NCBI GenBank assembly: GCA_018266755.1 | Contig: JAFDZW010000005.1 | Span: forward strand, 711,233 to 775,232 | DNA from: Bacteroidota bacterium | GTDB lineage: Bacteria; Bacteroidota; Ignavibacteria; Palsa-1295 | Length of the DNA stretch: 64,000 bases | Reading direction: 5' to 3' | Shown here: positions 1 through 64,000 of the stretch, piece by piece | Layout: each line of letters opens with the position of its first letter | How positions within the stretch are numbered: the first letter of the stretch is position 1 | Notes under the pieces: model-generated | Seen by the model: only the letters and a program-made list of their open reading frames with translations | What the model was told of the DNA's origin: nothing | The model's database searches: none | Program-made: the position numbers and the translations under genes

Positions 1-628
1 CGAACGTCCCGCCGCCGAGGTCGTACACGGCGATGATGCCTTCCTTCTTTTTATCGAGTCCGTACGCAAGCGCCGCTGCCGTCGGCTCGTTGACAATGCG
101 CAGCACATCGAGCCCGGCAAGTCGCCCAGCGTCCTTCGTCGCCTGACGCTGTGCATCGTTGAAGTATGCAGGGACAGTGATCACGGCTTTCGATACCGGC
201 TCGCCGAAATACTTCTCTGCTCGTTCTTTCAGCTCTTTGAGCACAAATGCGGAAAGTTCGATCGGCGTATACTCGCGGTCTCCGATGCTCACACGGACCA
301 GGCCTTCTTCCTTCGGTACAAGCCGATAGGAAAGCATCCCGGCTTCTTTCTGCACATCGGAATACGACTTCCCCATCAATCGCTTGACGGAGTACACCGT
401 ATGCCCGGCATCGGTCAGGGCGCGACGCTTCGCGGGATTGCCGACGGCAATCACGGCGCCATGATCGTCGAGCGTCACGACTGACGGAACAAGCCCGCCG
501 TCGCGGCCGGGTATGACAATCGCGTCGCCGTCCTCGACGTAGGCGATCAGCGAATTCGTCGTTCCAAGGTCGATACCGACGACCTTGCCGTCAGGTTGTT
601 GTCCCGGTAATGCGATCTGCAGTGGCAC
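1..628 (-). CDS. hscA: Hsp70-family Fe-S chaperone HscA, N-terminal ~209 aa (gene continues beyond window start)
   Basis: Minus-strand translation reads [35 protein letters not shown]...[60 protein letters not shown], the classic Hsp70 ATPase motifs. The only in-frame start before GIDLG is GTG at 626-628. It lies in the isc operon downstream of hscB. Confidence 0.85.
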
Positions 629-636
629 GAGCTTCG

Positions 637-1227
637 TTAGTCGTTATAGAGTTCTGGAAACAATCGGCGTTCGGTGCACTCGATGGCGATATGAATCACC
701 TTGATGTGCAATTCCTGAATGCGGTCGGTCGTTGCGCCCGGCACGACGATAGGAATATCGCAGAGCGGTTTCATCTTTCCCCCATCTTTGCCAAGCAGGC
801 CCACGACCTTCATCCCCTTCTTCTTCGCGGTCTCGGCGGCAAGCAGGATGTTCGGGCTGTTACCCGATGTGGTGATACCGACGAACACATCCCCCTTTAC
901 ACCAAACGCATCGACCATGCGCTCAAAGACATGTTCGAAGCCGTAGTCGTTCGAGACACAGCTCAGATGCGATGGATCGCTGAGTGCAAGAGCCGGAAGG
1001 GGCTTGCGGTCTTTGCGATAGCGGCCGGTCCACTCTTCGGCAAAGTGCATCGCATCGCAATGGCTGCCACCATTGCCGGCGGAATATACTTTGTTACCGT
1101 TGCGGAAGGTCGTCTCGAGCAGATCGACAAAGGCGTCGATCTGCGCAAGCGTATGCGAATCCTTCTGCAGTAGGATCAGGTTCTCCTCTGCGGTCTTTAG
1201 AAATCCTTGGATGTGGCTCAGACTCAT
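637..1227 (-). CDS. gmhA: SIS-domain phosphoheptose isomerase (sedoheptulose-7-phosphate isomerase)
   Basis: 196 aa. [40 protein letters not shown]...SCVSNDYGF...[10 protein letters not shown]...[11 protein letters not shown] aligns almost motif-for-motif with E. coli GmhA. Confidence 0.85.
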
Positions 1228-1257
1228 CGGTCGGTCGTATGCAAAAAAGATCGTTGC

Positions 1258-1842
1258 TCAGTGCTTCAGGACAAGTGAGCGGCCCTCTTTCGCGGCGCTG
1301 AGTGTATCGTGTAACGTTTGGAGATAGGCTCTGGTGGCAAGGGAACGAGTCAGTGTCTCCAGTATCTTCTTCTCGTCATCGCGCAGTGCCGCACCCGGTA
1401 TGCTATGTTCTGCGATCGAATCCCATGCCGAACGCTGCGTGTCGATCTCGCTGCGCAGCGCAACAATGCGTGCGTTGAGATCCGCTTCGACGTTTTGCAA
1501 CTGGTTGCCGAGCTTTGCACCGGCTTGCATCAGCGCCACATGCTCCTGTACGCTCATCACGAGTTCGAGCAGATCCATCGGCACCTGCTTCGCATTCTCG
1601 ACTGAATAACCAAAAAGCGACAGCAGATACTTCGTGCGCGAGATCGGGTCGCGAAGTGTGCGGTATGCAGCATTGATCTGACTCGAGCGTTCGAGCGCAT
1701 CGCCGATCGCGTCGCCGCCTTTCGCAGCGGAGTGATCGGGATGGTAGCGGCGCTGCAATTCGTGAAAACGCCGCTCAAGCTGAGCGGCGTCTTCATCCCG
1801 AAAGGTTCGGGCAATACCCAGAGTCTCGAAGAAGTCGTTCAC
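1258..1842 (-). CDS. hscB: Fe-S cluster co-chaperone HscB (J-domain protein)
   Basis: J-domain signature DFFETLGIARTFRDEDAAQLERRFHELQRRYHPD followed by the helical HscB C-domain. The track ORF (to 2022) overlaps iscA; the start was re-assigned to in-frame GTG at 1840-1842 (V-NDFFETLG). Confidence 0.8.
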   Translation of the reverse strand: MNDFFETLGIARTFRDEDAAQLERRFHELQRRYHPDHSAAKGGDAIGDALERSSQINAAYRTLRDPISRTKYLLSLFGYSVENAKQVPMDLLELVMSVQEHVALMQAGAKLGNQLQNVEADLNARIVALRSEIDTQRSAWDSIAEHSIPGAALRDDEKKILETLTRSLATRAYLQTLHDTLSAAKEGRSLVLKH

Positions 1843-1870
1843 GTCGTTGTGACGATAAGGGTCTCTCCTC

Positions 1871-2281
1871 TTATGCTCCGAAGGAGCTGCCGCAACCGCA
1901 GGTCTTGGTCGCGTTCGGATTATTGAAGACAAATCCGCGGCCGTTGAGCCCGTCGGTGTAATCGAGCTGCGTGCCGGAAAGATAGAAGAGCGACTTCGGG
2001 TCGACGAAGATCTGGACGCCATCGATCACGATCGTCTTGTCACCTTCGCGCGGTGCCTTATCGAAACCGAGCGAGTACGACAAGCCCGAGCAACCGCCGC
2101 CTTTGACGCCGACACGAAGGCCGTACGTCTCGGGGATGTTGTTCGCCTGCATGATCTTCTGCACCTCGGCGCGAGCCTTCTCGGTCAGTGAGATCTCTTC
2201 TTCGATGTTCGAAAATGCCTTCTCGACGGTCGTTTCCTCGACCGAAGGCATCGCCATTACATCTTGATCCATCATAGCCAT
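1871..2281 (-). CDS. iscA: A-type Fe-S carrier IscA/ErpA (HesB family)
   Basis: 136 aa with a C-terminal CGCGSSFGA motif and GLRVGVKGGGCSGLSY, typical of IscA/HesB. Confidence 0.85.
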   Translation of the reverse strand: MAMMDQDVMAMPSVEETTVEKAFSNIEEEISLTEKARAEVQKIMQANNIPETYGLRVGVKGGGCSGLSYSLGFDKAPREGDKTIVIDGVQIFVDPKSLFYLSGTQLDYTDGLNGRGFVFNNPNATKTCGCGSSFGA

Positions 2282-2344
2282 AGTATTCTTCTCCTCAAAA
2301 TGGCTTCGAACGAATCGAAGCCGGGTGGTACAATCTACATTGCG

Positions 2345-2752
2345 TTATGCGTTCGCCACTTCCTCGTGCAACTGCGCTTGCTTCTTTTTGTAATCTTCGA
2401 GCGCGGCCTTGATCGCATCTTCGGCAAGTACCGAGCAGTGGATCTTTACCGGCGGAAGATTGAGCTCGGACACGATCGTCGTGTTCTTGATCGCGAGCGC
2501 CTCGTCCACCGACTTGCCTTTGATCAGCTCCGTAGCGAACGAGCTCGACGCAATGGCCGAACCGCAGCCGAACGTCTTGAACTTCGCATCTTCGATGATG
2601 CCATCGTCTGAGATCTTGATCTGCAGACGCATCACGTCGCCACATTCCGGTGCGCCGACGAGGCCTGTGCCTACGGTCGGGTCGTTCGGATCGAGCGTTC
2701 CAACATTACGCGGGTGAGCGTAATGATCCATTACCTTTTCAGAATACGCCAT
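2345..2752 (-). CDS. iscU: Fe-S cluster scaffold IscU
   Basis: 135 aa: MAYSEKVMDHYAHPRNVG...GAPECGDVMRLQIK...FKTFGCGSAIASSS...HCSVLAEDAIKAAL, the canonical IscU Cys/His ligands. Confidence 0.9.
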   Translation of the reverse strand: MAYSEKVMDHYAHPRNVGTLDPNDPTVGTGLVGAPECGDVMRLQIKISDDGIIEDAKFKTFGCGSAIASSSFATELIKGKSVDEALAIKNTTIVSELNLPPVKIHCSVLAEDAIKAALEDYKKKQAQLHEEVANA

Positions 2753-2863
2753 CGTTATCTTCTCCTTATAGCTATCTATACTTTTGTACGAAGTTCTTGC
2801 CCCGGAGATTCGTACGTTCTCACGTAAGGAAGACGGACGAAGTTATTTCATCCCTCATGTTCC

Positions 2864-3358
2864 TTATTTCTTCAGCCACGGCGGCGGAGCCTTGGCTCCG
2901 GCAGGTGCGGCACCACTCGCAGCAGGAGCGGCAGCGGGCTTCGGCGCTGCGGGGGCAGCCGGTTTCGGTGCTGCCGCAGCGGCGGGTTTCGCAGCCGCGA
3001 CAGGCGCTGCTGCCGGTTTTGGCGGCGGCATCGATGCTTCGGGCGAGACACCCTTCAACCCTTCGATCGTCCCGCCTTCTTTCGGCGTCGAAAGTTCGGG
3101 ATAGTTGAGCACGAACCCATGCGGGTTCACGCGGCGGAAGATCCCCTCTCGCTCGTAGGCGCGGGCAACTTCCAAAGCGATCTGCTCAGCACGTTCGTTG
3201 CGGATCGTCAGTCCCTGCTTGTCTTCGAAGTAATCCTGGATCGCATATTGCAGATCGCGCAGGAACACATTCGAATTATGAAACACCGGGGTGCGGATCT
3301 CCCGCATATAGCTCAGAAGCTCGTAAGGATATTCGATAAAGATGTCTGATTGTACCAT
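2864..3358 (-). CDS. hypothetical protein with a Pro/Ala-rich low-complexity C-terminal tail (PKPAAAP repeats), embedded in the isc operon
   Basis: 164-aa ORF between iscS and iscU on the same strand. The tail is encoded by an imperfect tandem ~18-nt DNA repeat (gcagcgggcttcggcgctgc...) at 2925-3010. No recognisable domain. Confidence 0.5.
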   Translation of the reverse strand: MVQSDIFIEYPYELLSYMREIRTPVFHNSNVFLRDLQYAIQDYFEDKQGLTIRNERAEQIALEVARAYEREGIFRRVNPHGFVLNYPELSTPKEGGTIEGLKGVSPEASMPPPKPAAAPVAAAKPAAAAAPKPAAPAAPKPAAAPAASGAAPAGAKAPPPWLKK

Positions 3359-3435
3359 ATTCGGTATCGATAGTCTATCCTACAAAAATACGGCTTCGAG
3401 CAATTACCGATTGATAATTAGGAATTAGCAATTGG

Positions 3436-4668
3436 CTAGTGGTGTGCCCACTCGATCGACTTCAGATCGACGCCGGCTTTCGCCAACTCATAGAGCGGCG
3501 ACATGTCGCGCAGATGCTTCACTGCGCCGATGAGCTTCTCGGCCGTGTAGTCGATCTCTTCCTGTGTCGTGAAGCGGCCGATACCGAAGCGGATCGACGT
3601 ATGTGCCAGATCTTCACCGACACCGAGCGCCTTCAGGACGTAGCTCGGTTCGAGCGTCGCCGAGGTGCAGGCAGAGCCTGAGCTAACGGCGATGTCCTTG
3701 ATCCCCATCATCAACGCTTCGCCTTCGACGAAGGCAAAGCTCACATTCAGATTGCCCGGCAAGCGGCGTGCTGCGTGCTTGATCGGGTCCGGTCCGTTGA
3801 TGTACACTTCGTCGAGCGACGCCGCGATCTTGTTCCAGAGATCGTCGCGCAAGCCCTGGATGCGCTTCGTCTCGCTCTCCATCTCCGTGACGCAGAGTTC
3901 GAGTGCCTTGGCAAGACCGACTATGCCCGGTACGTTGAGCGTGCCCGAGCGCATGCCGCGTTCGTGGCCACCGCCGTCCATCTGCGAGGCAAGCTTCACG
4001 CGCGGATTCTTCTTGCGCACATAGAGCGCTCCGACGCCTTTCGGACCGTAGATCTTGTGTGCCGAGAGCGACGCGAGATCCACGTTCATGCGTTGCACGT
4101 CGAAGGGGATCTTCCCCACGGACTGGGTGGAATCCGTGTGAAAGATTACCCCCTTCTCGTGACAGATCTTTCCGATCGCCTCAAGATCCTGGATCGTCCC
4201 AACCTCGTTGTTCGCATGCATGAGCGTAACGAGAGTGGTTCGGTCAGTGATAGCATCGCGGAGTTGGTCGAGATCGACAAACCCCTCTTTGCTCACGGTG
4301 AGGTACGTGACTTTCACACCTTTTCGTTCGAGCGCTTTGCACGTATCTAAGACGGCTTTGTGCTCGGTCGTTGCCGTAATGATGTGGTCGCCTTTCGAGG
4401 CGTACATCTCGGCGATGCCTTTGATGGCAAGATTATCGGATTCGGTTGCGCCGCTGGTGAAGACGATCTCTTTCTCGTCAGCACCAATATACTTTGCGAT
4501 CGTCGTGCGTGCCCAATCGACCGCTTCTTCGGCCTTCCAGCCAAAGGGGTGGTTACGGCTCGCTGCATTGCCGAAATGTTCGGTGAAATACGGCATCATC
4601 GCATCGAGGACGCGAGGGTCCATCTGCGTCGTCGCGTTATTATCTAAATAGATCGGTAGCTTTACCAT
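3436..4668 (-). CDS. iscS: cysteine desulfurase IscS (PLP-dependent)
   Basis: [37 protein letters not shown]...[17 protein letters not shown]...SSGSACTS: the PLP-lysine and active-site Cys motifs. Start re-assigned to the MVKLPIYLD methionine. Confidence 0.9.
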
Positions 4669-4723
4669 ACGTTTCTTCCTATACACTCTCGTACAATCCT
4701 GCGCGAAACGTCCGAAGACGCTA

Positions 4724-5131
4724 TCACGCTGTCATCAGCTCTGCAATCGTCGTATTGCCGATCGACTCGGTCAGCTTTTCCTGAAGCTTCGCCATTGGGT
4801 GCTTGATCGTGCAGCTCTCGAACATGGAGCACGCTTCGTGGTCGGGGTTCTCGGAGGCGCACTCAGTTAAAGCGGTTACCTCGTCGAGCGCTCCGACGAC
4901 TCGGTTCAGCGTGATCTGTTCGGGCGAGATCATCATGCGGTATCCGCCCCTGACTCCTTGAAAAGAGTCGATGATGCCGTCACGCTTGAGCGACTGCATG
5001 ATCTTCGCCAGCAGATCGTACGGGATGTTCGTCGCATCCGATATCTCGCGCGACGTGGCCACCTGCCCGGTCTTCGCCAGGTATTGTAGCGCCATCAATC
5101 CGTATTCTACTCGCTTCGATAGTCTCAGCAT
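4724..5131 (-). CDS. iscR: Rrf2-family transcriptional regulator IscR
   Basis: [20 protein letters not shown]...[35 protein letters not shown]...C..E.C..C: an Rrf2 wHTH plus a three-Cys cluster ligand region. It is the first gene of the isc operon. Confidence 0.85.
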
Positions 5132-5426
5132 ATTCGCCTCATACCGGACTAAATTAGTCCGACTTTGGTCCCAAATAAAAGGCTTCTTTCTCAAGCCTAA
5201 TGATTCTGACACTAGTGTAAACTCCGAGAGGTTCCTGTAAGTTCAGACTGAATGATGAGTAGTGACAAGTATGGATGGTGGGCACCAAGAAAGATGGCTC
5301 CAAGATATAAGGAAACACAGTGCCAGTGATGAAGTATTAATTCAATTGCCAATGCCCATTATTCAGGAATCTATCAAAAAAAAACCTGAGTTCAAATATC
5401 CTCTTAATCAACCATATAACAACTCT

Positions 5427-6023
5427 ATGCGTACAATCTGGCTTTTTACTACCGGTTGTTTTTTCATCCTCAGTTTTGTACTCACGAGATCTGGGGGTGC
5501 TGTGACTCGAGACACTCTTTATGCGAATGTTGACTCCACCTCTTCAGTGAGGGTGATTATTGAAGAGACTTCTAATTGGGATACCGTCACTATATCCACG
5601 AATCTAACATCTGTACACACTCCGAATATTTCTGGCACCGCGGTATTCGACAGCGACATAACTATGACCCTCGCAGCGGACAGCTGTGTGTTTGGAATCC
5701 CGAGCAACGGCAAGAAGTACTGGGTAATACCAACACTCCCACCGCCAGGACAGGCGCCCGTTAGGGCGAATGGAGGCACATCCATTACATCGCGATGCTA
5801 TGGGTGTAACTTTCCTGAAGGCACTAACTGTTATGTGGTTTGGACTATAATTATGACACCGTGGGGAGCGTTCCCATGGCCCGATTGCAAAGGATTTTGC
5901 GGCGGCGGTGATGATGATATGCCTTGCAGTTGGTCCTCTCGGCCCGGAGGAACAATTTTGTCTGGACCGAACCTTCTGCTTCACGCAGTAACGCTCGTTC
6001 TAAATGGAACGACATATAACTGA
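5427..6023 (+). CDS. hypothetical secreted/membrane-anchored Cys-rich protein (low-GC islet)
   Basis: Start set at MRTIWLFTTGCFFILSFVLT (hydrophobic N-terminus). The C-terminal third is Cys-rich (CYGCNFPEGTNCY...PDCKGFCGGGDDDMPCSW). The region is visibly AT-richer than its flanks. Confidence 0.4.
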   Translation: MRTIWLFTTGCFFILSFVLTRSGGAVTRDTLYANVDSTSSVRVIIEETSNWDTVTISTNLTSVHTPNISGTAVFDSDITMTLAADSCVFGIPSNGKKYWVIPTLPPPGQAPVRANGGTSITSRCYGCNFPEGTNCYVVWTIIMTPWGAFPWPDCKGFCGGGDDDMPCSWSSRPGGTILSGPNLLLHAVTLVLNGTTYN

Positions 6024-6113
6024 GGTTGGACTTATGAAAACGCGCCCATTCCCAAGCTTGAAAGTATGAGGTCAATTCCAGGAAGGAATAATTGTGCAAT
6101 TCCAAGTTAGCTC

Positions 6114-7475
6114 GTGATGTACTTGTTGACGCCGAAGTATATTTGCATTGCGTTGCTCTCTTTGCAGAGTATCATTCAGCGCCCAACTTGCTCCGGAGGC
6201 TCCAGCGATCGTGTGGAAGAATCCAGGTACACAGTATTCGTATCTGGCTTCCACGCGCTATTGAATCGTCCAGAACTGCGCTGTTTGGATTCGACAACCG
6301 AATCCAAACGAGCGTCTTTCGTTCGCCGCATTCTTGCTGAAGCAAACCATTTCCATTCTGGGTCTATACGCTATGTGGTTGAAAGAAAGGCACCTTATGA
6401 GAGCAAACCCCGCTTGTACGAATGCGAGATGCGATATACTCATGACGCTAATTCCGGCAAGATCTCATTCCTACACGAAAGTGCGACAGTGCGCTCACTC
6501 TACTCAAGAGATACACTCTTTGCCTACTTCAAAAAAAGAGGTATCCTTATTTATCGACCCGGTCGGATCACCGATCCCGAGCGCGAAATCACTGCCCTGT
6601 GGTGGCGCTTTGCCTATGGGTTTCCGGGCTGGCGAAACGGGTTGCCCTCCGAGAATGAACTTATTGAATCGGGGCAGGTACAACTCGTCGGAAGCGACAC
6701 ATGCATCCGATTCTGCAATCCGGTCAGGCACAATCAAGTAGGTGCAAATGATCTACTTGATTCCTCACAGACACAACTCCTGATCTCACGCCTCGATCCA
6801 AGCCACTCTCTCTACGAGGAAATCTATTGGCACCCAGCAGATTCTGAGCTATTTAGGATGAGTGGGACAGGCGGCAATTACTCCACCAGCCCAGATCCCG
6901 AGATTGCGACTGAAATCGACAGCATGATTGATGCATATCGCCATAGCCCAGAGATTCGGTTCTGTTCGGAAGATGACTATGCTCAAATCGATAAGCAACT
7001 CCATGAGCCCACGAAGGAGCATCGGCTCCAAATCGGCGATACGATCCCTCTGCTCGATATCTTAACCGGCCCAGACCAAAAACCCTTGAATAAGTCGCCT
7101 CTTGCTTCGGCAAGGGTTAGTATTATTGAGGTGTACCATAATGCCTGCCAGCCGTGCATGCTCTCGCTTCGAGGCATCTCAGATCTTCGCGACACACTAC
7201 GATCATATGGTGGTGACATTATTGGTATAGATCCTATCGCTGAAGACCAAGCAAACAAACCTCTAAATCAGCGAATCGACCGGATCCTCGGGCGTAGATT
7301 TAAAACGTTCAATACTCGTGGAGTACTATTCGATAAATCTTTCGACGGCCCTTTCCCCACGTTTTACGTGCTGGATGACATGCAGAGGATACGCAACATT
7401 TTCACTGGTTACTCAAAGGGCCCAACCGAGTACATGCTACTCAACGCAGCGAAGTCAATACTTCGGCAACGGTAG
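6114..7475 (+). CDS. fusion protein: N-terminal domain of unknown function + C-terminal thioredoxin-fold (TlpA/ResA-like, CQPC motif) domain
   Basis: The C-terminal ~130 aa (VSIIEVYHNACQPCMLSLRGISDLRDTLRSYGGDIIGIDPIAEDQ...PTFYVLDDMQRIRNIF) matches the redoxin W/YxxxCxPC...PTxxxID pattern. The N-terminal ~320 aa has no recognisable motif. Lower GC than the flanks. Confidence 0.5.
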   Translation: MMYLLTPKYICIALLSLQSIIQRPTCSGGSSDRVEESRYTVFVSGFHALLNRPELRCLDSTTESKRASFVRRILAEANHFHSGSIRYVVERKAPYESKPRLYECEMRYTHDANSGKISFLHESATVRSLYSRDTLFAYFKKRGILIYRPGRITDPEREITALWWRFAYGFPGWRNGLPSENELIESGQVQLVGSDTCIRFCNPVRHNQVGANDLLDSSQTQLLISRLDPSHSLYEEIYWHPADSELFRMSGTGGNYSTSPDPEIATEIDSMIDAYRHSPEIRFCSEDDYAQIDKQLHEPTKEHRLQIGDTIPLLDILTGPDQKPLNKSPLASARVSIIEVYHNACQPCMLSLRGISDLRDTLRSYGGDIIGIDPIAEDQANKPLNQRIDRILGRRFKTFNTRGVLFDKSFDGPFPTFYVLDDMQRIRNIFTGYSKGPTEYMLLNAAKSILRQR

Positions 7476-7627
7476 ATTCAACGAGCTAAGGGCAGACAAA
7501 TGGTTTGCAGCTAGGCGTTGCACACGCCGATAAGACTCCTCAAGATGTGTCGACCGTAAATACTGCTTACACTGCAAAGGGCAGCCCATCGGGCTGCCCT
7601 TTACTATACACGCGTATCTCGAACGGA

Positions 7628-8395
7628 TTAGTGCTTCACGAGGCCCGTGAAGGCAACCGTGTAGCTATTCGTCGAAGCGTCGTAGTTGACGACATAGTTC
7701 GTCGGGTACGAACCGGTCTGCTGCCATGCAGCAGGCTGCTGGATCGCCGTCGAGACTTCGTTCGGCTTCGACTCCAAATAAGCCTTGGTGATCATCGGCT
7801 CCATGAAGATCACGTTACCGTGATAGCTGCCATAGATGAACGTCTTCGTGAACGTCGCGCCACCGAATTCCGGCGAGGTCGGATCGACCCAATGCACACC
7901 CATCATCGGGACGACGGAGTGATCGCTGATGAAGTGCGCCGGCAAGTACTTCGCGGTATCGAACGGCGTCATATCGGGCACCGTATCATTGATCATCATG
8001 ACCGGAGCCATATCTTCCATATAGAAGTGGAAATCGAAGTGCGGCAGCTCGTACATCGCAGGCGGATGCCCGGCCGGATTCCAGTCGACCATCGCGAACT
8101 TCCACGGTGCCGGAGCGTTCGACGGGAAGTTGATCATATATGCAGCACCAACAGGGGTGTTGTTCTCGATGCTATCGAGTGCCTTCGCGCCGAAGGTGAT
8201 ACCGACCTCGGTCACGTCCCCAGCATCGTTGGTGATGGTATAGGTACGCACAGAATCCTTACCCATTGCAGCAGCTTGGCCATAGCTGAGCTTGGCAAGC
8301 GAGTTGGTTGGGGTCGTGGAATTATCGGAAGTACAGCTTGCGACTGCGCCAGCGAGCGAGAGCATGGCGACCGCACGAAGAAGTGTGTTTTTCAT
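7628..8395 (-). CDS. hypothetical lipoprotein
   Basis: MKNTLLRAVAMLSLAGAVASC is a lipobox followed by a Cys. The overlapping plus-strand ORF 7505-8407 has an R/H-rich antisense-like composition. Confidence 0.6.
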   Translation of the reverse strand: MKNTLLRAVAMLSLAGAVASCTSDNSTTPTNSLAKLSYGQAAAMGKDSVRTYTITNDAGDVTEVGITFGAKALDSIENNTPVGAAYMINFPSNAPAPWKFAMVDWNPAGHPPAMYELPHFDFHFYMEDMAPVMMINDTVPDMTPFDTAKYLPAHFISDHSVVPMMGVHWVDPTSPEFGGATFTKTFIYGSYHGNVIFMEPMITKAYLESKPNEVSTAIQQPAAWQQTGSYPTNYVVNYDASTNSYTVAFTGLVKH

Positions 8396-8474
8396 GGTTT
8401 GTTGTAACGTGAAAGAATGAATTGCACGAACACAGAACGGGCACATAAGTTATTTAGGGATAAATAGATTCCCC

Positions 8475-9938
8475 ATGTTGGCAGTAATGTTGACGGCCCT
8501 CGGAATGTGTCGTCCCGAGCTCGGGGTAGCTCTACGCGGGCATGGTATATTTGTAACAAGTGAACCCATCGTGAACATCCTTTTTTTCTGCCTTCTGCTC
8601 TTGGTCGTGGCCGCGGTAGCTATGTGGCTGCGCTTCTATCGGTACCGGTTCGTCTCGTTTATCAAGCATGGCTACACAGACGACATGGGGCCGTTCGCGC
8701 TCGAAGGCTATGCGAACAAATTGTTTTTCTACTCCGGCGAAACGATAGACTTTTACATCCATAGTGAATTCGACGCCGGGCATGCGGTGATTACTCCCTA
8801 CGCCACCATAGACGTAAACCTCGCTGAGTTCTCGTTCGCAAAAATCATGCAACCGCACACAACCACCGACTCGGAGAACGGATGCCACTGGACGCGAACA
8901 ACGAGCATCGAACTCGACAGCCAGTTCACCCCGGGATACTACACCTGCCACCTCGTAAGTGCCGACCGAAGCACACGCTTCGATATCCATTTTATCATCG
9001 GTTCACGAACCCCAGCAAAAACGGTGGTCCTTGCTCCTGTCGGGACGTGGACCGCCTATAACTGTTGGGGCGGAAAATCGCTTTATCAGAACAAGTACGA
9101 AAACAAGACGGTCTATCGCGTCAGTACACAACGACCATATACACCTTTCCCTGTGAAGAATAATCTACAGGCGGAGGAGAATATATTCCGGTGGTTCGCC
9201 ACTACCTATGACGATGTCGCGATCCTCCCCGACTTTGCACTCGAAACAAATCCCGAGCTATTCGAGCGTTGCGAATTGCTCGTACTCGCATATCACATCG
9301 AATATGTTTCGCGGGCGATGTACGATTCGCTTCTCGACATCCTCACGCGCCCGGTATCGATGATCTCGCTCGGTGCGAACCAACTCTATTGGAGCGTACG
9401 GTGGAACGCGGACCACACGCAGATGGAGTGTCACAAAGACCTCACCTCATTCTCGAACCCACACGAATATGGCGGCATGTGGCGGCATCATTTACGGTTC
9501 GTACAACGCATCATGGGCGTAGGCTACAATGGTGCAGGAATGCACACTTGGGCGCCGTACCGTGTGACGAATGCCTCGCACTGGCTCTTTGAGGGTACGG
9601 GTGTCAAGAACGGTGACCTCTTCGGAGTAAAGGGCATTTCGAATCGACCGATCTGTGGATCCGAGACGGATATGATCGGCACATTCTCAGGCAAGGTAGA
9701 ACGGATTGCACGTGGCATTAACTGTGCGAGTGCGTCGCAAGGTTCGCTCTATGACGGGGATGATACAGTCTGGGATGGTGCGGGCGGGGGCGACTTCGTA
9801 CTGAAGTATCTCCCAAACTCAAACGCAGTACTCGCGACAGCGTCGATCGAAAGCGGCGCCGGGTTGGGCGTGGATCCGGTGTTTACGAAAGTAATCGAGA
9901 ATTTTGTGAAGCGCTACGGGCCAAGCGGCACGGGCTGA
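8475..9938 (+). CDS. hypothetical membrane-anchored protein (N-terminal TM helix); tentative N,N-dimethylformamidase-beta-subunit-like/DUF6605 resemblance
   Basis: 487 aa with an N-terminal hydrophobic helix (ILFFCLLLLVVAAVAMWL). Internal motif GTWTAYNCWGGKSLY. The family assignment is from memory only. Confidence 0.5.
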   Translation: MLAVMLTALGMCRPELGVALRGHGIFVTSEPIVNILFFCLLLLVVAAVAMWLRFYRYRFVSFIKHGYTDDMGPFALEGYANKLFFYSGETIDFYIHSEFDAGHAVITPYATIDVNLAEFSFAKIMQPHTTTDSENGCHWTRTTSIELDSQFTPGYYTCHLVSADRSTRFDIHFIIGSRTPAKTVVLAPVGTWTAYNCWGGKSLYQNKYENKTVYRVSTQRPYTPFPVKNNLQAEENIFRWFATTYDDVAILPDFALETNPELFERCELLVLAYHIEYVSRAMYDSLLDILTRPVSMISLGANQLYWSVRWNADHTQMECHKDLTSFSNPHEYGGMWRHHLRFVQRIMGVGYNGAGMHTWAPYRVTNASHWLFEGTGVKNGDLFGVKGISNRPICGSETDMIGTFSGKVERIARGINCASASQGSLYDGDDTVWDGAGGGDFVLKYLPNSNAVLATASIESGAGLGVDPVFTKVIENFVKRYGPSGTG

Positions 9939-9957
9939 AAGCCGGTTTCACTTCTCA

Positions 9958-11079
9958 CTACCTCAACATCTCCTCCACAGCCCTATATACCTGTTCTACT
10001 TCAATCGCTCGCACACAGATAAAATGCTCCGCGGGATTAGCACGATAGCACGTCAGCGGTTTCGGTGAGTAGACAAAACATGGACGACATTCAATACCCG
10101 TCTGGACGATCGTGTACCGTGTCTTCCATGGATGAACATAGGTCTCGTTCGTCGGACCGAAGATCGCCACCGTTGGCAGCGCGAGTGCACCGGCGATATG
10201 CATCAGCGACGAATCGTTCGACACGAAGATATTCATCTTTTGCATCAGAGCGACCGACTCCATAATCGACGAGGTCTTCACTTCAACAATGTGATCCGAG
10301 GCATTGCGGAGGATAAGGTCGTTCGCTTCTCTGTCGTCAGGTCCGCCGAAGAGCAGCACAGTCGCGTTCATCTCGGTGCGGAGCCGTGTTGCAAGCGCAG
10401 CGAATTTTTCCGGGGCCCATCGACGATTAATATGATTCTTGAATCGTGCGGTCCCCGCATGGAAACCGACGAGGTGCGTCCCAGGGTGTATCTCGTGGTC
10501 GCGCAGCCACTCGTCAGCAAATTGTCTGTCCTTGTCGGACAGATATATTTCCAGAGGAGGTAGTGTTGCTTCGTCGAGCAGAGGATTCACCCCAAGTCTC
10601 GACAGTAATCGCACGTTCTCTTCGACGCAGTGATAACTATCGTCCTCGCGAATGGTGTCCGTATTGAGCCAATTAAGATTTTGCCAATCGCGCCGCAAGT
10701 ATCGAACACCGAGCCGCCGCTTCGCACCGATGATGAGGGCAAAGAGATTATACTCTCGTCGATTTTGCGGGTAGATGTTGATCGAGATGTCGAAAGCCAT
10801 CCCGCGCAAATGGGTCAGAAAGAGCAGACCTTCGAGTTTATTACCACCGATGAAATCGAAGTAGTGGACATGATCGACATTCGGATTACGCAGGAACAGG
10901 TCGCGTGTCGCACCAAACATCACCAAGACATGAATCTCAGCATCTGGTTTTGCTTCGCGTAGCAAGCGAAGCATCGGCGTCGAAAGCAGCGCATCCCCGA
11001 TCCCCGGAAGCGCGATGATGAGTATCTTCTCAGACGCTTGCTTCACGCTTCGGCTTTCTGCTGACGATGACCAGTCCAA
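9958..11079 (-). CDS. glycosyltransferase family 9 (ADP-heptose:LPS heptosyltransferase-like)
   Basis: KILIIALPGIGDALLSTPMLRLLREAKPDAEIHVLV...GFHAGTARFKNHINRRWAPEKFAAL...SNDSSLMHIAGALALPTVAIFGPT: the GT9 pattern. The track start overlaps the 3' end of the next gene by 50 nt, so the true start is probably slightly downstream. Confidence 0.8.
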   Translation of the reverse strand: MDWSSSAESRSVKQASEKILIIALPGIGDALLSTPMLRLLREAKPDAEIHVLVMFGATRDLFLRNPNVDHVHYFDFIGGNKLEGLLFLTHLRGMAFDISINIYPQNRREYNLFALIIGAKRRLGVRYLRRDWQNLNWLNTDTIREDDSYHCVEENVRLLSRLGVNPLLDEATLPPLEIYLSDKDRQFADEWLRDHEIHPGTHLVGFHAGTARFKNHINRRWAPEKFAALATRLRTEMNATVLLFGGPDDREANDLILRNASDHIVEVKTSSIMESVALMQKMNIFVSNDSSLMHIAGALALPTVAIFGPTNETYVHPWKTRYTIVQTGIECRPCFVYSPKPLTCYRANPAEHFICVRAIEVEQVYRAVEEMLR

Positions 11080-13312
11080 GCACCGATGCGCCGAGCGTGA
11101 CGAGCGTGATCATCGAGCCTGTCGCAAATGCGCTCGACTCGTATCGCAACTCGACCGTATGATCCCCCGCCGGCACTTCCACTGCACGCAGCGCAGTGAA
11201 CGCACGGTAGAGTTTCGTCTCTTTGCCGTCGATATAGGCATGCCACGCCGGATAATAGATTTCCGAGAAGAAGAGCATTCCATTCTGTGACGTATGCACC
11301 TTGGCGTCAATCTTGTCGGTCTCGTAGGTCGTGATCTCGGCCGTTGCTGTGCTGTCTGTCGCATTCATCGCAAGTGCGGGCTGCTCTTCCAAGAGCATCG
11401 AGTTACGATAATCGAACGATGCATCCGTCTTCAGAAAATTTACGGCATCGGCATCCGGCTTGACGACCGTCTTATAATACATCTTTACGCGCGGCAGATA
11501 TGTCGGACGCTGGCCGAAGCCGACCTTGCCGCCATCGGTCATGACGCTCCACTTGATATTCAATAGATCTGCCGTCACTTCCGGTGTTACGCATGCCGGT
11601 GCATTTCGTTGCAGCACGAGCGGATTGTATCCCTCGAGTAGCTGGATATGATCGTACGCGCCCTGATTGCGTTTGAGCAGGATTGCATTTGCCGCCCGGA
11701 TCCGTGCGCGCGACGGCTCTTTTGCTTCATCCTGCTTGAGCATATCGACAAGCTGTACCTGCTGACGATAGGCCTCGCGCGGATCGTCGGTCGTTGCGTT
11801 GAGACCGGCACCATAGGTATAGAGCTCGATCATCGTCACAGCGATTGCGCACCCTGCCAACAACACCCCTGTGAACTTCTTGCTTGTTGCAAGCAGCACG
11901 ATGGCAATGGCGGCAAGCACCGGAAATGCGGCAAGTCCTGCAGCCCATGAGATCGATTGATTCGCCTCGGCAGGTGCGTTCGGGAGGAAAGACGATGCCG
12001 AGAACACTCCCGTGATCGCGCCGATCCAGATTAACCCGACGAGTGCAAGAATGCCAAGCGACACCTGTTTCAAGCGCGCGGTGATTTCTTGTCGCAACAG
12101 CATTGACAACCCTACTCCCCCAAGCGCACTCATCGCAAAGCCGAAGACCATCATCATACGAGCCGGAGTACGAAGTTTGTCAAAGAGTGGCAACGAGAAG
12201 AATATCTTATAGATAATGAAGTGGTCGCCGAGCGAAAAGAGCAGCGCGAATAATGACATCCCGGCAAAGAATGGGACATACTTCTTCTTCCAACCGCTCA
12301 ATCCTGCCATCACCGCAAGTACAAGCGGGAGCACACCGATATAGCACATCGTCTCCCACGAGAGGAAATACGGGCCATTCCAATACGGCACCTTCGCCTG
12401 TTGCAGTGCATCGGTTACACCAAAGAGCCGAGGCATCACCAGCGTCAGCACATGCCCGAACGTCAGCGAGCCGACAACCGATTGATCGAACGTGATCGTC
12501 TCGCGACGCGAGAGACCGGCCAGTTCTTGTGCAGGGAGTAATTGGATGGCAAAAATACCCACGGCAATCACAACCGGCACAAGCATTCGCACGACCGTCA
12601 GCGCAGAGAAGGTCTCATTCTCGCGATGTCGCAACCGGTAGACGATCTCATATACACCGAGCAGTGCAAGGAAGAAGGTCAGAAAGAGTGTTGTCTGCGG
12701 GTGACCGGCGAGATACATCACGCCAAGCGCGAGCCCCGCACTAATGGAATACTTCCACGAGTCCGTTCCTTTTGTAAAGAGCATCACTACCCACGGGAAG
12801 AGCGCGAGCTGATATATGATCATCTGATGCATCGGTTGCGCAGTCATATAACCGCCGAAGGCATAGGCAATTGCCGCGAAGAGGGCCGACCATTCGTCGA
12901 TGCGGAAGAGGCTTCGTGCGCAGAGGTACATTCCAACTGCTGCGATGAGATAATGCATCACGATGAACCACTGCATCACAACCGGTGAGAGATACCCACC
13001 CGAGACGAATAATGACTGCAGCATATTCAGCGGATACCAGAAGGCGATCTGAATATCGGCCGTGAACGGCATGCCGCAAAAGACATAGGGATTCCAACCC
13101 GGGATATGGCCCGCCGCAAGAGACGATGTCGCCAGCGTACGGAACGGGAATTCCTGCTCGACGAAATCCTCCCACAAGAACTTGCCGCCAAAGAGCAGCG
13201 GGTAGTAGAAGATAATGACGAGTACTGCAAGAACACCGACAACGATCGGGATCGTCAGCCGAGGCAGCGTTGTCGCCCCTTTCGGCGCCACGGATTCGGG
13301 TTGTTTAGCCAT
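11030..13312 (-). CDS. YfhO-family polytopic membrane glycosyltransferase (GT-C fold)
   Basis: 760 aa with many TM segments. The N-terminal YPLLFGGKFLWEDFVEQEFPF...GWNPYVFCGMPFTADIQIAFWYPLN is the YfhO signature. It is co-directional with a GtrB-like GT2. Confidence 0.8.
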   Translation of the reverse strand: MAKQPESVAPKGATTLPRLTIPIVVGVLAVLVIIFYYPLLFGGKFLWEDFVEQEFPFRTLATSSLAAGHIPGWNPYVFCGMPFTADIQIAFWYPLNMLQSLFVSGGYLSPVVMQWFIVMHYLIAAVGMYLCARSLFRIDEWSALFAAIAYAFGGYMTAQPMHQMIIYQLALFPWVVMLFTKGTDSWKYSISAGLALGVMYLAGHPQTTLFLTFFLALLGVYEIVYRLRHRENETFSALTVVRMLVPVVIAVGIFAIQLLPAQELAGLSRRETITFDQSVVGSLTFGHVLTLVMPRLFGVTDALQQAKVPYWNGPYFLSWETMCYIGVLPLVLAVMAGLSGWKKKYVPFFAGMSLFALLFSLGDHFIIYKIFFSLPLFDKLRTPARMMMVFGFAMSALGGVGLSMLLRQEITARLKQVSLGILALVGLIWIGAITGVFSASSFLPNAPAEANQSISWAAGLAAFPVLAAIAIVLLATSKKFTGVLLAGCAIAVTMIELYTYGAGLNATTDDPREAYRQQVQLVDMLKQDEAKEPSRARIRAANAILLKRNQGAYDHIQLLEGYNPLVLQRNAPACVTPEVTADLLNIKWSVMTDGGKVGFGQRPTYLPRVKMYYKTVVKPDADAVNFLKTDASFDYRNSMLLEEQPALAMNATDSTATAEITTYETDKIDAKVHTSQNGMLFFSEIYYPAWHAYIDGKETKLYRAFTALRAVEVPAGDHTVELRYESSAFATGSMITLVTLGASVLGLVIVSRKPKREASV

Positions 13313-13480
13313 AGCTACAAATTTACGACACTCCCAGCCATGAGGACTGAGTCTGTGCTTGCGTTAAGATAGCCTGCACATTATGATCACAAATGATTAG
13401 GTGGGGAGTATGACAAACTGCTTACAGGAAGTCTGGCAATACACGAAGGAAGAGTCCGTAGCACTGCTACTGGTGAGGTG

Positions 13481-14230
13481 TTACTTATGCAAGCGCCTGA
13501 TCCTCAGGATCTCAAAGAACATCTTGCTCGAATCGCTCAGGGCGCCGACGGTCGAGCGTTCGTCGTTGTACCATTCGACCGCAACTTCTTTGACCCTGTA
13601 ACCGTGCTTTTTCGCCAGATAGAGGATATCGACATCGAACGAGAACCCCATAACCTTCTGCTCGCGAAAGAGCTTCTTCGCCGCATCGGCCGTAAACCCT
13701 TTGAAACCGCACTGCGTATCTTTGATGCCGCTGAAGACAAAGAGCTGCACCAGCAAATTGAAGAAGCGGCCCATCATCTCCCGATACCACGGTTGATGAA
13801 CCTTCACGAGTTTGCGGCCTTCGAGCGCGCGTGAGCCGATAACGACATCGCAATGCTCGTTCTCGATCGCAGTAATTACCTTCTCGACCTCATACACAGG
13901 CGTTGAGAGATCGGCGTCGGTGAAAATCCGAATCTGCCCTTCTGCCGCCAACATCCCCGCCTGCACTGCCGCACCTTTGCCCCGATTATGTCCCAACTCG
14001 ACGAGATGGAAATGAACATTCGGTACCGACGGCAGCGAAGCGAATTCACGATTGACAACCTCGACGGTCTCATCCGGCGATCCGTCGTCGCAGACGATCA
14101 CTTCGCAATCGTACGCTTGTGCGGAAAGATACTCGTGCACCTTTGCAAGCGTCGGACCGATTCGCGTCGCTTCTCGAAATGCAGGAATTATGAGGGAAAG
14201 ATACAACGTCAGTCGGACGAAATATTCCAT
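13481..14230 (-). CDS. GT2 polyprenyl-phosphate sugar transferase (GtrB/CsbB/DPM1-like)
   Basis: LSLIIPAFREATRIG...VIVCDDGSPDETVEVV...HNRGKGAAVQAGMLAAEG...IFTDADLSTPV: the DxD/GT-A motifs of undecaprenyl-phosphate glycosyltransferases. Confidence 0.85.
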   Translation of the reverse strand: MEYFVRLTLYLSLIIPAFREATRIGPTLAKVHEYLSAQAYDCEVIVCDDGSPDETVEVVNREFASLPSVPNVHFHLVELGHNRGKGAAVQAGMLAAEGQIRIFTDADLSTPVYEVEKVITAIENEHCDVVIGSRALEGRKLVKVHQPWYREMMGRFFNLLVQLFVFSGIKDTQCGFKGFTADAAKKLFREQKVMGFSFDVDILYLAKKHGYRVKEVAVEWYNDERSTVGALSDSSKMFFEILRIRRLHK

Positions 14231-14314
14231 ATTCAGAGGGCGACCGGACGGTCGCCCTCCATGTGCTTCTCAACTATATATTGAGCAACTGTCGGTCGCC
14301 CCTGGGCTCATACG

Positions 14315-17281
14315 TTACTTCGTCTGAGCCGGCGCAGCCTGTGCAATCGTATCGCCGAGCTGGCGGTGCATCGAATCGACGTGCTCCTTGATCCGGATAA
14401 ACTCCGCCTCGTACTGGCTTCGTGGCAAGCTCGGGCCAAACTGTGCGAAGAGCTTATCCCAAAGTGCAAGCGCACCTCGCTTGTCGCCTTTACGTTCGGC
14501 GATCATCGCCGAAAGCTGCAACCAACGAAGTTCGATATTGCCACGCCATTGCTGATCCTGCGAGTTCGAGCGCAAGCGGTTGTATATATCGAATGCCTTG
14601 TCGATCTGCCCCGCTTCGATGAGTGCATCCGCGTACTGCGACTGGACCGCTGTTTCACGCGAACCGAGTGTCGTCGACTTCAGCGTCTCGTTATATTCCT
14701 CTTCGAGCGACGCAAGTGCAATATGCGAGTACTTGGCAGACATCGTCTTGTCGCCAACCGCGGAATAGATCTGCGACATGCGGCCCGCAAGGTTTGCGAT
14801 ACTATAGGTCACGCGCGTCGGCGGAACGGTCGCATCGAGTGCATCGAGCGCCTTCTTCGCATCCTGCGGACGGCCCTTGGCCATGTAATACTCAGCTAAT
14901 TGTTCGTAGGCACTCTGCGTCGTATAGAACGGTGCATCGTTCGTACGGTCGTCGTTGCTCCAGCGAGCGGCCGGATCGGTGAATGTATTGACGAGGAATC
15001 CGCGATGGAATTCCTTGACCGGTTCCTTAACCATCTTGAAGCATTCTTCCGCTTGTGCCTGCTCATTGATACGCAGACCGTACGGCAACATCGCAGCGGC
15101 CGGCGATACTCGACGGCACATTCCTTCGAGCATCAACTGTCCGTCGAGACCTGTCTGATACTCCGGATCGACACCGAAGGCAAAATAGATCGGACGAGTG
15201 TTGATGTTCCCCTCGACGACGGAGCGAACGATCTGGTCGGCCACCGTATAAATGTACTGGCCCTCACGCGGGAATTGGCCGCGATACTTCCAGGTCATCG
15301 TGGTCGCCTGCGCATTCGGATCGCCGGTGAAATGCTTCATCGCGTCGGCGTTGACAGCCACCGAGACCGGCGCAGCGTTGTTCACCTCAAGGTGGACACC
15401 CTGCTGGCTGTCATCCGGCTGGTTGAGAAGTGCATCGGTGAAGCCCGGCAGTGTAACCGCTTTGCCGGCACCGTTCCAGACGTCCTTGCGGAGCTGTTTA
15501 ATATACCAGCTCATGTTCGCAAGGGAAAGATTGATGATGCGCACGTCGCGACGAATGCCATAGACATCCTGCGCGCACCAGAGCGGGAATGTGTCGTTAT
15601 CGCCCGCCGTGAATAAGATCGCATTCGGTTCACACGATTGCAACGTATTGTACGCGAACTCGAACGGGATATTGCAATGCGCACGAGAGTATTCATGCCA
15701 CTTCGATGCCTGCGCGAATGATTGTCCCTGCGCCATCCCAGCAAGTCCTGCCGCCTGATTGAGCGGTACGGCGATCACGAGTGCTGCAAGCGCACCGCCG
15801 AGGAGCCCCACATTGCCTTCGCCGGTCGGTACTTCGAACGGCAGTTTCTTTTCCGGATCGGCAGGTTGCTCCCCTTTCTTTTTGCGGAGCAATTCCATTA
15901 CGCCGACGGCGCCGATACCGACCCACATCGCGTAGAGGTAAAATGCTCCGACATAGAAGTAGTCGCGCTCACGAGGCTGCGGATCCTGCTGATTCTGATA
16001 CAATGCTGTCATCCATCCGAAGAGGATGAATGCACCGAGCAGCGTAAGCGCTCGGTTCGGATCTCGTCGAAAATGCCAGTACAATCCGAAGAGTCCAAGG
16101 AAAAACGGTATGCCGAGCGTCTTTGTCCAATCGACCCCCGTATCCTGCTTTTGGCTCGGGCGTCCGATGAAATTCCAACCGAGGTAACGGTTGAACATGT
16201 GCTGGATCTGGTAGCGCCACATGAAGTCCCAGTTGCCACTGTAGTTCTTGAACGTCGGGGTTTCTTCGCCGCGCTCCGGATCGACTGCCTGACGCGGCCA
16301 CGGCGGACGGTACCCGTACTGGTCGCGGTTGATGAACTTGGTGATGGTCGCGAAGTTATCGGCATGCCACTGGTTCATCGGCGGCTCCTGCGCGGCACGG
16401 ACAATAATCATATAATATGTCGAGTACCCAAGAAAGATCAACAGCGCAGACCACAAACTCAGGTTAAGCGTTGCCTTACGTTTCGTCTGGCTCCAGTAGA
16501 TACCGTAAATCGTACCGCCGAGCAATGCGATCGCAAAGATGCGCGCCAACCCACCGGCGCCAAGCCATTCGACGATCTTTGAAAGAACGACCTCGAACGC
16601 GATCAGGAATGCGACGCAGCTTGCAAGCACCATGCCGAGCCATGAACCGATCGTTACCTTATCGTTACGACGACGATAATAGATGAGCATGAATGCCGGG
16701 AAGATCGTCAGCAGCGCCAACTGATGCACGCCGAGCGAGAGTCCGATGACATAAGCAGCCAGCAACAGATACTTCTCGTTATGCTCTTCTTCTGCATGGT
16801 CGAGCCAGACGACCATGATATATGGAACGAGAGCAATAAAGAGCGAACCGAACGCATATACTTCGCACTCGAGGGCGTTGAACCAGAAGCTATCGGTGAA
16901 CGTATAGCTCAATGCAGCGATGAGCGCTCCGCCGAAGGTGGTGAGTGCATCTGCCATCGTCTTCGGTTCGCCGCGCCAGATCTTGATCAGGCGTGCGGTT
17001 GTCAGGTACAGGAGCCAGATCGTCAGAGCTGAACTCAGGACCGAGAAGAAATTGTAGCGCGCGACGAGATCGCTAAATGTCGGGAGCATGATCGCGATTC
17101 GTCCGACGATCGTCCAGAGTGGAGATCCAGGCGGATGAGGAACCTGTAGTGCCGCTGCTGCCGAAGCGAATTCGCCGCAATCCCAAAACGGGGTCGACGG
17201 CTGCATCGTGTACCAGTATGTAAACAGGGCCACGAAGAAGCTCAGACCGGCAAAAAGATAATGAATTCTTTTGAATTGCAT
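14315..17281 (-). CDS. DUF2723 / TMEM260-like large membrane protein (putative GT-C glycosyltransferase) with C-terminal TPR-like region
   Basis: 988 aa. N-terminal FWDCGEFASAAAALQVPHPPGSPLW...FFSVLSSALTIW... is the hallmark of DUF2723. The C-terminal third is helical-repeat-like. Confidence 0.75.
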   Translation of the reverse strand: MQFKRIHYLFAGLSFFVALFTYWYTMQPSTPFWDCGEFASAAAALQVPHPPGSPLWTIVGRIAIMLPTFSDLVARYNFFSVLSSALTIWLLYLTTARLIKIWRGEPKTMADALTTFGGALIAALSYTFTDSFWFNALECEVYAFGSLFIALVPYIMVVWLDHAEEEHNEKYLLLAAYVIGLSLGVHQLALLTIFPAFMLIYYRRRNDKVTIGSWLGMVLASCVAFLIAFEVVLSKIVEWLGAGGLARIFAIALLGGTIYGIYWSQTKRKATLNLSLWSALLIFLGYSTYYMIIVRAAQEPPMNQWHADNFATITKFINRDQYGYRPPWPRQAVDPERGEETPTFKNYSGNWDFMWRYQIQHMFNRYLGWNFIGRPSQKQDTGVDWTKTLGIPFFLGLFGLYWHFRRDPNRALTLLGAFILFGWMTALYQNQQDPQPRERDYFYVGAFYLYAMWVGIGAVGVMELLRKKKGEQPADPEKKLPFEVPTGEGNVGLLGGALAALVIAVPLNQAAGLAGMAQGQSFAQASKWHEYSRAHCNIPFEFAYNTLQSCEPNAILFTAGDNDTFPLWCAQDVYGIRRDVRIINLSLANMSWYIKQLRKDVWNGAGKAVTLPGFTDALLNQPDDSQQGVHLEVNNAAPVSVAVNADAMKHFTGDPNAQATTMTWKYRGQFPREGQYIYTVADQIVRSVVEGNINTRPIYFAFGVDPEYQTGLDGQLMLEGMCRRVSPAAAMLPYGLRINEQAQAEECFKMVKEPVKEFHRGFLVNTFTDPAARWSNDDRTNDAPFYTTQSAYEQLAEYYMAKGRPQDAKKALDALDATVPPTRVTYSIANLAGRMSQIYSAVGDKTMSAKYSHIALASLEEEYNETLKSTTLGSRETAVQSQYADALIEAGQIDKAFDIYNRLRSNSQDQQWRGNIELRWLQLSAMIAERKGDKRGALALWDKLFAQFGPSLPRSQYEAEFIRIKEHVDSMHRQLGDTIAQAAPAQTK

Positions 17282-17292
17282 TCCTGTACGTA

Positions 17293-17303
17293 TTGTTTAA
17301 CAA
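17293..17303. promoter_or_regulatory. palindrome TTGTT-T-AACAA in the marR upstream region (candidate MarR operator)
   Basis: Lies in the AT-rich 157-nt intergenic region, about 135 nt upstream of marR. Small inverted repeats are typical of MarR autoregulation. Confidence 0.25.
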
Positions 17304-17438
17304 TGAGTAAAGTAAACCACAAAAGATTGTTGTCGGCTCCCTCGAATATGCGATTAATGGCCAAAAATGCGGGACCGATGGATGAATTATAAATAATCTG
17401 TAACAACATTTAATGTAGATACGTATATTTGTCCGAAG

Positions 17439-17888
17439 ATGAAGATCGAGCAAGAGATCAAGCAATCGAAGTTCAGGAACGAATACCACAAGTTGGCAAT
17501 CAATCTCGCATATACTGCGAACTGGCTGAGCCGAATCACGGCTCAAACGCTGAAGCCCTACAAGCTGACGCCGCAACAGTTCAATGTGTTGCGCATCTTG
17601 CGAGGCCAACAACCCAACCCTGCTTCGATCAATCTGATCACCGAACGCATGATCGATAAGATGTCGAATGCTTCACGGTTGGTCGATAAGCTGCTGGAGA
17701 AAGCGCTTGTCGAGAGGACCGTATGCCCGACCGATCGCAGACAAGTTGACGTCCGGATCACGGACAAAGGCATTGCACTGCTTGCCGAACTCGACCCGAA
17801 GCTCGACGAGCTGAACACACTGCTCGGCCGCATTTCGGTAGATGAAGCTGCGAAGCTCAACGAGCTGCTCGATCGCATCAGAGACTGA
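17439..17888 (+). CDS. MarR-family transcriptional regulator
   Basis: 149 aa: LTPQQFNVLRILRGQQPNPASINLITERMIDKMSNASRLVDKLLEKALVER...DRRQVDVRITDKG, a winged HTH of MarR type. Confidence 0.85.
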   Translation: MKIEQEIKQSKFRNEYHKLAINLAYTANWLSRITAQTLKPYKLTPQQFNVLRILRGQQPNPASINLITERMIDKMSNASRLVDKLLEKALVERTVCPTDRRQVDVRITDKGIALLAELDPKLDELNTLLGRISVDEAAKLNELLDRIRD

Positions 17889-17966
17889 TGCATTTTTTAT
17901 GGCTATACCTGTGTCGATACAACTATTGTAACGGCACTGACACGTTTACTTAAACATCTGATACTT

Positions 17967-18347
17967 ATGAAAATCCTTACAAGCACTGTTGCACGCGTTT
18001 TATTCGCGATCCCCTTTCTCGTTTTTGGTATCAATCACTTCATCAAAGCGGATATGCTTGCCGGCATGGTCCCCTCGTTCGCCCCGGGCGGCATACTCTG
18101 GGTATATCTGACCGGCATCATACTCGTACTCGGAGCACTAACCTTTATCAGCGGAAAATTCGCCAACTACGGGGGGTATGCGATTGCAGGATTTCTTATT
18201 ATCACTGTACTAACGGTGCAAATTCCCGGCCTAAGCAATCCGCAGACGGCAATGATGGCGTTTACTGGTATGTTGAAGGATACCGGACTTGCCGGCGGCG
18301 CACTCCTGCTTGCGGGATTAGCAAGTACAAAGCAACAGACTGCATAA
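17967..18347 (+). CDS. DoxX-family membrane protein
   Basis: 126 aa with four predicted TM helices and the DoxX pattern (RVLFAIPFLVFGINHF...). Confidence 0.8.
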   Translation: MKILTSTVARVLFAIPFLVFGINHFIKADMLAGMVPSFAPGGILWVYLTGIILVLGALTFISGKFANYGGYAIAGFLIITVLTVQIPGLSNPQTAMMAFTGMLKDTGLAGGALLLAGLASTKQQTA

Positions 18348-18518
18348 GATAGTTGTTGGTTCGAAGTGAATGATGATGATGATGAGTGGGGCGGCGCATT
18401 CGTGTGCCGCCCCCTTTGTATGCATACCAAAGTAATCCCTCGAAGATTACCCTCTCCCGTCTGGAACCTCACGCCGCGTCAGCCGTTTGATTCTTCTCAT
18501 TCATTCATTACGCCGATC

Positions 18519-19874
18519 ATGCGGAAACGCTCATCGTTATTCATTCTCGGATCGCTACTGGTCGTCCTCGCCTCGTGCCAGCAATCAACGACTGTCGGAC
18601 CGACCGTCGATATTTCGAAATCAAGCTGGCTCGCACTTCAGACGAAAGTCATTACGCCGAAATGTGTCAGTTGCCATAGCGCAGGTACAGATTATGCAAC
18701 ACAATCGGGCCTCGTCCTAACCTCCGATGTCGCATACAAGAATCTTATAAATGCTGCAGCACATTATGACAACGCACACGCCGATGGGCTCAAGAGGGTT
18801 GCACCGGGCCATGCTGATTCGAGCTTCATTTATCTGAAACTTCACGGCTTCCCGGCTGGCAAAGAGTATGGCAGCCCAATGCCACTTGGCGATAAACAGC
18901 TATCGATCGGACAGATGGAATTCGTTCGCCAGTGGATCGATGCGGGTGCTCCGGATACGGGCGTGGTCGCAGATGTGACATTGCTCGACGACACGACACA
19001 TCTTGCGGGTACCGACTTTGTCCCCCTCCCTCCGCCACTTGCAGGACAAGGATATCAGCTCCACCTGCAGCCATTCACGGTATCAAATACATATGAGCGC
19101 GAGCTCTTCAGCTACAAGCCCATCGGCAATACGGGCGATATTTTCGTTAACCGCATTCAAACTCGCATGCGGCCGAACAGCCATCACTTTTTGCTCTATA
19201 CGTTTCAGTCGGGCACCCCGGCGAGTATCATTCCGAAGGATTCCTCGCTGCGAGACATTCGCAGACCCGACGGATCGGAGATCACACAGAATACAAGTGT
19301 GATGGCATACCACCAATTCTTCGCTGGGTCAACGAGTCCCGAACTCGACTACCGACTCCCAGAGGGTGTCGCACTCTATGTACCCGCCAACACGTCACTC
19401 GATCTCAATGCGCATTACGTCAACCATACCGGCGGTGATGTAACCGGCGAGTGTTTTGCAAACCTCTACACTGTACCCGCAAGTCAGGTCACACATCCGG
19501 CGACGACGCTCTTTCTGCCGAACACATCGTTCTCGTTGCCACCGCATCAGCAGACCGTCGTGCGCCAAACTACGCTCAATACGTATGGAACGACGCTCCA
19601 TATCTTTATGCTCACGAGCCACATGCACAAGCGTGGACAGGATTTCAAGATCTACTTCCAAGGCAAAGCCGGTGATTCGCGCACCGGTCAATTGCTCTAC
19701 GAATCAACCGACTGGGAACATCCGCCTATCAAGACATTCGACACACCGATCGTTCTCAACCCCGGCGAGGGCATTTCGACGGAAGTCACCTACTATAACG
19801 AAACGAACAAAACCATCAGCTTCGGCCTCACGAGCGAGGACGAGATGGATATCGTATTCGGTTACCTGTATTAA
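18519..19874 (+). CDS. lipoprotein with N-terminal CxxCH haem-binding (planctomycete-cytochrome-c-like) domain and C-terminal PHM/DBH-like copper monooxygenase-like region
   Basis: Start set at MRKRSSLFILGSLLVVLASC (lipobox). PKCVSCHS...VAPGHADSSFIYLKL...SPMPLG..L...WIDAGAP fits the PSCyt1-type domain. Downstream lie the HH (NSHHFLLY), HMH (TSHMHKRGQDF) and DEMDIVFGYLY motifs reminiscent of the CuH/CuM sites of peptidylglycine monooxygenase. Confidence 0.6.
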   Translation: MRKRSSLFILGSLLVVLASCQQSTTVGPTVDISKSSWLALQTKVITPKCVSCHSAGTDYATQSGLVLTSDVAYKNLINAAAHYDNAHADGLKRVAPGHADSSFIYLKLHGFPAGKEYGSPMPLGDKQLSIGQMEFVRQWIDAGAPDTGVVADVTLLDDTTHLAGTDFVPLPPPLAGQGYQLHLQPFTVSNTYERELFSYKPIGNTGDIFVNRIQTRMRPNSHHFLLYTFQSGTPASIIPKDSSLRDIRRPDGSEITQNTSVMAYHQFFAGSTSPELDYRLPEGVALYVPANTSLDLNAHYVNHTGGDVTGECFANLYTVPASQVTHPATTLFLPNTSFSLPPHQQTVVRQTTLNTYGTTLHIFMLTSHMHKRGQDFKIYFQGKAGDSRTGQLLYESTDWEHPPIKTFDTPIVLNPGEGISTEVTYYNETNKTISFGLTSEDEMDIVFGYLY

Positions 19875-19877
19875 TCC

Positions 19878-21050
19878 TTAATCCTGAGGCGGAAGCGGCG
19901 CCGAACCATCGTCTGGTGTTGGTTTCGGTGTTACCGGGGGTGTCGGAGGAGTCGCCGGCGGCGGCGGTGGCTGCGGATTGTTTCGCGGCACATTCGTATT
20001 CACTTCCAACGGCTTACCGCTGAGGTAACCGGCAGAGCTGATACCCATGAGAGCAAGCAGCGTCGAATCAATCGCAGGCATTTGCAGATAGCTCAGCACG
20101 TTCGCGACAAATACGCACATGATCACGACCGTGAACAGGACGTTCTGCAACCTGTGCACACTCAGTCCTTGGTCGTCGGACAAGACATCGTAAATAATCC
20201 CCTTTGACGGCACGAATATTGTACTTGCTCCCGGCTTTTGAAAATTCGAATTATCGAGTCCTCGTGAGATCGTCGATGTCCCGACGCTGATTCCAAGCAG
20301 GATCAGCACCGATCCGTCGATCGTCGGAAGATCGAGAGTGATGATCCAGATATAGATATACGACCCGACCACGATCATCGTCCATAACAGTAACTGCGTT
20401 TTCGACAGACTGAACACAGTCGAGCCGCTTGGCAGCGTCGTCTTGATCAGCTCACGCTTTTGGCAGAGTTTGTAGACGCAGAATGCCAGGATCACATAGA
20501 GCACATAGAAAATATAGGTGACCGTCTTATTAAAGAGGATTATCACCAAATTGCGTGGAGCGTTCGAAGGATTGAGACCTTTCGGGAAGATCGGTCGATC
20601 GTTCAACAGCCCTGCCGTGACGAATGCTTTGAACCTCCCTGCCGTCTTGGTCATCACCGAACCGGGTAAGAGGTGGTGCCAAGCAGAATCGGTCTGCTCG
20701 TTATCCAGGAAATTGAAAAGGAACACCTCCGTATCGAAATCCGGAAGGATCGGGTTAAACGAATGAATGGTCGATAGTGGGATATTATCGAGATACAGGA
20801 TCAGGGGTACCTTGAGTACCTGTGCTCGTTCATAGAGTGCCTTGCACCCGGCGATGCGCACGGCCACATTCTCGCCTCTGGATATCGTACCAAAGTCGGC
20901 CTCGTCCCCCGGCCTACCGGCACGTGAAACATTGACCAGCGTAATGGATGAATCGACTAATGGTTGTGCAACAGCTTCCGCCGCGAATATTACGAGGCAG
21001 AGCAATACAACAACAGTGAGTTGGCGAAGAACACGATACGAAAACAGCAT
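19878..21050 (-). CDS. hypothetical membrane protein with N-terminal signal peptide, multiple TM helices and Pro-rich C-terminal tail
   Basis: 390 aa. The tail is PRNNPQPPPPPATPPTPPVTPKPTPDDGSAPLPPQD. No domain call. Confidence 0.5.
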   Translation of the reverse strand: MLFSYRVLRQLTVVVLLCLVIFAAEAVAQPLVDSSITLVNVSRAGRPGDEADFGTISRGENVAVRIAGCKALYERAQVLKVPLILYLDNIPLSTIHSFNPILPDFDTEVFLFNFLDNEQTDSAWHHLLPGSVMTKTAGRFKAFVTAGLLNDRPIFPKGLNPSNAPRNLVIILFNKTVTYIFYVLYVILAFCVYKLCQKRELIKTTLPSGSTVFSLSKTQLLLWTMIVVGSYIYIWIITLDLPTIDGSVLILLGISVGTSTISRGLDNSNFQKPGASTIFVPSKGIIYDVLSDDQGLSVHRLQNVLFTVVIMCVFVANVLSYLQMPAIDSTLLALMGISSAGYLSGKPLEVNTNVPRNNPQPPPPPATPPTPPVTPKPTPDDGSAPLPPQD

Positions 21051-21128
21051 TTACGAGTGAAGGCAATATGAACGCGGGACAAATATATGGATATTTCGTC
21101 CCGAATCCAAGCCCCCACTCTACAAGAC

Positions 21129-22307
21129 TCACTCAGAAAGTGCCTTAGCCGCAAGATACGCTTGCATCGCAGCTCCGGTCTTCAATGCCTCTTCGTCGAT
21201 CGTGAAGTGGTCGTTGTGAATATCGGCGGTAATGCCGCATTCGAGGTTTCGGATTCCGAGACGGTAGAACGTACCGGGTTTCTTCTCGAGGTAATACGCA
21301 AAGTCTTCTGCGCCCATGAGTCGTTCGGCACGAAAGACGCGGTCGCTGCCGAAGAGCGTTCGAGCTGCCTCTTCGGCGAACTTGGTCTTAGACGGATCGT
21401 TCACGAGCACTGGATATCCTTTGTCGATCAGAAGATCATAATGTGCACCGGCAGCCTCACACGTGCCGCGCACGATCTCTTCGACCCGGCGGTGTGCGTA
21501 TGTTCGCCACTCCGGCGTCATCGAACGAAGTGTGCCGACGAGCTTTACCTCTTCGGGGATGATGTTCGGTGCAAATCCGCCATGCACGGAGCCGATCGTG
21601 ATTACACCCTGCGCAAACGGATCCAGGTTTCGCGAGACCAGTGTTTGTAATGCAAGGATGACTTGCGAAGCAGTGACGATCGGATCGATCGCATAGTGTG
21701 GTCGTGCACCGTGACCGGACTTACCACGAATCGTAATATAGAGTTCGTCGGCGCTTGCCATCATCGCACCTTCGCAAAACCCGACCGTACCAGCATCGTG
21801 TTGCGCGATCACATGCAGACCGTAGATCTCGTCGACGCCGTCGAGCGCGCCATCATCGATCATGAACGGGGCGCCACCGGGGTTCTTCTCCTCACTCGGC
21901 TGGAATAGAAAGCGTACTTCCCCGTTGAGCTTGTCACGCAATTTCGACAGGATCATTGCTGCACCCAGCCCGATCGCCGTGTGTGCATCGTGACCGCAGG
22001 CATGCATCTTCCCTTCGTTCTTCGATGCGAATGGCAGGCCGGTTGCCTCTTTGATCGGCAGCGCATCCATATCGCTGCGAAGCGCAACTACTTTCTTCCC
22101 GTTTCCTCTGATCGTCCCGAGCACACCCGTGCGAGCTACTCCTGTGCGAACGTCAACACCGATGGAGCGTAGTGTATCGGCAACGAGCACACTCGTTTTG
22201 ACCTCTTCGAACGCGAGTTCGGGATGTGCGTGAATCGTGCGTCGAAGTTCGACGATCTTCGGATAGAATTCTTCCGCGAGGGCAATAATCTGCTGTTCGA
22301 GCGACAT
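21129..22307 (-). CDS. M20-family amidohydrolase (N-acyl-L-amino-acid amidohydrolase / hippurate hydrolase-like)
   Basis: HACGHDAHTAIGLGAAMIL...EEKNPGGAPFMIDDGALDGVDEIYGLHV...GHGARPHYAIDPIV: the M20D metal-ligand pattern. Confidence 0.85.
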   Translation of the reverse strand: MSLEQQIIALAEEFYPKIVELRRTIHAHPELAFEEVKTSVLVADTLRSIGVDVRTGVARTGVLGTIRGNGKKVVALRSDMDALPIKEATGLPFASKNEGKMHACGHDAHTAIGLGAAMILSKLRDKLNGEVRFLFQPSEEKNPGGAPFMIDDGALDGVDEIYGLHVIAQHDAGTVGFCEGAMMASADELYITIRGKSGHGARPHYAIDPIVTASQVILALQTLVSRNLDPFAQGVITIGSVHGGFAPNIIPEEVKLVGTLRSMTPEWRTYAHRRVEEIVRGTCEAAGAHYDLLIDKGYPVLVNDPSKTKFAEEAARTLFGSDRVFRAERLMGAEDFAYYLEKKPGTFYRLGIRNLECGITADIHNDHFTIDEEALKTGAAMQAYLAAKALSE

Positions 22308-22350
22308 ACGTGAAAGTGGTGGTTACGAGCATGACGCTTGTGCGCCCCTA

Positions 22351-23286
22351 CTATTTCTTTCGTAGCACAAAACGCACATCCGGCGGCAGAGATTGCAGGA
22401 CTTCGATTCCCCGAGGGGTTTCGAACACCGGAGTAATCGTTTGCAACGAATCAAACTTCGTTGCATCGTAGACGACACGCGCCTTAATCAGGAGCGGCGA
22501 CAGCTTCGCGAGTTGGTCAACGCCGCCACGAACAACGACGGATATCGCCGGCGGATCCAGGAAGAGCTCGCGGTCAGCAGGCAATGCTTCGACCGAAACC
22601 GGAACGTCCGAGAACGTCCGTTCGGCGATCGCTTCGACGGTGACCCGGACATTGACGGAATTGGTCGAACGTGACGTCAAGAGATCGCGGATCGTATCGG
22701 AAAGCTCGATCGTCTGGTTGAAACTTTCACGCACGCCATGTGCGTGTAGCAGTTTGGTCGGGTACCCACGGAGTGAGTCCACGATCGCATTGGAGCCTTT
22801 CACGGTCACGAACGCCGGGGTAACAACCGGGTCGCCAACAACGACATACCCAGCAGCGGGTTCAACGTCGGTGCGCAACTCGACCGGCACACGACGTGCG
22901 ATCTCCCGCGAGAACGTAACAACGAGAGAATCGGGCTCAATCTTCAGCAACTTCACATCGCTCGGCAGCGATGCCGTGGCAGCCAGTTCGTCACGGGTGA
23001 TATAGAATCGGCCGAGCAAGTCTCGAGGGTCACGCTCGGAAAGATCGATCTTTAGTTTGGATTTTCCTGTCGAAGCAAGTAGCAACATCCGCCATCCGGG
23101 GCCGGAAATTCGTGCATGTACTTTTTCGGGGAGATCGCTCGAGACCGCAAAACCGGACGGGGTGGATACGACAAGCGGAAGATCAATCTCGCTTTCATAC
23201 GTACCCGAAAGATGGACGTACGACCAGAGCAACACTGCAAAAAGAATCGCTGCTAGTAAGATTCCGATTCTTCGTGCAAGTCCCAC
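22351..23286 (-). CDS. YbbR-like domain protein (CdaR-like)
   Basis: 311 aa with an N-terminal TM anchor followed by repeated YbbR-like beta modules (VEAIAERTFSDVPVSVEALP...). Confidence 0.7.
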   Translation of the reverse strand: MGLARRIGILLAAILFAVLLWSYVHLSGTYESEIDLPLVVSTPSGFAVSSDLPEKVHARISGPGWRMLLLASTGKSKLKIDLSERDPRDLLGRFYITRDELAATASLPSDVKLLKIEPDSLVVTFSREIARRVPVELRTDVEPAAGYVVVGDPVVTPAFVTVKGSNAIVDSLRGYPTKLLHAHGVRESFNQTIELSDTIRDLLTSRSTNSVNVRVTVEAIAERTFSDVPVSVEALPADRELFLDPPAISVVVRGGVDQLAKLSPLLIKARVVYDATKFDSLQTITPVFETPRGIEVLQSLPPDVRFVLRKK

Positions 23287-23324
23287 GCGAACGTGTGTTG
23301 GCTAAGCGGTGCGAGTGTAGGTGG

Positions 23325-23885
23325 TTAGTTCGGTAGTTGCTGCCATTCGCTATAGAGCATCGGCGAAGACTGTTTGAAGATCGCGCCCGTTTGCTCGAGC
23401 AAGTCGAGCAACTCCGCGCGATTCGCCTTCGAGATCATACGCCCTTTGAGTGGAAAGTTCTCGATTGAACGCGCAAACCGTCGAAGCTCATGCACATTCC
23501 AGTCATGGACTTCCGTAATATCGAGTTCTTCGGCCGAACGAACTCGGCGCTTCGGGTGCTCCTCTTCCGTGGCAGGGGCACTCCGGGTAGCAAGCTTGAG
23601 CGAGCCGAGCAGCAATTCCATCGCAGCAAGATCCGGCTTCGCAAAAAAGGCTACGTCGTTCACTCCGCCGACCGAGCGAACATGTTCGCTCGCATGCTGC
23701 ACCTCGGCAAGGCCTCCGGCAATCACGACCGTCACGACACCGGCAGCATTCGCTTCGGTCGCCCCGACGATCCGAGCACGCGTCTCGACACCGATGCTTT
23801 GCAGCAGTCGTGCGAGCGCGATCGCTCCGGTGACCTCTATCACCGAAACGCTTTCGGATGCTTCTATGGGTGCAGTTCTCGTCAT
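23325..23885 (-). CDS. hypothetical protein with BMC-shell-protein-like N-terminal domain and helical C-terminal extension
   Basis: VSVIEVTGAIALARLLQSIGVETRARIVGATEANAAGVVTVVIAGGLAEVQHASEHVRSVGGVNDVAFFAKP follows the BMC (PF00936) spacing (V.E..G.vA.........V.lVG.e..G.G.vTV.i.Gd...V..A). The start is uncertain (weak RBS). Confidence 0.45.
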   Translation of the reverse strand: MTRTAPIEASESVSVIEVTGAIALARLLQSIGVETRARIVGATEANAAGVVTVVIAGGLAEVQHASEHVRSVGGVNDVAFFAKPDLAAMELLLGSLKLATRSAPATEEEHPKRRVRSAEELDITEVHDWNVHELRRFARSIENFPLKGRMISKANRAELLDLLEQTGAIFKQSSPMLYSEWQQLPN

Positions 23886-23988
23886 AACAACGTATGTACA
23901 AACATACCACTTTTTCCCAAAGATTCCAAATTCGCCCCTCCACACGGACGCGGAATCGCTTTAAATAAACGTGGCAACGCCTTGTAAA

Positions 23989-26235
23989 CTATTGAACTAC
24001 AACAAATCGTGTCACGAGTGTTTGAACCGGCGTCGTTACCTCGACCCGATATGCCCCGGCGTTCTTCACTGCTCCGGCAGGGATGAGAAGTTCTGCTATG
24101 CCTGCCGAACTTGGGACGGATATACCATTGGCAGAGTAGACAGTTCGCCCCAACATATCAACTATTCTGAGGTCAGCCCGGCTGTCGTCTTTGAAGGGGA
24201 AATGGACTTTCACGACTCCGCCAGATGATGGGTTCGGCTGTAATGATAGATCGGTCGTGTTCGGGCACGAGCCACTTGCCACAGAAGAACTCACGGTATC
24301 CGATACGATCACCACCGTCAGTAACGATCCTTCGATGTCACCGCAAAACACCTTCGTGTCCCCTCTGGTCGAGATCGAAGCCCCGCAGAAGAACAGCATC
24401 GAGCGGTCGGGGTTATTCTTGTATGTATCGAAGCGTAAGCGCCCGAGATCGGTCGGATTCGCAAGCATGGATCCTCCAGCATTCCCCATCGTCACCGTAA
24501 CCGTATCACCATGAATCGACCCCGATTTGAATATCCATCCCGCAGGCGGAGAATAGTATTGCGACATCTTCGCAGCGTTGATGTCGATCACATTCGGATC
24601 ATACGACAACGAGAACGTGACGCTGCTGACGGTCATCGTATCGACATGGACCGCCAGCGGGAAGCGAAGTGCGACAGGGATTGTCACAGATTGTCCCACT
24701 GTCGCTTGAACGGTATTATCATACTGTGGATAGGCATATCCATTGGACACCGAAAGCGGACGTTGGAACGCCCGTACGATGCCGGAATCCTGATCGACCA
24801 GAATCGTTTGGTTATATCGTACGTTCGTCAGAACCTGCCTCCCCCCCGGCTGCCACAAAATCACAAGCGAATCGATCACCCCACTCGACGCCTCGCAGCC
24901 CGGCGAACCAAAGCCGAAGTGGGCCATAAGAGGCGAGTATCCAAGTGTCCCCTGAGTATAACCTACTTCACGATATTGGGGAGTGCCCTTTGTATAAGCT
25001 ATCACCCGACTTCCTATCCCCTCTGAGTTTGCACGATGGCCTCGAAGTTCAACGCTCAACCACAAGTTGCTGTTGCCAGATGATCGAAGTAGGCGCGTAA
25101 ATGCAGGGGTTACAATCGTGAAGTCAATGAAGCCGTCGTTGTCAAAATCTGTCCATCCACATACACTTTCGAGTGAATTTTGGGTTCGATCCTGTATCAA
25201 TGACTTACGAAAGCCTGTAGGGCCCCCATACCATATCTCCAAAATACCGGTGTATTCCAACAAGATTACATCAAGATACCCATCGTTATCAATATCCTGA
25301 ATAAATGAACTTCGGTATACTCCAGGTGTGAGGATCAACCCGGATGATGCTGTCATGTCCACAAACGATCGCCCACTATCATTTCGTAAGAGAAAAAGAT
25401 GATCGTCTTGACAATATAGGAGATCAGGGTAACCGTCCGCATTCAAATCAGCAAATGCGGCTGTTTGAAAACCATCGTTATTTCTATGCGAATTCAAAAA
25501 ACTGTTATCGAAGTTCGTGTACCCAGACGATGAACTAACAAAGCACTGGTCGACAGAGTGAATATTTGCAACATAGTAGTCTGGAATGCCATCAAGGTTG
25601 AGATCTGTCGAGAGCAAGAGATGTCCTTGCCCTGTATTTGTAAAAAGACTGTCTTGTGTGAAACTGGCCCCGGCAAGGTTTCGCTCAATCAATGTACCAA
25701 GCCCTGCCTGGGTACTCAAAAGCAAATCGGGATATCCATCCGAGTCAAAGTCCGACCACACAACGCCTGTGGCATAATTACCAGGTGAGACGATTTTGGA
25801 CGACTGATCCTCGAACCGGAATCCTCCGAGGTTGTGCCACAGGGAAGGGCCAGACGCGTCGAAGTGATTTTCATATAGATCGATGAGTCCATCGCGGTCA
25901 AAGTCACCCCATGCAATATGACCATTGTACTGGGGCACTGCCGACGGAAATGCGATTGAAGAGACATTACTGAATGTCCCATTCCCGTTATTGCTGTATA
26001 ATTCGCTAAGGAGATGCGAGCTTGCATTACCACGCGCTATGTATAAATCCAACCAGCCGTCATTATTAATGTCAATCCACTGACAGTTATACGATGGCGC
26101 ATTGGAGGGAGAAGCTATACCACTTTGGTTAGTGACATCGGTAAATGCTACCTGCGAAAAAACGGGAGTTCCTTTCAACGCAAGTAGCCCGAAGGCCAAT
26201 AGGAATATTTGTCGGACCAATCGTTTTCCAATCAT
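23989..26235 (-). CDS. FG-GAP/VCBS-repeat + ASPIC/UnbV-domain protein (CRTAC1-like) with T9SS C-terminal sorting domain
   Basis: Signal peptide, then at least 7 DxDxDGxxD calcium-binding FG-GAP repeats (DINNDGWLDLY, DFDRDGLIDLY, DFDSDGYPDLL...), the UnbV/ASPIC motif NLWLSVELRGHRANSEGIGSRV, and a T9SS CTD at the extreme C-terminus. Confidence 0.8.
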   Translation of the reverse strand: MIGKRLVRQIFLLAFGLLALKGTPVFSQVAFTDVTNQSGIASPSNAPSYNCQWIDINNDGWLDLYIARGNASSHLLSELYSNNGNGTFSNVSSIAFPSAVPQYNGHIAWGDFDRDGLIDLYENHFDASGPSLWHNLGGFRFEDQSSKIVSPGNYATGVVWSDFDSDGYPDLLLSTQAGLGTLIERNLAGASFTQDSLFTNTGQGHLLLSTDLNLDGIPDYYVANIHSVDQCFVSSSSGYTNFDNSFLNSHRNNDGFQTAAFADLNADGYPDLLYCQDDHLFLLRNDSGRSFVDMTASSGLILTPGVYRSSFIQDIDNDGYLDVILLEYTGILEIWYGGPTGFRKSLIQDRTQNSLESVCGWTDFDNDGFIDFTIVTPAFTRLLRSSGNSNLWLSVELRGHRANSEGIGSRVIAYTKGTPQYREVGYTQGTLGYSPLMAHFGFGSPGCEASSGVIDSLVILWQPGGRQVLTNVRYNQTILVDQDSGIVRAFQRPLSVSNGYAYPQYDNTVQATVGQSVTIPVALRFPLAVHVDTMTVSSVTFSLSYDPNVIDINAAKMSQYYSPPAGWIFKSGSIHGDTVTVTMGNAGGSMLANPTDLGRLRFDTYKNNPDRSMLFFCGASISTRGDTKVFCGDIEGSLLTVVIVSDTVSSSVASGSCPNTTDLSLQPNPSSGGVVKVHFPFKDDSRADLRIVDMLGRTVYSANGISVPSSAGIAELLIPAGAVKNAGAYRVEVTTPVQTLVTRFVVVQ

Positions 26236-26239
26236 CGCG

Positions 26240-27625
26240 CTATTCCTGTCTTGGACTAATCTGTGAGCGATTGGCCAACACCATCACGCTCATAGGGAAC
26301 AAGAGGATGACAGCCGGGAAGAAGTATCTCGCTTCTGCATTTATCGGAAGTAGTACGGCAACAAAGTAGAGCATGAACAGCAAAAGAACCCCTACGCCCC
26401 GACTTTGTACTCTACTCTTCCAGTACCCAAGTAATGCCAAGAACAACAAAATAACTCCCGAGAGTGCTGAAAATACTTTTATGAGTGCCCGAATCGGTGT
26501 TGCTCTAAAATCTGCCAATATTCCCTTTTGAAAATGTTGCGGAAAGTCCTCCTTATCGTTGGTTCGGGGAGCAGGGTCATCTTGTACGAGCAAACCACGT
26601 GGAACCAGGAGGAGGGGAATGCGACGTGGAATCAGCGAGAGGTAGAAGAGCGGATGAGACTCAATAATATTTACTGCTTCGCGAAATCGCTTCCTATCAC
26701 GCTCAATCCCATTGGGGTAGAGCAAACTTGGATACCCCTCATGATGTGCAATCCTATAGTCACTATAGACAGTCCCCAGAGTATCGCCAAACTGACTGAT
26801 CCCCTGCCAGAGTACAGTACCATTGCTATACCCCAAAGGGATAATTTCATCAGTCAGAAGATAGTTTCTAACGGTGTGCAATCCTATAATTGCATAGAAC
26901 ACAAGGGTAGCAGGCCAGAGTATGCGAAGAGAAACACGGAATGAATAGATCAATGCAAGACCGATAAAAAGCCAAATCGGCAGGAACATCACATCGGGTC
27001 GAGAAAGAGAACCAAGCCCGAGTACAAATCCCGCCATAAGTGAATTCTGGAGCGACTTCTTGCCCCACTTCTGTCGATTGCCGTCGATAGGTTCGATTGC
27101 CCGAAGAAGCAAGTACGACGTAAGAATGAGTATGAACGGCATCATCGCTTCGGGCAGGATCGTGACTTCAAAACGGGCATGGTTAGGCCAAACAGCGCAC
27201 AAGAATGCCCCAAGAAGTGACTTTACCTCATCGACCTTAAGTAACCTGAGTATGCGATATACGACTACGCATCCGAGACTTAGTAAAAACGCCTGTACAA
27301 GTTGTACAGCAACTGGCTTGATACCAAAAATAAAAAAAACCGCAGCAATAAAACTCGGATATCCGATAGGTTTGTCAATAAACGGTTCGTAACGGTAATT
27401 GTCCGGTGAGCCAAAAGGAGCGACGTTGACATAAAACACGAACCCCTTGCCTTCGACAACATTCTTTCCGACATCCAAGCATCGTTCGGAGACGCCTCCG
27501 AAATAGTTCGGGCCTGGGAATTCAAGTACAAATGCGAGCCTGACAACTACAGCAAGTATATAGCAAAGCCAAAGACTTCGACGAATGTTTGACGATGCCA
27601 AATCGACGAACTTTTGAAAAATCAT
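26240..27625 (-). CDS. ArnT/PMT-like polytopic membrane glycosyltransferase (GT-C, GT39/GT83-like)
   Basis: 461 aa with more than 10 TM helices. The N-terminal periplasmic-loop region has the GT-C acidic motif context. Confidence 0.6.
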   Translation of the reverse strand: MIFQKFVDLASSNIRRSLWLCYILAVVVRLAFVLEFPGPNYFGGVSERCLDVGKNVVEGKGFVFYVNVAPFGSPDNYRYEPFIDKPIGYPSFIAAVFFIFGIKPVAVQLVQAFLLSLGCVVVYRILRLLKVDEVKSLLGAFLCAVWPNHARFEVTILPEAMMPFILILTSYLLLRAIEPIDGNRQKWGKKSLQNSLMAGFVLGLGSLSRPDVMFLPIWLFIGLALIYSFRVSLRILWPATLVFYAIIGLHTVRNYLLTDEIIPLGYSNGTVLWQGISQFGDTLGTVYSDYRIAHHEGYPSLLYPNGIERDRKRFREAVNIIESHPLFYLSLIPRRIPLLLVPRGLLVQDDPAPRTNDKEDFPQHFQKGILADFRATPIRALIKVFSALSGVILLFLALLGYWKSRVQSRGVGVLLLFMLYFVAVLLPINAEARYFFPAVILLFPMSVMVLANRSQISPRQE

Positions 27626-28917
27626 ATTTTATTCCTCACCCCCCTTACCTGCCTCATGACTCCGCGGGCGCTGATCGAGAGTTCGCGGCGCATCGAGATG
27701 AAGGCGAGAATACCCATCACGCCGGTCGAGATCAACACTGCGAGCGCTGCACCTTCGGCGTGCATCGTGGGGTCGAGCAGACGGTTTAGGCCGAAAAATA
27801 CGATGGTCGCGGCAAGCACCGAGTAGAATAGCCCCTTCACCTGCCCGATGGCAATCAGCACATTGGTGGCTACAAGCACTAGCGGCAGAATAAATCCTGT
27901 AATAACGAGAAGCTCGAACACCGGCGTGATCCCCGGGAATTTACCTTTATAGATAATCGCAAGGATCGGATCCGCTCCGATTGCAAGCACAAGCGATACG
28001 GGCACCAGCACCGCGAAGGAAATGAAGAGCATTTTCTCGATCAGGTCGGATAGCTGTTGCTTATCGCCTGCGGTATGCATCTTCGAGACCACCGGCACGA
28101 TGAGCAATGTTGCGCCTTCACGCACCGCATCGAACCCGCGATAGAGGGTCTTTGCCGCGGAAAACAACGCGACGTAACCGGGTGCGTACACGCCGATAAG
28201 CAACGGGTCGGCCCATTGTTGCAGGGTCAGGAATGCACTCGTGCCGGCCTGGTACTTCGCGAATGAGAGCAACTTCCTGTATTCCCCGCGCGGCACGCGT
28301 AGCAACGGCATCGCGAGAAAACCGCTGCGACCGTACACAAACGCGACAATGCTCGACAGCACTCCGCCAATGACGTTGATGCGCATGAAGTCCATCGCCG
28401 AGTGGAACATTCCGAGTGAATGCAGCAACACGGTCAGGAATATCATCGAACCATAATAGGCCAGATCGACCCAGAAAATTTCGCGGATACGGTAATCTAC
28501 CTGCAAGAACCGAATGCCGATCCCTCGGAATATATTCAAGAGTAACGCCAGCGGCATCCATAGGAGCATATCGTAAAGCTCCGACATGTGATAAAGATCG
28601 CTGAAGTAACCTGCCGTGACGGCGAAGATCACGCCACTGACGACCATCACCAGCGAGTACAAATTGAAGCTCGCCGCAAGAATCTGCTCGACCTCTGCCT
28701 CATGCTCACTCGCAAATTTGACCATCGGTTGCAGGAAAACCGAGTCCGAGAGGACACAGATGATCAAAAAGATCGTCTGCCAAATCGTGAACGCGGCGTA
28801 CTCGTGTTCGGGCAGTACCATGATCACGACAAAGATCACGGCTACGCCATAGACGAGCAGAATCGCCTTATCGGCCGCCGCCCAGACTCCCTTATTGAGA
28901 TGATCGCGTAAGTTCAA
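27622..28917 (-). CDS. polysaccharide biosynthesis flippase (Wzx/MOP superfamily)
   Basis: 431 aa with about 12 TM helices and a Wzx-like pattern. It overlaps its neighbours by 4 and 26 nt, consistent with an operon. Confidence 0.7.
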   Translation of the reverse strand: MNLRDHLNKGVWAAADKAILLVYGVAVIFVVIMVLPEHEYAAFTIWQTIFLIICVLSDSVFLQPMVKFASEHEAEVEQILAASFNLYSLVMVVSGVIFAVTAGYFSDLYHMSELYDMLLWMPLALLLNIFRGIGIRFLQVDYRIREIFWVDLAYYGSMIFLTVLLHSLGMFHSAMDFMRINVIGGVLSSIVAFVYGRSGFLAMPLLRVPRGEYRKLLSFAKYQAGTSAFLTLQQWADPLLIGVYAPGYVALFSAAKTLYRGFDAVREGATLLIVPVVSKMHTAGDKQQLSDLIEKMLFISFAVLVPVSLVLAIGADPILAIIYKGKFPGITPVFELLVITGFILPLVLVATNVLIAIGQVKGLFYSVLAATIVFFGLNRLLDPTMHAEGAALAVLISTGVMGILAFISMRRELSISARGVMRQVRGVRNKI

Positions 28918-30727
28918 TAGTAACGATGCTACCGGATGATTGACCCGACGAACGCAGGCGCAACTTCTGCGCCTGCGTCTTCGTCATATATGACGGCGAA
29001 AACTCGTATGCGAGCAGTTCTAACTCCGCGTTGCCAGCCGAAAGTTCGATGCTGTAACGATTATTTCGATAATCGCTGAGTATATATCGGTGCGAGCCGT
29101 CCGGCTCAAGACGCCAGCGCGGATGAAAATGCAGATTCCATTCCACGGTCTCGTTCACATCGGCGACGAAACGGTCCTCGATCGCAAACTTCCCTGCTCC
29201 GATCCGGCAGAAGCGCGAATGAACATTCCGGTATTGGTCGTACGATGCTTCAACGGAAAACCCTGTGTCGGTGTCGTCGATCCGATCGATTCTTGCCGGC
29301 GAACTTGTCTTCATCCAGCCGAACCACTGCTTCAGTACGGCCCCGGTCCCCGAACCGAAGATGATACGATTATGCGCTTCGGCAACACGCAACGCGTCGC
29401 GCTCCGTAGGGTAACCGACGTACACATACGTCCCCGGATCGACGAGAATCGGCAACCCATCGAGGTACACCACCGGTGCGAGCAGATCGTCATGGGCATG
29501 CGAAGAAAAGCCATCGCCTCCCCACCCGAACTCTCCCGATCGCAAAAAGAGATAGTCACGTCCGAGTATTGCAGTAATATGCTGAGCCGTGGGAAACACG
29601 TTCAAGCGGTCGGTCGAGGGGTTTGGGTCGGCACCGAACACCACATCGCGCCAATCGCCTGCGAGTTCGATCGCTTTCCCGTTATCGAAGTCTCCGAACT
29701 TTACGATCCCTCCGTCGGTCGCAACAACCGAGTTACGGTAACGCTTCATTAACCGTGCTCGGTCTACCAGTCGTTGTGGGAGGGCAGCTCCAACGGTTGC
29801 GGCTGTTCGCTCGCAGAGCTCGACAAAATCGGTCACAAATCCATGATACCATCCCGATGCCTCCCGGCTTGCACCATCATTATACGTTTGCTCGAGTACA
29901 GCGTCAGTCAACACACGTATCCCGCGCGCTGCAATATCCTCCGAACCCGGGAAATCGAACAGCGACGAGACTACCACCATCCCCGCCGCCTCGCCGATGA
30001 GATGATTCGACCGGACGATCTTGTCGGTCGAGAGATCGGCGGAAAGAAATGTCAGTTGCTCCCAGATCGAACGTGCAATGCGTTCGTTCGTAAGCAAGAA
30101 GCCTGCGTCTGTGAGCAGACGAATCGTGGCCGTCCAACTGATGAGGCGTATTGCGATCTCAAGCGGACTCGACCAGTTGACACTTTGCATAAACGGATTG
30201 CCGTCGATCCACGAACCCATCCGATCGTATGCTTCGCTTGCATAACGTTCGTCATGAGTGATGTACGCCGCAATGCCTAGCGTCGGCAGATCTTTGAAGC
30301 GATTGATTTCCCATACAAGCTTCACATCTTTCGGCGTATCGGCCGAATGCACGCGTGTTTCTTCGTAGGTGCGTCGTGGCCAGGATGCCTTCTGCAACGG
30401 ATCGTAATTCCACGGATCGCTGACACCGCGAAGGCGATACGGAAACGAGAAGAAGAAATTTTCATCGCGCACCATCGCATCGGCGTGCTCGATGGCCGAC
30501 CGGGACACTTCTTCGCTCAGCGTCAGTGCCGGGCGTTTCGCTACCGAACGGAGTCGAACCGAATATACATCGGCAATGAGTGACGGGTTCAACCGCCGTT
30601 TCTTTGCTCGCTTTTCGACAAGCAGCCGTACGGTCCCGACGGGGCCGAGCTTACGCAATGCAAGGGAGAGTGTCGAAATTGCGCTCACTAAAAATTCGAT
30701 TCGTCGCGCCACTGCACGGCCTTCCAA
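28892..30727 (-). CDS. heparinase II/III-like protein
   Basis: WNYDPL...WEINRFKDLPTLGIAAYITHDERYASEAYDRMGSWIDGNPFMQSVNWSSPLEIAIRLISW matches the alginate-lyase-like N-terminal domain of heparinase II/III family proteins. A beta-sandwich C-terminal half follows. Confidence 0.7.
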   Translation of the reverse strand: MEGRAVARRIEFLVSAISTLSLALRKLGPVGTVRLLVEKRAKKRRLNPSLIADVYSVRLRSVAKRPALTLSEEVSRSAIEHADAMVRDENFFFSFPYRLRGVSDPWNYDPLQKASWPRRTYEETRVHSADTPKDVKLVWEINRFKDLPTLGIAAYITHDERYASEAYDRMGSWIDGNPFMQSVNWSSPLEIAIRLISWTATIRLLTDAGFLLTNERIARSIWEQLTFLSADLSTDKIVRSNHLIGEAAGMVVVSSLFDFPGSEDIAARGIRVLTDAVLEQTYNDGASREASGWYHGFVTDFVELCERTAATVGAALPQRLVDRARLMKRYRNSVVATDGGIVKFGDFDNGKAIELAGDWRDVVFGADPNPSTDRLNVFPTAQHITAILGRDYLFLRSGEFGWGGDGFSSHAHDDLLAPVVYLDGLPILVDPGTYVYVGYPTERDALRVAEAHNRIIFGSGTGAVLKQWFGWMKTSSPARIDRIDDTDTGFSVEASYDQYRNVHSRFCRIGAGKFAIEDRFVADVNETVEWNLHFHPRWRLEPDGSHRYILSDYRNNRYSIELSAGNAELELLAYEFSPSYMTKTQAQKLRLRSSGQSSGSIVTIELTRSSQ

Positions 30728-31194
30728 GGATCGGAGGCTTGTGAACGGACAAGGTGAAAGACAGCCCGGCCATCGGTATGCAACACATCACTCGATGTCA
30801 GCGTGATATCGAGAGAAAACGCGCGTGTGACGTCATAGACCGTATCGGCGCCGACAGAGTCGATGATATTCCCCCATAACAGATCAATCTCGCTGGTATT
30901 TGCAAAGAGCGCTCCGGTATGCAGCATTTCCTCGTCGCGCCCCCATTGCAGATCTAGGCCGCGATCATAATTGTGATAACTAAATACGAACTGCGGATCG
31001 AGCAGTTGGCCATAGAGGGTGGTGTCGCGAAATTGATATGCTGAACGGAATGCCTGGAAGTATCCGTCGATCGTATGCGGGTCGCCGAAGGAGTTTTGCG
31101 GAAGGCTCTCGTCAAGTGTCGGCGAAAACGGATTGCAGCTCACCACGAATGCGGCGAGCACCAGCAACGGCAGCCATCGAGAGTACCGCTTCAC
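30688..31194 (-). CDS. hypothetical lipoprotein
   Basis: MKRYSRWLPLLVLAAFVVSC is a lipobox. Confidence 0.5.
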   Translation of the reverse strand: MKRYSRWLPLLVLAAFVVSCNPFSPTLDESLPQNSFGDPHTIDGYFQAFRSAYQFRDTTLYGQLLDPQFVFSYHNYDRGLDLQWGRDEEMLHTGALFANTSEIDLLWGNIIDSVGADTVYDVTRAFSLDITLTSSDVLHTDGRAVFHLVRSQASDPWKAVQWRDESNF

Positions 31195-31814
31195 GATGAC
31201 AACTGTACTTTGAGATCGGTGAATGTCTTTGCCGAAGTCGTGCCGGCGAAATCACTCCAGGACACGATACGCCACTCTTTCGTCCCTTGCTCCGTCGTGA
31301 CGAGCTGTGCTTGAAAGATCAGCGATCCCGCGATAGAAGACGGAAGGGTCGAGTTTGTCTGTGTCGGAAGCAACACAGAATAATCTACAGCAATGCGCGC
31401 TTGCGTAGAGCTTGTTTGGTCGATCTGTTCGTTCGAGAGTGTCACGCTCAGCCGTGGGTTACTCACAAGAGAGGCACGAAGTTTCGTCAAAAACGACTGC
31501 TCCGATTGGACGGTCCACGCATCGAAAAGGCTGCGCGAGGCCTGGTCCAATCCCGCTCGCGGACTAAAGCTATATTGTACAGCGCCGCTGACAGCCGTAT
31601 CCTGAGCCGAAACAAAGCAACGCGAGTAGTTTGCGGCGTCGACCGCTTGAAGCGAACCGCTAAAATCTTCTACCAGAGTATTTGGTGTTGCCGCGGGAGT
31701 CCAGACAAATGTCGAGCCGAGATCGGGAGATTCGGGAGTACGCGTCGTGAACAGGTCGCAGCCTGCGAACGCAAGCGCGACGATCATCGCAACCACCGGC
31801 CCAAGACTACGCAT
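31191..31814 (-). CDS. hypothetical lipoprotein
   Basis: MRSLGPVVAMIVALAFAGC is a lipobox. There is a 4-nt overlap with the downstream gene. Confidence 0.5.
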   Translation of the reverse strand: MRSLGPVVAMIVALAFAGCDLFTTRTPESPDLGSTFVWTPAATPNTLVEDFSGSLQAVDAANYSRCFVSAQDTAVSGAVQYSFSPRAGLDQASRSLFDAWTVQSEQSFLTKLRASLVSNPRLSVTLSNEQIDQTSSTQARIAVDYSVLLPTQTNSTLPSSIAGSLIFQAQLVTTEQGTKEWRIVSWSDFAGTTSAKTFTDLKVQLSS

Positions 31815-32541
31815 CCTTTCTGGCAACGATAATCACGCGCGGAGAACTCCCCTCATCGAAGGCGGCGCCGTCATAATTACCGAACACCTCGGCAATGTGC
31901 AAGCCCTGTCGGGTTATCATCCCCTCGATCTCAGCGCGAGTGAATAGCCGGACGGACTCCTGAAATTCTTTTACGCCGGCATCCGTCTTGATCACGATCT
32001 TCTTATTTACTCGTGCCCCGTCGATCTGGCGGTATTGATCGACAGGCTCGCCACACTCGAGCGTACTTTGTGAATGCGGAATGAGCGTCGCCCGAACGAC
32101 CGAGGCGTTGAAGTAGTCGATCACGAAACAGCCGCCTGCTTCCAACCCTCCGGCGACATGGGCGATGACTTCCTCATTTTCCAAATCGTGCTCGAAGTAA
32201 CCGAAACTCGTAAATAGATTTACGATGAGATCATACGTCCCGGTGAACTCTCGCATATCACGATTGACAAAGGTGACATGCACGTGTGCCTCTTCTGCCG
32301 ATTCGCGAGCTTTCCGAATTAGCGTGGGCGAGAGATCAACGCCGGTCACATGTGTATATCCTCGTTTGGCGAATGCGATAGAATGGCGCCCCGCCCCGCA
32401 GGCCAAATCCAGGATACGCGCGTCTTTGTGCGGGTGGACTGTCCGCTCGATCAGATCAAGCAGCTTCGATGCATCTTCTGCGTTCCGATGCTGATAGAGC
32501 GCCAGGTAATGTTCGTCAGCGAACCAGTCCTTATACCACAT
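31807..32541 (-). CDS. class I SAM-dependent methyltransferase
   Basis: ILDLACGAGRHSIAFAKRGY.HVTGVDLS is methyltransferase motif I. Confidence 0.8.
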   Translation of the reverse strand: MWYKDWFADEHYLALYQHRNAEDASKLLDLIERTVHPHKDARILDLACGAGRHSIAFAKRGYTHVTGVDLSPTLIRKARESAEEAHVHVTFVNRDMREFTGTYDLIVNLFTSFGYFEHDLENEEVIAHVAGGLEAGGCFVIDYFNASVVRATLIPHSQSTLECGEPVDQYRQIDGARVNKKIVIKTDAGVKEFQESVRLFTRAEIEGMITRQGLHIAEVFGNYDGAAFDEGSSPRVIIVARKDA

Positions 32542-32639
32542 GGGTCGGTCGTTGGTGAGCGGTCGTTTGTGAATGAAGTCAGTGACAGTAGTTAGACGTT
32601 ATTATGTACTCATCTTACTTTCCGGTCACAGCCTGCTGA

Positions 32640-33239
32640 TCACGCTAGGAGTCTTCCTTCCAATGCCTTTGCGATCGTCGCGTCGTCGACGAATTCGAGG
32701 TCCGAGCCGATCGGGATGCCTCGAGCAATGCGGGTGACTCGTGGGACGATATTTTGCAAGAGTTTCGCGAGGTAGAGCGTCGTGGCTTCGCCTTCGATAT
32801 TCGGATCGAGGGCAAGAATAATCTCCTTCACCCCCTTCTCCGGAGTTAAGCGGTGCAGCAGTTCGCGAATCTTCAATTCTTCCGGGCCGATCCCGTCGAG
32901 CGGAGAGAGAGAGCCACCGAGTACATGATATAACCCTTTGAATTCGTTGGTGCGTTCGATGACCAGCACGTCGTTCGGCTCTTCGACGACGCAGATGACC
33001 GACTGGTCTCGGCGCGCGTCACGGCAGATCGGGCATGGATCCTCTTCGGTAATGTTCGCACACACCGAACACGTACGGACCCGTTCCTTCAAATGATAGA
33101 GCGCCTCGGCAAGCGACTTCGCGTAATCGTCGGGCTGCTTGAGCACATGCAACGCCAGTCGCTGCGCCGTTTTTCGACCGATGGTCGGCAGCGATGACAG
33201 CCGTTCTATGAGCGTTTCGAGTGCGGGGGATGTATAGAG
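32640..33239 (-). CDS. recR: recombination protein RecR
   Basis: MLYTSPALETLIERLSSLPTIGRKTAQRLALHVL (HhH), CSVCANITEEDPCPIC (C4 zinc finger), Toprim DxE/DPNIEGE. Start re-assigned to MLYTSP. Confidence 0.9.
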   Translation of the reverse strand, partial: LYTSPALETLIERLSSLPTIGRKTAQRLALHVLKQPDDYAKSLAEALYHLKERVRTCSVCANITEEDPCPICRDARRDQSVICVVEEPNDVLVIERTNEFKGLYHVLGGSLSPLDGIGPEELKIRELLHRLTPEKGVKEIILALDPNIEGEATTLYLAKLLQNIVPRVTRIARGIPIGSDLEFVDDATIAKALEGRLLA

Positions 33240-33450
33240 CATTACTATAGGATTCGAGCACAATGAATACGGTTTCGTCACTCGGGCATCGCGCTTCGAA
33301 CCCGCCTATTCACGTGCGTTGTCTACGATTGAATGAGTTTACGTAACATCGTTCAGGGACATTCCGTTAGCACTCGGACCGAGGATATATTTTTTCGAGG
33401 GAAGCGACATCGGCGTATCGAACGTGAATCCATACACTGCACCCGAGTGC

Positions 33451-33780
33451 TCAGACTCCGAACGGCATTCCCGGAATATTCGGCATGAATTGCTTTGCAA
33501 CGGCATTCACTTTTTCTTCCGAAAGCTCTTTTGCCATCGCAAGCGCGCGGTTAGCAGCCGCAACGACGAGATCTTCCAACATTTCCCGTTCGTTCGGATC
33601 GATGACCTCTTTCTCGAACGAGATCGAGACGATCTGTTGCAGACCGTTGGCCGTGACCTTGACCATCCCTCCCCCCGCTTCGGCGGTGGCCGTAATGGTA
33701 GCAAGTTCTTTTTGAGCCTTCTCCATCTCGGCTTGCATCTGCTGCAGTTTGCCGAGAGCATTCATCATATCGGGGTTCAT
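33451..33780 (-). CDS. ybaB: nucleoid-associated protein YbaB/EbfC
   Basis: MNPDMMNALGKLQQMQAEMEKAQKELATITATAEAGGGMVKVTANGLQQIVSISFEKEVIDPNE...LEDLVVAAANRAL. Start re-assigned to MNPDMM. Confidence 0.85.
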   Translation of the reverse strand: MNPDMMNALGKLQQMQAEMEKAQKELATITATAEAGGGMVKVTANGLQQIVSISFEKEVIDPNEREMLEDLVVAAANRALAMAKELSEEKVNAVAKQFMPNIPGMPFGV

Positions 33781-33918
33781 TGGAGTGAGTGCGTTTGAAT
33801 GGTATTCGTTCATGCAAACGAGGAGGGCGAAAGATTGGTTGAGCAATGCCGATGCACGTCATTTCCCGTGTCTAGCCGTATTTCCGGCAAAGAATGAACA
33901 CTTGTATTGCGCACCTGC

Positions 33919-33961
33919 GGGATGTCCGCTTGCGAGGCCACGATCTCACGGCGGACATCCC
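33919..33961 (-). terminator. 11-bp inverted repeat (GGGATGTCCGC...GCGGACATCCC, 21-nt loop) immediately 3' of the 843-aa ORF
   Basis: Seen directly in the sequence. No U-tract on the minus strand, so function as an intrinsic terminator is doubtful. Confidence 0.3.
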
Positions 33962-33988
33962 TTGCTTGTGCGAGCTGTATCCCACAGA

Positions 33989-36283
33989 TCAAACGTTGCT
34001 GACTGCGAATGCATTTACGTCGGATGCGTCATAGACCTCGGAACCATCGTTATAGAGTCGATAGGTCCCATCGGTTGCAAGCGCCGCGACGTAGAGATTT
34101 TCTGAAAGAGCCGCTTGCCCCGGGCAAGTACCCAGTAACTGCTGGATCGGAACATCCTGTGTAAAGACTCCGCCACTAAGTGCGAATCCATCAACCCCGG
34201 AGATCACATATCCATTTGCAGCTACCCCCGTCGATTCGGTGTTGTTGCCCTTGATGACCGAGAAGCTGAACGTCGCAAAATTACGCGGATGCGAAGCGAT
34301 GTAGCTGATCCGAACACCTTGCGCGAGATTTGTGTACTGGATGAAGCCGCATTTGCCGGATTTCACCGGTTGACCGTTCTGATATACCAGATTTCCGGCT
34401 CCATCGGTCAATAGCACATCCTGAATATCGGCAACGCACGGTGCATTATCGATACGCACCTTGAACGAGAGACTCAATGCATTATTGAGATTCCCTCCAT
34501 CAAGCCGCAGATCGTAGTTCGGCGCATCGACCGAGTTGCCGGTATTATTGTAATCCGATACTTGGAATACCTGCTTCGGTACCGAGACAACCTGGAACAC
34601 CCCGTTATTGTCGAGATGAAGTAATTCAAGGTCGAAACGGTACAGGCCGTCTTGAAGCGAATGCGAATCGAGCGATGCACTCCAGAAGTCCGGGCTGGTC
34701 CATTGTATGGTCAATGCTTTATCGGCAGCAGGGACGAGCGGCTCTTGATAAATATCCCAATGCGGGATCTTATAGCCGATATTCTCCCCCGCACCATCGG
34801 CGCCGAGCGTGACGGAATGCGTTTCGAAATGGAAATGACCGGCTACTTGCGTGATAACATAATAGTCCTTTGAGACTGCACCGTTTATCACCGTCGTAGG
34901 CGGATTGAGTATGTCGTTGAGATTCTCATCCTTGATGCGTGTCTTCTTCCAACGATAGTGTGTAATCGTATTCGTCGGCAATCCATCGCCAAAGAGCAGA
35001 CGGAAATTGAGTCTGCTTCCGAACGGACTGATTCGATGCGCGTCGATTATATCTGTACAGCCGACATTGCGCATATTCACCCCCTGCACATTGACGGTGT
35101 TAAGGTCGTTCTGTTCGATGTGCAGCGCCGTCGCGTTCCAACCGATCGACTTGAACCACACGATCTCACCGACCGCTTGATCGTCGCAATTGCACGGCAT
35201 CACGCGCGGGTCGGTAATCTTGATCGAAATGACCGAGCCGCAATCGTAATTCCAATATGTATGACACGGCAACGCCGGTTTGTAGACCGTCACCCATTGC
35301 CCGTTAATATTTACCTCTACCCAGAAGTACAGATTCAACGGCCCATCTTCGAGCAGCGTGTTCTCCCAGAGTTCGAAGTGCCCATTGCAGTCGGTGTACA
35401 CAATGGTCTCTTCATCGTACGTATAGATCCATGGCCAAATCCACGGCCAGAGGCAGATATACGGGTATAGAATGTCGTGGTAATCGTAGAGTGCACTGCG
35501 CACGGCCGAGACAGAGCCGGAAGACATTGCCATCGCTACTTCTTCGGGTAACGGTGGAAGCGCTTGTAACCTCAGCGACTCTTGCAACGGCTCCGACGCC
35601 CGAAGCGAGTTCAGCGGAACGTTCATCTTCTGCATCCGCGCGATCTCACGCCCGGCAGTCTTACCGGACGATTGCGTTCGAGCAAGCTCCGAAGCAGCAC
35701 TCTGGCGGTACGGATCGGGTGGAAACGGCGGTACTACCTTGATCACTTCACGAAACTTATCGCTGATCTCCTGGATGATCCAGTCCGGAATCTGTCGATA
35801 ATAGATCGGGATGTGTGGCAGCACGAGTTCGGTCTCGACCTCGCAGATATGCACACGGGCATTACACACGGGCAGTGTTTTCCACTGGCCGTCGATGAAA
35901 AAATCCTTCGTGATATTACCCGAAATAAGGCAATTCCCCCAAAACCACGGCTTCAATGCTCCGCTCGGGATGCGGGATACATCGATGAATGTTCGGTCGG
36001 TAAATGCCTTCGTGACTTGATACGCACCTGCTTTTCGCAGATCTCGTTCATTGAACGACGAGGCCTCGGTCCCCTTCGGCAGGCCGGGAGCAATGAATAT
36101 TTTCGCACCACCTTTTAGCGTCGGCGCTGGTGTCTTCAGTCGTGCTTCGAGTCCGTCGAAACTGCTGGCCTCGATAATGCGCCCAGAGTTGTCGGTGACG
36201 AATACATGTAGATTGTCGGTCTTCTTAATGCCGGAATCCGCAGATATGCGGATGACGATCGACCCGTTCGTGTCGGTTCTCAT
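33989..36283 (-). CDS. large orphan protein (765 aa from the ATG at 36283; up to 843 aa if the GTG at 36520 is used), Trp/Cys-rich central segment, no signal peptide
   Basis: Long uninterrupted minus-strand ORF with host-like codon bias. Contains ILYPYICLWPWIWPWIYTYDEE and several Cys pairs (PCHTYWNYDCG, PCNCDD). The C-terminal half is beta-rich (G/N/S/T/V). It is the last gene of the S8/peptide/LuxR island. Confidence 0.55.
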   Translation of the reverse strand: MRTDTNGSIVIRISADSGIKKTDNLHVFVTDNSGRIIEASSFDGLEARLKTPAPTLKGGAKIFIAPGLPKGTEASSFNERDLRKAGAYQVTKAFTDRTFIDVSRIPSGALKPWFWGNCLISGNITKDFFIDGQWKTLPVCNARVHICEVETELVLPHIPIYYRQIPDWIIQEISDKFREVIKVVPPFPPDPYRQSAASELARTQSSGKTAGREIARMQKMNVPLNSLRASEPLQESLRLQALPPLPEEVAMAMSSGSVSAVRSALYDYHDILYPYICLWPWIWPWIYTYDEETIVYTDCNGHFELWENTLLEDGPLNLYFWVEVNINGQWVTVYKPALPCHTYWNYDCGSVISIKITDPRVMPCNCDDQAVGEIVWFKSIGWNATALHIEQNDLNTVNVQGVNMRNVGCTDIIDAHRISPFGSRLNFRLLFGDGLPTNTITHYRWKKTRIKDENLNDILNPPTTVINGAVSKDYYVITQVAGHFHFETHSVTLGADGAGENIGYKIPHWDIYQEPLVPAADKALTIQWTSPDFWSASLDSHSLQDGLYRFDLELLHLDNNGVFQVVSVPKQVFQVSDYNNTGNSVDAPNYDLRLDGGNLNNALSLSFKVRIDNAPCVADIQDVLLTDGAGNLVYQNGQPVKSGKCGFIQYTNLAQGVRISYIASHPRNFATFSFSVIKGNNTESTGVAANGYVISGVDGFALSGGVFTQDVPIQQLLGTCPGQAALSENLYVAALATDGTYRLYNDGSEVYDASDVNAFAVSNV

Positions 36284-36676
36284 GGTTGGTAATCGTGTTG
36301 ATGCACTGCCTACTCTTATGGTCCGGTTTTCGGCAAACCCGGCGAGGAGCAGACGATGAAGAGCGCAGAGCGGACTATGCTGCAAACTATACTGGCGGAT
36401 TCGTTCGTGTTTGAGGTGAAACGCCGAACCGCACAGGCATACTCCTGCGATATATTTTCCCCCATCTCTCGCTATCACGGCGATCGCACATCTGGGGAGG
36501 CGGTGCGATGTCTTACTCACTCAGAAAAGCGCCATGCCATGATCCCTCGCGGATAGTGGACCGACGTGACGTGGCAAGTGTGTAGGCTTCACCACGATCT
36601 GCTAGCCGCGATCGAAACTCATAGGCACCGTCTGCAAACCTACGACGGACGAATCACTTTCCACCTCACGAAAACC

Positions 36677-37057
36677 TCATGATTGAGGAATTATCATCTC
36701 TTGTGTTGCGCCGATGACGCCGAGAAGAAAGCTATGAAGATGCTGCGACGGTGTGAGCGAGAATTTACGCCGAATGTTGCTTCGATGATTCTCGACGCTT
36801 CGCTCGGTAATCGAAAGCACCTCGGCGATCTGCCAACTCGGCATGGCCTCGAAGAGCATGGCGCAAATTTCGAGCTCCGTTCTCGACAGCGTCGGAAACA
36901 ATCGTGCAAGTTCGCCGAGGAAGTGGGGATGCCGCTGGCGAAATTGTTCTTCAAATTTGAGCCACCCAAGCCGATGCTTGCGGCGTGCTGTTCTGCTCCT
37001 TCCGTCTTTTGTTGTCGGCTGGGGGGTCACCGCAACGCTGGTCAATGTACTAAACAT
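36677..37057 (-). CDS. LuxR/GerE-type HTH transcriptional regulator (small, HTH-only)
   Basis: The C-terminal LSRTELEICAMLFEAMPSWQIAEVLSITERSVENHRSNIRRKF is a LuxR-C HTH signature. Confidence 0.7.
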   Translation of the reverse strand: MFSTLTSVAVTPQPTTKDGRSRTARRKHRLGWLKFEEQFRQRHPHFLGELARLFPTLSRTELEICAMLFEAMPSWQIAEVLSITERSVENHRSNIRRKFSLTPSQHLHSFLLGVIGATQEMIIPQS

Positions 37058-37262
37058 AGTTGTATCCTTGATGCTGATGAATGAAAATCGTTATAAAGCA
37101 ACGTCTGGTCTTCTAATATACGGCAATAATTTCTTGTTGACAATGAAATCTTAGGGCCCGGGCATCCGCATGAGTTTATGATCCTCGCTCGTGCCATCCG
37201 GCTGCCAATTTTATCTGCCGGCACCCTATCGTGCTCCGTTGGGAGTGTATCATTGCCAAACG

Positions 37263-37296
37263 CTCACCGACTGCAACAGATATTGCAGTCGGTGAG
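37263..37296 (-). terminator. perfect 14-bp stem hairpin (CTCACCGACTGCAA-cagata-TTGCAGTCGGTGAG) 47 nt downstream of Cys-rich peptide gene A
   Basis: Seen directly in the sequence. On the minus strand it is followed by CGUUUGG. This is the typical position of an attenuating terminator after a precursor/structural gene. Confidence 0.5.
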
Positions 37297-37342
37297 ACAT
37301 CGGCATGTATTCGCGAATAGATACAGCGCGCGATTCTGGCAA

Positions 37343-37648
37343 TTAACACCAGCCGACGCTGTCGCTCCAGATCTGCTTACCCAGCACCGTTACTGTTGCC
37401 GAAGCGCCAGTCGGGATACCGATGTGTGTGCAAATATTCGCACACGCCTGAGCGGATGCACCGCTCGGTACCCATGACGGAACCGGAATGCAGATGCTGC
37501 CGATGACCGGCAAACTGAAGCAGAGTTTTCCGTTATTCACAGTTGCGGAGACACATGTGCTATAGTCGCTTGCCGTCACGGAAGCGTCTGTCGCATACAT
37601 ACCCGCGCTGCCCCGCAGAACCGGAGCTGCTTGAATTGGAATAGTCAT
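37343..37648 (-). CDS. Cys-rich small protein A (101 aa, 6 Cys, C-terminal Cys), paralogue of B; candidate precursor peptide
   Basis: ATG start with an AAGGAAA RBS 6-7 nt upstream. Sequence MTIPIQAAPVLRGSAGMYATDASVTASDYSTCVSATVNNGKLCFSLPVIGSICIPVPSWVPSGASAQACANICTHIGIPTGASATVTVLGKQIWSDSVGWC. It shares the N-terminal M-x-IPIQA-x-P and the C-terminal SGA.SA..Q.CA...C block with protein B. Confidence 0.6.
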   Translation of the reverse strand: MTIPIQAAPVLRGSAGMYATDASVTASDYSTCVSATVNNGKLCFSLPVIGSICIPVPSWVPSGASAQACANICTHIGIPTGASATVTVLGKQIWSDSVGWC

Positions 37649-37734
37649 AGTGGTTTCCTTGATAACATGAATGTGATGGAATCACCGCCGATGCCGGACA
37701 CGAACTTCGCCTCCGACACCCGACGACTGTTGCC

Positions 37735-38106
37735 TTAGCAAATATGGACGCCCGCACAGATCTGCTGCGCTGCACTTTGCGCACCCGACCAGCTCTTGAG
37801 CGAATCGCACCCGAACTGTTCGCAGATCGCATCAAGCGTTGCATCGAGGATCGGACACACGACATCCCCGATTGGGTCTTCCGGTCCGAGGAATGCAACT
37901 TCGCATGCCGCGCCTGCCGCGATACCTACGCCAGTACACCCAAGCCAGCATGTTCCATTCGCTGCGGTGTAGATCACTCCGGCAAGCACATCGGTACAGA
38001 CCGAACACCCGTCCTGCGGCATCACGGATCCGCCATGCGTTCGTCGCGACAGCTTCGATGTATGTCGCATCCGCTCAATCGGCCTCGCTTGTATGGGAAT
38101 TCTCAT
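37735..38106 (-). CDS. Cys-rich small protein B (124 aa, 10 Cys, C-terminal Cys), paralogue of A; candidate precursor peptide
   Basis: ATG at 38104-38106 with a GAAAGG RBS about 11 nt upstream, 35 nt after the S8 stop. Sequence MRIPIQARPIERMRHTSKLSRRTHGGSVMPQDGCSVCTDVLAGVIYTAANGTCWLGCTGVGIAAGAACEVAFLGPEDPIGDVVCPILDATLDAICEQFGCDSLKSWSGAQSAAQQICAGVHIC. The track ORF extends further upstream, but homology with A supports this start. Confidence 0.55.
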   Translation of the reverse strand: MRIPIQARPIERMRHTSKLSRRTHGGSVMPQDGCSVCTDVLAGVIYTAANGTCWLGCTGVGIAAGAACEVAFLGPEDPIGDVVCPILDATLDAICEQFGCDSLKSWSGAQSAAQQICAGVHIC

Positions 38107-38141
38107 TGGAATGAGCCTTTCGTATTCGTAGTGACACGATC

Positions 38142-40100
38142 CTAATACACATCCCACTGCCGCATCGTACCGACGGTGACCGGCACGATGTCGCTGACAT
38201 CGATCGTGTAGCGGTAGACCCGACGTGCCTGCTCGAAGCGCTTCGTAGGATTGAAGAATGAGAGCTTGACATCCCAGCAATCCGAACCCGGTTTGCAAAT
38301 CGGGCTGCGCTCGACATCGATCGAATCCAGTTTCAAACCACTCTTGATGGCATCGCCATACACCGCCTGAAGCTGGAATGCATTGGTCGCTGCGTAGTTC
38401 ATCGCTCGTTCCTGGGCAGTCACGCCAAGATTACGGATTTCGTAGTAGATCCGCGAAAGGAACTGGTGGATACCGACAGAACGATCGGTGTATTCCAGCA
38501 TCGCTTCCTTTGCCTTCGGCGCTTCACCGAGAACTGCACTCACGAGTGACTGCGTCGTCCAGCTATACATACCGCGATGCTCCGGGATGATCAACGGAAC
38601 GACTTGTCCGTTCAATAGTCTGCGCATGCCGCCGATCGTGCCCGGAATCGAAACGCGCTCGACTCCTTCGGTAATCTGTGCACGCAGAAAATCGCGCATG
38701 CGGTCGTACGTTGCCGCCGCAAACGGGCCAGTAGGTGCGATGGCATAGACGGGCGTCTCGTCGATGGTCAGCGTCCAGTGCAGACTGGCTGCGGACGCCG
38801 GGTCGGAGCTGAGATACTCGACCATTTCGGCATTGCTCGAAACATTGCGTCCGGTTTGCTGCGAAAACGAGTCTCGCCGAGCCTCGGTCCCGAAGTCGAG
38901 ACCAATCTGGCCGAGTGCATACACGAGCATCGGGCGAGCCGGTGACGCTTGCTGCGACGGTTTGTTATTGCATCCGCACGGTTCGCTCCCCCCTTTGCAG
39001 GAGCATTCCGACGGCACAATCGCGGCATCGTGTTCTTGTGGAATGATCATTGCGGAATTGGTGTCCGCAGTATCGGGTGCCAGCATGGTGGCAACCTCTT
39101 CGGTTTGTTGATTGTATTCTGACATGTTGACTCCGTTAGTTAGTAAGTGAAACTTCTGTTCTTCATACGGTTCGCCTTCCGGCTGCTCGATCGCTCGCAT
39201 CGCTGCCGCGACATCGAGCCTGCCTGAAAGAACCCGGGTGCAATCGGTCTCCACCTTCGGATCGCAAGGAGACGACGAACGCATGATCGCACGAAAGACT
39301 GCTCGCGGATCGGGCGTGTACCCGAGTTCGATCTGCATGCTTAGCAACAGCGCTGCAACGCCCGAGACAACCGGAGTTGCATAGCTCGTCCCGGTCTTGC
39401 GCCATACACTGCCGCCTGCACGTGCACCCAGAATATCCTCGCCCGGTGCAAGAATGCCGTTGGACCGATAGATTGCACCGAAGTTGCTGAAGTCGAGTGG
39501 CGTCCCGTCGTGTCGCATCGCTCCGACCGCGAGGATGTGCGGATTGGACGCAGGGATATGCTGGCAATCGCATCCGTCATTCCCGGCCGCTGCGATGATG
39601 AGAATCCCTTGGTCGGTACACCGACGAATTGTGTCGGCAAGGAATGTCTCTTCCACCCCGGAGATCGAACGTTGCCCGCCGGAAATGTTAATGATCTGCG
39701 CACCGCGATCTGCGGCCAACGAAACAGCTTGCGCCAATTGCACTTGCGTCGCCGGTTTGAACTCACCATCGATATCCGAACCAAATAGAGGGATGACCAA
39801 CCCTCGACACCCGGGTGCAATTCCTTCTACGGCAGAACCCCGCTGTCCAAAGATGATGCTGGTTACATGCGTACCGTGTTCGAGCGCCCGGCCTGCAACC
39901 GATCCGGTCCCAAAAGGGTCGATCGTTTGAAGATCCGCGCCGCGAAAACATTCATGGTCGAGATCGACATCCCCGTCGATCACCGCAACACAGATAGCTG
40001 CGCTCCCCGCAGAGCGTGAGAACAGTTCTGTGAAACCGGGTACAGAATCCCGATCAAAAATATCATTCCCGCGATCGATATGGTCGTCGTGTGGCTGCAT
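38142..40100 (-). CDS. subtilisin-like serine peptidase (S8 family), cytoplasmic (no signal peptide), with ~320-aa C-terminal extension domain of unknown function
   Basis: Catalytic triad contexts are AVIDGDVDLDH (Asp), HGTHVTSII (His), GTSYATPVVSGVAALLLS (Ser). The C-terminal half (PMLVYALGQIGLDFGTEARRDSF...SIPGTIGGMRRLLNGQVVPLIIPEHRGMYSW...) was not recognised. Confidence 0.85.
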   Translation of the reverse strand: MQPHDDHIDRGNDIFDRDSVPGFTELFSRSAGSAAICVAVIDGDVDLDHECFRGADLQTIDPFGTGSVAGRALEHGTHVTSIIFGQRGSAVEGIAPGCRGLVIPLFGSDIDGEFKPATQVQLAQAVSLAADRGAQIINISGGQRSISGVEETFLADTIRRCTDQGILIIAAAGNDGCDCQHIPASNPHILAVGAMRHDGTPLDFSNFGAIYRSNGILAPGEDILGARAGGSVWRKTGTSYATPVVSGVAALLLSMQIELGYTPDPRAVFRAIMRSSSPCDPKVETDCTRVLSGRLDVAAAMRAIEQPEGEPYEEQKFHLLTNGVNMSEYNQQTEEVATMLAPDTADTNSAMIIPQEHDAAIVPSECSCKGGSEPCGCNNKPSQQASPARPMLVYALGQIGLDFGTEARRDSFSQQTGRNVSSNAEMVEYLSSDPASAASLHWTLTIDETPVYAIAPTGPFAAATYDRMRDFLRAQITEGVERVSIPGTIGGMRRLLNGQVVPLIIPEHRGMYSWTTQSLVSAVLGEAPKAKEAMLEYTDRSVGIHQFLSRIYYEIRNLGVTAQERAMNYAATNAFQLQAVYGDAIKSGLKLDSIDVERSPICKPGSDCWDVKLSFFNPTKRFEQARRVYRYTIDVSDIVPVTVGTMRQWDVY

Positions 40101-40307
40101 CCTAATTGTGTTGATTCGGTAGTGTTGATGGCGATCACATTCCGTGGCCTGCCCATCCCGTGTGCTGTTACTGCACTAATCAAGTTGACAGACCAAATTT
40201 ACGAGCGACCAATCGGCTTCCGCCACGTATAAACCTCACGAATAATGTTTTTTTATTCGAGACGAGGTACAGCAGTCATTGTCGGAGGAAATCGAAACTC
40301 TAACAAA

Positions 40308-41480
40308 CTACAGCAACCGCACGACGATATTATCGCAGAACCGGTATCCCGTTGTAGTCAGGCGAAGTATGTCACCTTCGATGGTAGCCAAACCTTCATT
40401 GATAATACGCGCGAGTTCACGATTGGAACGGAGGTCTTCGCGAAACGAGGTGTTGAACTGCGAGATGTGTACTCCGGTCGATCGGAGTCCACAGAAAAGC
40501 ACTTCGATACGTCGTTCTCGCAGATCCGGACGCTCGGAATTATTACGAGGAAGAATACCATGTTCGATCCGGTCGAGGTACCGATCGAGTGAGGAGAGAT
40601 TCCACGAGCGCTCGCCGCCGATGAATTCATGTGCTGAGGGACCGAAGGACACGTAGTCTGCATAGCCGTCCCAATAGACAAGATTATGCCGACAGCGTTG
40701 AGCTTCGGTTTTTGCATAGTTCGATATCTCGTACTGCACAAAACCCGCATTCGAAAGCGTCTCCTGCACCATCTCATACATCTCCGATGCTTCATCCACC
40801 GGCATCTCGTTAACTTGGTGCAGCTTTACCATTCGGTTAAGTGGCGTCCCCTCTTCAACGGTGAGATTATAGACGCTCAAGTGGTCGGTTTCAAGTTCAA
40901 TAGCCTGCTTGAGCGAATATGCAAGCTTCTGCATTGTTTGGCCCGGTAGCGCAAACATCAGATCAATGCTGACACGATCAAACCCAGAGGAACGTGCGAA
41001 CCGAACGGCATCGCGGGCCTCATCGGCGGAATGAATACGAGAAAGCCATTCGAGCTCATCGGCATGAAACGACTGTACGCCAAAGCTGAGACGATTCGCG
41101 CCGAGCGCACGATATCGTGCGAGTTCCGATTCGGTGACGGTACCGGGGTTACACTCTAACGTGAACTCAAGGTCGGGAAGAAGGACAAAGTGTTTAGTGA
41201 TCGCCTCGACGATCGACTGTAATTCCTCCGGTGTGAGCAGCGACGGAGTGCCGCCTCCGAAAAAGATAGTCGATACGGCAGAGCCTTCGAGCGACGGATA
41301 GCGGGCGATCTTCAAATCGATCTCACGCACAAGCGCGCTGACGAAGCGCGCTTGTGCGGATCGGTCTTCGATCGAATAGAAATCGCAATAGACGCACTTT
41401 TGCTCGCAAAACGGGATATGGAAATAGAGCGAAAGTCCGTCGCGGTTCGTCAGTTGATATTGCGTAGTATCCTGTCCCAC
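40308..41480 (-). CDS. hemW: radical SAM haem chaperone HemW (HemN-like, oxygen-independent coproporphyrinogen-III oxidase family)
   Basis: LSLYFHIPFCEQKCVYCDFYS (CxxxCxxC), GGGTPS, and the HemW C-terminal domain. Canonical neighbour of lepA. Confidence 0.85.
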   Translation of the reverse strand: MGQDTTQYQLTNRDGLSLYFHIPFCEQKCVYCDFYSIEDRSAQARFVSALVREIDLKIARYPSLEGSAVSTIFFGGGTPSLLTPEELQSIVEAITKHFVLLPDLEFTLECNPGTVTESELARYRALGANRLSFGVQSFHADELEWLSRIHSADEARDAVRFARSSGFDRVSIDLMFALPGQTMQKLAYSLKQAIELETDHLSVYNLTVEEGTPLNRMVKLHQVNEMPVDEASEMYEMVQETLSNAGFVQYEISNYAKTEAQRCRHNLVYWDGYADYVSFGPSAHEFIGGERSWNLSSLDRYLDRIEHGILPRNNSERPDLRERRIEVLFCGLRSTGVHISQFNTSFREDLRSNRELARIINEGLATIEGDILRLTTTGYRFCDNIVVRLL

Positions 41481-42337
41481 CGAATGTGAAATGATTGCGT
41501 CTCTTCAGGGTCGTAGCCATCCCCGTGATCCGACGGCGGATTGTACCACGACCAATACACGAACATTGCCTTGCCGACAACGTTCTCTGCCGGACAAAAG
41601 CCCCAGAAGCGCGAGTCTTCCGAATTATCGCGATCGTCGCCAAGCATCCAGAGATAATCGCGGCCAACGGTATAACTCGTTGCCGTTACCCCGTCTATAC
41701 TCACCGATCCATCCATCGCACAGTTCACGTGATGACCTTCGCGCTCGATGAACACACGCCAGCCGTCGATGTTTTTCGCATCGAGCTGCAACACGTCCCC
41801 TTTCTTCGGCACACGGATGGGGCCGTACTGATCCTGATTCCAACCGGAGTATTTCGGAAAGATCCGAGAGTCTGAGAGTCCCTTCCGTAGTGGCTGTTCG
41901 TCATATCTGCCGTTCGGTGGCAGCGTCACCGCAGTTCCATTGACATATACCTGCTTATCGCGTATCTCGACCACATCACCGGCCAGCGCGACGGCGCGTT
42001 TAATAAAATCCACATTATGCTTCGCCGGTACGACAAGATCACGTTCACCGGGATATTCGAACACCACCACATCGCCGCGCTTGACGTCGGCATAATCGAA
42101 TCCGATATGCGGGATCGGCATGTCGGTAAACGGCAGATATTTCGGTGTATGAAACCCGTAGGCAAGTTCATTGACGAACAGATGATCGCCGATCAGCACG
42201 GTGTTCTTCATCGAGCCGGTTGGGACCTGGAATGCCTGCACCGCAAACGACCTCACGGCAATCGCGAGCAGCACTGCGACGAGCAGGGAGCGAACAACGC
42301 TCTCGTTCTTCTTACTAGTCTTCGGAGTCTTCTTCAT
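41450..42337 (-). CDS. lepB: signal peptidase I (S26), copy 1
   Basis: VPTGSMKNTVLIGDHLFVNELAYG (Ser box), GDDRDNSEDSRFWG (box E). Start re-assigned to MKKTPKTSKK. Confidence 0.85.
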   Translation of the reverse strand: MKKTPKTSKKNESVVRSLLVAVLLAIAVRSFAVQAFQVPTGSMKNTVLIGDHLFVNELAYGFHTPKYLPFTDMPIPHIGFDYADVKRGDVVVFEYPGERDLVVPAKHNVDFIKRAVALAGDVVEIRDKQVYVNGTAVTLPPNGRYDEQPLRKGLSDSRIFPKYSGWNQDQYGPIRVPKKGDVLQLDAKNIDGWRVFIEREGHHVNCAMDGSVSIDGVTATSYTVGRDYLWMLGDDRDNSEDSRFWGFCPAENVVGKAMFVYWSWYNPPSDHGDGYDPEETQSFHIRWDRILRNIN

Positions 42338-42444
42338 TCGAGTACATGAATGGTGATCAATGTGCTCACGCCTTCGTGAGCGTACCGGTTTCGGTACGCC
42401 CATGGTGCGATGTAGTTACTCGAATGGACGGAGTTTTGCCCTGC

Positions 42445-43338
42445 TTACTGCGCGCTATGGAAGAGGCGGTTCCAGCGGACGTGCAGGTTCTGCGGCTCCT
42501 CGGGGTCGTAGCCGTCGCCGGTATCTCCCGGCGGATTGTACCATGACCAATAAATGAACATCGACGAGCCGATCACATTATCGACCGGACAGAACCCCCA
42601 GTAGCGTGAGTCTGCCGAGTCGTCGCGGTTATCACCCATCATCCAGAGATAGTTGCGTTCGACGGTGTAGCTGGTCACTTTCTTTCCGTCGATCGTGACC
42701 GATCCATCAGCTCCGCATTCGCATGAATGGCCTTCGCGTTGGATGAAAACACTCCATGCGTCGATGTTCGCAGAGGAAAGCGCGATCACGTCACCCTTCT
42801 TCGGGATACGGATCGGGCCGTAGTTATCATGATTCCACGTCGTGTTACCACGCGGGAAGATCCCCTCTTCCGGATGTCCCTTCGGCAGCGGCGGGAAGTT
42901 GTAGCGCGAGTTCGGCGGATTCTTGAATTCTTTCCCGTTGACATACACCTGCTTGTCGCGAACCTCGAGCGTGTCGCCGGCAACGGCGATACAGCGTTTG
43001 ATGTAGTTTACGTTCTTCTCTTTCGGTTCTACGAGGTCGCGATCGCCCGGGTATTCGAACACGATCACATCCCCTTGCTTGACGTCGCGGTAATTAAAGC
43101 CGAAGTGCGGGATCTTCCAATTGGTCAGCGGCAAATACTTCGGCGTATGAAACCCGTAGGCAAGTTCGTTGACGAACAAATAATCGCCGACGAGCAGCGT
43201 GTTCTTCATCGAACCTGTCGGAATGCGGAACGCCTGGAACATGAACGAGCGGATCACCAACGCGATCACACCTGCGACCAGAAGCGAACGCCAGAGGCTC
43301 TCCTTCTGCTTTACTTTCTTCTTCGGTAGAATTGCCAT
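42445..43338 (-). CDS. lepB: signal peptidase I (S26), copy 2
   Basis: IPTGSMKNTLLVGDYLFVNELAYG, GDNRDDSADSRYWG. Tandem paralogue of the previous gene. Confidence 0.85.
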   Translation of the reverse strand: MAILPKKKVKQKESLWRSLLVAGVIALVIRSFMFQAFRIPTGSMKNTLLVGDYLFVNELAYGFHTPKYLPLTNWKIPHFGFNYRDVKQGDVIVFEYPGDRDLVEPKEKNVNYIKRCIAVAGDTLEVRDKQVYVNGKEFKNPPNSRYNFPPLPKGHPEEGIFPRGNTTWNHDNYGPIRIPKKGDVIALSSANIDAWSVFIQREGHSCECGADGSVTIDGKKVTSYTVERNYLWMMGDNRDDSADSRYWGFCPVDNVIGSSMFIYWSWYNPPGDTGDGYDPEEPQNLHVRWNRLFHSAQ

Positions 43339-43375
43339 ACGAAAAATCTTGTCTGTCCTGTAGGACCAATGAGTC

Positions 43376-45178
43376 TCAATCCGATATCTGCAAGATCGCC
43401 ATGAACGCTTCCTGCGGCACTTCGATGCGGCCGACCTGCTTCATGCGTTTCTTACCCTCTTTCTGCTTTTCGAGCAGCTTGCGCTTACGCGAGATATCGC
43501 CACCGTAACACTTCGCGGTCACGTCCTTGCGCATTGCCTTGACGGTCTCGCGTGCGATAATCTTCTGTCCGATGGCCGCTTGGATTGCGACTTCGAACAT
43601 GTGTCTCGGGATTAGCTCGCGCAGCTTCCCGCAGAGCTTCTTGCCCCACTCGAACGCCTTGTCGCGGTGCACGATCGTGCTGAACGCGTCGACCGGATCG
43701 CCGTTGAGCATGATGTCGAGCTTCACGAGATCCGACTGACGATACTCAAGGAATTCGTAATCGAACGATGCATAGCCCCGAGAGATCGACTTGAGTTTGT
43801 CGTAGAAATCGAAGATGATCTCGGAGAGCGGAAATTCGTATTGGATATCGGCGCGTGTCGAGTCGATGTACGTAGTTGTCTTGTAGATCGCGCGGCGCTC
43901 AGTTGCGAGCGTCATGATGCCGCCGACATACTCGCTCGGCACGATGATCTGCGCCTTCACGTACGGTTCTTCGATGTACTCGATATTGCCCGGAGGCGGC
44001 ATGGATGAAGGGTTGTCCACCTTCACGACATCGCCCGCCGTCGTTGTTACGTAGTACTCTACGTTCGGGACCGTCGTGACGATGTTCTGGTTGAACTCAC
44101 GGTCCAGGCGCTCCTGCACGATCTCCATGTGCAGCAGACCGAGGAAGCCACAACGGAAACCGAACCCAAGCGCGATCGAGGTCTCGGCTTCGAAGATGAG
44201 CGACGAATCGTTGAGCGCAAGCTTATCGAGCGAGTCGCGCAGTTCGGTGAACTGCTCGGCGTTCTGCGGATAGATACCCGCGAAGACCATCGGCTTCGAC
44301 TCTTTGAAGCCCGAGATCGGCTCGGTGGCGCCGCCACGGAAATGCGTGATCGTATCGCCGACGCGCGTGTCCTTGACGTTCTTGACGCCCGCGATCAAAT
44401 AGCCGACGTCGCCCGCTTGCAGTTCTTTCTTTGCCTCGCGGCCCAGGCGTAGCGTACCGATCTCTTCAACTTTGTAGCGCGCCTTGTTCGACATGAAGAT
44501 GATCTCGTCACCTTCTTTGATCTTGCCGTCGAACACACGCATATAGACGATCGCACCGCGGTAGGCGTCGAACTTCGAATCGAAGATGAGTCCGCGTAGC
44601 GGCGCGTCTACGTTGCCTTTCGGCGCCGGAATGCGCGTGCGGACCGCTTCGAGAATCTCCTGAATACCAATGCCTGCCTTCGCGCTGGCGAGCAGGATGT
44701 CTTCCTTCTTGCAGCCGATGAGCTCGATGATTTGGTTCGAGACCTCGTCGATCATCGCCGATTGCAGATCGACCTTATTAAGTACAGGAATGATCTCGAG
44801 TCCTGCTTCGATGGCAAGGAACAGGTTCGAGATCGTCTGTGCCTCGACGCCCTGTGTGGCATCGACGACCAAAATAGCGCCTTCGCATGCTGCGAGCGAG
44901 CGCGAGACCTCGTAGGTAAAATCGACGTGTCCGGGGGTATCCACCATGTTGTAGGTGTACTCGACGCCGTCGGGCGCGAGGTACTTCATCATGATGGCAT
45001 GGAGCTTGATGGTAATGCCGCGCTCCTGCTCGAGGTCCATATCGTCGAGGACCTGATTGTACTGCATCTCGCGCTGCGCGATCGTCTTGGTTTCGAGCAA
45101 CAGCTTATCGGCCAGCGTGCTCTTGCCGTGGTCGATATGGGCGATGATACAGAAATTACGAGTTCTCTCGAGCGACAT
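43376..45178 (-). CDS. lepA: translation elongation factor 4 (LepA)
   Basis: [27 protein letters not shown]...DTPGHVDF...NKVD, plus the LepA-specific C-terminal domain. Confidence 0.95.
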
Positions 45179-45288
45179 TCCTAAAACTACCTCTCCCTAA
45201 GAATTAGCGAGGTAAAACAGCAGGAATGGCGGAATGGCTCCGTGCGGGAATTCGTCGGTTTTTGGACAACGGCTGTATTTTTGTGTCT

Positions 45289-45795
45289 ATGATTGCCAGA
45301 TGTCTTCTCCTCTTGGCTCTTGCGGGAACAACTAGTTCATGCCATTCTTCGCGCTACCCTACACCCGAGGAATTCACCGGCATGTACCGCAGTGTTGACA
45401 CGACCCGTCACGAAGCGCTAAGCTTACTATGTACTGTTCCATTCTTGAGAAGTAATAAGACGTTACTGTATCTTCACACCTATCGAGATACCGATGGACG
45501 AACGGTAACATCGACTGGCCAGTGGGATATTGATCTTGGCAAAGGACGTGGTCGGGATTATGACTTCGGGTATCCGCCCAACAAATGGAAAATCACACTG
45601 TATGACTGGAAACCGTACCCAGGAGATTCTATCCTTCCGTACGGTTTCCCAGAAAAATACTGGCCTGAGACGGGCCAAAACCCCTTGTATGGATGGGGTC
45701 ATTATGATAGTGATGGCTCAAAGGTGATAGTATTGGATTCCTTTGGAAGAGAACCACAAGTGAAGTTCAGGCATCAGGGCAAGCCAAACCGTTGA
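45289..45795 (+). CDS. hypothetical lipoprotein (lower-GC segment)
   Basis: MIARCLLLLALAGTTSSC is a lipobox. The 169-aa mature part is rich in W/Y/G/D. Confidence 0.45.
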   Translation: MIARCLLLLALAGTTSSCHSSRYPTPEEFTGMYRSVDTTRHEALSLLCTVPFLRSNKTLLYLHTYRDTDGRTVTSTGQWDIDLGKGRGRDYDFGYPPNKWKITLYDWKPYPGDSILPYGFPEKYWPETGQNPLYGWGHYDSDGSKVIVLDSFGREPQVKFRHQGKPNR

Positions 45796-45879
45796 TCTCA
45801 ATTTGTGTTGCAGCGTAACGTAGAGGTCAATCGTTCACGAACTGACCCTGGCTCCGCTCATTGGCCACCACTGACGGCT

Positions 45880-47043
45880 TCAATTGATCAAGAACTTTCC
45901 GTTCGAGCTCCAACTGCCGATCGTTGCATGATAGAAGTATAGCCCGGGCCCGAGGGTGTTTGGGAAGTTAATCGATTGGCTCCCCGGACCCAACACTCGC
46001 TGCTCGCGGTACACAATCCTACCGGAAATGTCCGCCAGCTGCACACACACAATCGCCGTCGACTCTAACACCACCTCTAACTCCGCGAAGGCAGACCGCA
46101 TCGGATTGCGCCGGGGCCCCACTCTTGGTATTGTGGACTCTGATTCGGTCGGTACCAGCAACACAGGCTTTCCATATGGAATGCTTACACCTATCTCTTC
46201 CCAGAAGACTTTCGAAGTAATCGTGCCGGAAGTCATTCCGCCCCAAAACGGTCGCACTGATGTTGCTGAGTCAGCGGGGATAAGTTGCAGGCCAGCTACC
46301 CGCTTACCGGAAAGCAGAAATCCAGGTGCCGATTGGTTGGTCGCTCCCTTCGTCTCAAACATCCTACCACTACGACTGTCGTAGTAGTACGAGTACGTAC
46401 AGTGCAAGCCGCCAAGACTTGGAAGTTGGATGAAGACCGAATCAGTGCGTAGCAATACGTCTGCTGGTAAATCGGAAACCTCGAGATACCTTGTGCCTGA
46501 ACCGGTGTAGCTTTCAACCCAGTTGTTATGCAGCCAGAGGGATGCTCCAAAGTCCCACTTCACAAAGGTCATATGTCCCAGTGTGAGTGAGTACTTACCG
46601 GGGACTGGGATTCCATCGCGAAGGATCACCCGAAACTTCGCAGTGTACGCAACATACTTTTGCGGAGGATAGTCCGCGGCATTCGGCCCGAGATCCTCGT
46701 ACACGCTGCGGTCAACCTGCTCCAGAGCCTTCAGCGCACAGCGTCCCCATCCAATTGACCAGTCGGAATTGGTGTCACCCTCACGAAAGATCGTGATATT
46801 GCCTGCACACCCACGATCATAATCAGGTAGTGAATAGGTCACAGCCGAGTCGGAGGCCGAGAGGATGGGTAGTCGTGAATCGGTTACGTAGACTTGCATT
46901 GGTCCGCTAAGCAGTCCACTTCCTCGAAGAGTCAGGGTGTGGTTTAGGTCATCCAATGCCAGCGAGTCCACCTTAACCGTCTGCGCGGAGGTCGTCTGCG
47001 CGAACACGAGGGCGTACATCAAAGAGATTCGGAAGATCTTCAT
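45880..47043 (-). CDS. hypothetical secreted protein with T9SS C-terminal sorting domain
   Basis: Signal peptide MKIFRISLMYALVFAQTTSAQT. The C-terminal ~80 aa (…TAIVCVQLADISGRIVYREQRVLGPGSQSINFPNTLGPGLYFYHATIGSWSSNGKFLIN) matches the T9SS CTD pattern. Confidence 0.6.
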   Translation of the reverse strand: MKIFRISLMYALVFAQTTSAQTVKVDSLALDDLNHTLTLRGSGLLSGPMQVYVTDSRLPILSASDSAVTYSLPDYDRGCAGNITIFREGDTNSDWSIGWGRCALKALEQVDRSVYEDLGPNAADYPPQKYVAYTAKFRVILRDGIPVPGKYSLTLGHMTFVKWDFGASLWLHNNWVESYTGSGTRYLEVSDLPADVLLRTDSVFIQLPSLGGLHCTYSYYYDSRSGRMFETKGATNQSAPGFLLSGKRVAGLQLIPADSATSVRPFWGGMTSGTITSKVFWEEIGVSIPYGKPVLLVPTESESTIPRVGPRRNPMRSAFAELEVVLESTAIVCVQLADISGRIVYREQRVLGPGSQSINFPNTLGPGLYFYHATIGSWSSNGKFLIN

Positions 47044-47234
47044 TGTCAGTAATCGAGAATATGAGCTCAAACAACAGACACGCATCTCCTCAACACAAGC
47101 GAGGCAAGATTCTTTGCCCTAGTTCATGACATGGATCCATGAACATAGCATACTAACCTGTACAGCGACGTTGGCTTTGACGCAAGTAAATAATTGTGGA
47201 GCGTCACGATCATGCGGCCGCTGGAAAGCCATCA

Positions 47235-47669
47235 CTACTTCCCTGGCATGCGCATCTTCAACTGGTCGAGGTGGAGGCGTTGGTTGAGGACGGCGCTCTT
47301 GAGGGACGTCTTGCCAGCGGGGTTGAGCACTTTGTTCGTCGAATCGAGCGTCGTCTTCATTTGTGCGACTTCGGGCGACGTTGCCGCTGCAGGGATCGAT
47401 TCGAGTTTTTTCATTGCGATCTCAAGCGCGGCTTTCGTATTCTCGAGTTGATCTGCTGCCGTTTGCGCGATGCGCTGCGACGAGTCGGCAAGTTGCTGTG
47501 CGTCGGTCGCTTGTTGTTTCCAGGTGAAGCCCATCACGCTGCCTTCGGTAAAGCCGGCGTTGACAAGAATCTGGTTAAAGCAACTCGGGAACACGAGCAA
47601 CAGCAAGAATGCAACAATCAGGATTGCTTCGCGGACGGTAGCCAGTATATCTTTGAGTTTGTCGATCAT
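47235..47669 (-). CDS. hypothetical membrane-anchored coiled-coil protein
   Basis: N-terminal TM helix (ILIVAFLLLLVFPSC) then helical Q/A/T/K-rich sequence. The overlapping plus ORF is Arg-rich antisense-like. Confidence 0.5.
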   Translation of the reverse strand: MIDKLKDILATVREAILIVAFLLLLVFPSCFNQILVNAGFTEGSVMGFTWKQQATDAQQLADSSQRIAQTAADQLENTKAALEIAMKKLESIPAAATSPEVAQMKTTLDSTNKVLNPAGKTSLKSAVLNQRLHLDQLKMRMPGK

Positions 47670-47832
47670 AGGACAGATGACATTAATGAACAGGGTTGAC
47701 GATGTCCGGGAGTGCTAATCTACGAACGTTTAACCAGAACTCGTCGGTTGTGCCCCGCTCACTCACGGAGCATTCCGAAGCGTTCATGAGGTGCCCACAA
47801 TGTTAAATCTTTACATACTCGTCAGGGGCACC

Positions 47833-47861
47833 TTGACAGCGTGCATGTTTGGTTGTATATT
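47833..47861 (+). promoter_or_regulatory. sigma70-consensus-like promoter TTGACA-N17-TATATT about 390 nt upstream of gcdH
   Basis: Exact TTGACA (47833-47838) and TATATT (47856-47861) with a 17-nt spacer. If the organism is a Bacteroidota member, its housekeeping promoters would differ, so this is tentative. Confidence 0.3.
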
Positions 47862-48255
47862 ACCGGCGTCAATGAGGGCACCGATCGAATGATGAACGAT
47901 CATGTGAGAATATGGGCCGGTGATATTGGGAAGAAGTCCGCTGCGGCGGACTTTCGTGCGTCTGGGGGTTACGCTGCGTGCGTGTGTATAACGATGTTGT
48001 TGAATAATAATACGCTTGCAGGGATGGGTGCCCGCAGATCATTGAAGTTACGGCGAGGGGGTGGTGCCCGCGTTTTATTGGAGTTAGCGCGTGTATCGGA
48101 GCCAGCCGATGGCTTGGACGATGCCAATATCATACTTCAGGCCTTGACAGAGGCTGGCGCGATGGCGGCGCCCGACGAATGCGCGGGGTTCGGGAATTCA
48201 ATAGACAAAACACGGCGAGCGCGTGTTACACAACGACTTACAAATAGCACCGCTC

Positions 48256-49425
48256 ATGCTGACCGATTTCTACGATATTTCTGCCCTGCTAAGCGAAGAC
48301 CAACGGATGATCCGCGACACGGTTCGCTCGTTCGTGGTCGACGAGGTGTTGCCCGTTATCGAGCACCACAACCAGGCCATGACCTTCCCGCTGGACCTCG
48401 CCCCGAAGATCGGAGCGCTCGGCTTGCTCGGGCCAACCTTGCCGGAGAAATACGGCTGCGCGGGTCTCGACGCCATTGCGTACGGACTCATCAACCAGGA
48501 GCTCGAGCGCGGCGACTCGTCGATCCGCTCGTTCTCGTCGGTGCAGTCGTCGCTGGTGATGTATCCGATCTATGCATACGGTACCGAAGAGCAGCGCATG
48601 CGCTACTTGCCAAAGCTTGCGACGGCAGAATACATCGGCTGCTTCGGGCTCACGGAGCCGGATTACGGCTCGAACCCGGCAGGCATGGTCACCCGCGCGA
48701 AGAAGGTGGACGGCGGGTATATCCTCAACGGCGCGAAGATGTGGATCACCAACGGCACGATCGCCGACGTCGCCGTCGTGTGGGCGAAAGTCGACTCCGA
48801 CGATCCGAAGTCCATCCGCGGTTTCGTGGTTGAGAAAGGCATGAAGGGCTTCACAGCGCCGGAGATGAAGGGCAAATACTCGCTTCGTGCGAGTGTCACG
48901 AGCGAACTGGTATTTCAGGACGTCTTCGTGCCGGACGAGAACATGCTGCCGAACGTGCAGGGCTTGAAGGGTCCGCTCGGCTGTCTGACGCAAGCGCGCT
49001 ACGGCATCTCGTGGGGTGCGGTCGGCGCGGCCATTGCATGTTACGAAAGCTCGGTGGAATATGCGAAGAGTCGTGTGCAGTTCGGCAAGCCGCTCGCAGG
49101 GTTCCAGTTGGTACAGGCGAAACTGGCACACATGTTGACGGAAATCACGAAGGCGCAATTGCTGTGCCTGCGACTCGGCCAGATGAAGAACGACGGCACG
49201 ATGAGGCCGCAGCATGTTTCAATGGCCAAGCGCAACAACGTCGGGATCGCGCTCGATATCGCCCGCACCGCACGTGACATTCACGGCGCGAACGGCATCC
49301 TCGGGGAGTATCCGATCATGCGTCACATGGCAAATTTGGAATCGGTGAACACGTACGAAGGAACCTACGATATTCATACCCTGGTACTGGGTATGGAGAT
49401 CACCGGTATCTCGGCATTCGAATAG
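48256..49425 (+). CDS. gcdH: glutaryl-CoA dehydrogenase (acyl-CoA dehydrogenase family)
   Basis: YGCAGLDAIAYGLINQELERGDSSIRS...CFGLTEPDYGSNPAGMVTRA...WITNG...catalytic E in YEGTYDIHTLVLG. Start re-assigned to MLTDFYD. Confidence 0.85.
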   Translation: MLTDFYDISALLSEDQRMIRDTVRSFVVDEVLPVIEHHNQAMTFPLDLAPKIGALGLLGPTLPEKYGCAGLDAIAYGLINQELERGDSSIRSFSSVQSSLVMYPIYAYGTEEQRMRYLPKLATAEYIGCFGLTEPDYGSNPAGMVTRAKKVDGGYILNGAKMWITNGTIADVAVVWAKVDSDDPKSIRGFVVEKGMKGFTAPEMKGKYSLRASVTSELVFQDVFVPDENMLPNVQGLKGPLGCLTQARYGISWGAVGAAIACYESSVEYAKSRVQFGKPLAGFQLVQAKLAHMLTEITKAQLLCLRLGQMKNDGTMRPQHVSMAKRNNVGIALDIARTARDIHGANGILGEYPIMRHMANLESVNTYEGTYDIHTLVLGMEITGISAFE

Positions 49426-49496
49426 CCAACAAGAGCGCACTACGATTCGAACCGGTTCAAGACGAACAGTATAGTATGTGAGGGCCAGAAACTGAA

Positions 49497-49530
49497 CCGG
49501 GTGATCCGACACTATGATCGGATCACCCGG
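49497..49530. terminator. bidirectional terminator hairpin: perfect 13-bp stem CCGGGTGATCCGA-cactatga-TCGGATCACCCGG between convergent genes
   Basis: Seen directly in the sequence, located between the gcdH stop (49425) and the stop of the 1115-aa minus-strand gene (49559). Confidence 0.55.
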
Positions 49531-49558
49531 AAGATTGCAGTCGATCTCGATGCTTCAT

Positions 49559-52500
49559 TTAATTAGCCTGCATCGCCACGCAGCTATACACTTTCGAGCC
49601 GACCGTCATACGGACGATATAGGTGCCTTCGGGTAATTCGGGCAGGAAGGTCCGAATGGCCGCACTTCCCTGACTGATACCGACATGCGACTCTGCGGAG
49701 ACAACGCGTCCGAGCAGGTCATAGACTTCCAGTCCGCATTCTGCGGCGTTAACCTCTGACGGTACCCAGACCGTAAGCTGACGCCCGGCGATTACTGCAA
49801 CCATACTGCGTACGGCATCCGATGCCGAGCGATATACGCCATCTGGTGAACCAGAGAAGCTGCCGTTGATCGGAGCAATGACCAGTGCTCCCTTGGTACC
49901 GGAATTCTCGACATCGTAATTCACGGTGATAAATGCGGAGCGATTCGTATAGGCCCGTGTGACATCCGGATGCCACTTCAGGTCGAGCCACATGCTGTCG
50001 GAATAGTTAATATAGAAGTTCGAGATCGGATCGACGCCGTACTCGTTGCCAGTGATCGAGAACTCCGAAACGTCCGGCCCACTGAGCTGCACGGAGTTCA
50101 CAAGGATTCGCTTGGATGTCCCACGATTCGCAAGATAAATTCGGACCGTGGCTTCCGGTGTTCCTTTCGTCGAATCGGCTGTCATTGCGATCACCGTCGG
50201 CGCCCATTCGACGCCAGCGTTATATCCCTTGCCGCTCAACAACGAGAATGCCTTCATCTTCGAGTCGAGGGCCGGCACAATATCCGATTTCCAGTACAGT
50301 GTAGCCGAATGCGAGTCATGATCTTTCGGATTGAAACAGACATTGACGCTGATCGAATCGCCGGCCTTGATCGTCACCGGCAATGTCGCAAGGAAGGCGG
50401 GGTCGACCGAGAAATCAGTGCTATCGCTAAGAACTGGCCAATGCAGTGTCAACGGCAACGTACCGACGTTCTTGAGCTTCACAACGTCACACTTTGTGTC
50501 GCCCATGTCGGTTTCTGCAAAATTCAGATCCGTCGCCTGCAGCAATCCGGACGCACCATGTCCCTGGAGTACGTACGTAAAGGTACTCCCGCAATCACCT
50601 GTTAGAATAAGCGAACATTGAGTCGCCGCCGTATCGGCCGGATTGAAGCACACGGGAATCGAGGCATTCGATCCCGGAGCGATTCGGATCGTATCCGGCT
50701 GTGCCGAGGCGAATTTGAAGTGCGCGGTATCACCCGTCAGTTTTGGTCTCGTAACGACAAAATCGCGAGCACCGGCACCGCCAGGATTCGTCAGCACGAT
50801 CGCTCCGCACGCATTGACACCACATGGAGCCAAACCATACGTATACGTATTCCCCGATACACTTGAAAGCTGACCAGAGCCGGCTGCTGTCACACTCGGA
50901 GCCTTCGAAAGATTCACGAGCAGCGATGCGCCGGAGTTGTCATATACTTCGATCGTTGCAGTTGCAGCGCTCGAGGGAACAGTCGGTTGCACGGTGAACG
51001 TATAACTCTTCTGCGTACCATCGAGTATGATTTCTCCCTTATTCAGAGAGTCCAACGATACATCGAACTGAACGTTGACCGACGGCGTAATTGCCATCGA
51101 ATACGTTGCCTTTGGATAGTTGACAATCTCGATGTAACGAATTCCCGCATGTGTATCACCCGAATCGTTGATCGTTACATCCCATTTCCCGCAGTTATCT
51201 TTCACAACGGACGTGAGCTTCGCCGGTGTTGTACCGAACTCGCCGTAGTTAAATCCAAGCGGATTGCCATACGAGTAATAATCATTCGCATTAAAGCCAC
51301 CAAAACCGAACCCAAAGCGACGATTGAACGATACTTCCGTGGTAAAATACGCTGCCATTTTCGAGCGCTTCCCTGGATTTTGCAGATCGTTCGCCCCATC
51401 GACCAGATAATACGATCCCGTATTCGTGATCGATGCTTGAATTCCCATCAGCGAGTCTTCGCCGGGAATATCATTGAACTGCTTCTTGATCGAGACCTGG
51501 CTTTGCACCGGCGACGGCGCAACACCGTTATTGCTCATCAAGATCTTCTGTGCAGCCCAGTCCGACTTCGGGAAGATAAGATAGAGATACCGTTCGTACG
51601 TCGTATTATCCTTGATGGTCGGAACATAGAAATAGTACTCGCTCTTCCAGCGCGACTTCGGGATAATACTTACCATGCTCGGCGTCGGATACGGGGAGCT
51701 TGTTCCCTGCATCCGATTGTCATACTGCATGACACCGAATGGCTTCCCGTTATAATCCTGCCAGCCGGTCGCCTGCTGAATATTCGTTGCCGCATATGCT
51801 CCGTACTTCGGCACGGTCACGCCAGTGGGAGAACCACCGGAGCCATTCTCAAAATAGACCATGTTCCCTGCATTCGGTACTGCAACGGCACGAATTTCAT
51901 CGCCGTACCCCGCTGTCGTCGCCGGTTTTGAATCATAGAACGGGATGGTACAATACCCAGTAGAATCCCATGCTTCCACAGGGATCAGCTGCTCGACCAT
52001 GAAGTCGCGTCCTTCTGTACCGGATGCAACAGAGCTTGTCAGTGTAAATGCATTTTCGTGTCCTGCCAATACGCAGACAGGCTGTGAGGAGTTGATCACT
52101 GTACCGGACAGATCAGCGCCCTGGTCCTTTCCTTCCGCATAGATCGTATAGGTTTGACCTCGATTCAGCGAGACTGAAAATGGTTGCGGCGTTCCGTTGG
52201 CACCGGTCCCAGAAATAGCACCAACGTGTCCACCGGCCGTTGTTGTCGAAGGTGTGACGAAGACGTTCGTCCCGTCATGACCGGAGACGATCTCGATAAA
52301 TCCGCGCGAGGCTGCAGTATTGATATACCCGCCATTGCCTGCTGGGTTATCATTATAGCTTTGAACAACATAATTCTTTCCCCAACACTGCAGCGGATAG
52401 GAAAGATATGAACCGCCCGAACACGTCCCCTGACTGACGAACTCAACACTGATCGGTGCCTTGGACGTGATCTTCATCGTACCATAACGAACACCGTCAC

Positions 52501-52831
52501 CCGTCGTCTCCCACGTTTGGAATTTGGTCATATCCAAGGGGAATTGAAACGACTGCTTCGCTGCGATCTTCTTCGTTGTCGCACCATTTTCAAATCCCGT
52601 CGAATCGATGTAAACGAAGGTCACACTATTGTCGACCGATGTTGTGACATGCACGTATGACTTATAGGTGGGGCCTGAATAACTGTTTAATGTTGATTTC
52701 TGCCGTTGGATCGATGGATACGGCACCCCAACATAAAACTCGCGGCCTTCACTCGGAATGCCGGTCTGTGCCTGTACTAGCGAAGCAATTGCCTGCAGGA
52801 TCACTGCAACAATGATGGTCCGTTTGGTCAT
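49559..52831 (-). CDS. giant secreted protein (~1090 aa) with T9SS C-terminal sorting domain, paralogue 1 (possible IgGFc-binding-like N-terminal domain)
   Basis: Signal peptide MTKRTIIVAVILQAIASLVQAQ. After the signal both copies share QTGIPSEGREFYVGVPYPS / QSGISSEGREFYLGLLVPS, then ...GVMQYDNRMQG..., PKSRWKSEYYF..., GIRYIE/VDL..NYPK.TY..., and a T9SS CTD at the C-terminus. Confidence 0.75.
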   Translation of the reverse strand: MTKRTIIVAVILQAIASLVQAQTGIPSEGREFYVGVPYPSIQRQKSTLNSYSGPTYKSYVHVTTSVDNSVTFVYIDSTGFENGATTKKIAAKQSFQFPLDMTKFQTWETTGDGVRYGTMKITSKAPISVEFVSQGTCSGGSYLSYPLQCWGKNYVVQSYNDNPAGNGGYINTAASRGFIEIVSGHDGTNVFVTPSTTTAGGHVGAISGTGANGTPQPFSVSLNRGQTYTIYAEGKDQGADLSGTVINSSQPVCVLAGHENAFTLTSSVASGTEGRDFMVEQLIPVEAWDSTGYCTIPFYDSKPATTAGYGDEIRAVAVPNAGNMVYFENGSGGSPTGVTVPKYGAYAATNIQQATGWQDYNGKPFGVMQYDNRMQGTSSPYPTPSMVSIIPKSRWKSEYYFYVPTIKDNTTYERYLYLIFPKSDWAAQKILMSNNGVAPSPVQSQVSIKKQFNDIPGEDSLMGIQASITNTGSYYLVDGANDLQNPGKRSKMAAYFTTEVSFNRRFGFGFGGFNANDYYSYGNPLGFNYGEFGTTPAKLTSVVKDNCGKWDVTINDSGDTHAGIRYIEIVNYPKATYSMAITPSVNVQFDVSLDSLNKGEIILDGTQKSYTFTVQPTVPSSAATATIEVYDNSGASLLVNLSKAPSVTAAGSGQLSSVSGNTYTYGLAPCGVNACGAIVLTNPGGAGARDFVVTRPKLTGDTAHFKFASAQPDTIRIAPGSNASIPVCFNPADTAATQCSLILTGDCGSTFTYVLQGHGASGLLQATDLNFAETDMGDTKCDVVKLKNVGTLPLTLHWPVLSDSTDFSVDPAFLATLPVTIKAGDSISVNVCFNPKDHDSHSATLYWKSDIVPALDSKMKAFSLLSGKGYNAGVEWAPTVIAMTADSTKGTPEATVRIYLANRGTSKRILVNSVQLSGPDVSEFSITGNEYGVDPISNFYINYSDSMWLDLKWHPDVTRAYTNRSAFITVNYDVENSGTKGALVIAPINGSFSGSPDGVYRSASDAVRSMVAVIAGRQLTVWVPSEVNAAECGLEVYDLLGRVVSAESHVGISQGSAAIRTFLPELPEGTYIVRMTVGSKVYSCVAMQAN

Positions 52832-53143
52832 AGTTCTCGTGGAAAGAAGGGAAAGCAAGGTCACTTGCTCCAAAAGGTGAATAACAACACACTCACACGG
52901 TGCCACTGCTACAGATATTGGTCGCCAGAACGATCAATTCTGATTTCAATAGTGGTCAATAGCCGTTGTCCATGCAATAATCGGGCCTACAGATTCGACC
53001 TCGGCACCCATAAAACACCCACTACAACATGAACACCACACCTTGCGAGACACACCACTTCCTCGTTTGTTTCAACGTGAAGTGAAATTGACTCTCAATG
53101 TTGAAAAAGCTCTAACTTATTATGATTTATGGCGATAGGAACA

Positions 53144-56100
53144 CTAATGCACTATCTGTAACTTTGAAAGCAATCGCTGTCGCCCCGAAGTCAACACGAA
53201 AAAGCAGCTTCCACTAAATCTGGGTGGTATTGGGATGTGAATGATCCCTGCATTCGTACCAGCCGGTATCTGAACTGGACGTACCACTTCTCTTCCAAGA
53301 ACATCATGGATTTCCACCGAACAGTCTTGATTTTCTATTCCGTCAGGAAGTTCGAGCACTACTGAGGATCCGTCTTGAAAGACGTTCAGTGATAGAGCAT
53401 CGTCACTCCTAAAGTGGACGTTATCGGTGATATGATCGAACCGCCCCGTCAACGGCGCAACGACCAGCGCATTACTGGTGCCTCTCCCCTCAACATCGTA
53501 GGTGCACATAAGATATGTCGAACGGTCGGCATACCGTCCCGGATATGGAACGGAAACATTGGGATGGAATAGAATGTCGAGCCACATGCTGTCGGCACTG
53601 GCGATATAGAAATTTGAAAGCGGGTCGACACCATACTCGTTGCCGACGATACTAAACTCACTGCTATCGAGACCCGAGAGGGCGATCGAATGCACCAAAA
53701 TGCGTTTTGTGGCTCCTCTGTTAGCGAGATAGATCCTCCCAGTTGCTGTCGGCGCTACCAGAAGCGAATCGGCCGTCAAGCGCAATGATCCAGGCGACCA
53801 CTCGACCTCAGGACTATACCCCTTTCCGGTCAGCAGCGAAATCTCTTTCGACCGCCCCTCCATTGCCCTTGTCAGATTCGTATGCCAATGAACGGTGGCT
53901 GTATGAGAATCTCCGTCGATCGGTTGGAAGCAGATCTGGACGGTTGTGCTATCGAATGGGGCCACGGTGATCGGAAGACTTGCAAGGAATGCAGAATCGA
54001 TACGGAAGTTCACCGTGTCGCTGAGCACTGGCAGCGTTTGAAGTATGAGCGGTCGATTTCCTGTGTTGCTCAGCGTTACGATACCGCAATTACGATCTCC
54101 GGAATCGGTCAACGGAAATTGGACGTCAGTTGCATGGAGCACTCCGGACGCTCCCTGACCGCTGATCGTGTATTTGAACTTTGCGTCGCAAGCTCCTCCC
54201 AACTTAACTGTCGTTGAGATCGGAATGGTATCATCGGGATAAAAACAGATCGGCAACTGCAACGGTGTGCCCGGAACAATTGAGATCGGCAGCGATGGAC
54301 CTGTTCCTGAGAATCGAAAATGGGTCGTGTCACCCACAATCGAGATCGAGGATATCACTTGCTCATGCGCACCTAAACCACTCGGGATCGCAATGTTCAG
54401 AATACCACACCTCGGCGAATCGACCGAAGTAGTCCCAAAGCTGAACGAAGTCTTCGATAATGCCGTCAACTGACCTGACGAACTTGCAGTAAGAGCTGCA
54501 CTTGACCGCAGTTGGATCAATAACGACGACCCGGAGTTATCGAATACCTCGACTGCAGCGGCCGAAGTATCGGCAGGGTTTACACGTTCGACTCGAAAAC
54601 AAAATTCTCCGTCTGTCCCCGGCAACAGAATTTCATTCTTTCCGATCGGATCCACCGACGCATCGAATCGTGCATTGACGGAGACGGGAATATTCGAGGT
54701 GTACGTGTTCTTCGGATAATTCAGCAGATCGACATAACGAATTCCGGTACGGTCATTACCACTGTCTCGCACGCATACTGCCCAATAGCCGCATTCATCG
54801 CTAACGGTTGCCGACATTTTTGGCCGCATCGTGCCAAACTCACCATACGACAATCCGAGCGGATTCGCATAGCTGAACACATCGTCATAGTAAGATGGCG
54901 GGCCTCCTGCGGTATAGCCGTAATCCACAACGGCAGCATTATAGTAGGCGAAGAAGGTCGAATGCCGCTCAGTATCGGTGGAAGACAATCCGAGATCGGC
55001 CACATAATATGCGCCACTGTTATTCAGTGACATCGCAACTCCGATCATTGTCGAGTCAGAGGGAATCGATGCCCATACACGTTTGATCGATACGCCGGAA
55101 GCAGAGATCGGCATGAGCGACCCCCCATTAAACGACAGCATGATCTTACTTGCATTCCAATCTGCCTTTGGTGCAATGATATAGAGATATCGTTGGAAGG
55201 TACCATATTTCGTACTCTGTACGAAAAAGTAGTAATTGCTCTTCCAGCGAGATTTGGGGACGAGCGAATTCATACTCGGCGTCGGATACGGCGCACCACT
55301 TCCCTGCATGCGCTGATCGTACTGCATGACACCGAACGGCTCATCGTTGGCATCGTAGAGTCCGATCGGAACAGTCGTCCCGACAAGAGAAAAGCTCCCA
55401 TAATTCGGTACACTCGCAGTCGTCGCCGATGCACTTCCGTCATCAAGCATGACCTGATTCCCGTTCGAGGGCAACGTCACGACACGTAATTCATCACCGG
55501 CTCCGGCAGCTGTGCTCGGCTTCGAATCGACAAAGGGAATCGACGCATAGCCCCTGGAATCCCAGCATTCGACCGGGATCATCTGTTCCATCATCAGATC
55601 GCGACCTTCGGTCCATTGCAATTGATCGCTGCTACCGGCCGTAAACGCCGCTTCATGTCCGCCAAGAACGACGACCGGTTTATTCGAGGTAATCACAGTG
55701 CCTGTCAGGTCCGAGTTCGCATCCGAGCCGATCGAATAGATCGTGTATGTCTGGCCGTGGGATAACCCGACCGTGAAGGGCTGCGGTTTTCCGTTGGAAC
55801 CTGGCCCGCTGATCGCTCCAGGTCGCCCGCCATTTGTCGTTGTTGAAGGAGTAATCTGTAGTTGTGTAGCGTCCTGGGTCGCGATCACCTCAAGGCATCC
55901 GCGAGATGGCATTGTGCTGAACATTCCACCAGAGCCGGATGGATTATCATTATAACTCTGTACCACATATTGCTTCCCAAGACATTGCACCGGCAATGCG
56001 AGGTATGATCCTCCGGCGCTGGTGCCGACGCTGACCATCTGAACACTGATCGGCACATCGGAAACGATATGACACGTACTATATTGAACATGTTCGCCGC

Positions 56101-56419
56101 TGGTGTCGGAGATCTTGAACTTGCTCATGTCAAGCTGCACCTGGGTACCCTGTCGTGCGGGTATCTTCACGCTGGCGCCCGTCTCCGTACCGGATGCGTC
56201 GAAGTAATTAATCTGTACGTTGGCGTTCGCGGTTGCGGTCAGAAGCAAATACGCATTGTACTTGGACTTGTGAAACGAAGAGCTTCCAGTCTGACGTGGT
56301 GTCGACGGCACCAAAAGCCCGAGATAGAACTCGCGGCCTTCACTGGAGATGCCGGATTGCGCAATTCCTTCTGAGCTAAAGAATTGTGCGATGATCAGGA
56401 TGAGAATGATCCTTCGCAT
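53144..56419 (-). CDS. giant secreted protein (1091 aa) with T9SS C-terminal sorting domain, paralogue 2
   Basis: Signal peptide MRRIILILIIAQFFSSEGIAQSG. Collinear homology with paralogue 1 along its whole length. T9SS CTD at the C-terminus (…VEIHDVLGREVVRPVQIPAGTNAGIIHIPIP…). Confidence 0.75.
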   Translation of the reverse strand: MRRIILILIIAQFFSSEGIAQSGISSEGREFYLGLLVPSTPRQTGSSSFHKSKYNAYLLLTATANANVQINYFDASGTETGASVKIPARQGTQVQLDMSKFKISDTSGEHVQYSTCHIVSDVPISVQMVSVGTSAGGSYLALPVQCLGKQYVVQSYNDNPSGSGGMFSTMPSRGCLEVIATQDATQLQITPSTTTNGGRPGAISGPGSNGKPQPFTVGLSHGQTYTIYSIGSDANSDLTGTVITSNKPVVVLGGHEAAFTAGSSDQLQWTEGRDLMMEQMIPVECWDSRGYASIPFVDSKPSTAAGAGDELRVVTLPSNGNQVMLDDGSASATTASVPNYGSFSLVGTTVPIGLYDANDEPFGVMQYDQRMQGSGAPYPTPSMNSLVPKSRWKSNYYFFVQSTKYGTFQRYLYIIAPKADWNASKIMLSFNGGSLMPISASGVSIKRVWASIPSDSTMIGVAMSLNNSGAYYVADLGLSSTDTERHSTFFAYYNAAVVDYGYTAGGPPSYYDDVFSYANPLGLSYGEFGTMRPKMSATVSDECGYWAVCVRDSGNDRTGIRYVDLLNYPKNTYTSNIPVSVNARFDASVDPIGKNEILLPGTDGEFCFRVERVNPADTSAAAVEVFDNSGSSLLIQLRSSAALTASSSGQLTALSKTSFSFGTTSVDSPRCGILNIAIPSGLGAHEQVISSISIVGDTTHFRFSGTGPSLPISIVPGTPLQLPICFYPDDTIPISTTVKLGGACDAKFKYTISGQGASGVLHATDVQFPLTDSGDRNCGIVTLSNTGNRPLILQTLPVLSDTVNFRIDSAFLASLPITVAPFDSTTVQICFQPIDGDSHTATVHWHTNLTRAMEGRSKEISLLTGKGYSPEVEWSPGSLRLTADSLLVAPTATGRIYLANRGATKRILVHSIALSGLDSSEFSIVGNEYGVDPLSNFYIASADSMWLDILFHPNVSVPYPGRYADRSTYLMCTYDVEGRGTSNALVVAPLTGRFDHITDNVHFRSDDALSLNVFQDGSSVVLELPDGIENQDCSVEIHDVLGREVVRPVQIPAGTNAGIIHIPIPPRFSGSCFFVLTSGRQRLLSKLQIVH

Positions 56420-56536
56420 TGCTCGGGGGATGAAAGATGATATGAGATGACGTAATGATCGCGGGGAAACACGACTCTGGTTGCTAACGAACGTAGGGGT
56501 CCAAACAATTCCTCTATGTAAATCCCCCCAGAAACG

Positions 56537-56569
56537 ACGACGGCAGCCATACGGCTACCGTCGTTTTTC
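56537..56569. terminator. hairpin (ACGACGG-cagcc-atac-ggcta-CCGTCGT) followed by TTTTT; bidirectional terminator downstream of the WXXGXW-protein gene
   Basis: Seen directly in the sequence. T5 on the plus strand, A5/CGUUUCU on the minus strand. Confidence 0.45.
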
Positions 56570-56587
56570 TATAGCTTGGTCACAGTG

Positions 56588-56956
56588 CTACCTTCGCCAA
56601 TCGCCGCGATCGGCGTGATCCCAGCCGCGATGTTCGCCGCGGTCATGGTGCCGATCTTCCCAACGGTCTTCTCGTCTATCTTCCCGGCGGTCTTCGCGCC
56701 AGTCGCGTCTCATCTCACGTCGTGCCCAACGGCCTGGCACCCACTCATAGTGACGATGCCACCGGTCGAAATTCCAGTAGCCTGGCGCCCAGTAGGCGTC
56801 GGGGTATGGCGCTTCGCAGATGATCTCGCGTCGCGGAGGGGGCGGCGGAGGAGGCGTGCCGACGTAGATGCCGAAGCCCCAATGAACTTGTGCGTTCGCA
56901 ACCGGTGCCAGGGAAAGAATGGCGGCGAGTGTTGCGAGTTTGATCGTGGTTTTCAT
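56588..56956 (-). CDS. secreted WXXGXW-repeat protein with poly-Pro stretch and RE/RD-rich charged tail
   Basis: Signal peptide MKTTIKLATLAAILSLAPVANA. PPPPPPP, then two YxWxPGxW units (YWAPGYWNFDRW, YEWVPGRWAR), then REDRREDRREDRWEDRHHDRGEHRGW. Confidence 0.6.
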   Translation of the reverse strand: MKTTIKLATLAAILSLAPVANAQVHWGFGIYVGTPPPPPPPRREIICEAPYPDAYWAPGYWNFDRWHRHYEWVPGRWARREMRRDWREDRREDRREDRWEDRHHDRGEHRGWDHADRGDWRR

Positions 56957-57062
56957 AACAATGTTCCTTTCGTGATAGAACTTGATTCGTTAGTTCTGAC
57001 GAATAAACACTGCATGTGTTTAACGATGTTGATGAATTGTAAGTGAATACTTCTTCACTGAC

Positions 57063-57788
57063 CTACGACGTCTCCGCATGCAGATCGTGATCGAGCGCGA
57101 TGCGTTCGTCGAAGATAAAACAATCACCCTCGAAGAGCGACTCTTCCTTCGGCACCTCTTCGAAGTACTTCAGGATGCCGCCTTGCAAGTGATACACTTT
57201 CTCGAAGCCTTTCTGCAGCATATAGCTTGTCGCTTTCTCGCAACGAATGCCACCCGTGCAGAACATTGCGACCTTCTTATGCTCGCTTGGATCGAGCTCG
57301 CTCTCGACGAACTTCGGAAAATCGCGGAAGCGCTTCGTCTTCGGATCGAGAGAACCTCGGAACGTCCCCTTCGCGAATTCGAACGCGTTGCGCGTATCGA
57401 TCACGAGCACATCCGGATCGCTGATGAGCGCATTCCATTCAGCGGGCTTCACATACTCACCGACCATCTTCAACGGATCGACCGACTCCACGCCAAGCGC
57501 CACGATCTCGCGCTTGAGCCGCACCTTCATCTTGCGAAACGGGATCGTATCGTGAAGCGACTCTTTGTGCTCGAGGTCGGCAAGTCGCGCGTCGCTGCGA
57601 AGACGGGCGAGGATGGTGTCAATGCTCTCGCGCGAGCCGGCGAGCATGCCGTTGATCCCTTCGCTTGCCAGGAGGATCGTCCCCTTGAGGCTGAGCGAGT
57701 TGCAGTATTCGCGCAGCGGCAGGCGCATTGCCTCGTAGTCCGGCAGCGGCACGAATTTGTAGAATGCTATGACGGTGATCTGCTCCAT
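57063..57788 (-). CDS. trhO: rhodanese-domain tRNA uridine(34) hydroxylase TrhO (UPF0176)
   Basis: [24 protein letters not shown]...[15 protein letters not shown]... with the rhodanese active site [12 protein letters not shown]. Confidence 0.85.
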
Positions 57789-57988
57789 TATCGTAACCCC
57801 TTCAACATTCCCGCCGCCGCTCCTGTGCCGTACCGTACCGGAGACAGTACGAATCTCGCTTGTAAGTTCAATAGATAGCGGGCACCATCCACTTCCCGTA
57901 ACCTCAATAAAACGGGAGCACCCATACCTGCAACCCTTCTAATATCAACAACTTCGTTATACACACGCGCAACCCGCCCTTTAAAACC

Positions 57989-58014
57989 AAAGAGCCCGCC
58001 GTGGCGGACTCTTT
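57989..58014 (-). terminator. hairpin AAAGAGCCCGCC-gtg-GCGGACTCTTT followed (minus strand) by GGUUUUAAA
   Basis: Seen directly in the sequence. Rho-independent terminator geometry for the minus-strand gene ending at 58154. Confidence 0.45.
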
Positions 58015-58126
58015 CAGAACATCGGATGATATGCGGTTGTCGTATCATGCGCCCACAAATATACTCGAATGTGCCCCTTTTGTCAAGAGGCTAAGTGCAT
58101 ATTCTTGAGATTTAATATTACGGGCA

Positions 58127-58157
58127 CCTGTAGAGACGCACCATGGCGCGTCTCTAC
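58127..58157. repeat. REP-like palindrome, variant copy (CCTGTAGAGACGCaccatggcGCGTCTCTAC) overlapping the stop codon of the upstream gene
   Basis: 10-bp arms identical to the REP consensus arms GTAGAGACGC/GCGTCTCTAC found 1.2 kb away. The stop codon at 58154-58156 lies inside the right arm. Confidence 0.7.
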
Positions 58158-59137
58158 TGTCGTATCAGTTTTACAGTCCTGACATCACCGCTCATCGTCG
58201 ATACGCGGGCGTAGAGTGTACCGTGGGGTAGCGATTGGCCGGAGACCATCCACCGATTATTCCCCTCGCTGCACAGCCTTGTGTCCGTATAGAGATGTTT
58301 GCCGAGCGGATCGTAGATGTCGATGCGCATGTATTCGGCGTCCACAAGCCCGAAACGGAGCGTCGTCTGACGGTCGAACGGGTTCTCGTCAGCGCTCAAG
58401 AATGTGATCTTCGGTCCGGCATGCGACGCTGAGAATGCGTCGCTGACTGCACGGTACTGCGGGCCTCGAAGGATCTGAAGGTCGAGGTCTTCTAACGAAG
58501 GGACGGTCGTATCCTGCGAGTACGGTGTCTTGACAGTGTCACGTACAGAGTCGCGGTACACCTGGTAGCGTTCACGAAGAACAGCTCGCAAAATATCGTC
58601 GTACGGATCGAAGATCGATAGGCAGCGGTTGGAATCCTTGAGAAATTTCAGGATCGCCAACTGACCATTGATGTCGTACCCGCGGTCAGCGTTGAAGTAT
58701 TGCAGCGAAGAATAGATTGCATGCACATCAGCGCAGTAATATAACGAATCGGACCGATAATACAACACTTTCTTAAGCCATTCTCGATACGGTGGCCAGC
58801 GGCCCTTGTCCTCACTCTTGTATTGACAGCCCGACGTTGCAGCACCGAAGTCGATCCAGATCGGATGAGGTAACCCTGTAGCTGTTGCACAGTGCTCAAT
58901 TGCGAACAGAGCAGTGTCATACATTTTCTGGTAACTATCCCCTTGCGCCAATGCGTACACGCTCATCTGGAGAGCTGAGCAGTCCAGTGTATCGGCTGTG
59001 CCAGGCAACAACTGCCCGTTGGTGTCCTGTGCATGGATTGGCGATGTCAACAGCAGGACGACTACGAACGCAAGTGATGCAAAAGTTTTCACGTTGGCCG
59101 TAAAGACCCTATCCAAAAATGACCTGTGCTCTTTCAT
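58154..59137 (-). CDS. hypothetical secreted protein with T9SS C-terminal sorting domain
   Basis: Signal peptide FASLAFVVVLLLTSPIHAQD. T9SS-CTD-like C-terminus …DRQTTLRFGLVDAEYMRIDIYDPLGKHLYTDTRL…VKLIRQ. Confidence 0.6.
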   Translation of the reverse strand: MKEHRSFLDRVFTANVKTFASLAFVVVLLLTSPIHAQDTNGQLLPGTADTLDCSALQMSVYALAQGDSYQKMYDTALFAIEHCATATGLPHPIWIDFGAATSGCQYKSEDKGRWPPYREWLKKVLYYRSDSLYYCADVHAIYSSLQYFNADRGYDINGQLAILKFLKDSNRCLSIFDPYDDILRAVLRERYQVYRDSVRDTVKTPYSQDTTVPSLEDLDLQILRGPQYRAVSDAFSASHAGPKITFLSADENPFDRQTTLRFGLVDAEYMRIDIYDPLGKHLYTDTRLCSEGNNRWMVSGQSLPHGTLYARVSTMSGDVRTVKLIRQ

Positions 59138-59323
59138 TGTGTCTTGAATAACTAGTGGTACAAGCGGTGTTGTTACGTCAGCAAATACGTTGATGAAATG
59201 CTATGTTACCAATGCAATCTTCGTTCGTTTGGTTCGAGGTCGAGGACTTACCACTCCGAACGAAGATGTGCTCCTGATATCAATATCCCAAGTGCCGATC
59301 GATGATATCCAACATCTCGGGTG

Positions 59324-59366
59324 CCTGTAGAGCCGGGCATACGCGCGTCTCCATCAACGCCCCGCC
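59324..59366. repeat. REP copy 1 (degenerate left arm) with conserved 3' tail ATCAACGCCCCGCC
   Basis: cctgtagagccgggcatacgcgcgtctccatcaacgccccgcc. Confidence 0.6.
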
Positions 59367-59390
59367 AAAACGGAGCCTTAGACTAATCCT

Positions 59391-59423
59391 GGAGACGCGC
59401 ATATGCGCGACTCTACAGCGGCC
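59391..59423. repeat. REP copy 2
   Basis: ggagacgcgcatatgcgcgactctacagcggcc (GAGACGCGCATATGCGCG core). Confidence 0.7.
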
Positions 59424-59462
59424 AGAGCACAACCCCGGCTTGCTCATGCATTGACCTAGGTT

Positions 59463-59500
59463 GTAGAGACGCGCATATGCGCGTCTCTATCAACGCCGCC
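59463..59500. repeat. REP copy 3 (near-perfect 28-bp palindrome GTAGAGACGCGCATATGCGCGTCTCTAt + tail caacgccgcc)
   Basis: Seen directly in the sequence. Confidence 0.8.
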
Positions 59501-59597
59501 TGATTCCAGTGAACGCAAAACCGAAGAGAGGCCGCTAGACCCACGAAATCGGTCCGATCCAAATTTCGGCTCAATACGATGACTTTGATATGGCCCG

Positions 59598-59623
59598 AAG
59601 ACGCGCATATGCGCGTCTCTACG
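59598..59623. repeat. REP copy 4, overlapping the RAYT stop codon
   Basis: gaagacgcgcatatgcgcgtctctac. The RAYT stop (59619-59621) lies inside it. Confidence 0.75.
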
Positions 59624-60236
59624 TGGTTGGAAATTGGATGGTTCGGTTGCGGTGCGCATTCATAGAATCGCCATCCCAATGGGCGACATTGTTTTCAATG
59701 TACCAACGAATCTTATGATACGACCTGTCATTGCGAATGATGTGTTCGTGAAACCGCTCCTGCCATGCAAATGGAATTCCATCATGCTTGCAGTTCCATC
59801 GAACTGCTGCATTGTAGTTATTGATGACGAGCGAAAGCGAGTTCGGCTGCAACGGCCCAAATGACCTTCCGGGATGCTCGCCGGCGTCTGTAGAGACGCG
59901 CAAATGTGCGTCTCCACGCTCTCGGACGTACGCCTCTTGAGGAATTATGACACCCTCTTTGAGATCTCCAGAAATATGGATAATTCCATGGACATGATTC
60001 GGCATCACAACGAACGCGTCAAGCGTAACGAACGGGAAATGTGCAGGAATATCTGACCATCGCGCCTTCACATACTCACCCGCCTTGGTAGGAGCGAAAA
60101 CGCCATCAACGATCTCTCCCAGAGTATGTGCCTTGTCTTTCGTGCAAATAGTAACGAAGTACAGCGCGCTCGTAGAGTAATCCCAATGCTCAAGCCGTAT
60201 CGATTCCGCCCGATATTTCTGCCGATACAATGTCAT
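59619..60236 (-). CDS. REP-associated tyrosine transposase (RAYT; IS200/IS605-like Y1 HuH transposase, TnpA_REP)
   Basis: MTLYRQKYRAESIRLEHWDYSTSALYFVTICTKDK...LDAFVVMPNHVHGIIHI (HuH motif) ...WQERFHEHIIRNDRSYHKIRWYIENNVAHW (RAYT C-terminal block). ATG at 60234-60236. Flanked and interrupted by REP copies. Confidence 0.8.
   Translation of the reverse strand: MTLYRQKYRAESIRLEHWDYSTSALYFVTICTKDKAHTLGEIVDGVFAPTKAGEYVKARWSDIPAHFPFVTLDAFVVMPNHVHGIIHISGDLKEGVIIPQEAYVRERGDAHLRVSTDAGEHPGRSFGPLQPNSLSLVINNYNAAVRWNCKHDGIPFAWQERFHEHIIRNDRSYHKIRWYIENNVAHWDGDSMNAHRNRTIQFPTT
59888..59917. repeat. REP copy 5 (ctgtagagacgcgcaaatgtgcgtctccac) lying inside the RAYT coding sequence, in frame
   Basis: Encodes ...RGDAHLRVSTDAG... 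within the RAYT ORF, between the HuH motif and the C-terminal conserved block. Confidence 0.7.
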
Positions 60237-60266
60237 ACTAATGTTCGATTCCGTAAATACGATTGA

Positions 60267-60306
60267 CCTGTAGAGACGCGCATATGCGCGTCTCAATCAA
60301 CGCCCC
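60267..60306. repeat. REP copy 6 (cctgtagagacgcgcatatgcgcgtctcaatcaacgcccc)
   Basis: Seen directly in the sequence, 31 nt upstream of the RAYT ATG. Confidence 0.8.
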
Positions 60307-60347
60307 ACACTGCAAACCAAACCGAGAATGTAGAGGAATCCCGGACG

Positions 60348-60376
60348 GAGACGCGCATATGCGCGTCTCTACAAGC
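60348..60376. repeat. REP copy 7 (ggagacgcgcatatgcgcgtctctacaag)
   Basis: Seen directly in the sequence. Confidence 0.8.
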
Positions 60377-60388
60377 TCTTTGAAACCT

Positions 60389-60775
60389 TTAACGATTCGA
60401 ATCACACTCCACGATCCACTCGATCCCATACTTGTCCCGAAAACATCCGAGGTATGTCCCCCACGGGCCATCGCCCATCGGGCCTTCGACTTGCCCGCCG
60501 GCTGAGAGGCCTGCAAATATTCTGTCCGCTTCCTCTTTGCTGTCGGCAGTGACTGAGATCTTCGATCGGTTCTCGTTCTCGTCCACTCGTCCCAGGACTT
60601 CGGGGACGTCGTTGGCGATCAGGACATTCGGCCCGATGGTCAAGGCGATGTGCATGATCTTATTCCCCTCGAAGCGCATGACCTTGACAAACTCTCCACC
60701 GAAGACCGACCGGTAAAAATTGAACGCCTCTTCGGCATTCCCGTTGAAATTGATGTGAGGATTGATCGTAGGCAT
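60389..60775 (-). CDS. VOC-family (glyoxalase/bleomycin-resistance/PhnB-like) protein
   Basis: MPTINPHINFNGNAEEAFNFYRSVFGGEF...GPMGDGPWGTYLGCFRDKYGIEWIV is the PhnB-like pattern. Start re-assigned to MPTINPH (ATG 60773-60775). Confidence 0.75.
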   Translation of the reverse strand: MPTINPHINFNGNAEEAFNFYRSVFGGEFVKVMRFEGNKIMHIALTIGPNVLIANDVPEVLGRVDENENRSKISVTADSKEEADRIFAGLSAGGQVEGPMGDGPWGTYLGCFRDKYGIEWIVECDSNR

Positions 60776-61020
60776 AATTAGCGATGGTAGATTGAACTTC
60801 ACGACAAAGATACGAACTTCTGCATACTACGACGACGTCCTCAAGATCCTCTTGTTTTATGAAGCGGCTGGCGGCCGAACTCGACCACCCCAACCCCTCC
60901 TCGTCGAGGAGGGGCGTCTTATTATCTTTGCTTACGCTGCCGTGAGGGTTAGTGCTTGTGCTTGGGGTGCTCCAACACTTCCAACTGACATTCTTGCCCT
61001 CGCTTGTGTTAGAGGTTGCC

Positions 61021-62580
61021 GTGATCAAAACGATCGATATCGTACTCTCACCCGCTGCGGCGGAGGATTCGAAGCTGCGGCTCGATGCTGTTGCCGAATT
61101 TCTCGGCGTGGCGGCTTCGCATATTTCGAGCGTGCTGATCAAGAAGCGCTCGATCGACGGCAGGGCGAAGCAGGTTCGCGTGCAGTTGCGGTTGGAAGTC
61201 TATGTTGACGAGCCCGCCCCGACGCCGGAGCCTATCGAGGCGCACTACCGCGCACTTCCGCCGTCAGCCAAGCGCGTTGTCATCGTCGGCGCCGGACCTG
61301 CGGGGATGTTCGCGGCGCTTCGCCTTATCGAGCTTGGCATCAAACCGATCATCCTCGAACGCGGGAAGGATGTGCAGGCGCGCCGGCACGATCTGGCCGC
61401 GATCCAGAAGAAAGGCATCGTCAATCCCGACAGCAACTACTGCTTCGGCGAAGGCGGCGCCGGCACGTATTCCGACGGCAAACTATATACACGGTCCACC
61501 AAACGCGGCAACGTGGACGCCGCGCTCCGTACCCTCGTCGCCCACGGCGCAACACCCGACATTCTCATCGACGCGCACCCTCATATCGGTTCGAACAATT
61601 TGCCGAAGGTAGTCGCCGCCATTCGCCAGAGCATCTTCGGCGCGGGCGGCGAAGTGCATTTCGAGTCTGCGGTGAATGACTTTATCTTGAAGGACGGGCG
61701 AATCCTCGGCGTGCGCACTCGCGATGGCGCAGAGCATCTCGGCGAAGCAGTGATCCTCGCAACCGGTCACAGCGCGCGCGATATTTTTCGTTTGCTCGCC
61801 GCCAATAACATCCTGATCGAGGCGAAGCCGTTCGCGATGGGCGTGCGCGTCGAGCATCCGCAGTCGCTCATCGACCGCGACCAATATCATTGCACGACGC
61901 GCGACATCCACCTCCCTGCCGCGAGCTACAAGCTCGCCATCCAATCGAACGGACGCGGCGTGTTCTCGTTCTGCATGTGTCCCGGCGGATTCATCGTGCC
62001 TGCATCGACTGCGCCGGGCGAATTGGTGCTGAATGGGATGAGTTTGTCGCGCCGCGATTCGCCGTTCGCAAACTCCGGCATCGTCGTCGCGATCGACGAG
62101 GAAGATCTGAAGCCGTACGCCAAGCACGGCGCCTTCGCAGGCGTAGCGTATCAAAGCGAACTGGAAGTAGCAGCATTCAACGCAGGCGGCGGTACGCAAG
62201 CAGCACCCGCGCAACGACTGACTGATTTTGTCAGCGGCAAACTCTCGGCAACGCTTCCCGAAACGAGCTACCAACCCGGCACGGTCTCGAGCGAATTGCA
62301 TTCACTCTTGCCCGCTCCCATCGCGAAGCGACTTCAGGCCGGCTTTACGGAGTTCGGAAAGAAGATCAAAGGCTACATGACGGCCGACGCACTGGTCCTC
62401 GGCGTCGAGACGCGCACCAGTTCGCCGGTACGAGTGCCGCGCGACGACGAATCGCTTGAACATCCGCAGGTTGCGGGCCTCTACCCCTGCGCCGAAGGTG
62501 CCGGCTACGCCGGAGGCATCATCAGCGCCGCATTGGATGGAGTCAGGGTTGCAGAAGCGATAGCCCACTCGACACAATAG
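61021..62580 (+). CDS. FAD-dependent oxidoreductase (COG2509 'NAD(FAD)-utilizing dehydrogenase' family)
   Basis: VVIVGAGPAGMFAALRLIELGIKPIILERGKDV (Rossmann GxGxxG) ...GEGGAGTYSDGKLYTRS...LATGHSARDIF...MGVRVEHPQ. Start re-assigned to GTG 61021 (V/MIKTIDIVLSP), which matches the family N-terminus. Confidence 0.75.
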   Translation: MIKTIDIVLSPAAAEDSKLRLDAVAEFLGVAASHISSVLIKKRSIDGRAKQVRVQLRLEVYVDEPAPTPEPIEAHYRALPPSAKRVVIVGAGPAGMFAALRLIELGIKPIILERGKDVQARRHDLAAIQKKGIVNPDSNYCFGEGGAGTYSDGKLYTRSTKRGNVDAALRTLVAHGATPDILIDAHPHIGSNNLPKVVAAIRQSIFGAGGEVHFESAVNDFILKDGRILGVRTRDGAEHLGEAVILATGHSARDIFRLLAANNILIEAKPFAMGVRVEHPQSLIDRDQYHCTTRDIHLPAASYKLAIQSNGRGVFSFCMCPGGFIVPASTAPGELVLNGMSLSRRDSPFANSGIVVAIDEEDLKPYAKHGAFAGVAYQSELEVAAFNAGGGTQAAPAQRLTDFVSGKLSATLPETSYQPGTVSSELHSLLPAPIAKRLQAGFTEFGKKIKGYMTADALVLGVETRTSSPVRVPRDDESLEHPQVAGLYPCAEGAGYAGGIISAALDGVRVAEAIAHSTQ

Positions 62581-62582
62581 AG

Positions 62583-63914
62583 CTATCTGGTGATCACGAC
62601 GTGCTGTGTCACCGTTCGTTTGCCATTACTTACGGAGAGTACATATACCCCAGATGAAAGACCAAAGTCATGACTTCGAAATGTGACCTGACTGCTCGGC
62701 TCTAACCGGAGTGTGCGGCCGAAGACATCGGTAAGGCTCATCGATTCGATCGGACAAGCCGAAGTAGCGTTGATTAGTGTCTCAGAAGAGAACGGATTTG
62801 GAGTCACTGTTACCGAGAGATCGGAGTAATCCTTATTCGCGACGCCGGAACCAACACTCACCAAGCGCATGATTCGCCCGACGCTGCCGTTATTTGTCCA
62901 TTTGATTGGTAAGATCTCGTTGTCGGTATCGAGGGCGAACGCAGGGATCGAATATGTAGGGGTCGCTTTGTCGACGAGTATCACGTTCGAGGTCACGACC
63001 GAGCCGTTATAGGTCAGTCCCCAGATCCGTCCGGAGCCGGCATCTCCGTAGACGTACACGCCATCGAGCGGCACAATCTTCCTGCCGCGATGCACATAGC
63101 CTCCGGTGATCGAAACGTTTCCGCTGGTGTGTGGATACTCGAAGATGGGCATCGTCAAGCCGGTAGTGTCGCAGTCGGTTACGCTTGGCGGATAGCAATG
63201 CAGCCCTTCCATCCGGTTCCAGCCGTAGTTCTCGCCGACAAAGATCAGATCGATCTCTTCGTAGAGGTCCTGCCCGACATCGGCGGCCCAGAGCGCGCCA
63301 GACTCATCGTCGAACGAGAAGCGCCAGGTATTGCGCAGGCCGTAGGCAAAGATCTCCTTCTTCTTGCCCGTGTTATCGTTCGCGAACGGATTGGTGGGTG
63401 GGATACCGTAGTTGTTGCCGCCGCTCGGATGCTCGACATCGAGCCTCAGAATCTTCCCCATGAAGTTCGTGGTGTTCTGTCCGTTCTTGTACGGATCGCC
63501 ACCCGAGCCGCCGTCGCCGAAAGACGCATAGAGATAGCCATCCGGCCCGAATCGCAAGCAACCGCCTTTATGGTTCGGAAACGTGGGAGGCTGTGTGAAG
63601 GTCAGGATCGTTGTCGCTGACGAGGGGATGATGGAATCGGGCGTTGAAGTGCTGACAGTGTAGCGAACGATGAGCGAATAGTACTGTGCCGATGTACCGG
63701 TATCGTAGCTGAAATAGATGTAGTGATTCTGCTGGAAATTCGGGTCGAAGGCGGCGCCGAGAAGGCCGACCTCATTATCGTTCTGCGCGACGAGCTTCGA
63801 GAGATCGAGGAACATGCGTCGAGTAGATACATTCGCATCGTAGTCCACTACCCACACCCTCCCCCGTTGTTCGACGACGATGAAGCGGTTCGATCCATCG
63901 GGAATGAACTGCAT
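62583..63914 (-). CDS. PQQ-dependent sugar (glucose/sorbosone) dehydrogenase-like beta-propeller protein with T9SS C-terminal sorting domain
   Basis: VGLLGAAFDPNFQQNHYIYFSY...FGPDGYLYASFGDGGSGGDP...GLRNTWRFSFD are SGDH motifs. The C-terminal ~90 aa is a T9SS CTD. No signal peptide at the annotated start, and the ORF stays open to the window edge, so the 5' end may lie beyond 64000. Confidence 0.7.
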   Translation of the reverse strand: MQFIPDGSNRFIVVEQRGRVWVVDYDANVSTRRMFLDLSKLVAQNDNEVGLLGAAFDPNFQQNHYIYFSYDTGTSAQYYSLIVRYTVSTSTPDSIIPSSATTILTFTQPPTFPNHKGGCLRFGPDGYLYASFGDGGSGGDPYKNGQNTTNFMGKILRLDVEHPSGGNNYGIPPTNPFANDNTGKKKEIFAYGLRNTWRFSFDDESGALWAADVGQDLYEEIDLIFVGENYGWNRMEGLHCYPPSVTDCDTTGLTMPIFEYPHTSGNVSITGGYVHRGRKIVPLDGVYVYGDAGSGRIWGLTYNGSVVTSNVILVDKATPTYSIPAFALDTDNEILPIKWTNNGSVGRIMRLVSVGSGVANKDYSDLSVTVTPNPFSSETLINATSACPIESMSLTDVFGRTLRLEPSSQVTFRSHDFGLSSGVYVLSVSNGKRTVTQHVVITR

Positions 63915-64000
63915 CTCGATGGGCCGCGCGAACGACGGCAGGTTCGGGAATGCCTCTTCAAGCGCATACTGCGCACGAACACCCGGTGCAATGCAGAGTG

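What the first reader, a model, noticed from the sequence alone, without database searches (positions are those of the whole stretch)
37343..38106. Two adjacent paralogous Cys-rich small proteins sharing an N-terminal M-x-IPIQA-x-P motif and a C-terminal SGAxSAxxQxCAxxxC block, both ending in Cys
A reads MTIPIQAAPVLRGS… and ends …SGASAQACANICTHIG…GWC. B reads MRIPIQARPIERMR… and ends …SGAQSAAQQICAGVHIC. The N-termini are conserved and the middles are variable and Cys-rich (6 and 10 Cys). Both have a C-terminal Cys and lack signal peptides. That is the signature of a precursor family with a shared recognition/leader element and diversified cores, or of a duplicated small disulfide/metal-binding protein. 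Gene B starts 35 nt after the S8 stop. Gene A has a consensus AAGGAAA RBS.
Basis: seen in the sequence. Interest (0 to 1): 0.7.

Follow-up and report, generated by a model that had tools for sequence, protein, structure and literature searches.

The report
Cyanobactin-type leaders on cysteine-rich peptides
The two small genes encode precursor peptides with a cyanobactin-like leader, sit next to a PatA-type leader-removing protease, and belong to a protease-plus-precursor system found in many bacterial phyla that I could not find described in the literature.

Summary
Gene A (37343-37648, minus strand, 101 aa, 6 Cys) and gene B (37735-38106, minus strand, 123 aa, 10 Cys) share an N-terminal M-x-I-P-I-Q-A-x-P-[VI]-x-R box. 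The claimed shared C-terminal block is not at equivalent positions and is not supported.

The upstream S8 gene is a PatA-type cyanobactin leader protease with a C-terminal PatG_D/PatG_C domain pair. Related proteases in about 22 of 27 genomes from at least 8 phyla are flanked by same-strand small ORFs with the same box. I collected 39 such precursors. Most also carry a [G]-[ILV]-x-[PA]-[SQ] site 0-10 residues before the first Cys. This site resembles the published PatA site G(L/V)E(A/P)S. The cores fall into 23 unrelated clusters, and 37 of 39 have an even Cys count.

The box matches PatE residues 5-16 (NILPQQGQPVIR). No macrocyclase, heterocyclase or C-terminal recognition sequence is present.

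Best reading: leader removal by the PatA-type protease releases linear, disulfide-rich peptides of about 74 and 92 aa. B's core is helical and only weakly resembles halocin C8 and saposin folds. Cleavage, disulfides, export and bioactivity are inferred. Ten full-text searches found no description, so I rate it a new variant of a known kind.

The parts
38142..40100 (-). PatA-type S8 protease (652 aa). It has an N-terminal subtilase domain (catalytic D42, H75, S239) and C-terminal PatG_D and PatG_C domains. No signal peptide.
   Evidence: - Pfam: S8, PatG_D and PatG_C.
- TIGR03895 scores 664 bits against a cutoff of 421.
- Best PDB matches are PagA 4h6w (297 bits) and PatA 4h6v (274 bits), both end to end. 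PatG macrocyclase 4aks scores only 179 bits. The PatG DUF 4uvq scores 205 bits.
- NCBI names it MBS1903620.1, 'PatA/PatG family cyanobactin maturation protease'.
37735..38106 (-). Gene B, a 123-aa precursor. The predicted leader is residues 1-31 and the predicted core is residues 32-123 (92 aa, 10 Cys, helical).
   Evidence: - Homologues P0002 and P0003 start at the same Met with MRLP[IN]QA.PV.R.
- A further 26 relatives exist, many with the same leader.
- The AF2 core has pLDDT 80-92 and 4-5 helices.
- C53 and C100 co-vary: both present in 8 members, both absent in 9, one exception.
38071..38106 (-). Gene B N-terminal leader box, MRIPIQARPIER (residues 1-12).
   Evidence: - In 32 precursors, P4 is present in 32, P9 in 31 and R12 in 32.
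- Codons at these positions are synonymous variants.
- The box matches PatE NILPQQGQPVIR.
38014..38028 (-). Gene B predicted PatA-type cleavage site, S-V-M-P-Q, with cleavage after Q31 just before DGCSVC.
   Evidence: The [ILVM]-x-[PA]-[SQA] motif occurs at residues 26-34 in 23 of 32 precursors. The published PatA site is G(L/V)E(A/P)S (PMC10885120). Cleavage here is inferred, not shown.
37343..37648 (-). Gene A, a 101-aa precursor. The predicted leader is residues 1-27 and the predicted core is residues 28-101 (74 aa, 6 Cys).
   Evidence: - Homologues beside PatA-type proteases: L020 2721-3017, L009 12130-12429, L004 3038-3292, L005 11982-12245 and L002 767 onward.
- The NCBI record annotates it as a hypothetical protein, JSS75_07950.
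- L020 and L009 have 8 Cys. Window A lacks two of them together, at positions 83 and 97.
37613..37648 (-). Gene A N-terminal leader box, MTIPIQAAPVLR (residues 1-12).
37568..37582 (-). Gene A predicted cleavage site, S-V-T-A-S, with cleavage after S27 just before DYSTC.
   Evidence: It aligns in register with the sites of the other leaders. Other precursors carry GVTAS, GVNAS or QVNAS. Inferred, not shown.
37654..37660 (-). Shine-Dalgarno-like AAGGAAA, 5 nt upstream of gene A's ATG.
   Evidence: Read directly from the sequence.
36677..37057 (-). LuxR/GerE-type HTH protein (126 aa), a possible cluster regulator. Membership in the system is uncertain.
   Evidence: Pfam GerE, E=4.9e-12. A promoter-like site lies at 37143-37115. 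Regulators are frequent near related loci but are not orthologous.

Best explanation
A and B are ribosomal precursor peptides of a minimal, cyanobactin-related maturation system.

Each precursor has three parts:
- a 12-residue N-terminal box, M-[RK]-[LI]-P-x-Q-A-x-P-[VI]-x-R, homologous to the N-terminal conserved segment of cyanobactin PatE-type leaders;
- a short variable spacer ending in a PatA-type cleavage site, [G]-[ILV]-x-[PA]-[SQ];
- a long Cys-rich core.

The co-transcribed PatA-type subtilase, encoded 35 nt upstream of B, is proposed to cut after S27 of A and Q31 of B. This would release linear peptides of 74 and 92 aa that fold with 3 and 5 disulfides. There is no heterocyclisation or macrocyclisation. 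The products are most likely exported, bacteriocin-like or other extracellular effectors. B's core is a disulfide-stapled helical bundle.

Shown here: the genes and motifs, the protease subtype, the co-occurrence across phyla, the leader homology, and the Cys parity and covariation.

Inferred: the cleavage position, the disulfides, export and bioactivity.
For: Protease subtype:
- TIGR03895 scores 664 bits.
- PagA and PatA structures match end to end at 297 and 274 bits. The PatG macrocyclase scores 179 bits.
- The catalytic triad is intact.

Co-occurrence:
- 27 related protease loci were found in Acidobacteriota, Planctomycetota, Bacteroidota, Chloroflexota, Bacillota/Clostridia, Poribacteria, Proteobacteria and others.
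- A strict box regex gives 17 hits in 467 kb, against 0-3 in each of 20 shuffles (mean about 0.5).
- With variant boxes, about 22 of 27 loci have 1-4 such ORFs. All are on the protease strand and within about 3 kb.
- Logan contigs carrying B homologues have up to 3 leader-bearing ORFs each, and one has a PatA-type protease upstream.
- Only the protease and the precursors recur across loci.

Protein-level selection: invariant P4, P9 and R12 are encoded by all synonymous codons.

Leader homology to cyanobactin precursors:
- The PatE peptide NILPQQGQPVIR is quoted in PMC5108345.
- The leader profile against PatE gives E=6.9e-5 and 63% probability.
- Related precursors give sub-threshold hits almost only to cyanobactin models: TIGR03678 at E=0.008 and 0.11, TIGR04446 at E=0.013 and TIGR04220 at E=0.058.

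Cleavage site: it aligns in register across 32 leaders and resembles G(L/V)E(A/P)S.

Disulfides:
- 37 of 39 precursors have an even Cys count, across 23 core clusters.
- In the B family, C53 and C100 are present or absent together (8 both, 9 neither, 1 exception).
- In A, C83 and C97 are lost together.

Operon layout: the gaps are 35 and 86 nt, with no terminator-like site between the genes.
Against: - There is no experimental evidence of expression, cleavage or disulfides.
- A and B themselves give no hit to any cyanobactin precursor model at E<=1. The leader link rests on a 10-12 residue box.
- 9 of 32 precursors lack a clear [PA]-[SQ] site.
- The protease has no signal peptide and no transporter is conserved nearby. 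It is unexplained how a cytoplasmically cleaved peptide is exported and oxidised.
- Published NMR found that the PatG DUF does not bind PatE' (PMC4259220). What reads the N-terminal box is therefore unknown.
- Some related loci carry extra enzymes, such as class-V aminotransferase fusions. Products elsewhere may be further modified.
Confidence: 0.72

Rival explanations
1. The N-terminal box is an export or targeting signal, or a regulatory tag, read by something other than the neighbouring protease. B would be a halocin-C8-type bacteriocin matured independently, and the protease adjacency would reflect a different role, such as immunity or activation outside the cell.
For: - TIGR04449 (halocin C8 domain) is the only NCBIfam family hit by more than one B-family member: 3 of 18, best E=0.077. 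P0002 scores 10.9 bits.
- hhalign places the B core along the full HalC8 length with Cys in register.
- The PatG DUF did not bind PatE'.
- No transporter is conserved nearby.
- Some B-core relatives carry signal peptides instead of the leader.
Against: - The HalC8 link is not significant: hhalign probability is 5-7% and scores are far below the 24-bit cutoff.
- The box has no hydrophobic region.
- It co-occurs strictly with a protease of the leader-removing subtype, together with a PatA-like site in register.
Confidence: 0.12
2. A and B are cytoplasmic metal-binding or redox (metallothionein-like) small proteins, and the Cys residues ligate metals rather than form disulfides.
For: The cores are Cys-rich. 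There is no signal peptide and no exporter. Some cyanobactins bind copper (PMC13266932 abstract).
Against: - The Cys count is even in 37 of 39 precursors, and Cys residues are lost in pairs. This fits pairwise bonding.
- B's Cys residues are spread along a helical bundle rather than grouped in CxC or CC clusters.
- B-core relatives are fused to signal peptides and to a lectin-like domain.
Confidence: 0.07
3. The locus is a genuine cyanobactin cluster producing small N-to-C macrocyclic peptides excised from A and B.
For: The protease is annotated as a cyanobactin maturation protease. The leader box resembles PatE.
Against: - There is no second PatA/G-family gene in the 64 kb.
- The S8 domain is of the PatA type, not the macrocyclase type.
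- There is no AYDG-like C-terminal recognition sequence and no LAELSEE box in A or B.
- The flanking genes are housekeeping genes.
- The cores are 74-92 aa with a conserved Cys framework, against 6-20 aa in cyanobactins (PMC4663559).
Confidence: 0.03

Closest known systems
Cyanobactin pathway: PatA N-terminal protease acting on the PatE precursor (patellamide, prenylagaramide, anacyclamide and related families)
   Same: - The protease has the same architecture (S8 plus PatG_D/PatG_C DUF) and a close sequence: TIGR03895 at 664 bits and PagA at 297 bits.
- The precursor has an N-terminal L-P-x-Q-x-x-P-V-x-R box like PatE residues 5-16.
- The RSII-like cleavage site [G]-[ILV]-x-[PA]-[SQ] resembles G(L/V)E(A/P)S.
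- Several precursor genes with hypervariable cores sit in one cluster.
   Different: - There is no PatG macrocyclase, no RSIII (AYDG), no RSI (LAELSEEAL), and no heterocyclase, oxidase or prenyltransferase.
- Each precursor has a single core of 30-100 aa with 4-12 Cys, instead of 6-20-aa cassettes.
- The box starts at residue 2-3, without the MxKKN prefix.
- Hosts are non-cyanobacterial phyla.
- A and B do not reach any cyanobactin precursor model cutoff.
Halocin C8 and halocin C8-like domain proteins (TIGR04449)
   Same: B's core, like HalC8, is a 76-92-aa peptide with 10 Cys. It starts GCSxC and ends in Cys. It is released from a larger precursor by N-terminal cleavage. The full-length hhalign alignment keeps the Cys residues in register.
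   Different: - The similarity is not statistically supported: probability 5-7%, best 10.9 bits against a cutoff of 24.
- HalC8 lacks the GGPEDP motif.
- From memory: HalC8 is cut from a Tat-exported precursor that also yields an immunity protein.
- P0030, the HalC8-like protein retrieved here, does not begin with the box.
- No PatA protease link came up: a full-text search for papers naming both halocin C8 and PatG found none.
Saposin-like antimicrobial peptides (caenopores, NK-lysin class)
Prochlorosin-type logic: one processing enzyme and many precursors with a conserved leader and hypervariable cores
   Same: A conserved leader is joined to unrelated cores. There are multiple precursor genes per locus and a single dedicated enzyme.
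   Different: The leader family and the enzyme differ (Nif11 leader with the ProcM lanthionine synthetase, from memory). Here the only conserved enzyme is a protease, and the cross-links are presumed to be spontaneous or host-made disulfides.

Membership tests
Cyanobactin biosynthetic system | PatA-family N-terminal (leader-removing) subtilase with a C-terminal DUF | tested here: met
   TIGR03895 at 664 bits (cutoff 421), Pfam S8 plus PatG_D and PatG_C, and best PDB matches PagA and PatA.
Cyanobactin biosynthetic system | PatG-family C-terminal protease/macrocyclase | tested here: not met
   tblastn of the protease against the whole window finds only itself. The S8 domain matches PatA-type structures better than the macrocyclase.
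Cyanobactin biosynthetic system | Precursor (E-peptide) belonging to a curated cyanobactin precursor family (TIGR03678, TIGR04446, NF042906) | tested here: not met
   A and B give no hit at E<=1. Related precursors hit TIGR03678 (16.5 bits, cutoff 39.6) and TIGR04446 (15.8 bits, cutoff 35), both below cutoff. The box-level homology to PatE gives E=6.9e-5.
Cyanobactin biosynthetic system | RSII site G(L/V)E(A/P)S immediately before the core | tested here: inconclusive
   A has SVTAS and B has SVMPQ, in register with GLLPS, GVTPS, GILPQ and similar sites in 23 of 32 leaders. P1, P2 and P4 are similar, P3 is not Glu, and cleavage has not been tested.
Cyanobactin biosynthetic system | RSIII (AYDG-type) after a short core of 6-20 aa, and a macrocyclic or short linear product | tested here: not met
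   The cores are 74 and 92 aa and run to the stop codon ending in Cys, with no AYDG-like tail. Feature definition from PMC4663559.
Cyanobactin biosynthetic system | Tailoring enzymes (PatD heterocyclase, oxidase, PatF prenyltransferase) in the cluster | tested here: not met
   The ten larger neighbouring ORFs that were scanned, between 26.2 and 45.2 kb, are housekeeping or unrelated genes: lepA, two lepB, a hemW-like gene, recR, a methyltransferase and polysaccharide genes. Not every ORF in the 64 kb was scanned.
Halocin C8-like domain (TIGR04449) | Score above the curated cutoff (24 bits) for the 69-position, 10-Cys domain | tested here: not met
   B gives no hit. P0002 scores 10.9 bits. 3 of 18 B-family members reach E<=1. 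hhalign probability is 5-7%.
Saposin-like fold (SAPLIP) | Significant structural match to a 4-5-helix saposin bundle | tested here: inconclusive
Sec/Tat-secreted small proteins | N-terminal signal peptide with a hydrophobic core | tested here: not met
   The maximum 10-residue hydropathy in the first 35 aa is 1.3 for A and 0.15 for B. No dedicated predictor was available.

The most novel reading that the evidence does not exclude
The PatA-type protease plus the 'LPxQAxPVxR' leader would form a self-sufficient, pan-bacterial two-component system that matures hypervariable, disulfide-rich mini-proteins, a bacterial counterpart of conotoxin-like libraries. Cyanobactins would then be a specialised cyanobacterial offshoot of it. 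The enigmatic PatG_D/PatG_C DUF would be the module that docks the N-terminal leader box. In related loci this DUF also occurs alone, in tandem, or fused to a class-V aminotransferase. That would give a function both to the cyanobactin DUF and to the unassigned N-terminal part of the cyanobactin leader.
Probability: 0.3. Interest if true: 0.85.

Novelty: new variant of a known kind. Interest (0 to 1): 0.7.

Why it matters
- Genome-mining tools and NCBI annotation label these proteases as 'cyanobactin maturation'. Here the substrates are a different product class: long, linear, Cys-rich peptides. They are annotated as hypothetical or mis-called. For example, B is truncated to 95 aa in the one gene call found, which loses the leader.
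- Recognising the leader box and the cleavage site gives a simple rule for finding many new peptides in MAGs from soil, sponge and freshwater phyla.
- The minimal protease-plus-precursor pair offers a clean system for asking what the conserved cyanobactin DUF and the N-terminal leader segment do. Both questions remain open in the cyanobactin papers read here.
- It could also serve as a portable leader/protease pair for producing disulfide-rich peptides.

Tried and rejected
- **Pfam and NCBIfam on A and B:** no hits.
- **PDB sequence search with B:** only a chance nanobody match.
- **Halocin C8 hypothesis:** I tested my recalled HalC8 sequence, which NCBIfam validated at 59 bits, and an 88%-identical Natrinema protein exists. 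The link to B stayed sub-significant. The database search with HalC8 returned only one relative, so no HalC8 profile could be built.
- **Homology of the A and B cores:** pairwise BLAST gives E=2e-4 over 42 residues. It is absent at profile level and the two do not cluster. I treat the cores as unrelated or undetermined.
- **AF2 of A alone:** pLDDT 45, unusable. The A-family alignment could not be submitted because sequences from fetched loci are not accepted.
- **Fold libraries:** afdb50 was unavailable.
- **Conserved transporter, oxidoreductase or tailoring enzyme across loci:** none found.
- **The 843-aa neighbouring ORF:** no Pfam, NCBIfam or PDB match, and no homologue in related loci.
- **Literature:** ten full-text searches used motif strings, PatA/PatG with Cys-rich or disulfide-rich terms, TIGR03895, and Pfam accessions. 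None found a description of this system. Sardar et al. 2015 was not held.

Full report
**1. What is in the sequence**

A compact co-directional gene set lies on the minus strand:
- a 652-aa S8 protein at 38142-40100;
- gene B at 37735-38106, 35 nt downstream (123 aa from the ATG, 10 Cys);
- gene A at 37343-37648, 86 nt further on (101 aa, 6 Cys), preceded by AAGGAAA 5 nt before the ATG;
- a LuxR/GerE-type HTH protein at 36677-37057;
- an 843-aa ORF with no database match at 33989-36520.

The flanking genes are housekeeping genes: lepA, two lepB, a hemW-like radical-SAM gene and recR. No terminator-like site separates the protease, B and A. The exact proteins identify the source as an NCBI MAG labelled 'Bacteroidetes bacterium'. 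There the protease is named 'PatA/PatG family cyanobactin maturation protease' and A is a hypothetical protein.

**2. Checking the observation**

Both proteins begin M-x-I-P-I-Q-A-x-P-[VI]-x-R. This box occurs nowhere else in the six frames of the window. BLASTP of A against B gives E=9e-6. When the two families are compared as profiles, only residues 1-29 and 1-32 align (95% probability, E=2e-8).

I regard it as compositional. Both proteins end in Cys, and neither has a hydrophobic signal-like segment.

**3. The neighbouring S8 is a PatA-type leader protease**

- It has Pfam S8, PatG_D and PatG_C domains.
- TIGR03895 scores 664 bits.
- The S8 domain aligns end to end with the N-terminal cyanobactin proteases PagA (4h6w, 297 bits) and PatA (4h6v, 274 bits). 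The PatG macrocyclase scores only 179 bits, over a shorter span.
- The C-terminus matches the PatG DUF structure 4uvq.
- The catalytic residues D42, H75 and S239 are present.
- There is no second PatA/G-like gene in the 64 kb.

**4. Both genes have homologues, always with the same leader and the same neighbour**

B has close relatives in Logan assemblies (P0002 and P0003, 53-56% identity) that start at the same Met with MRLP[IN]QA.PV.R. The contigs carrying them hold further small ORFs with the same box and unrelated cores. One contig shows a PatA-type protease C-terminus directly upstream.

A profile search of 1.84 billion representatives found 26 B-core relatives. Many have the leader. Others have signal peptides or other N-terminal domains.

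Searching one genome per species with the protease returned 27 loci. They come from Acidobacteriota, Planctomycetota, Bacteroidota, Chloroflexota, Bacillota/Clostridia, Poribacteria, Proteobacteria and Actinomycetota.
- A strict regular expression for the box gives 17 hits in 467 kb, against 0-3 in each shuffle.
- With variant boxes, about 22 of 27 loci carry 1-4 such ORFs. All are on the protease strand and within about 3 kb.
- Gene A has clear homologues in this set: L020, L009, L004, L005 and L002.
- Only the protease and the precursors recur across loci.
- In total I collected 39 precursors from 23 sources, falling into 23 core clusters.
- The invariant P4, P9 and R12 are encoded by all synonymous codons, so selection acts on the peptide.

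**5. Anatomy of the leader**

Aligning 32 leaders shows two conserved blocks. The first is the N-terminal box: P4 in 32 of 32, P9 in 31 of 32, R12 in 32 of 32, Q6 in 24, A7 in 23 and V/I10 in 30. The second is a [G]-[ILV]-x-[PA]-[SQ] motif at residues 26-34, 0-10 residues before the first Cys, present in 23 of 32 leaders.

The published PatA consensus is G(L/V)E(A/P)S, with cleavage after Ser (PMC10885120). In A the site is SVTAS|DYSTC. In B it is SVMPQ|DGCSVC.

**6. The box is the cyanobactin leader box**

PatE residues 5-16 are NILPQQGQPVIR. That peptide is quoted in PMC5108345. My recalled PatE sequence scores 80.9 bits on TIGR03678.

The 32-leader profile aligns LPxQAxPVxR with LPQQGQPVIR at E=6.9e-5 and 63% probability. 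Among 18,950 NCBIfam models, most of the better-scoring sub-threshold hits of related precursors were to cyanobactin families:
- TIGR03678, at E=0.008 and 0.11;
- TIGR04446, at E=0.013, spanning box to site;
- TIGR04220 (PatB/AcyB/McaB), at E=0.058, to its N-terminus.

These leaders lack the heterocyclase box (LAELSEEAL) and any AYDG-type C-terminal sequence.

**7. The cores**

Cys counts are even in 37 of 39 precursors. In the B family, C53 and C100 are both present in 8 members and both absent in 9, with one exception. Window A has lost together the two Cys that its 8-Cys homologues keep, at positions 83 and 97. This pattern points to disulfide pairs.

Halocin C8 has 10 Cys, a GCSxC start and a terminal Cys. 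It is the only NCBIfam family that several B-family members touch, but the scores are far below cutoff. AF2 on A alone was unusable.

**8. Mechanism and its limits**

The best-supported model is that the PatA-type protease removes a cyanobactin-type leader from A and B. This would release linear 74- and 92-aa peptides that become disulfide-bonded. It is a minimal, macrocyclase-free relative of the cyanobactin pathway.

Several points remain open:
- Which domain reads the box is unknown. PatG-DUF did not bind PatE' by NMR (PMC4259220).
- How the products leave the cell is unknown. There is no signal peptide and no conserved transporter.
- What the products do is unknown. A bacteriocin-like role is a guess. 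It rests on the Cys-rich hypervariable cores, the weak fold hints, and the fact that B-core relatives are fused to signal peptides and to a lectin-like domain.

**9. Novelty**

Ten full-text searches found no description of this leader, or of PatA-associated Cys-rich precursors outside cyanobacteria. Subscription literature was not covered. I classify the finding as a new variant of a known kind: the cyanobactin-type leader and protease logic is applied to a different product class and to a wide range of phyla.

Noticed in passing
L010 1928-4918; L030 8792-11884; L009 12518-14452: In two Bacillota/Clostridia MAGs the PatA-type protease carries an N-terminal class-V aminotransferase domain (cysteine-desulfurase fold), giving Aminotran_5 + S8 + DUF proteins of about 1000 aa. 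In a Solibacteraceae MAG an Aminotran_5 + DUF protein sits next to a gene-A homologue. This may be a PLP-dependent tailoring step. It is absent from the window.
   Followed up: partly
L005 12348-13148; L022 1239-2252; L028 2-1222; L006 12050-14119: The PatG_D/PatG_C DUF pair also occurs as a standalone protein and as a tandem DUF-DUF protein inside these clusters. It behaves like a mobile docking module.
   Followed up: partly
NCBIfam TIGR04220 (PatB/AcyB/McaB), model positions 1-12: The N-terminus of the PatB family, small cyanobactin-cluster proteins of unknown function, weakly matches the same leader box. The hits are E=0.058 with L004_3890 and E=0.11 with one B-family member. This hints that PatB-type proteins may carry the same tag.
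   Followed up: no
window 37735-38022 (P0001): The only stored gene call for B (Logan, 95 aa) starts at internal Met29, so the leader is lost. The 123-aa and 187-aa versions are not in the protein collection.
   Followed up: yes
window 33989-36520 (-): An 843-aa ORF lies downstream of the LuxR gene; its likely true start is further in, at MRTDTNG. It has no Pfam, NCBIfam or PDB match and no homologue in the 27 related loci. Whether it belongs to the cluster is unknown.
   Followed up: partly
P0018, P0019, P0024, P0012, P0014, P0028: B-core-like domains with a G(L/G)GPEDP motif also occur without the leader. They appear in signal-peptide proteins, in tandem repeats, in a 5491-aa protein with 11 matched stretches, and behind a weak B_lectin domain (P0028).
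   Followed up: partly
L002 497-691; L016 8169-8354; L022 2335-2532: One box-bearing family continues R-I-P-A-P...GLGD.V..VT...C.GC..RAA.L..W. It has only 2 Cys and no convincing PatA-like site (the regex picks up only KVTAA in L022 2335). It may be a different kind of partner, such as a regulator or an immunity protein, rather than a cleaved precursor.
   Followed up: no
L019 8511-8702: A Methylotenera MAG has a box-bearing ORF with a GILPS site, but its core is Cys-free and highly acidic (EYEGNDEAEGEGEHGGEDEQGGEDYSNESE).
   Followed up: no
L026, L027 (Actinomadura): These hits match only the DUF. Next to them is a long ORF family shared by the two loci. I did not run a domain scan on it, and my guess of a nitroreductase/oxidase-like protein rests on reading its sequence. 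These may be conventional azole-type cyanobactin-like clusters rather than part of the system described here.
   Followed up: no
window 41450-43338 (-): Two tandem S26 signal peptidase I genes lie between lepA and the hemW-like gene, just upstream of the cluster.
   Followed up: no
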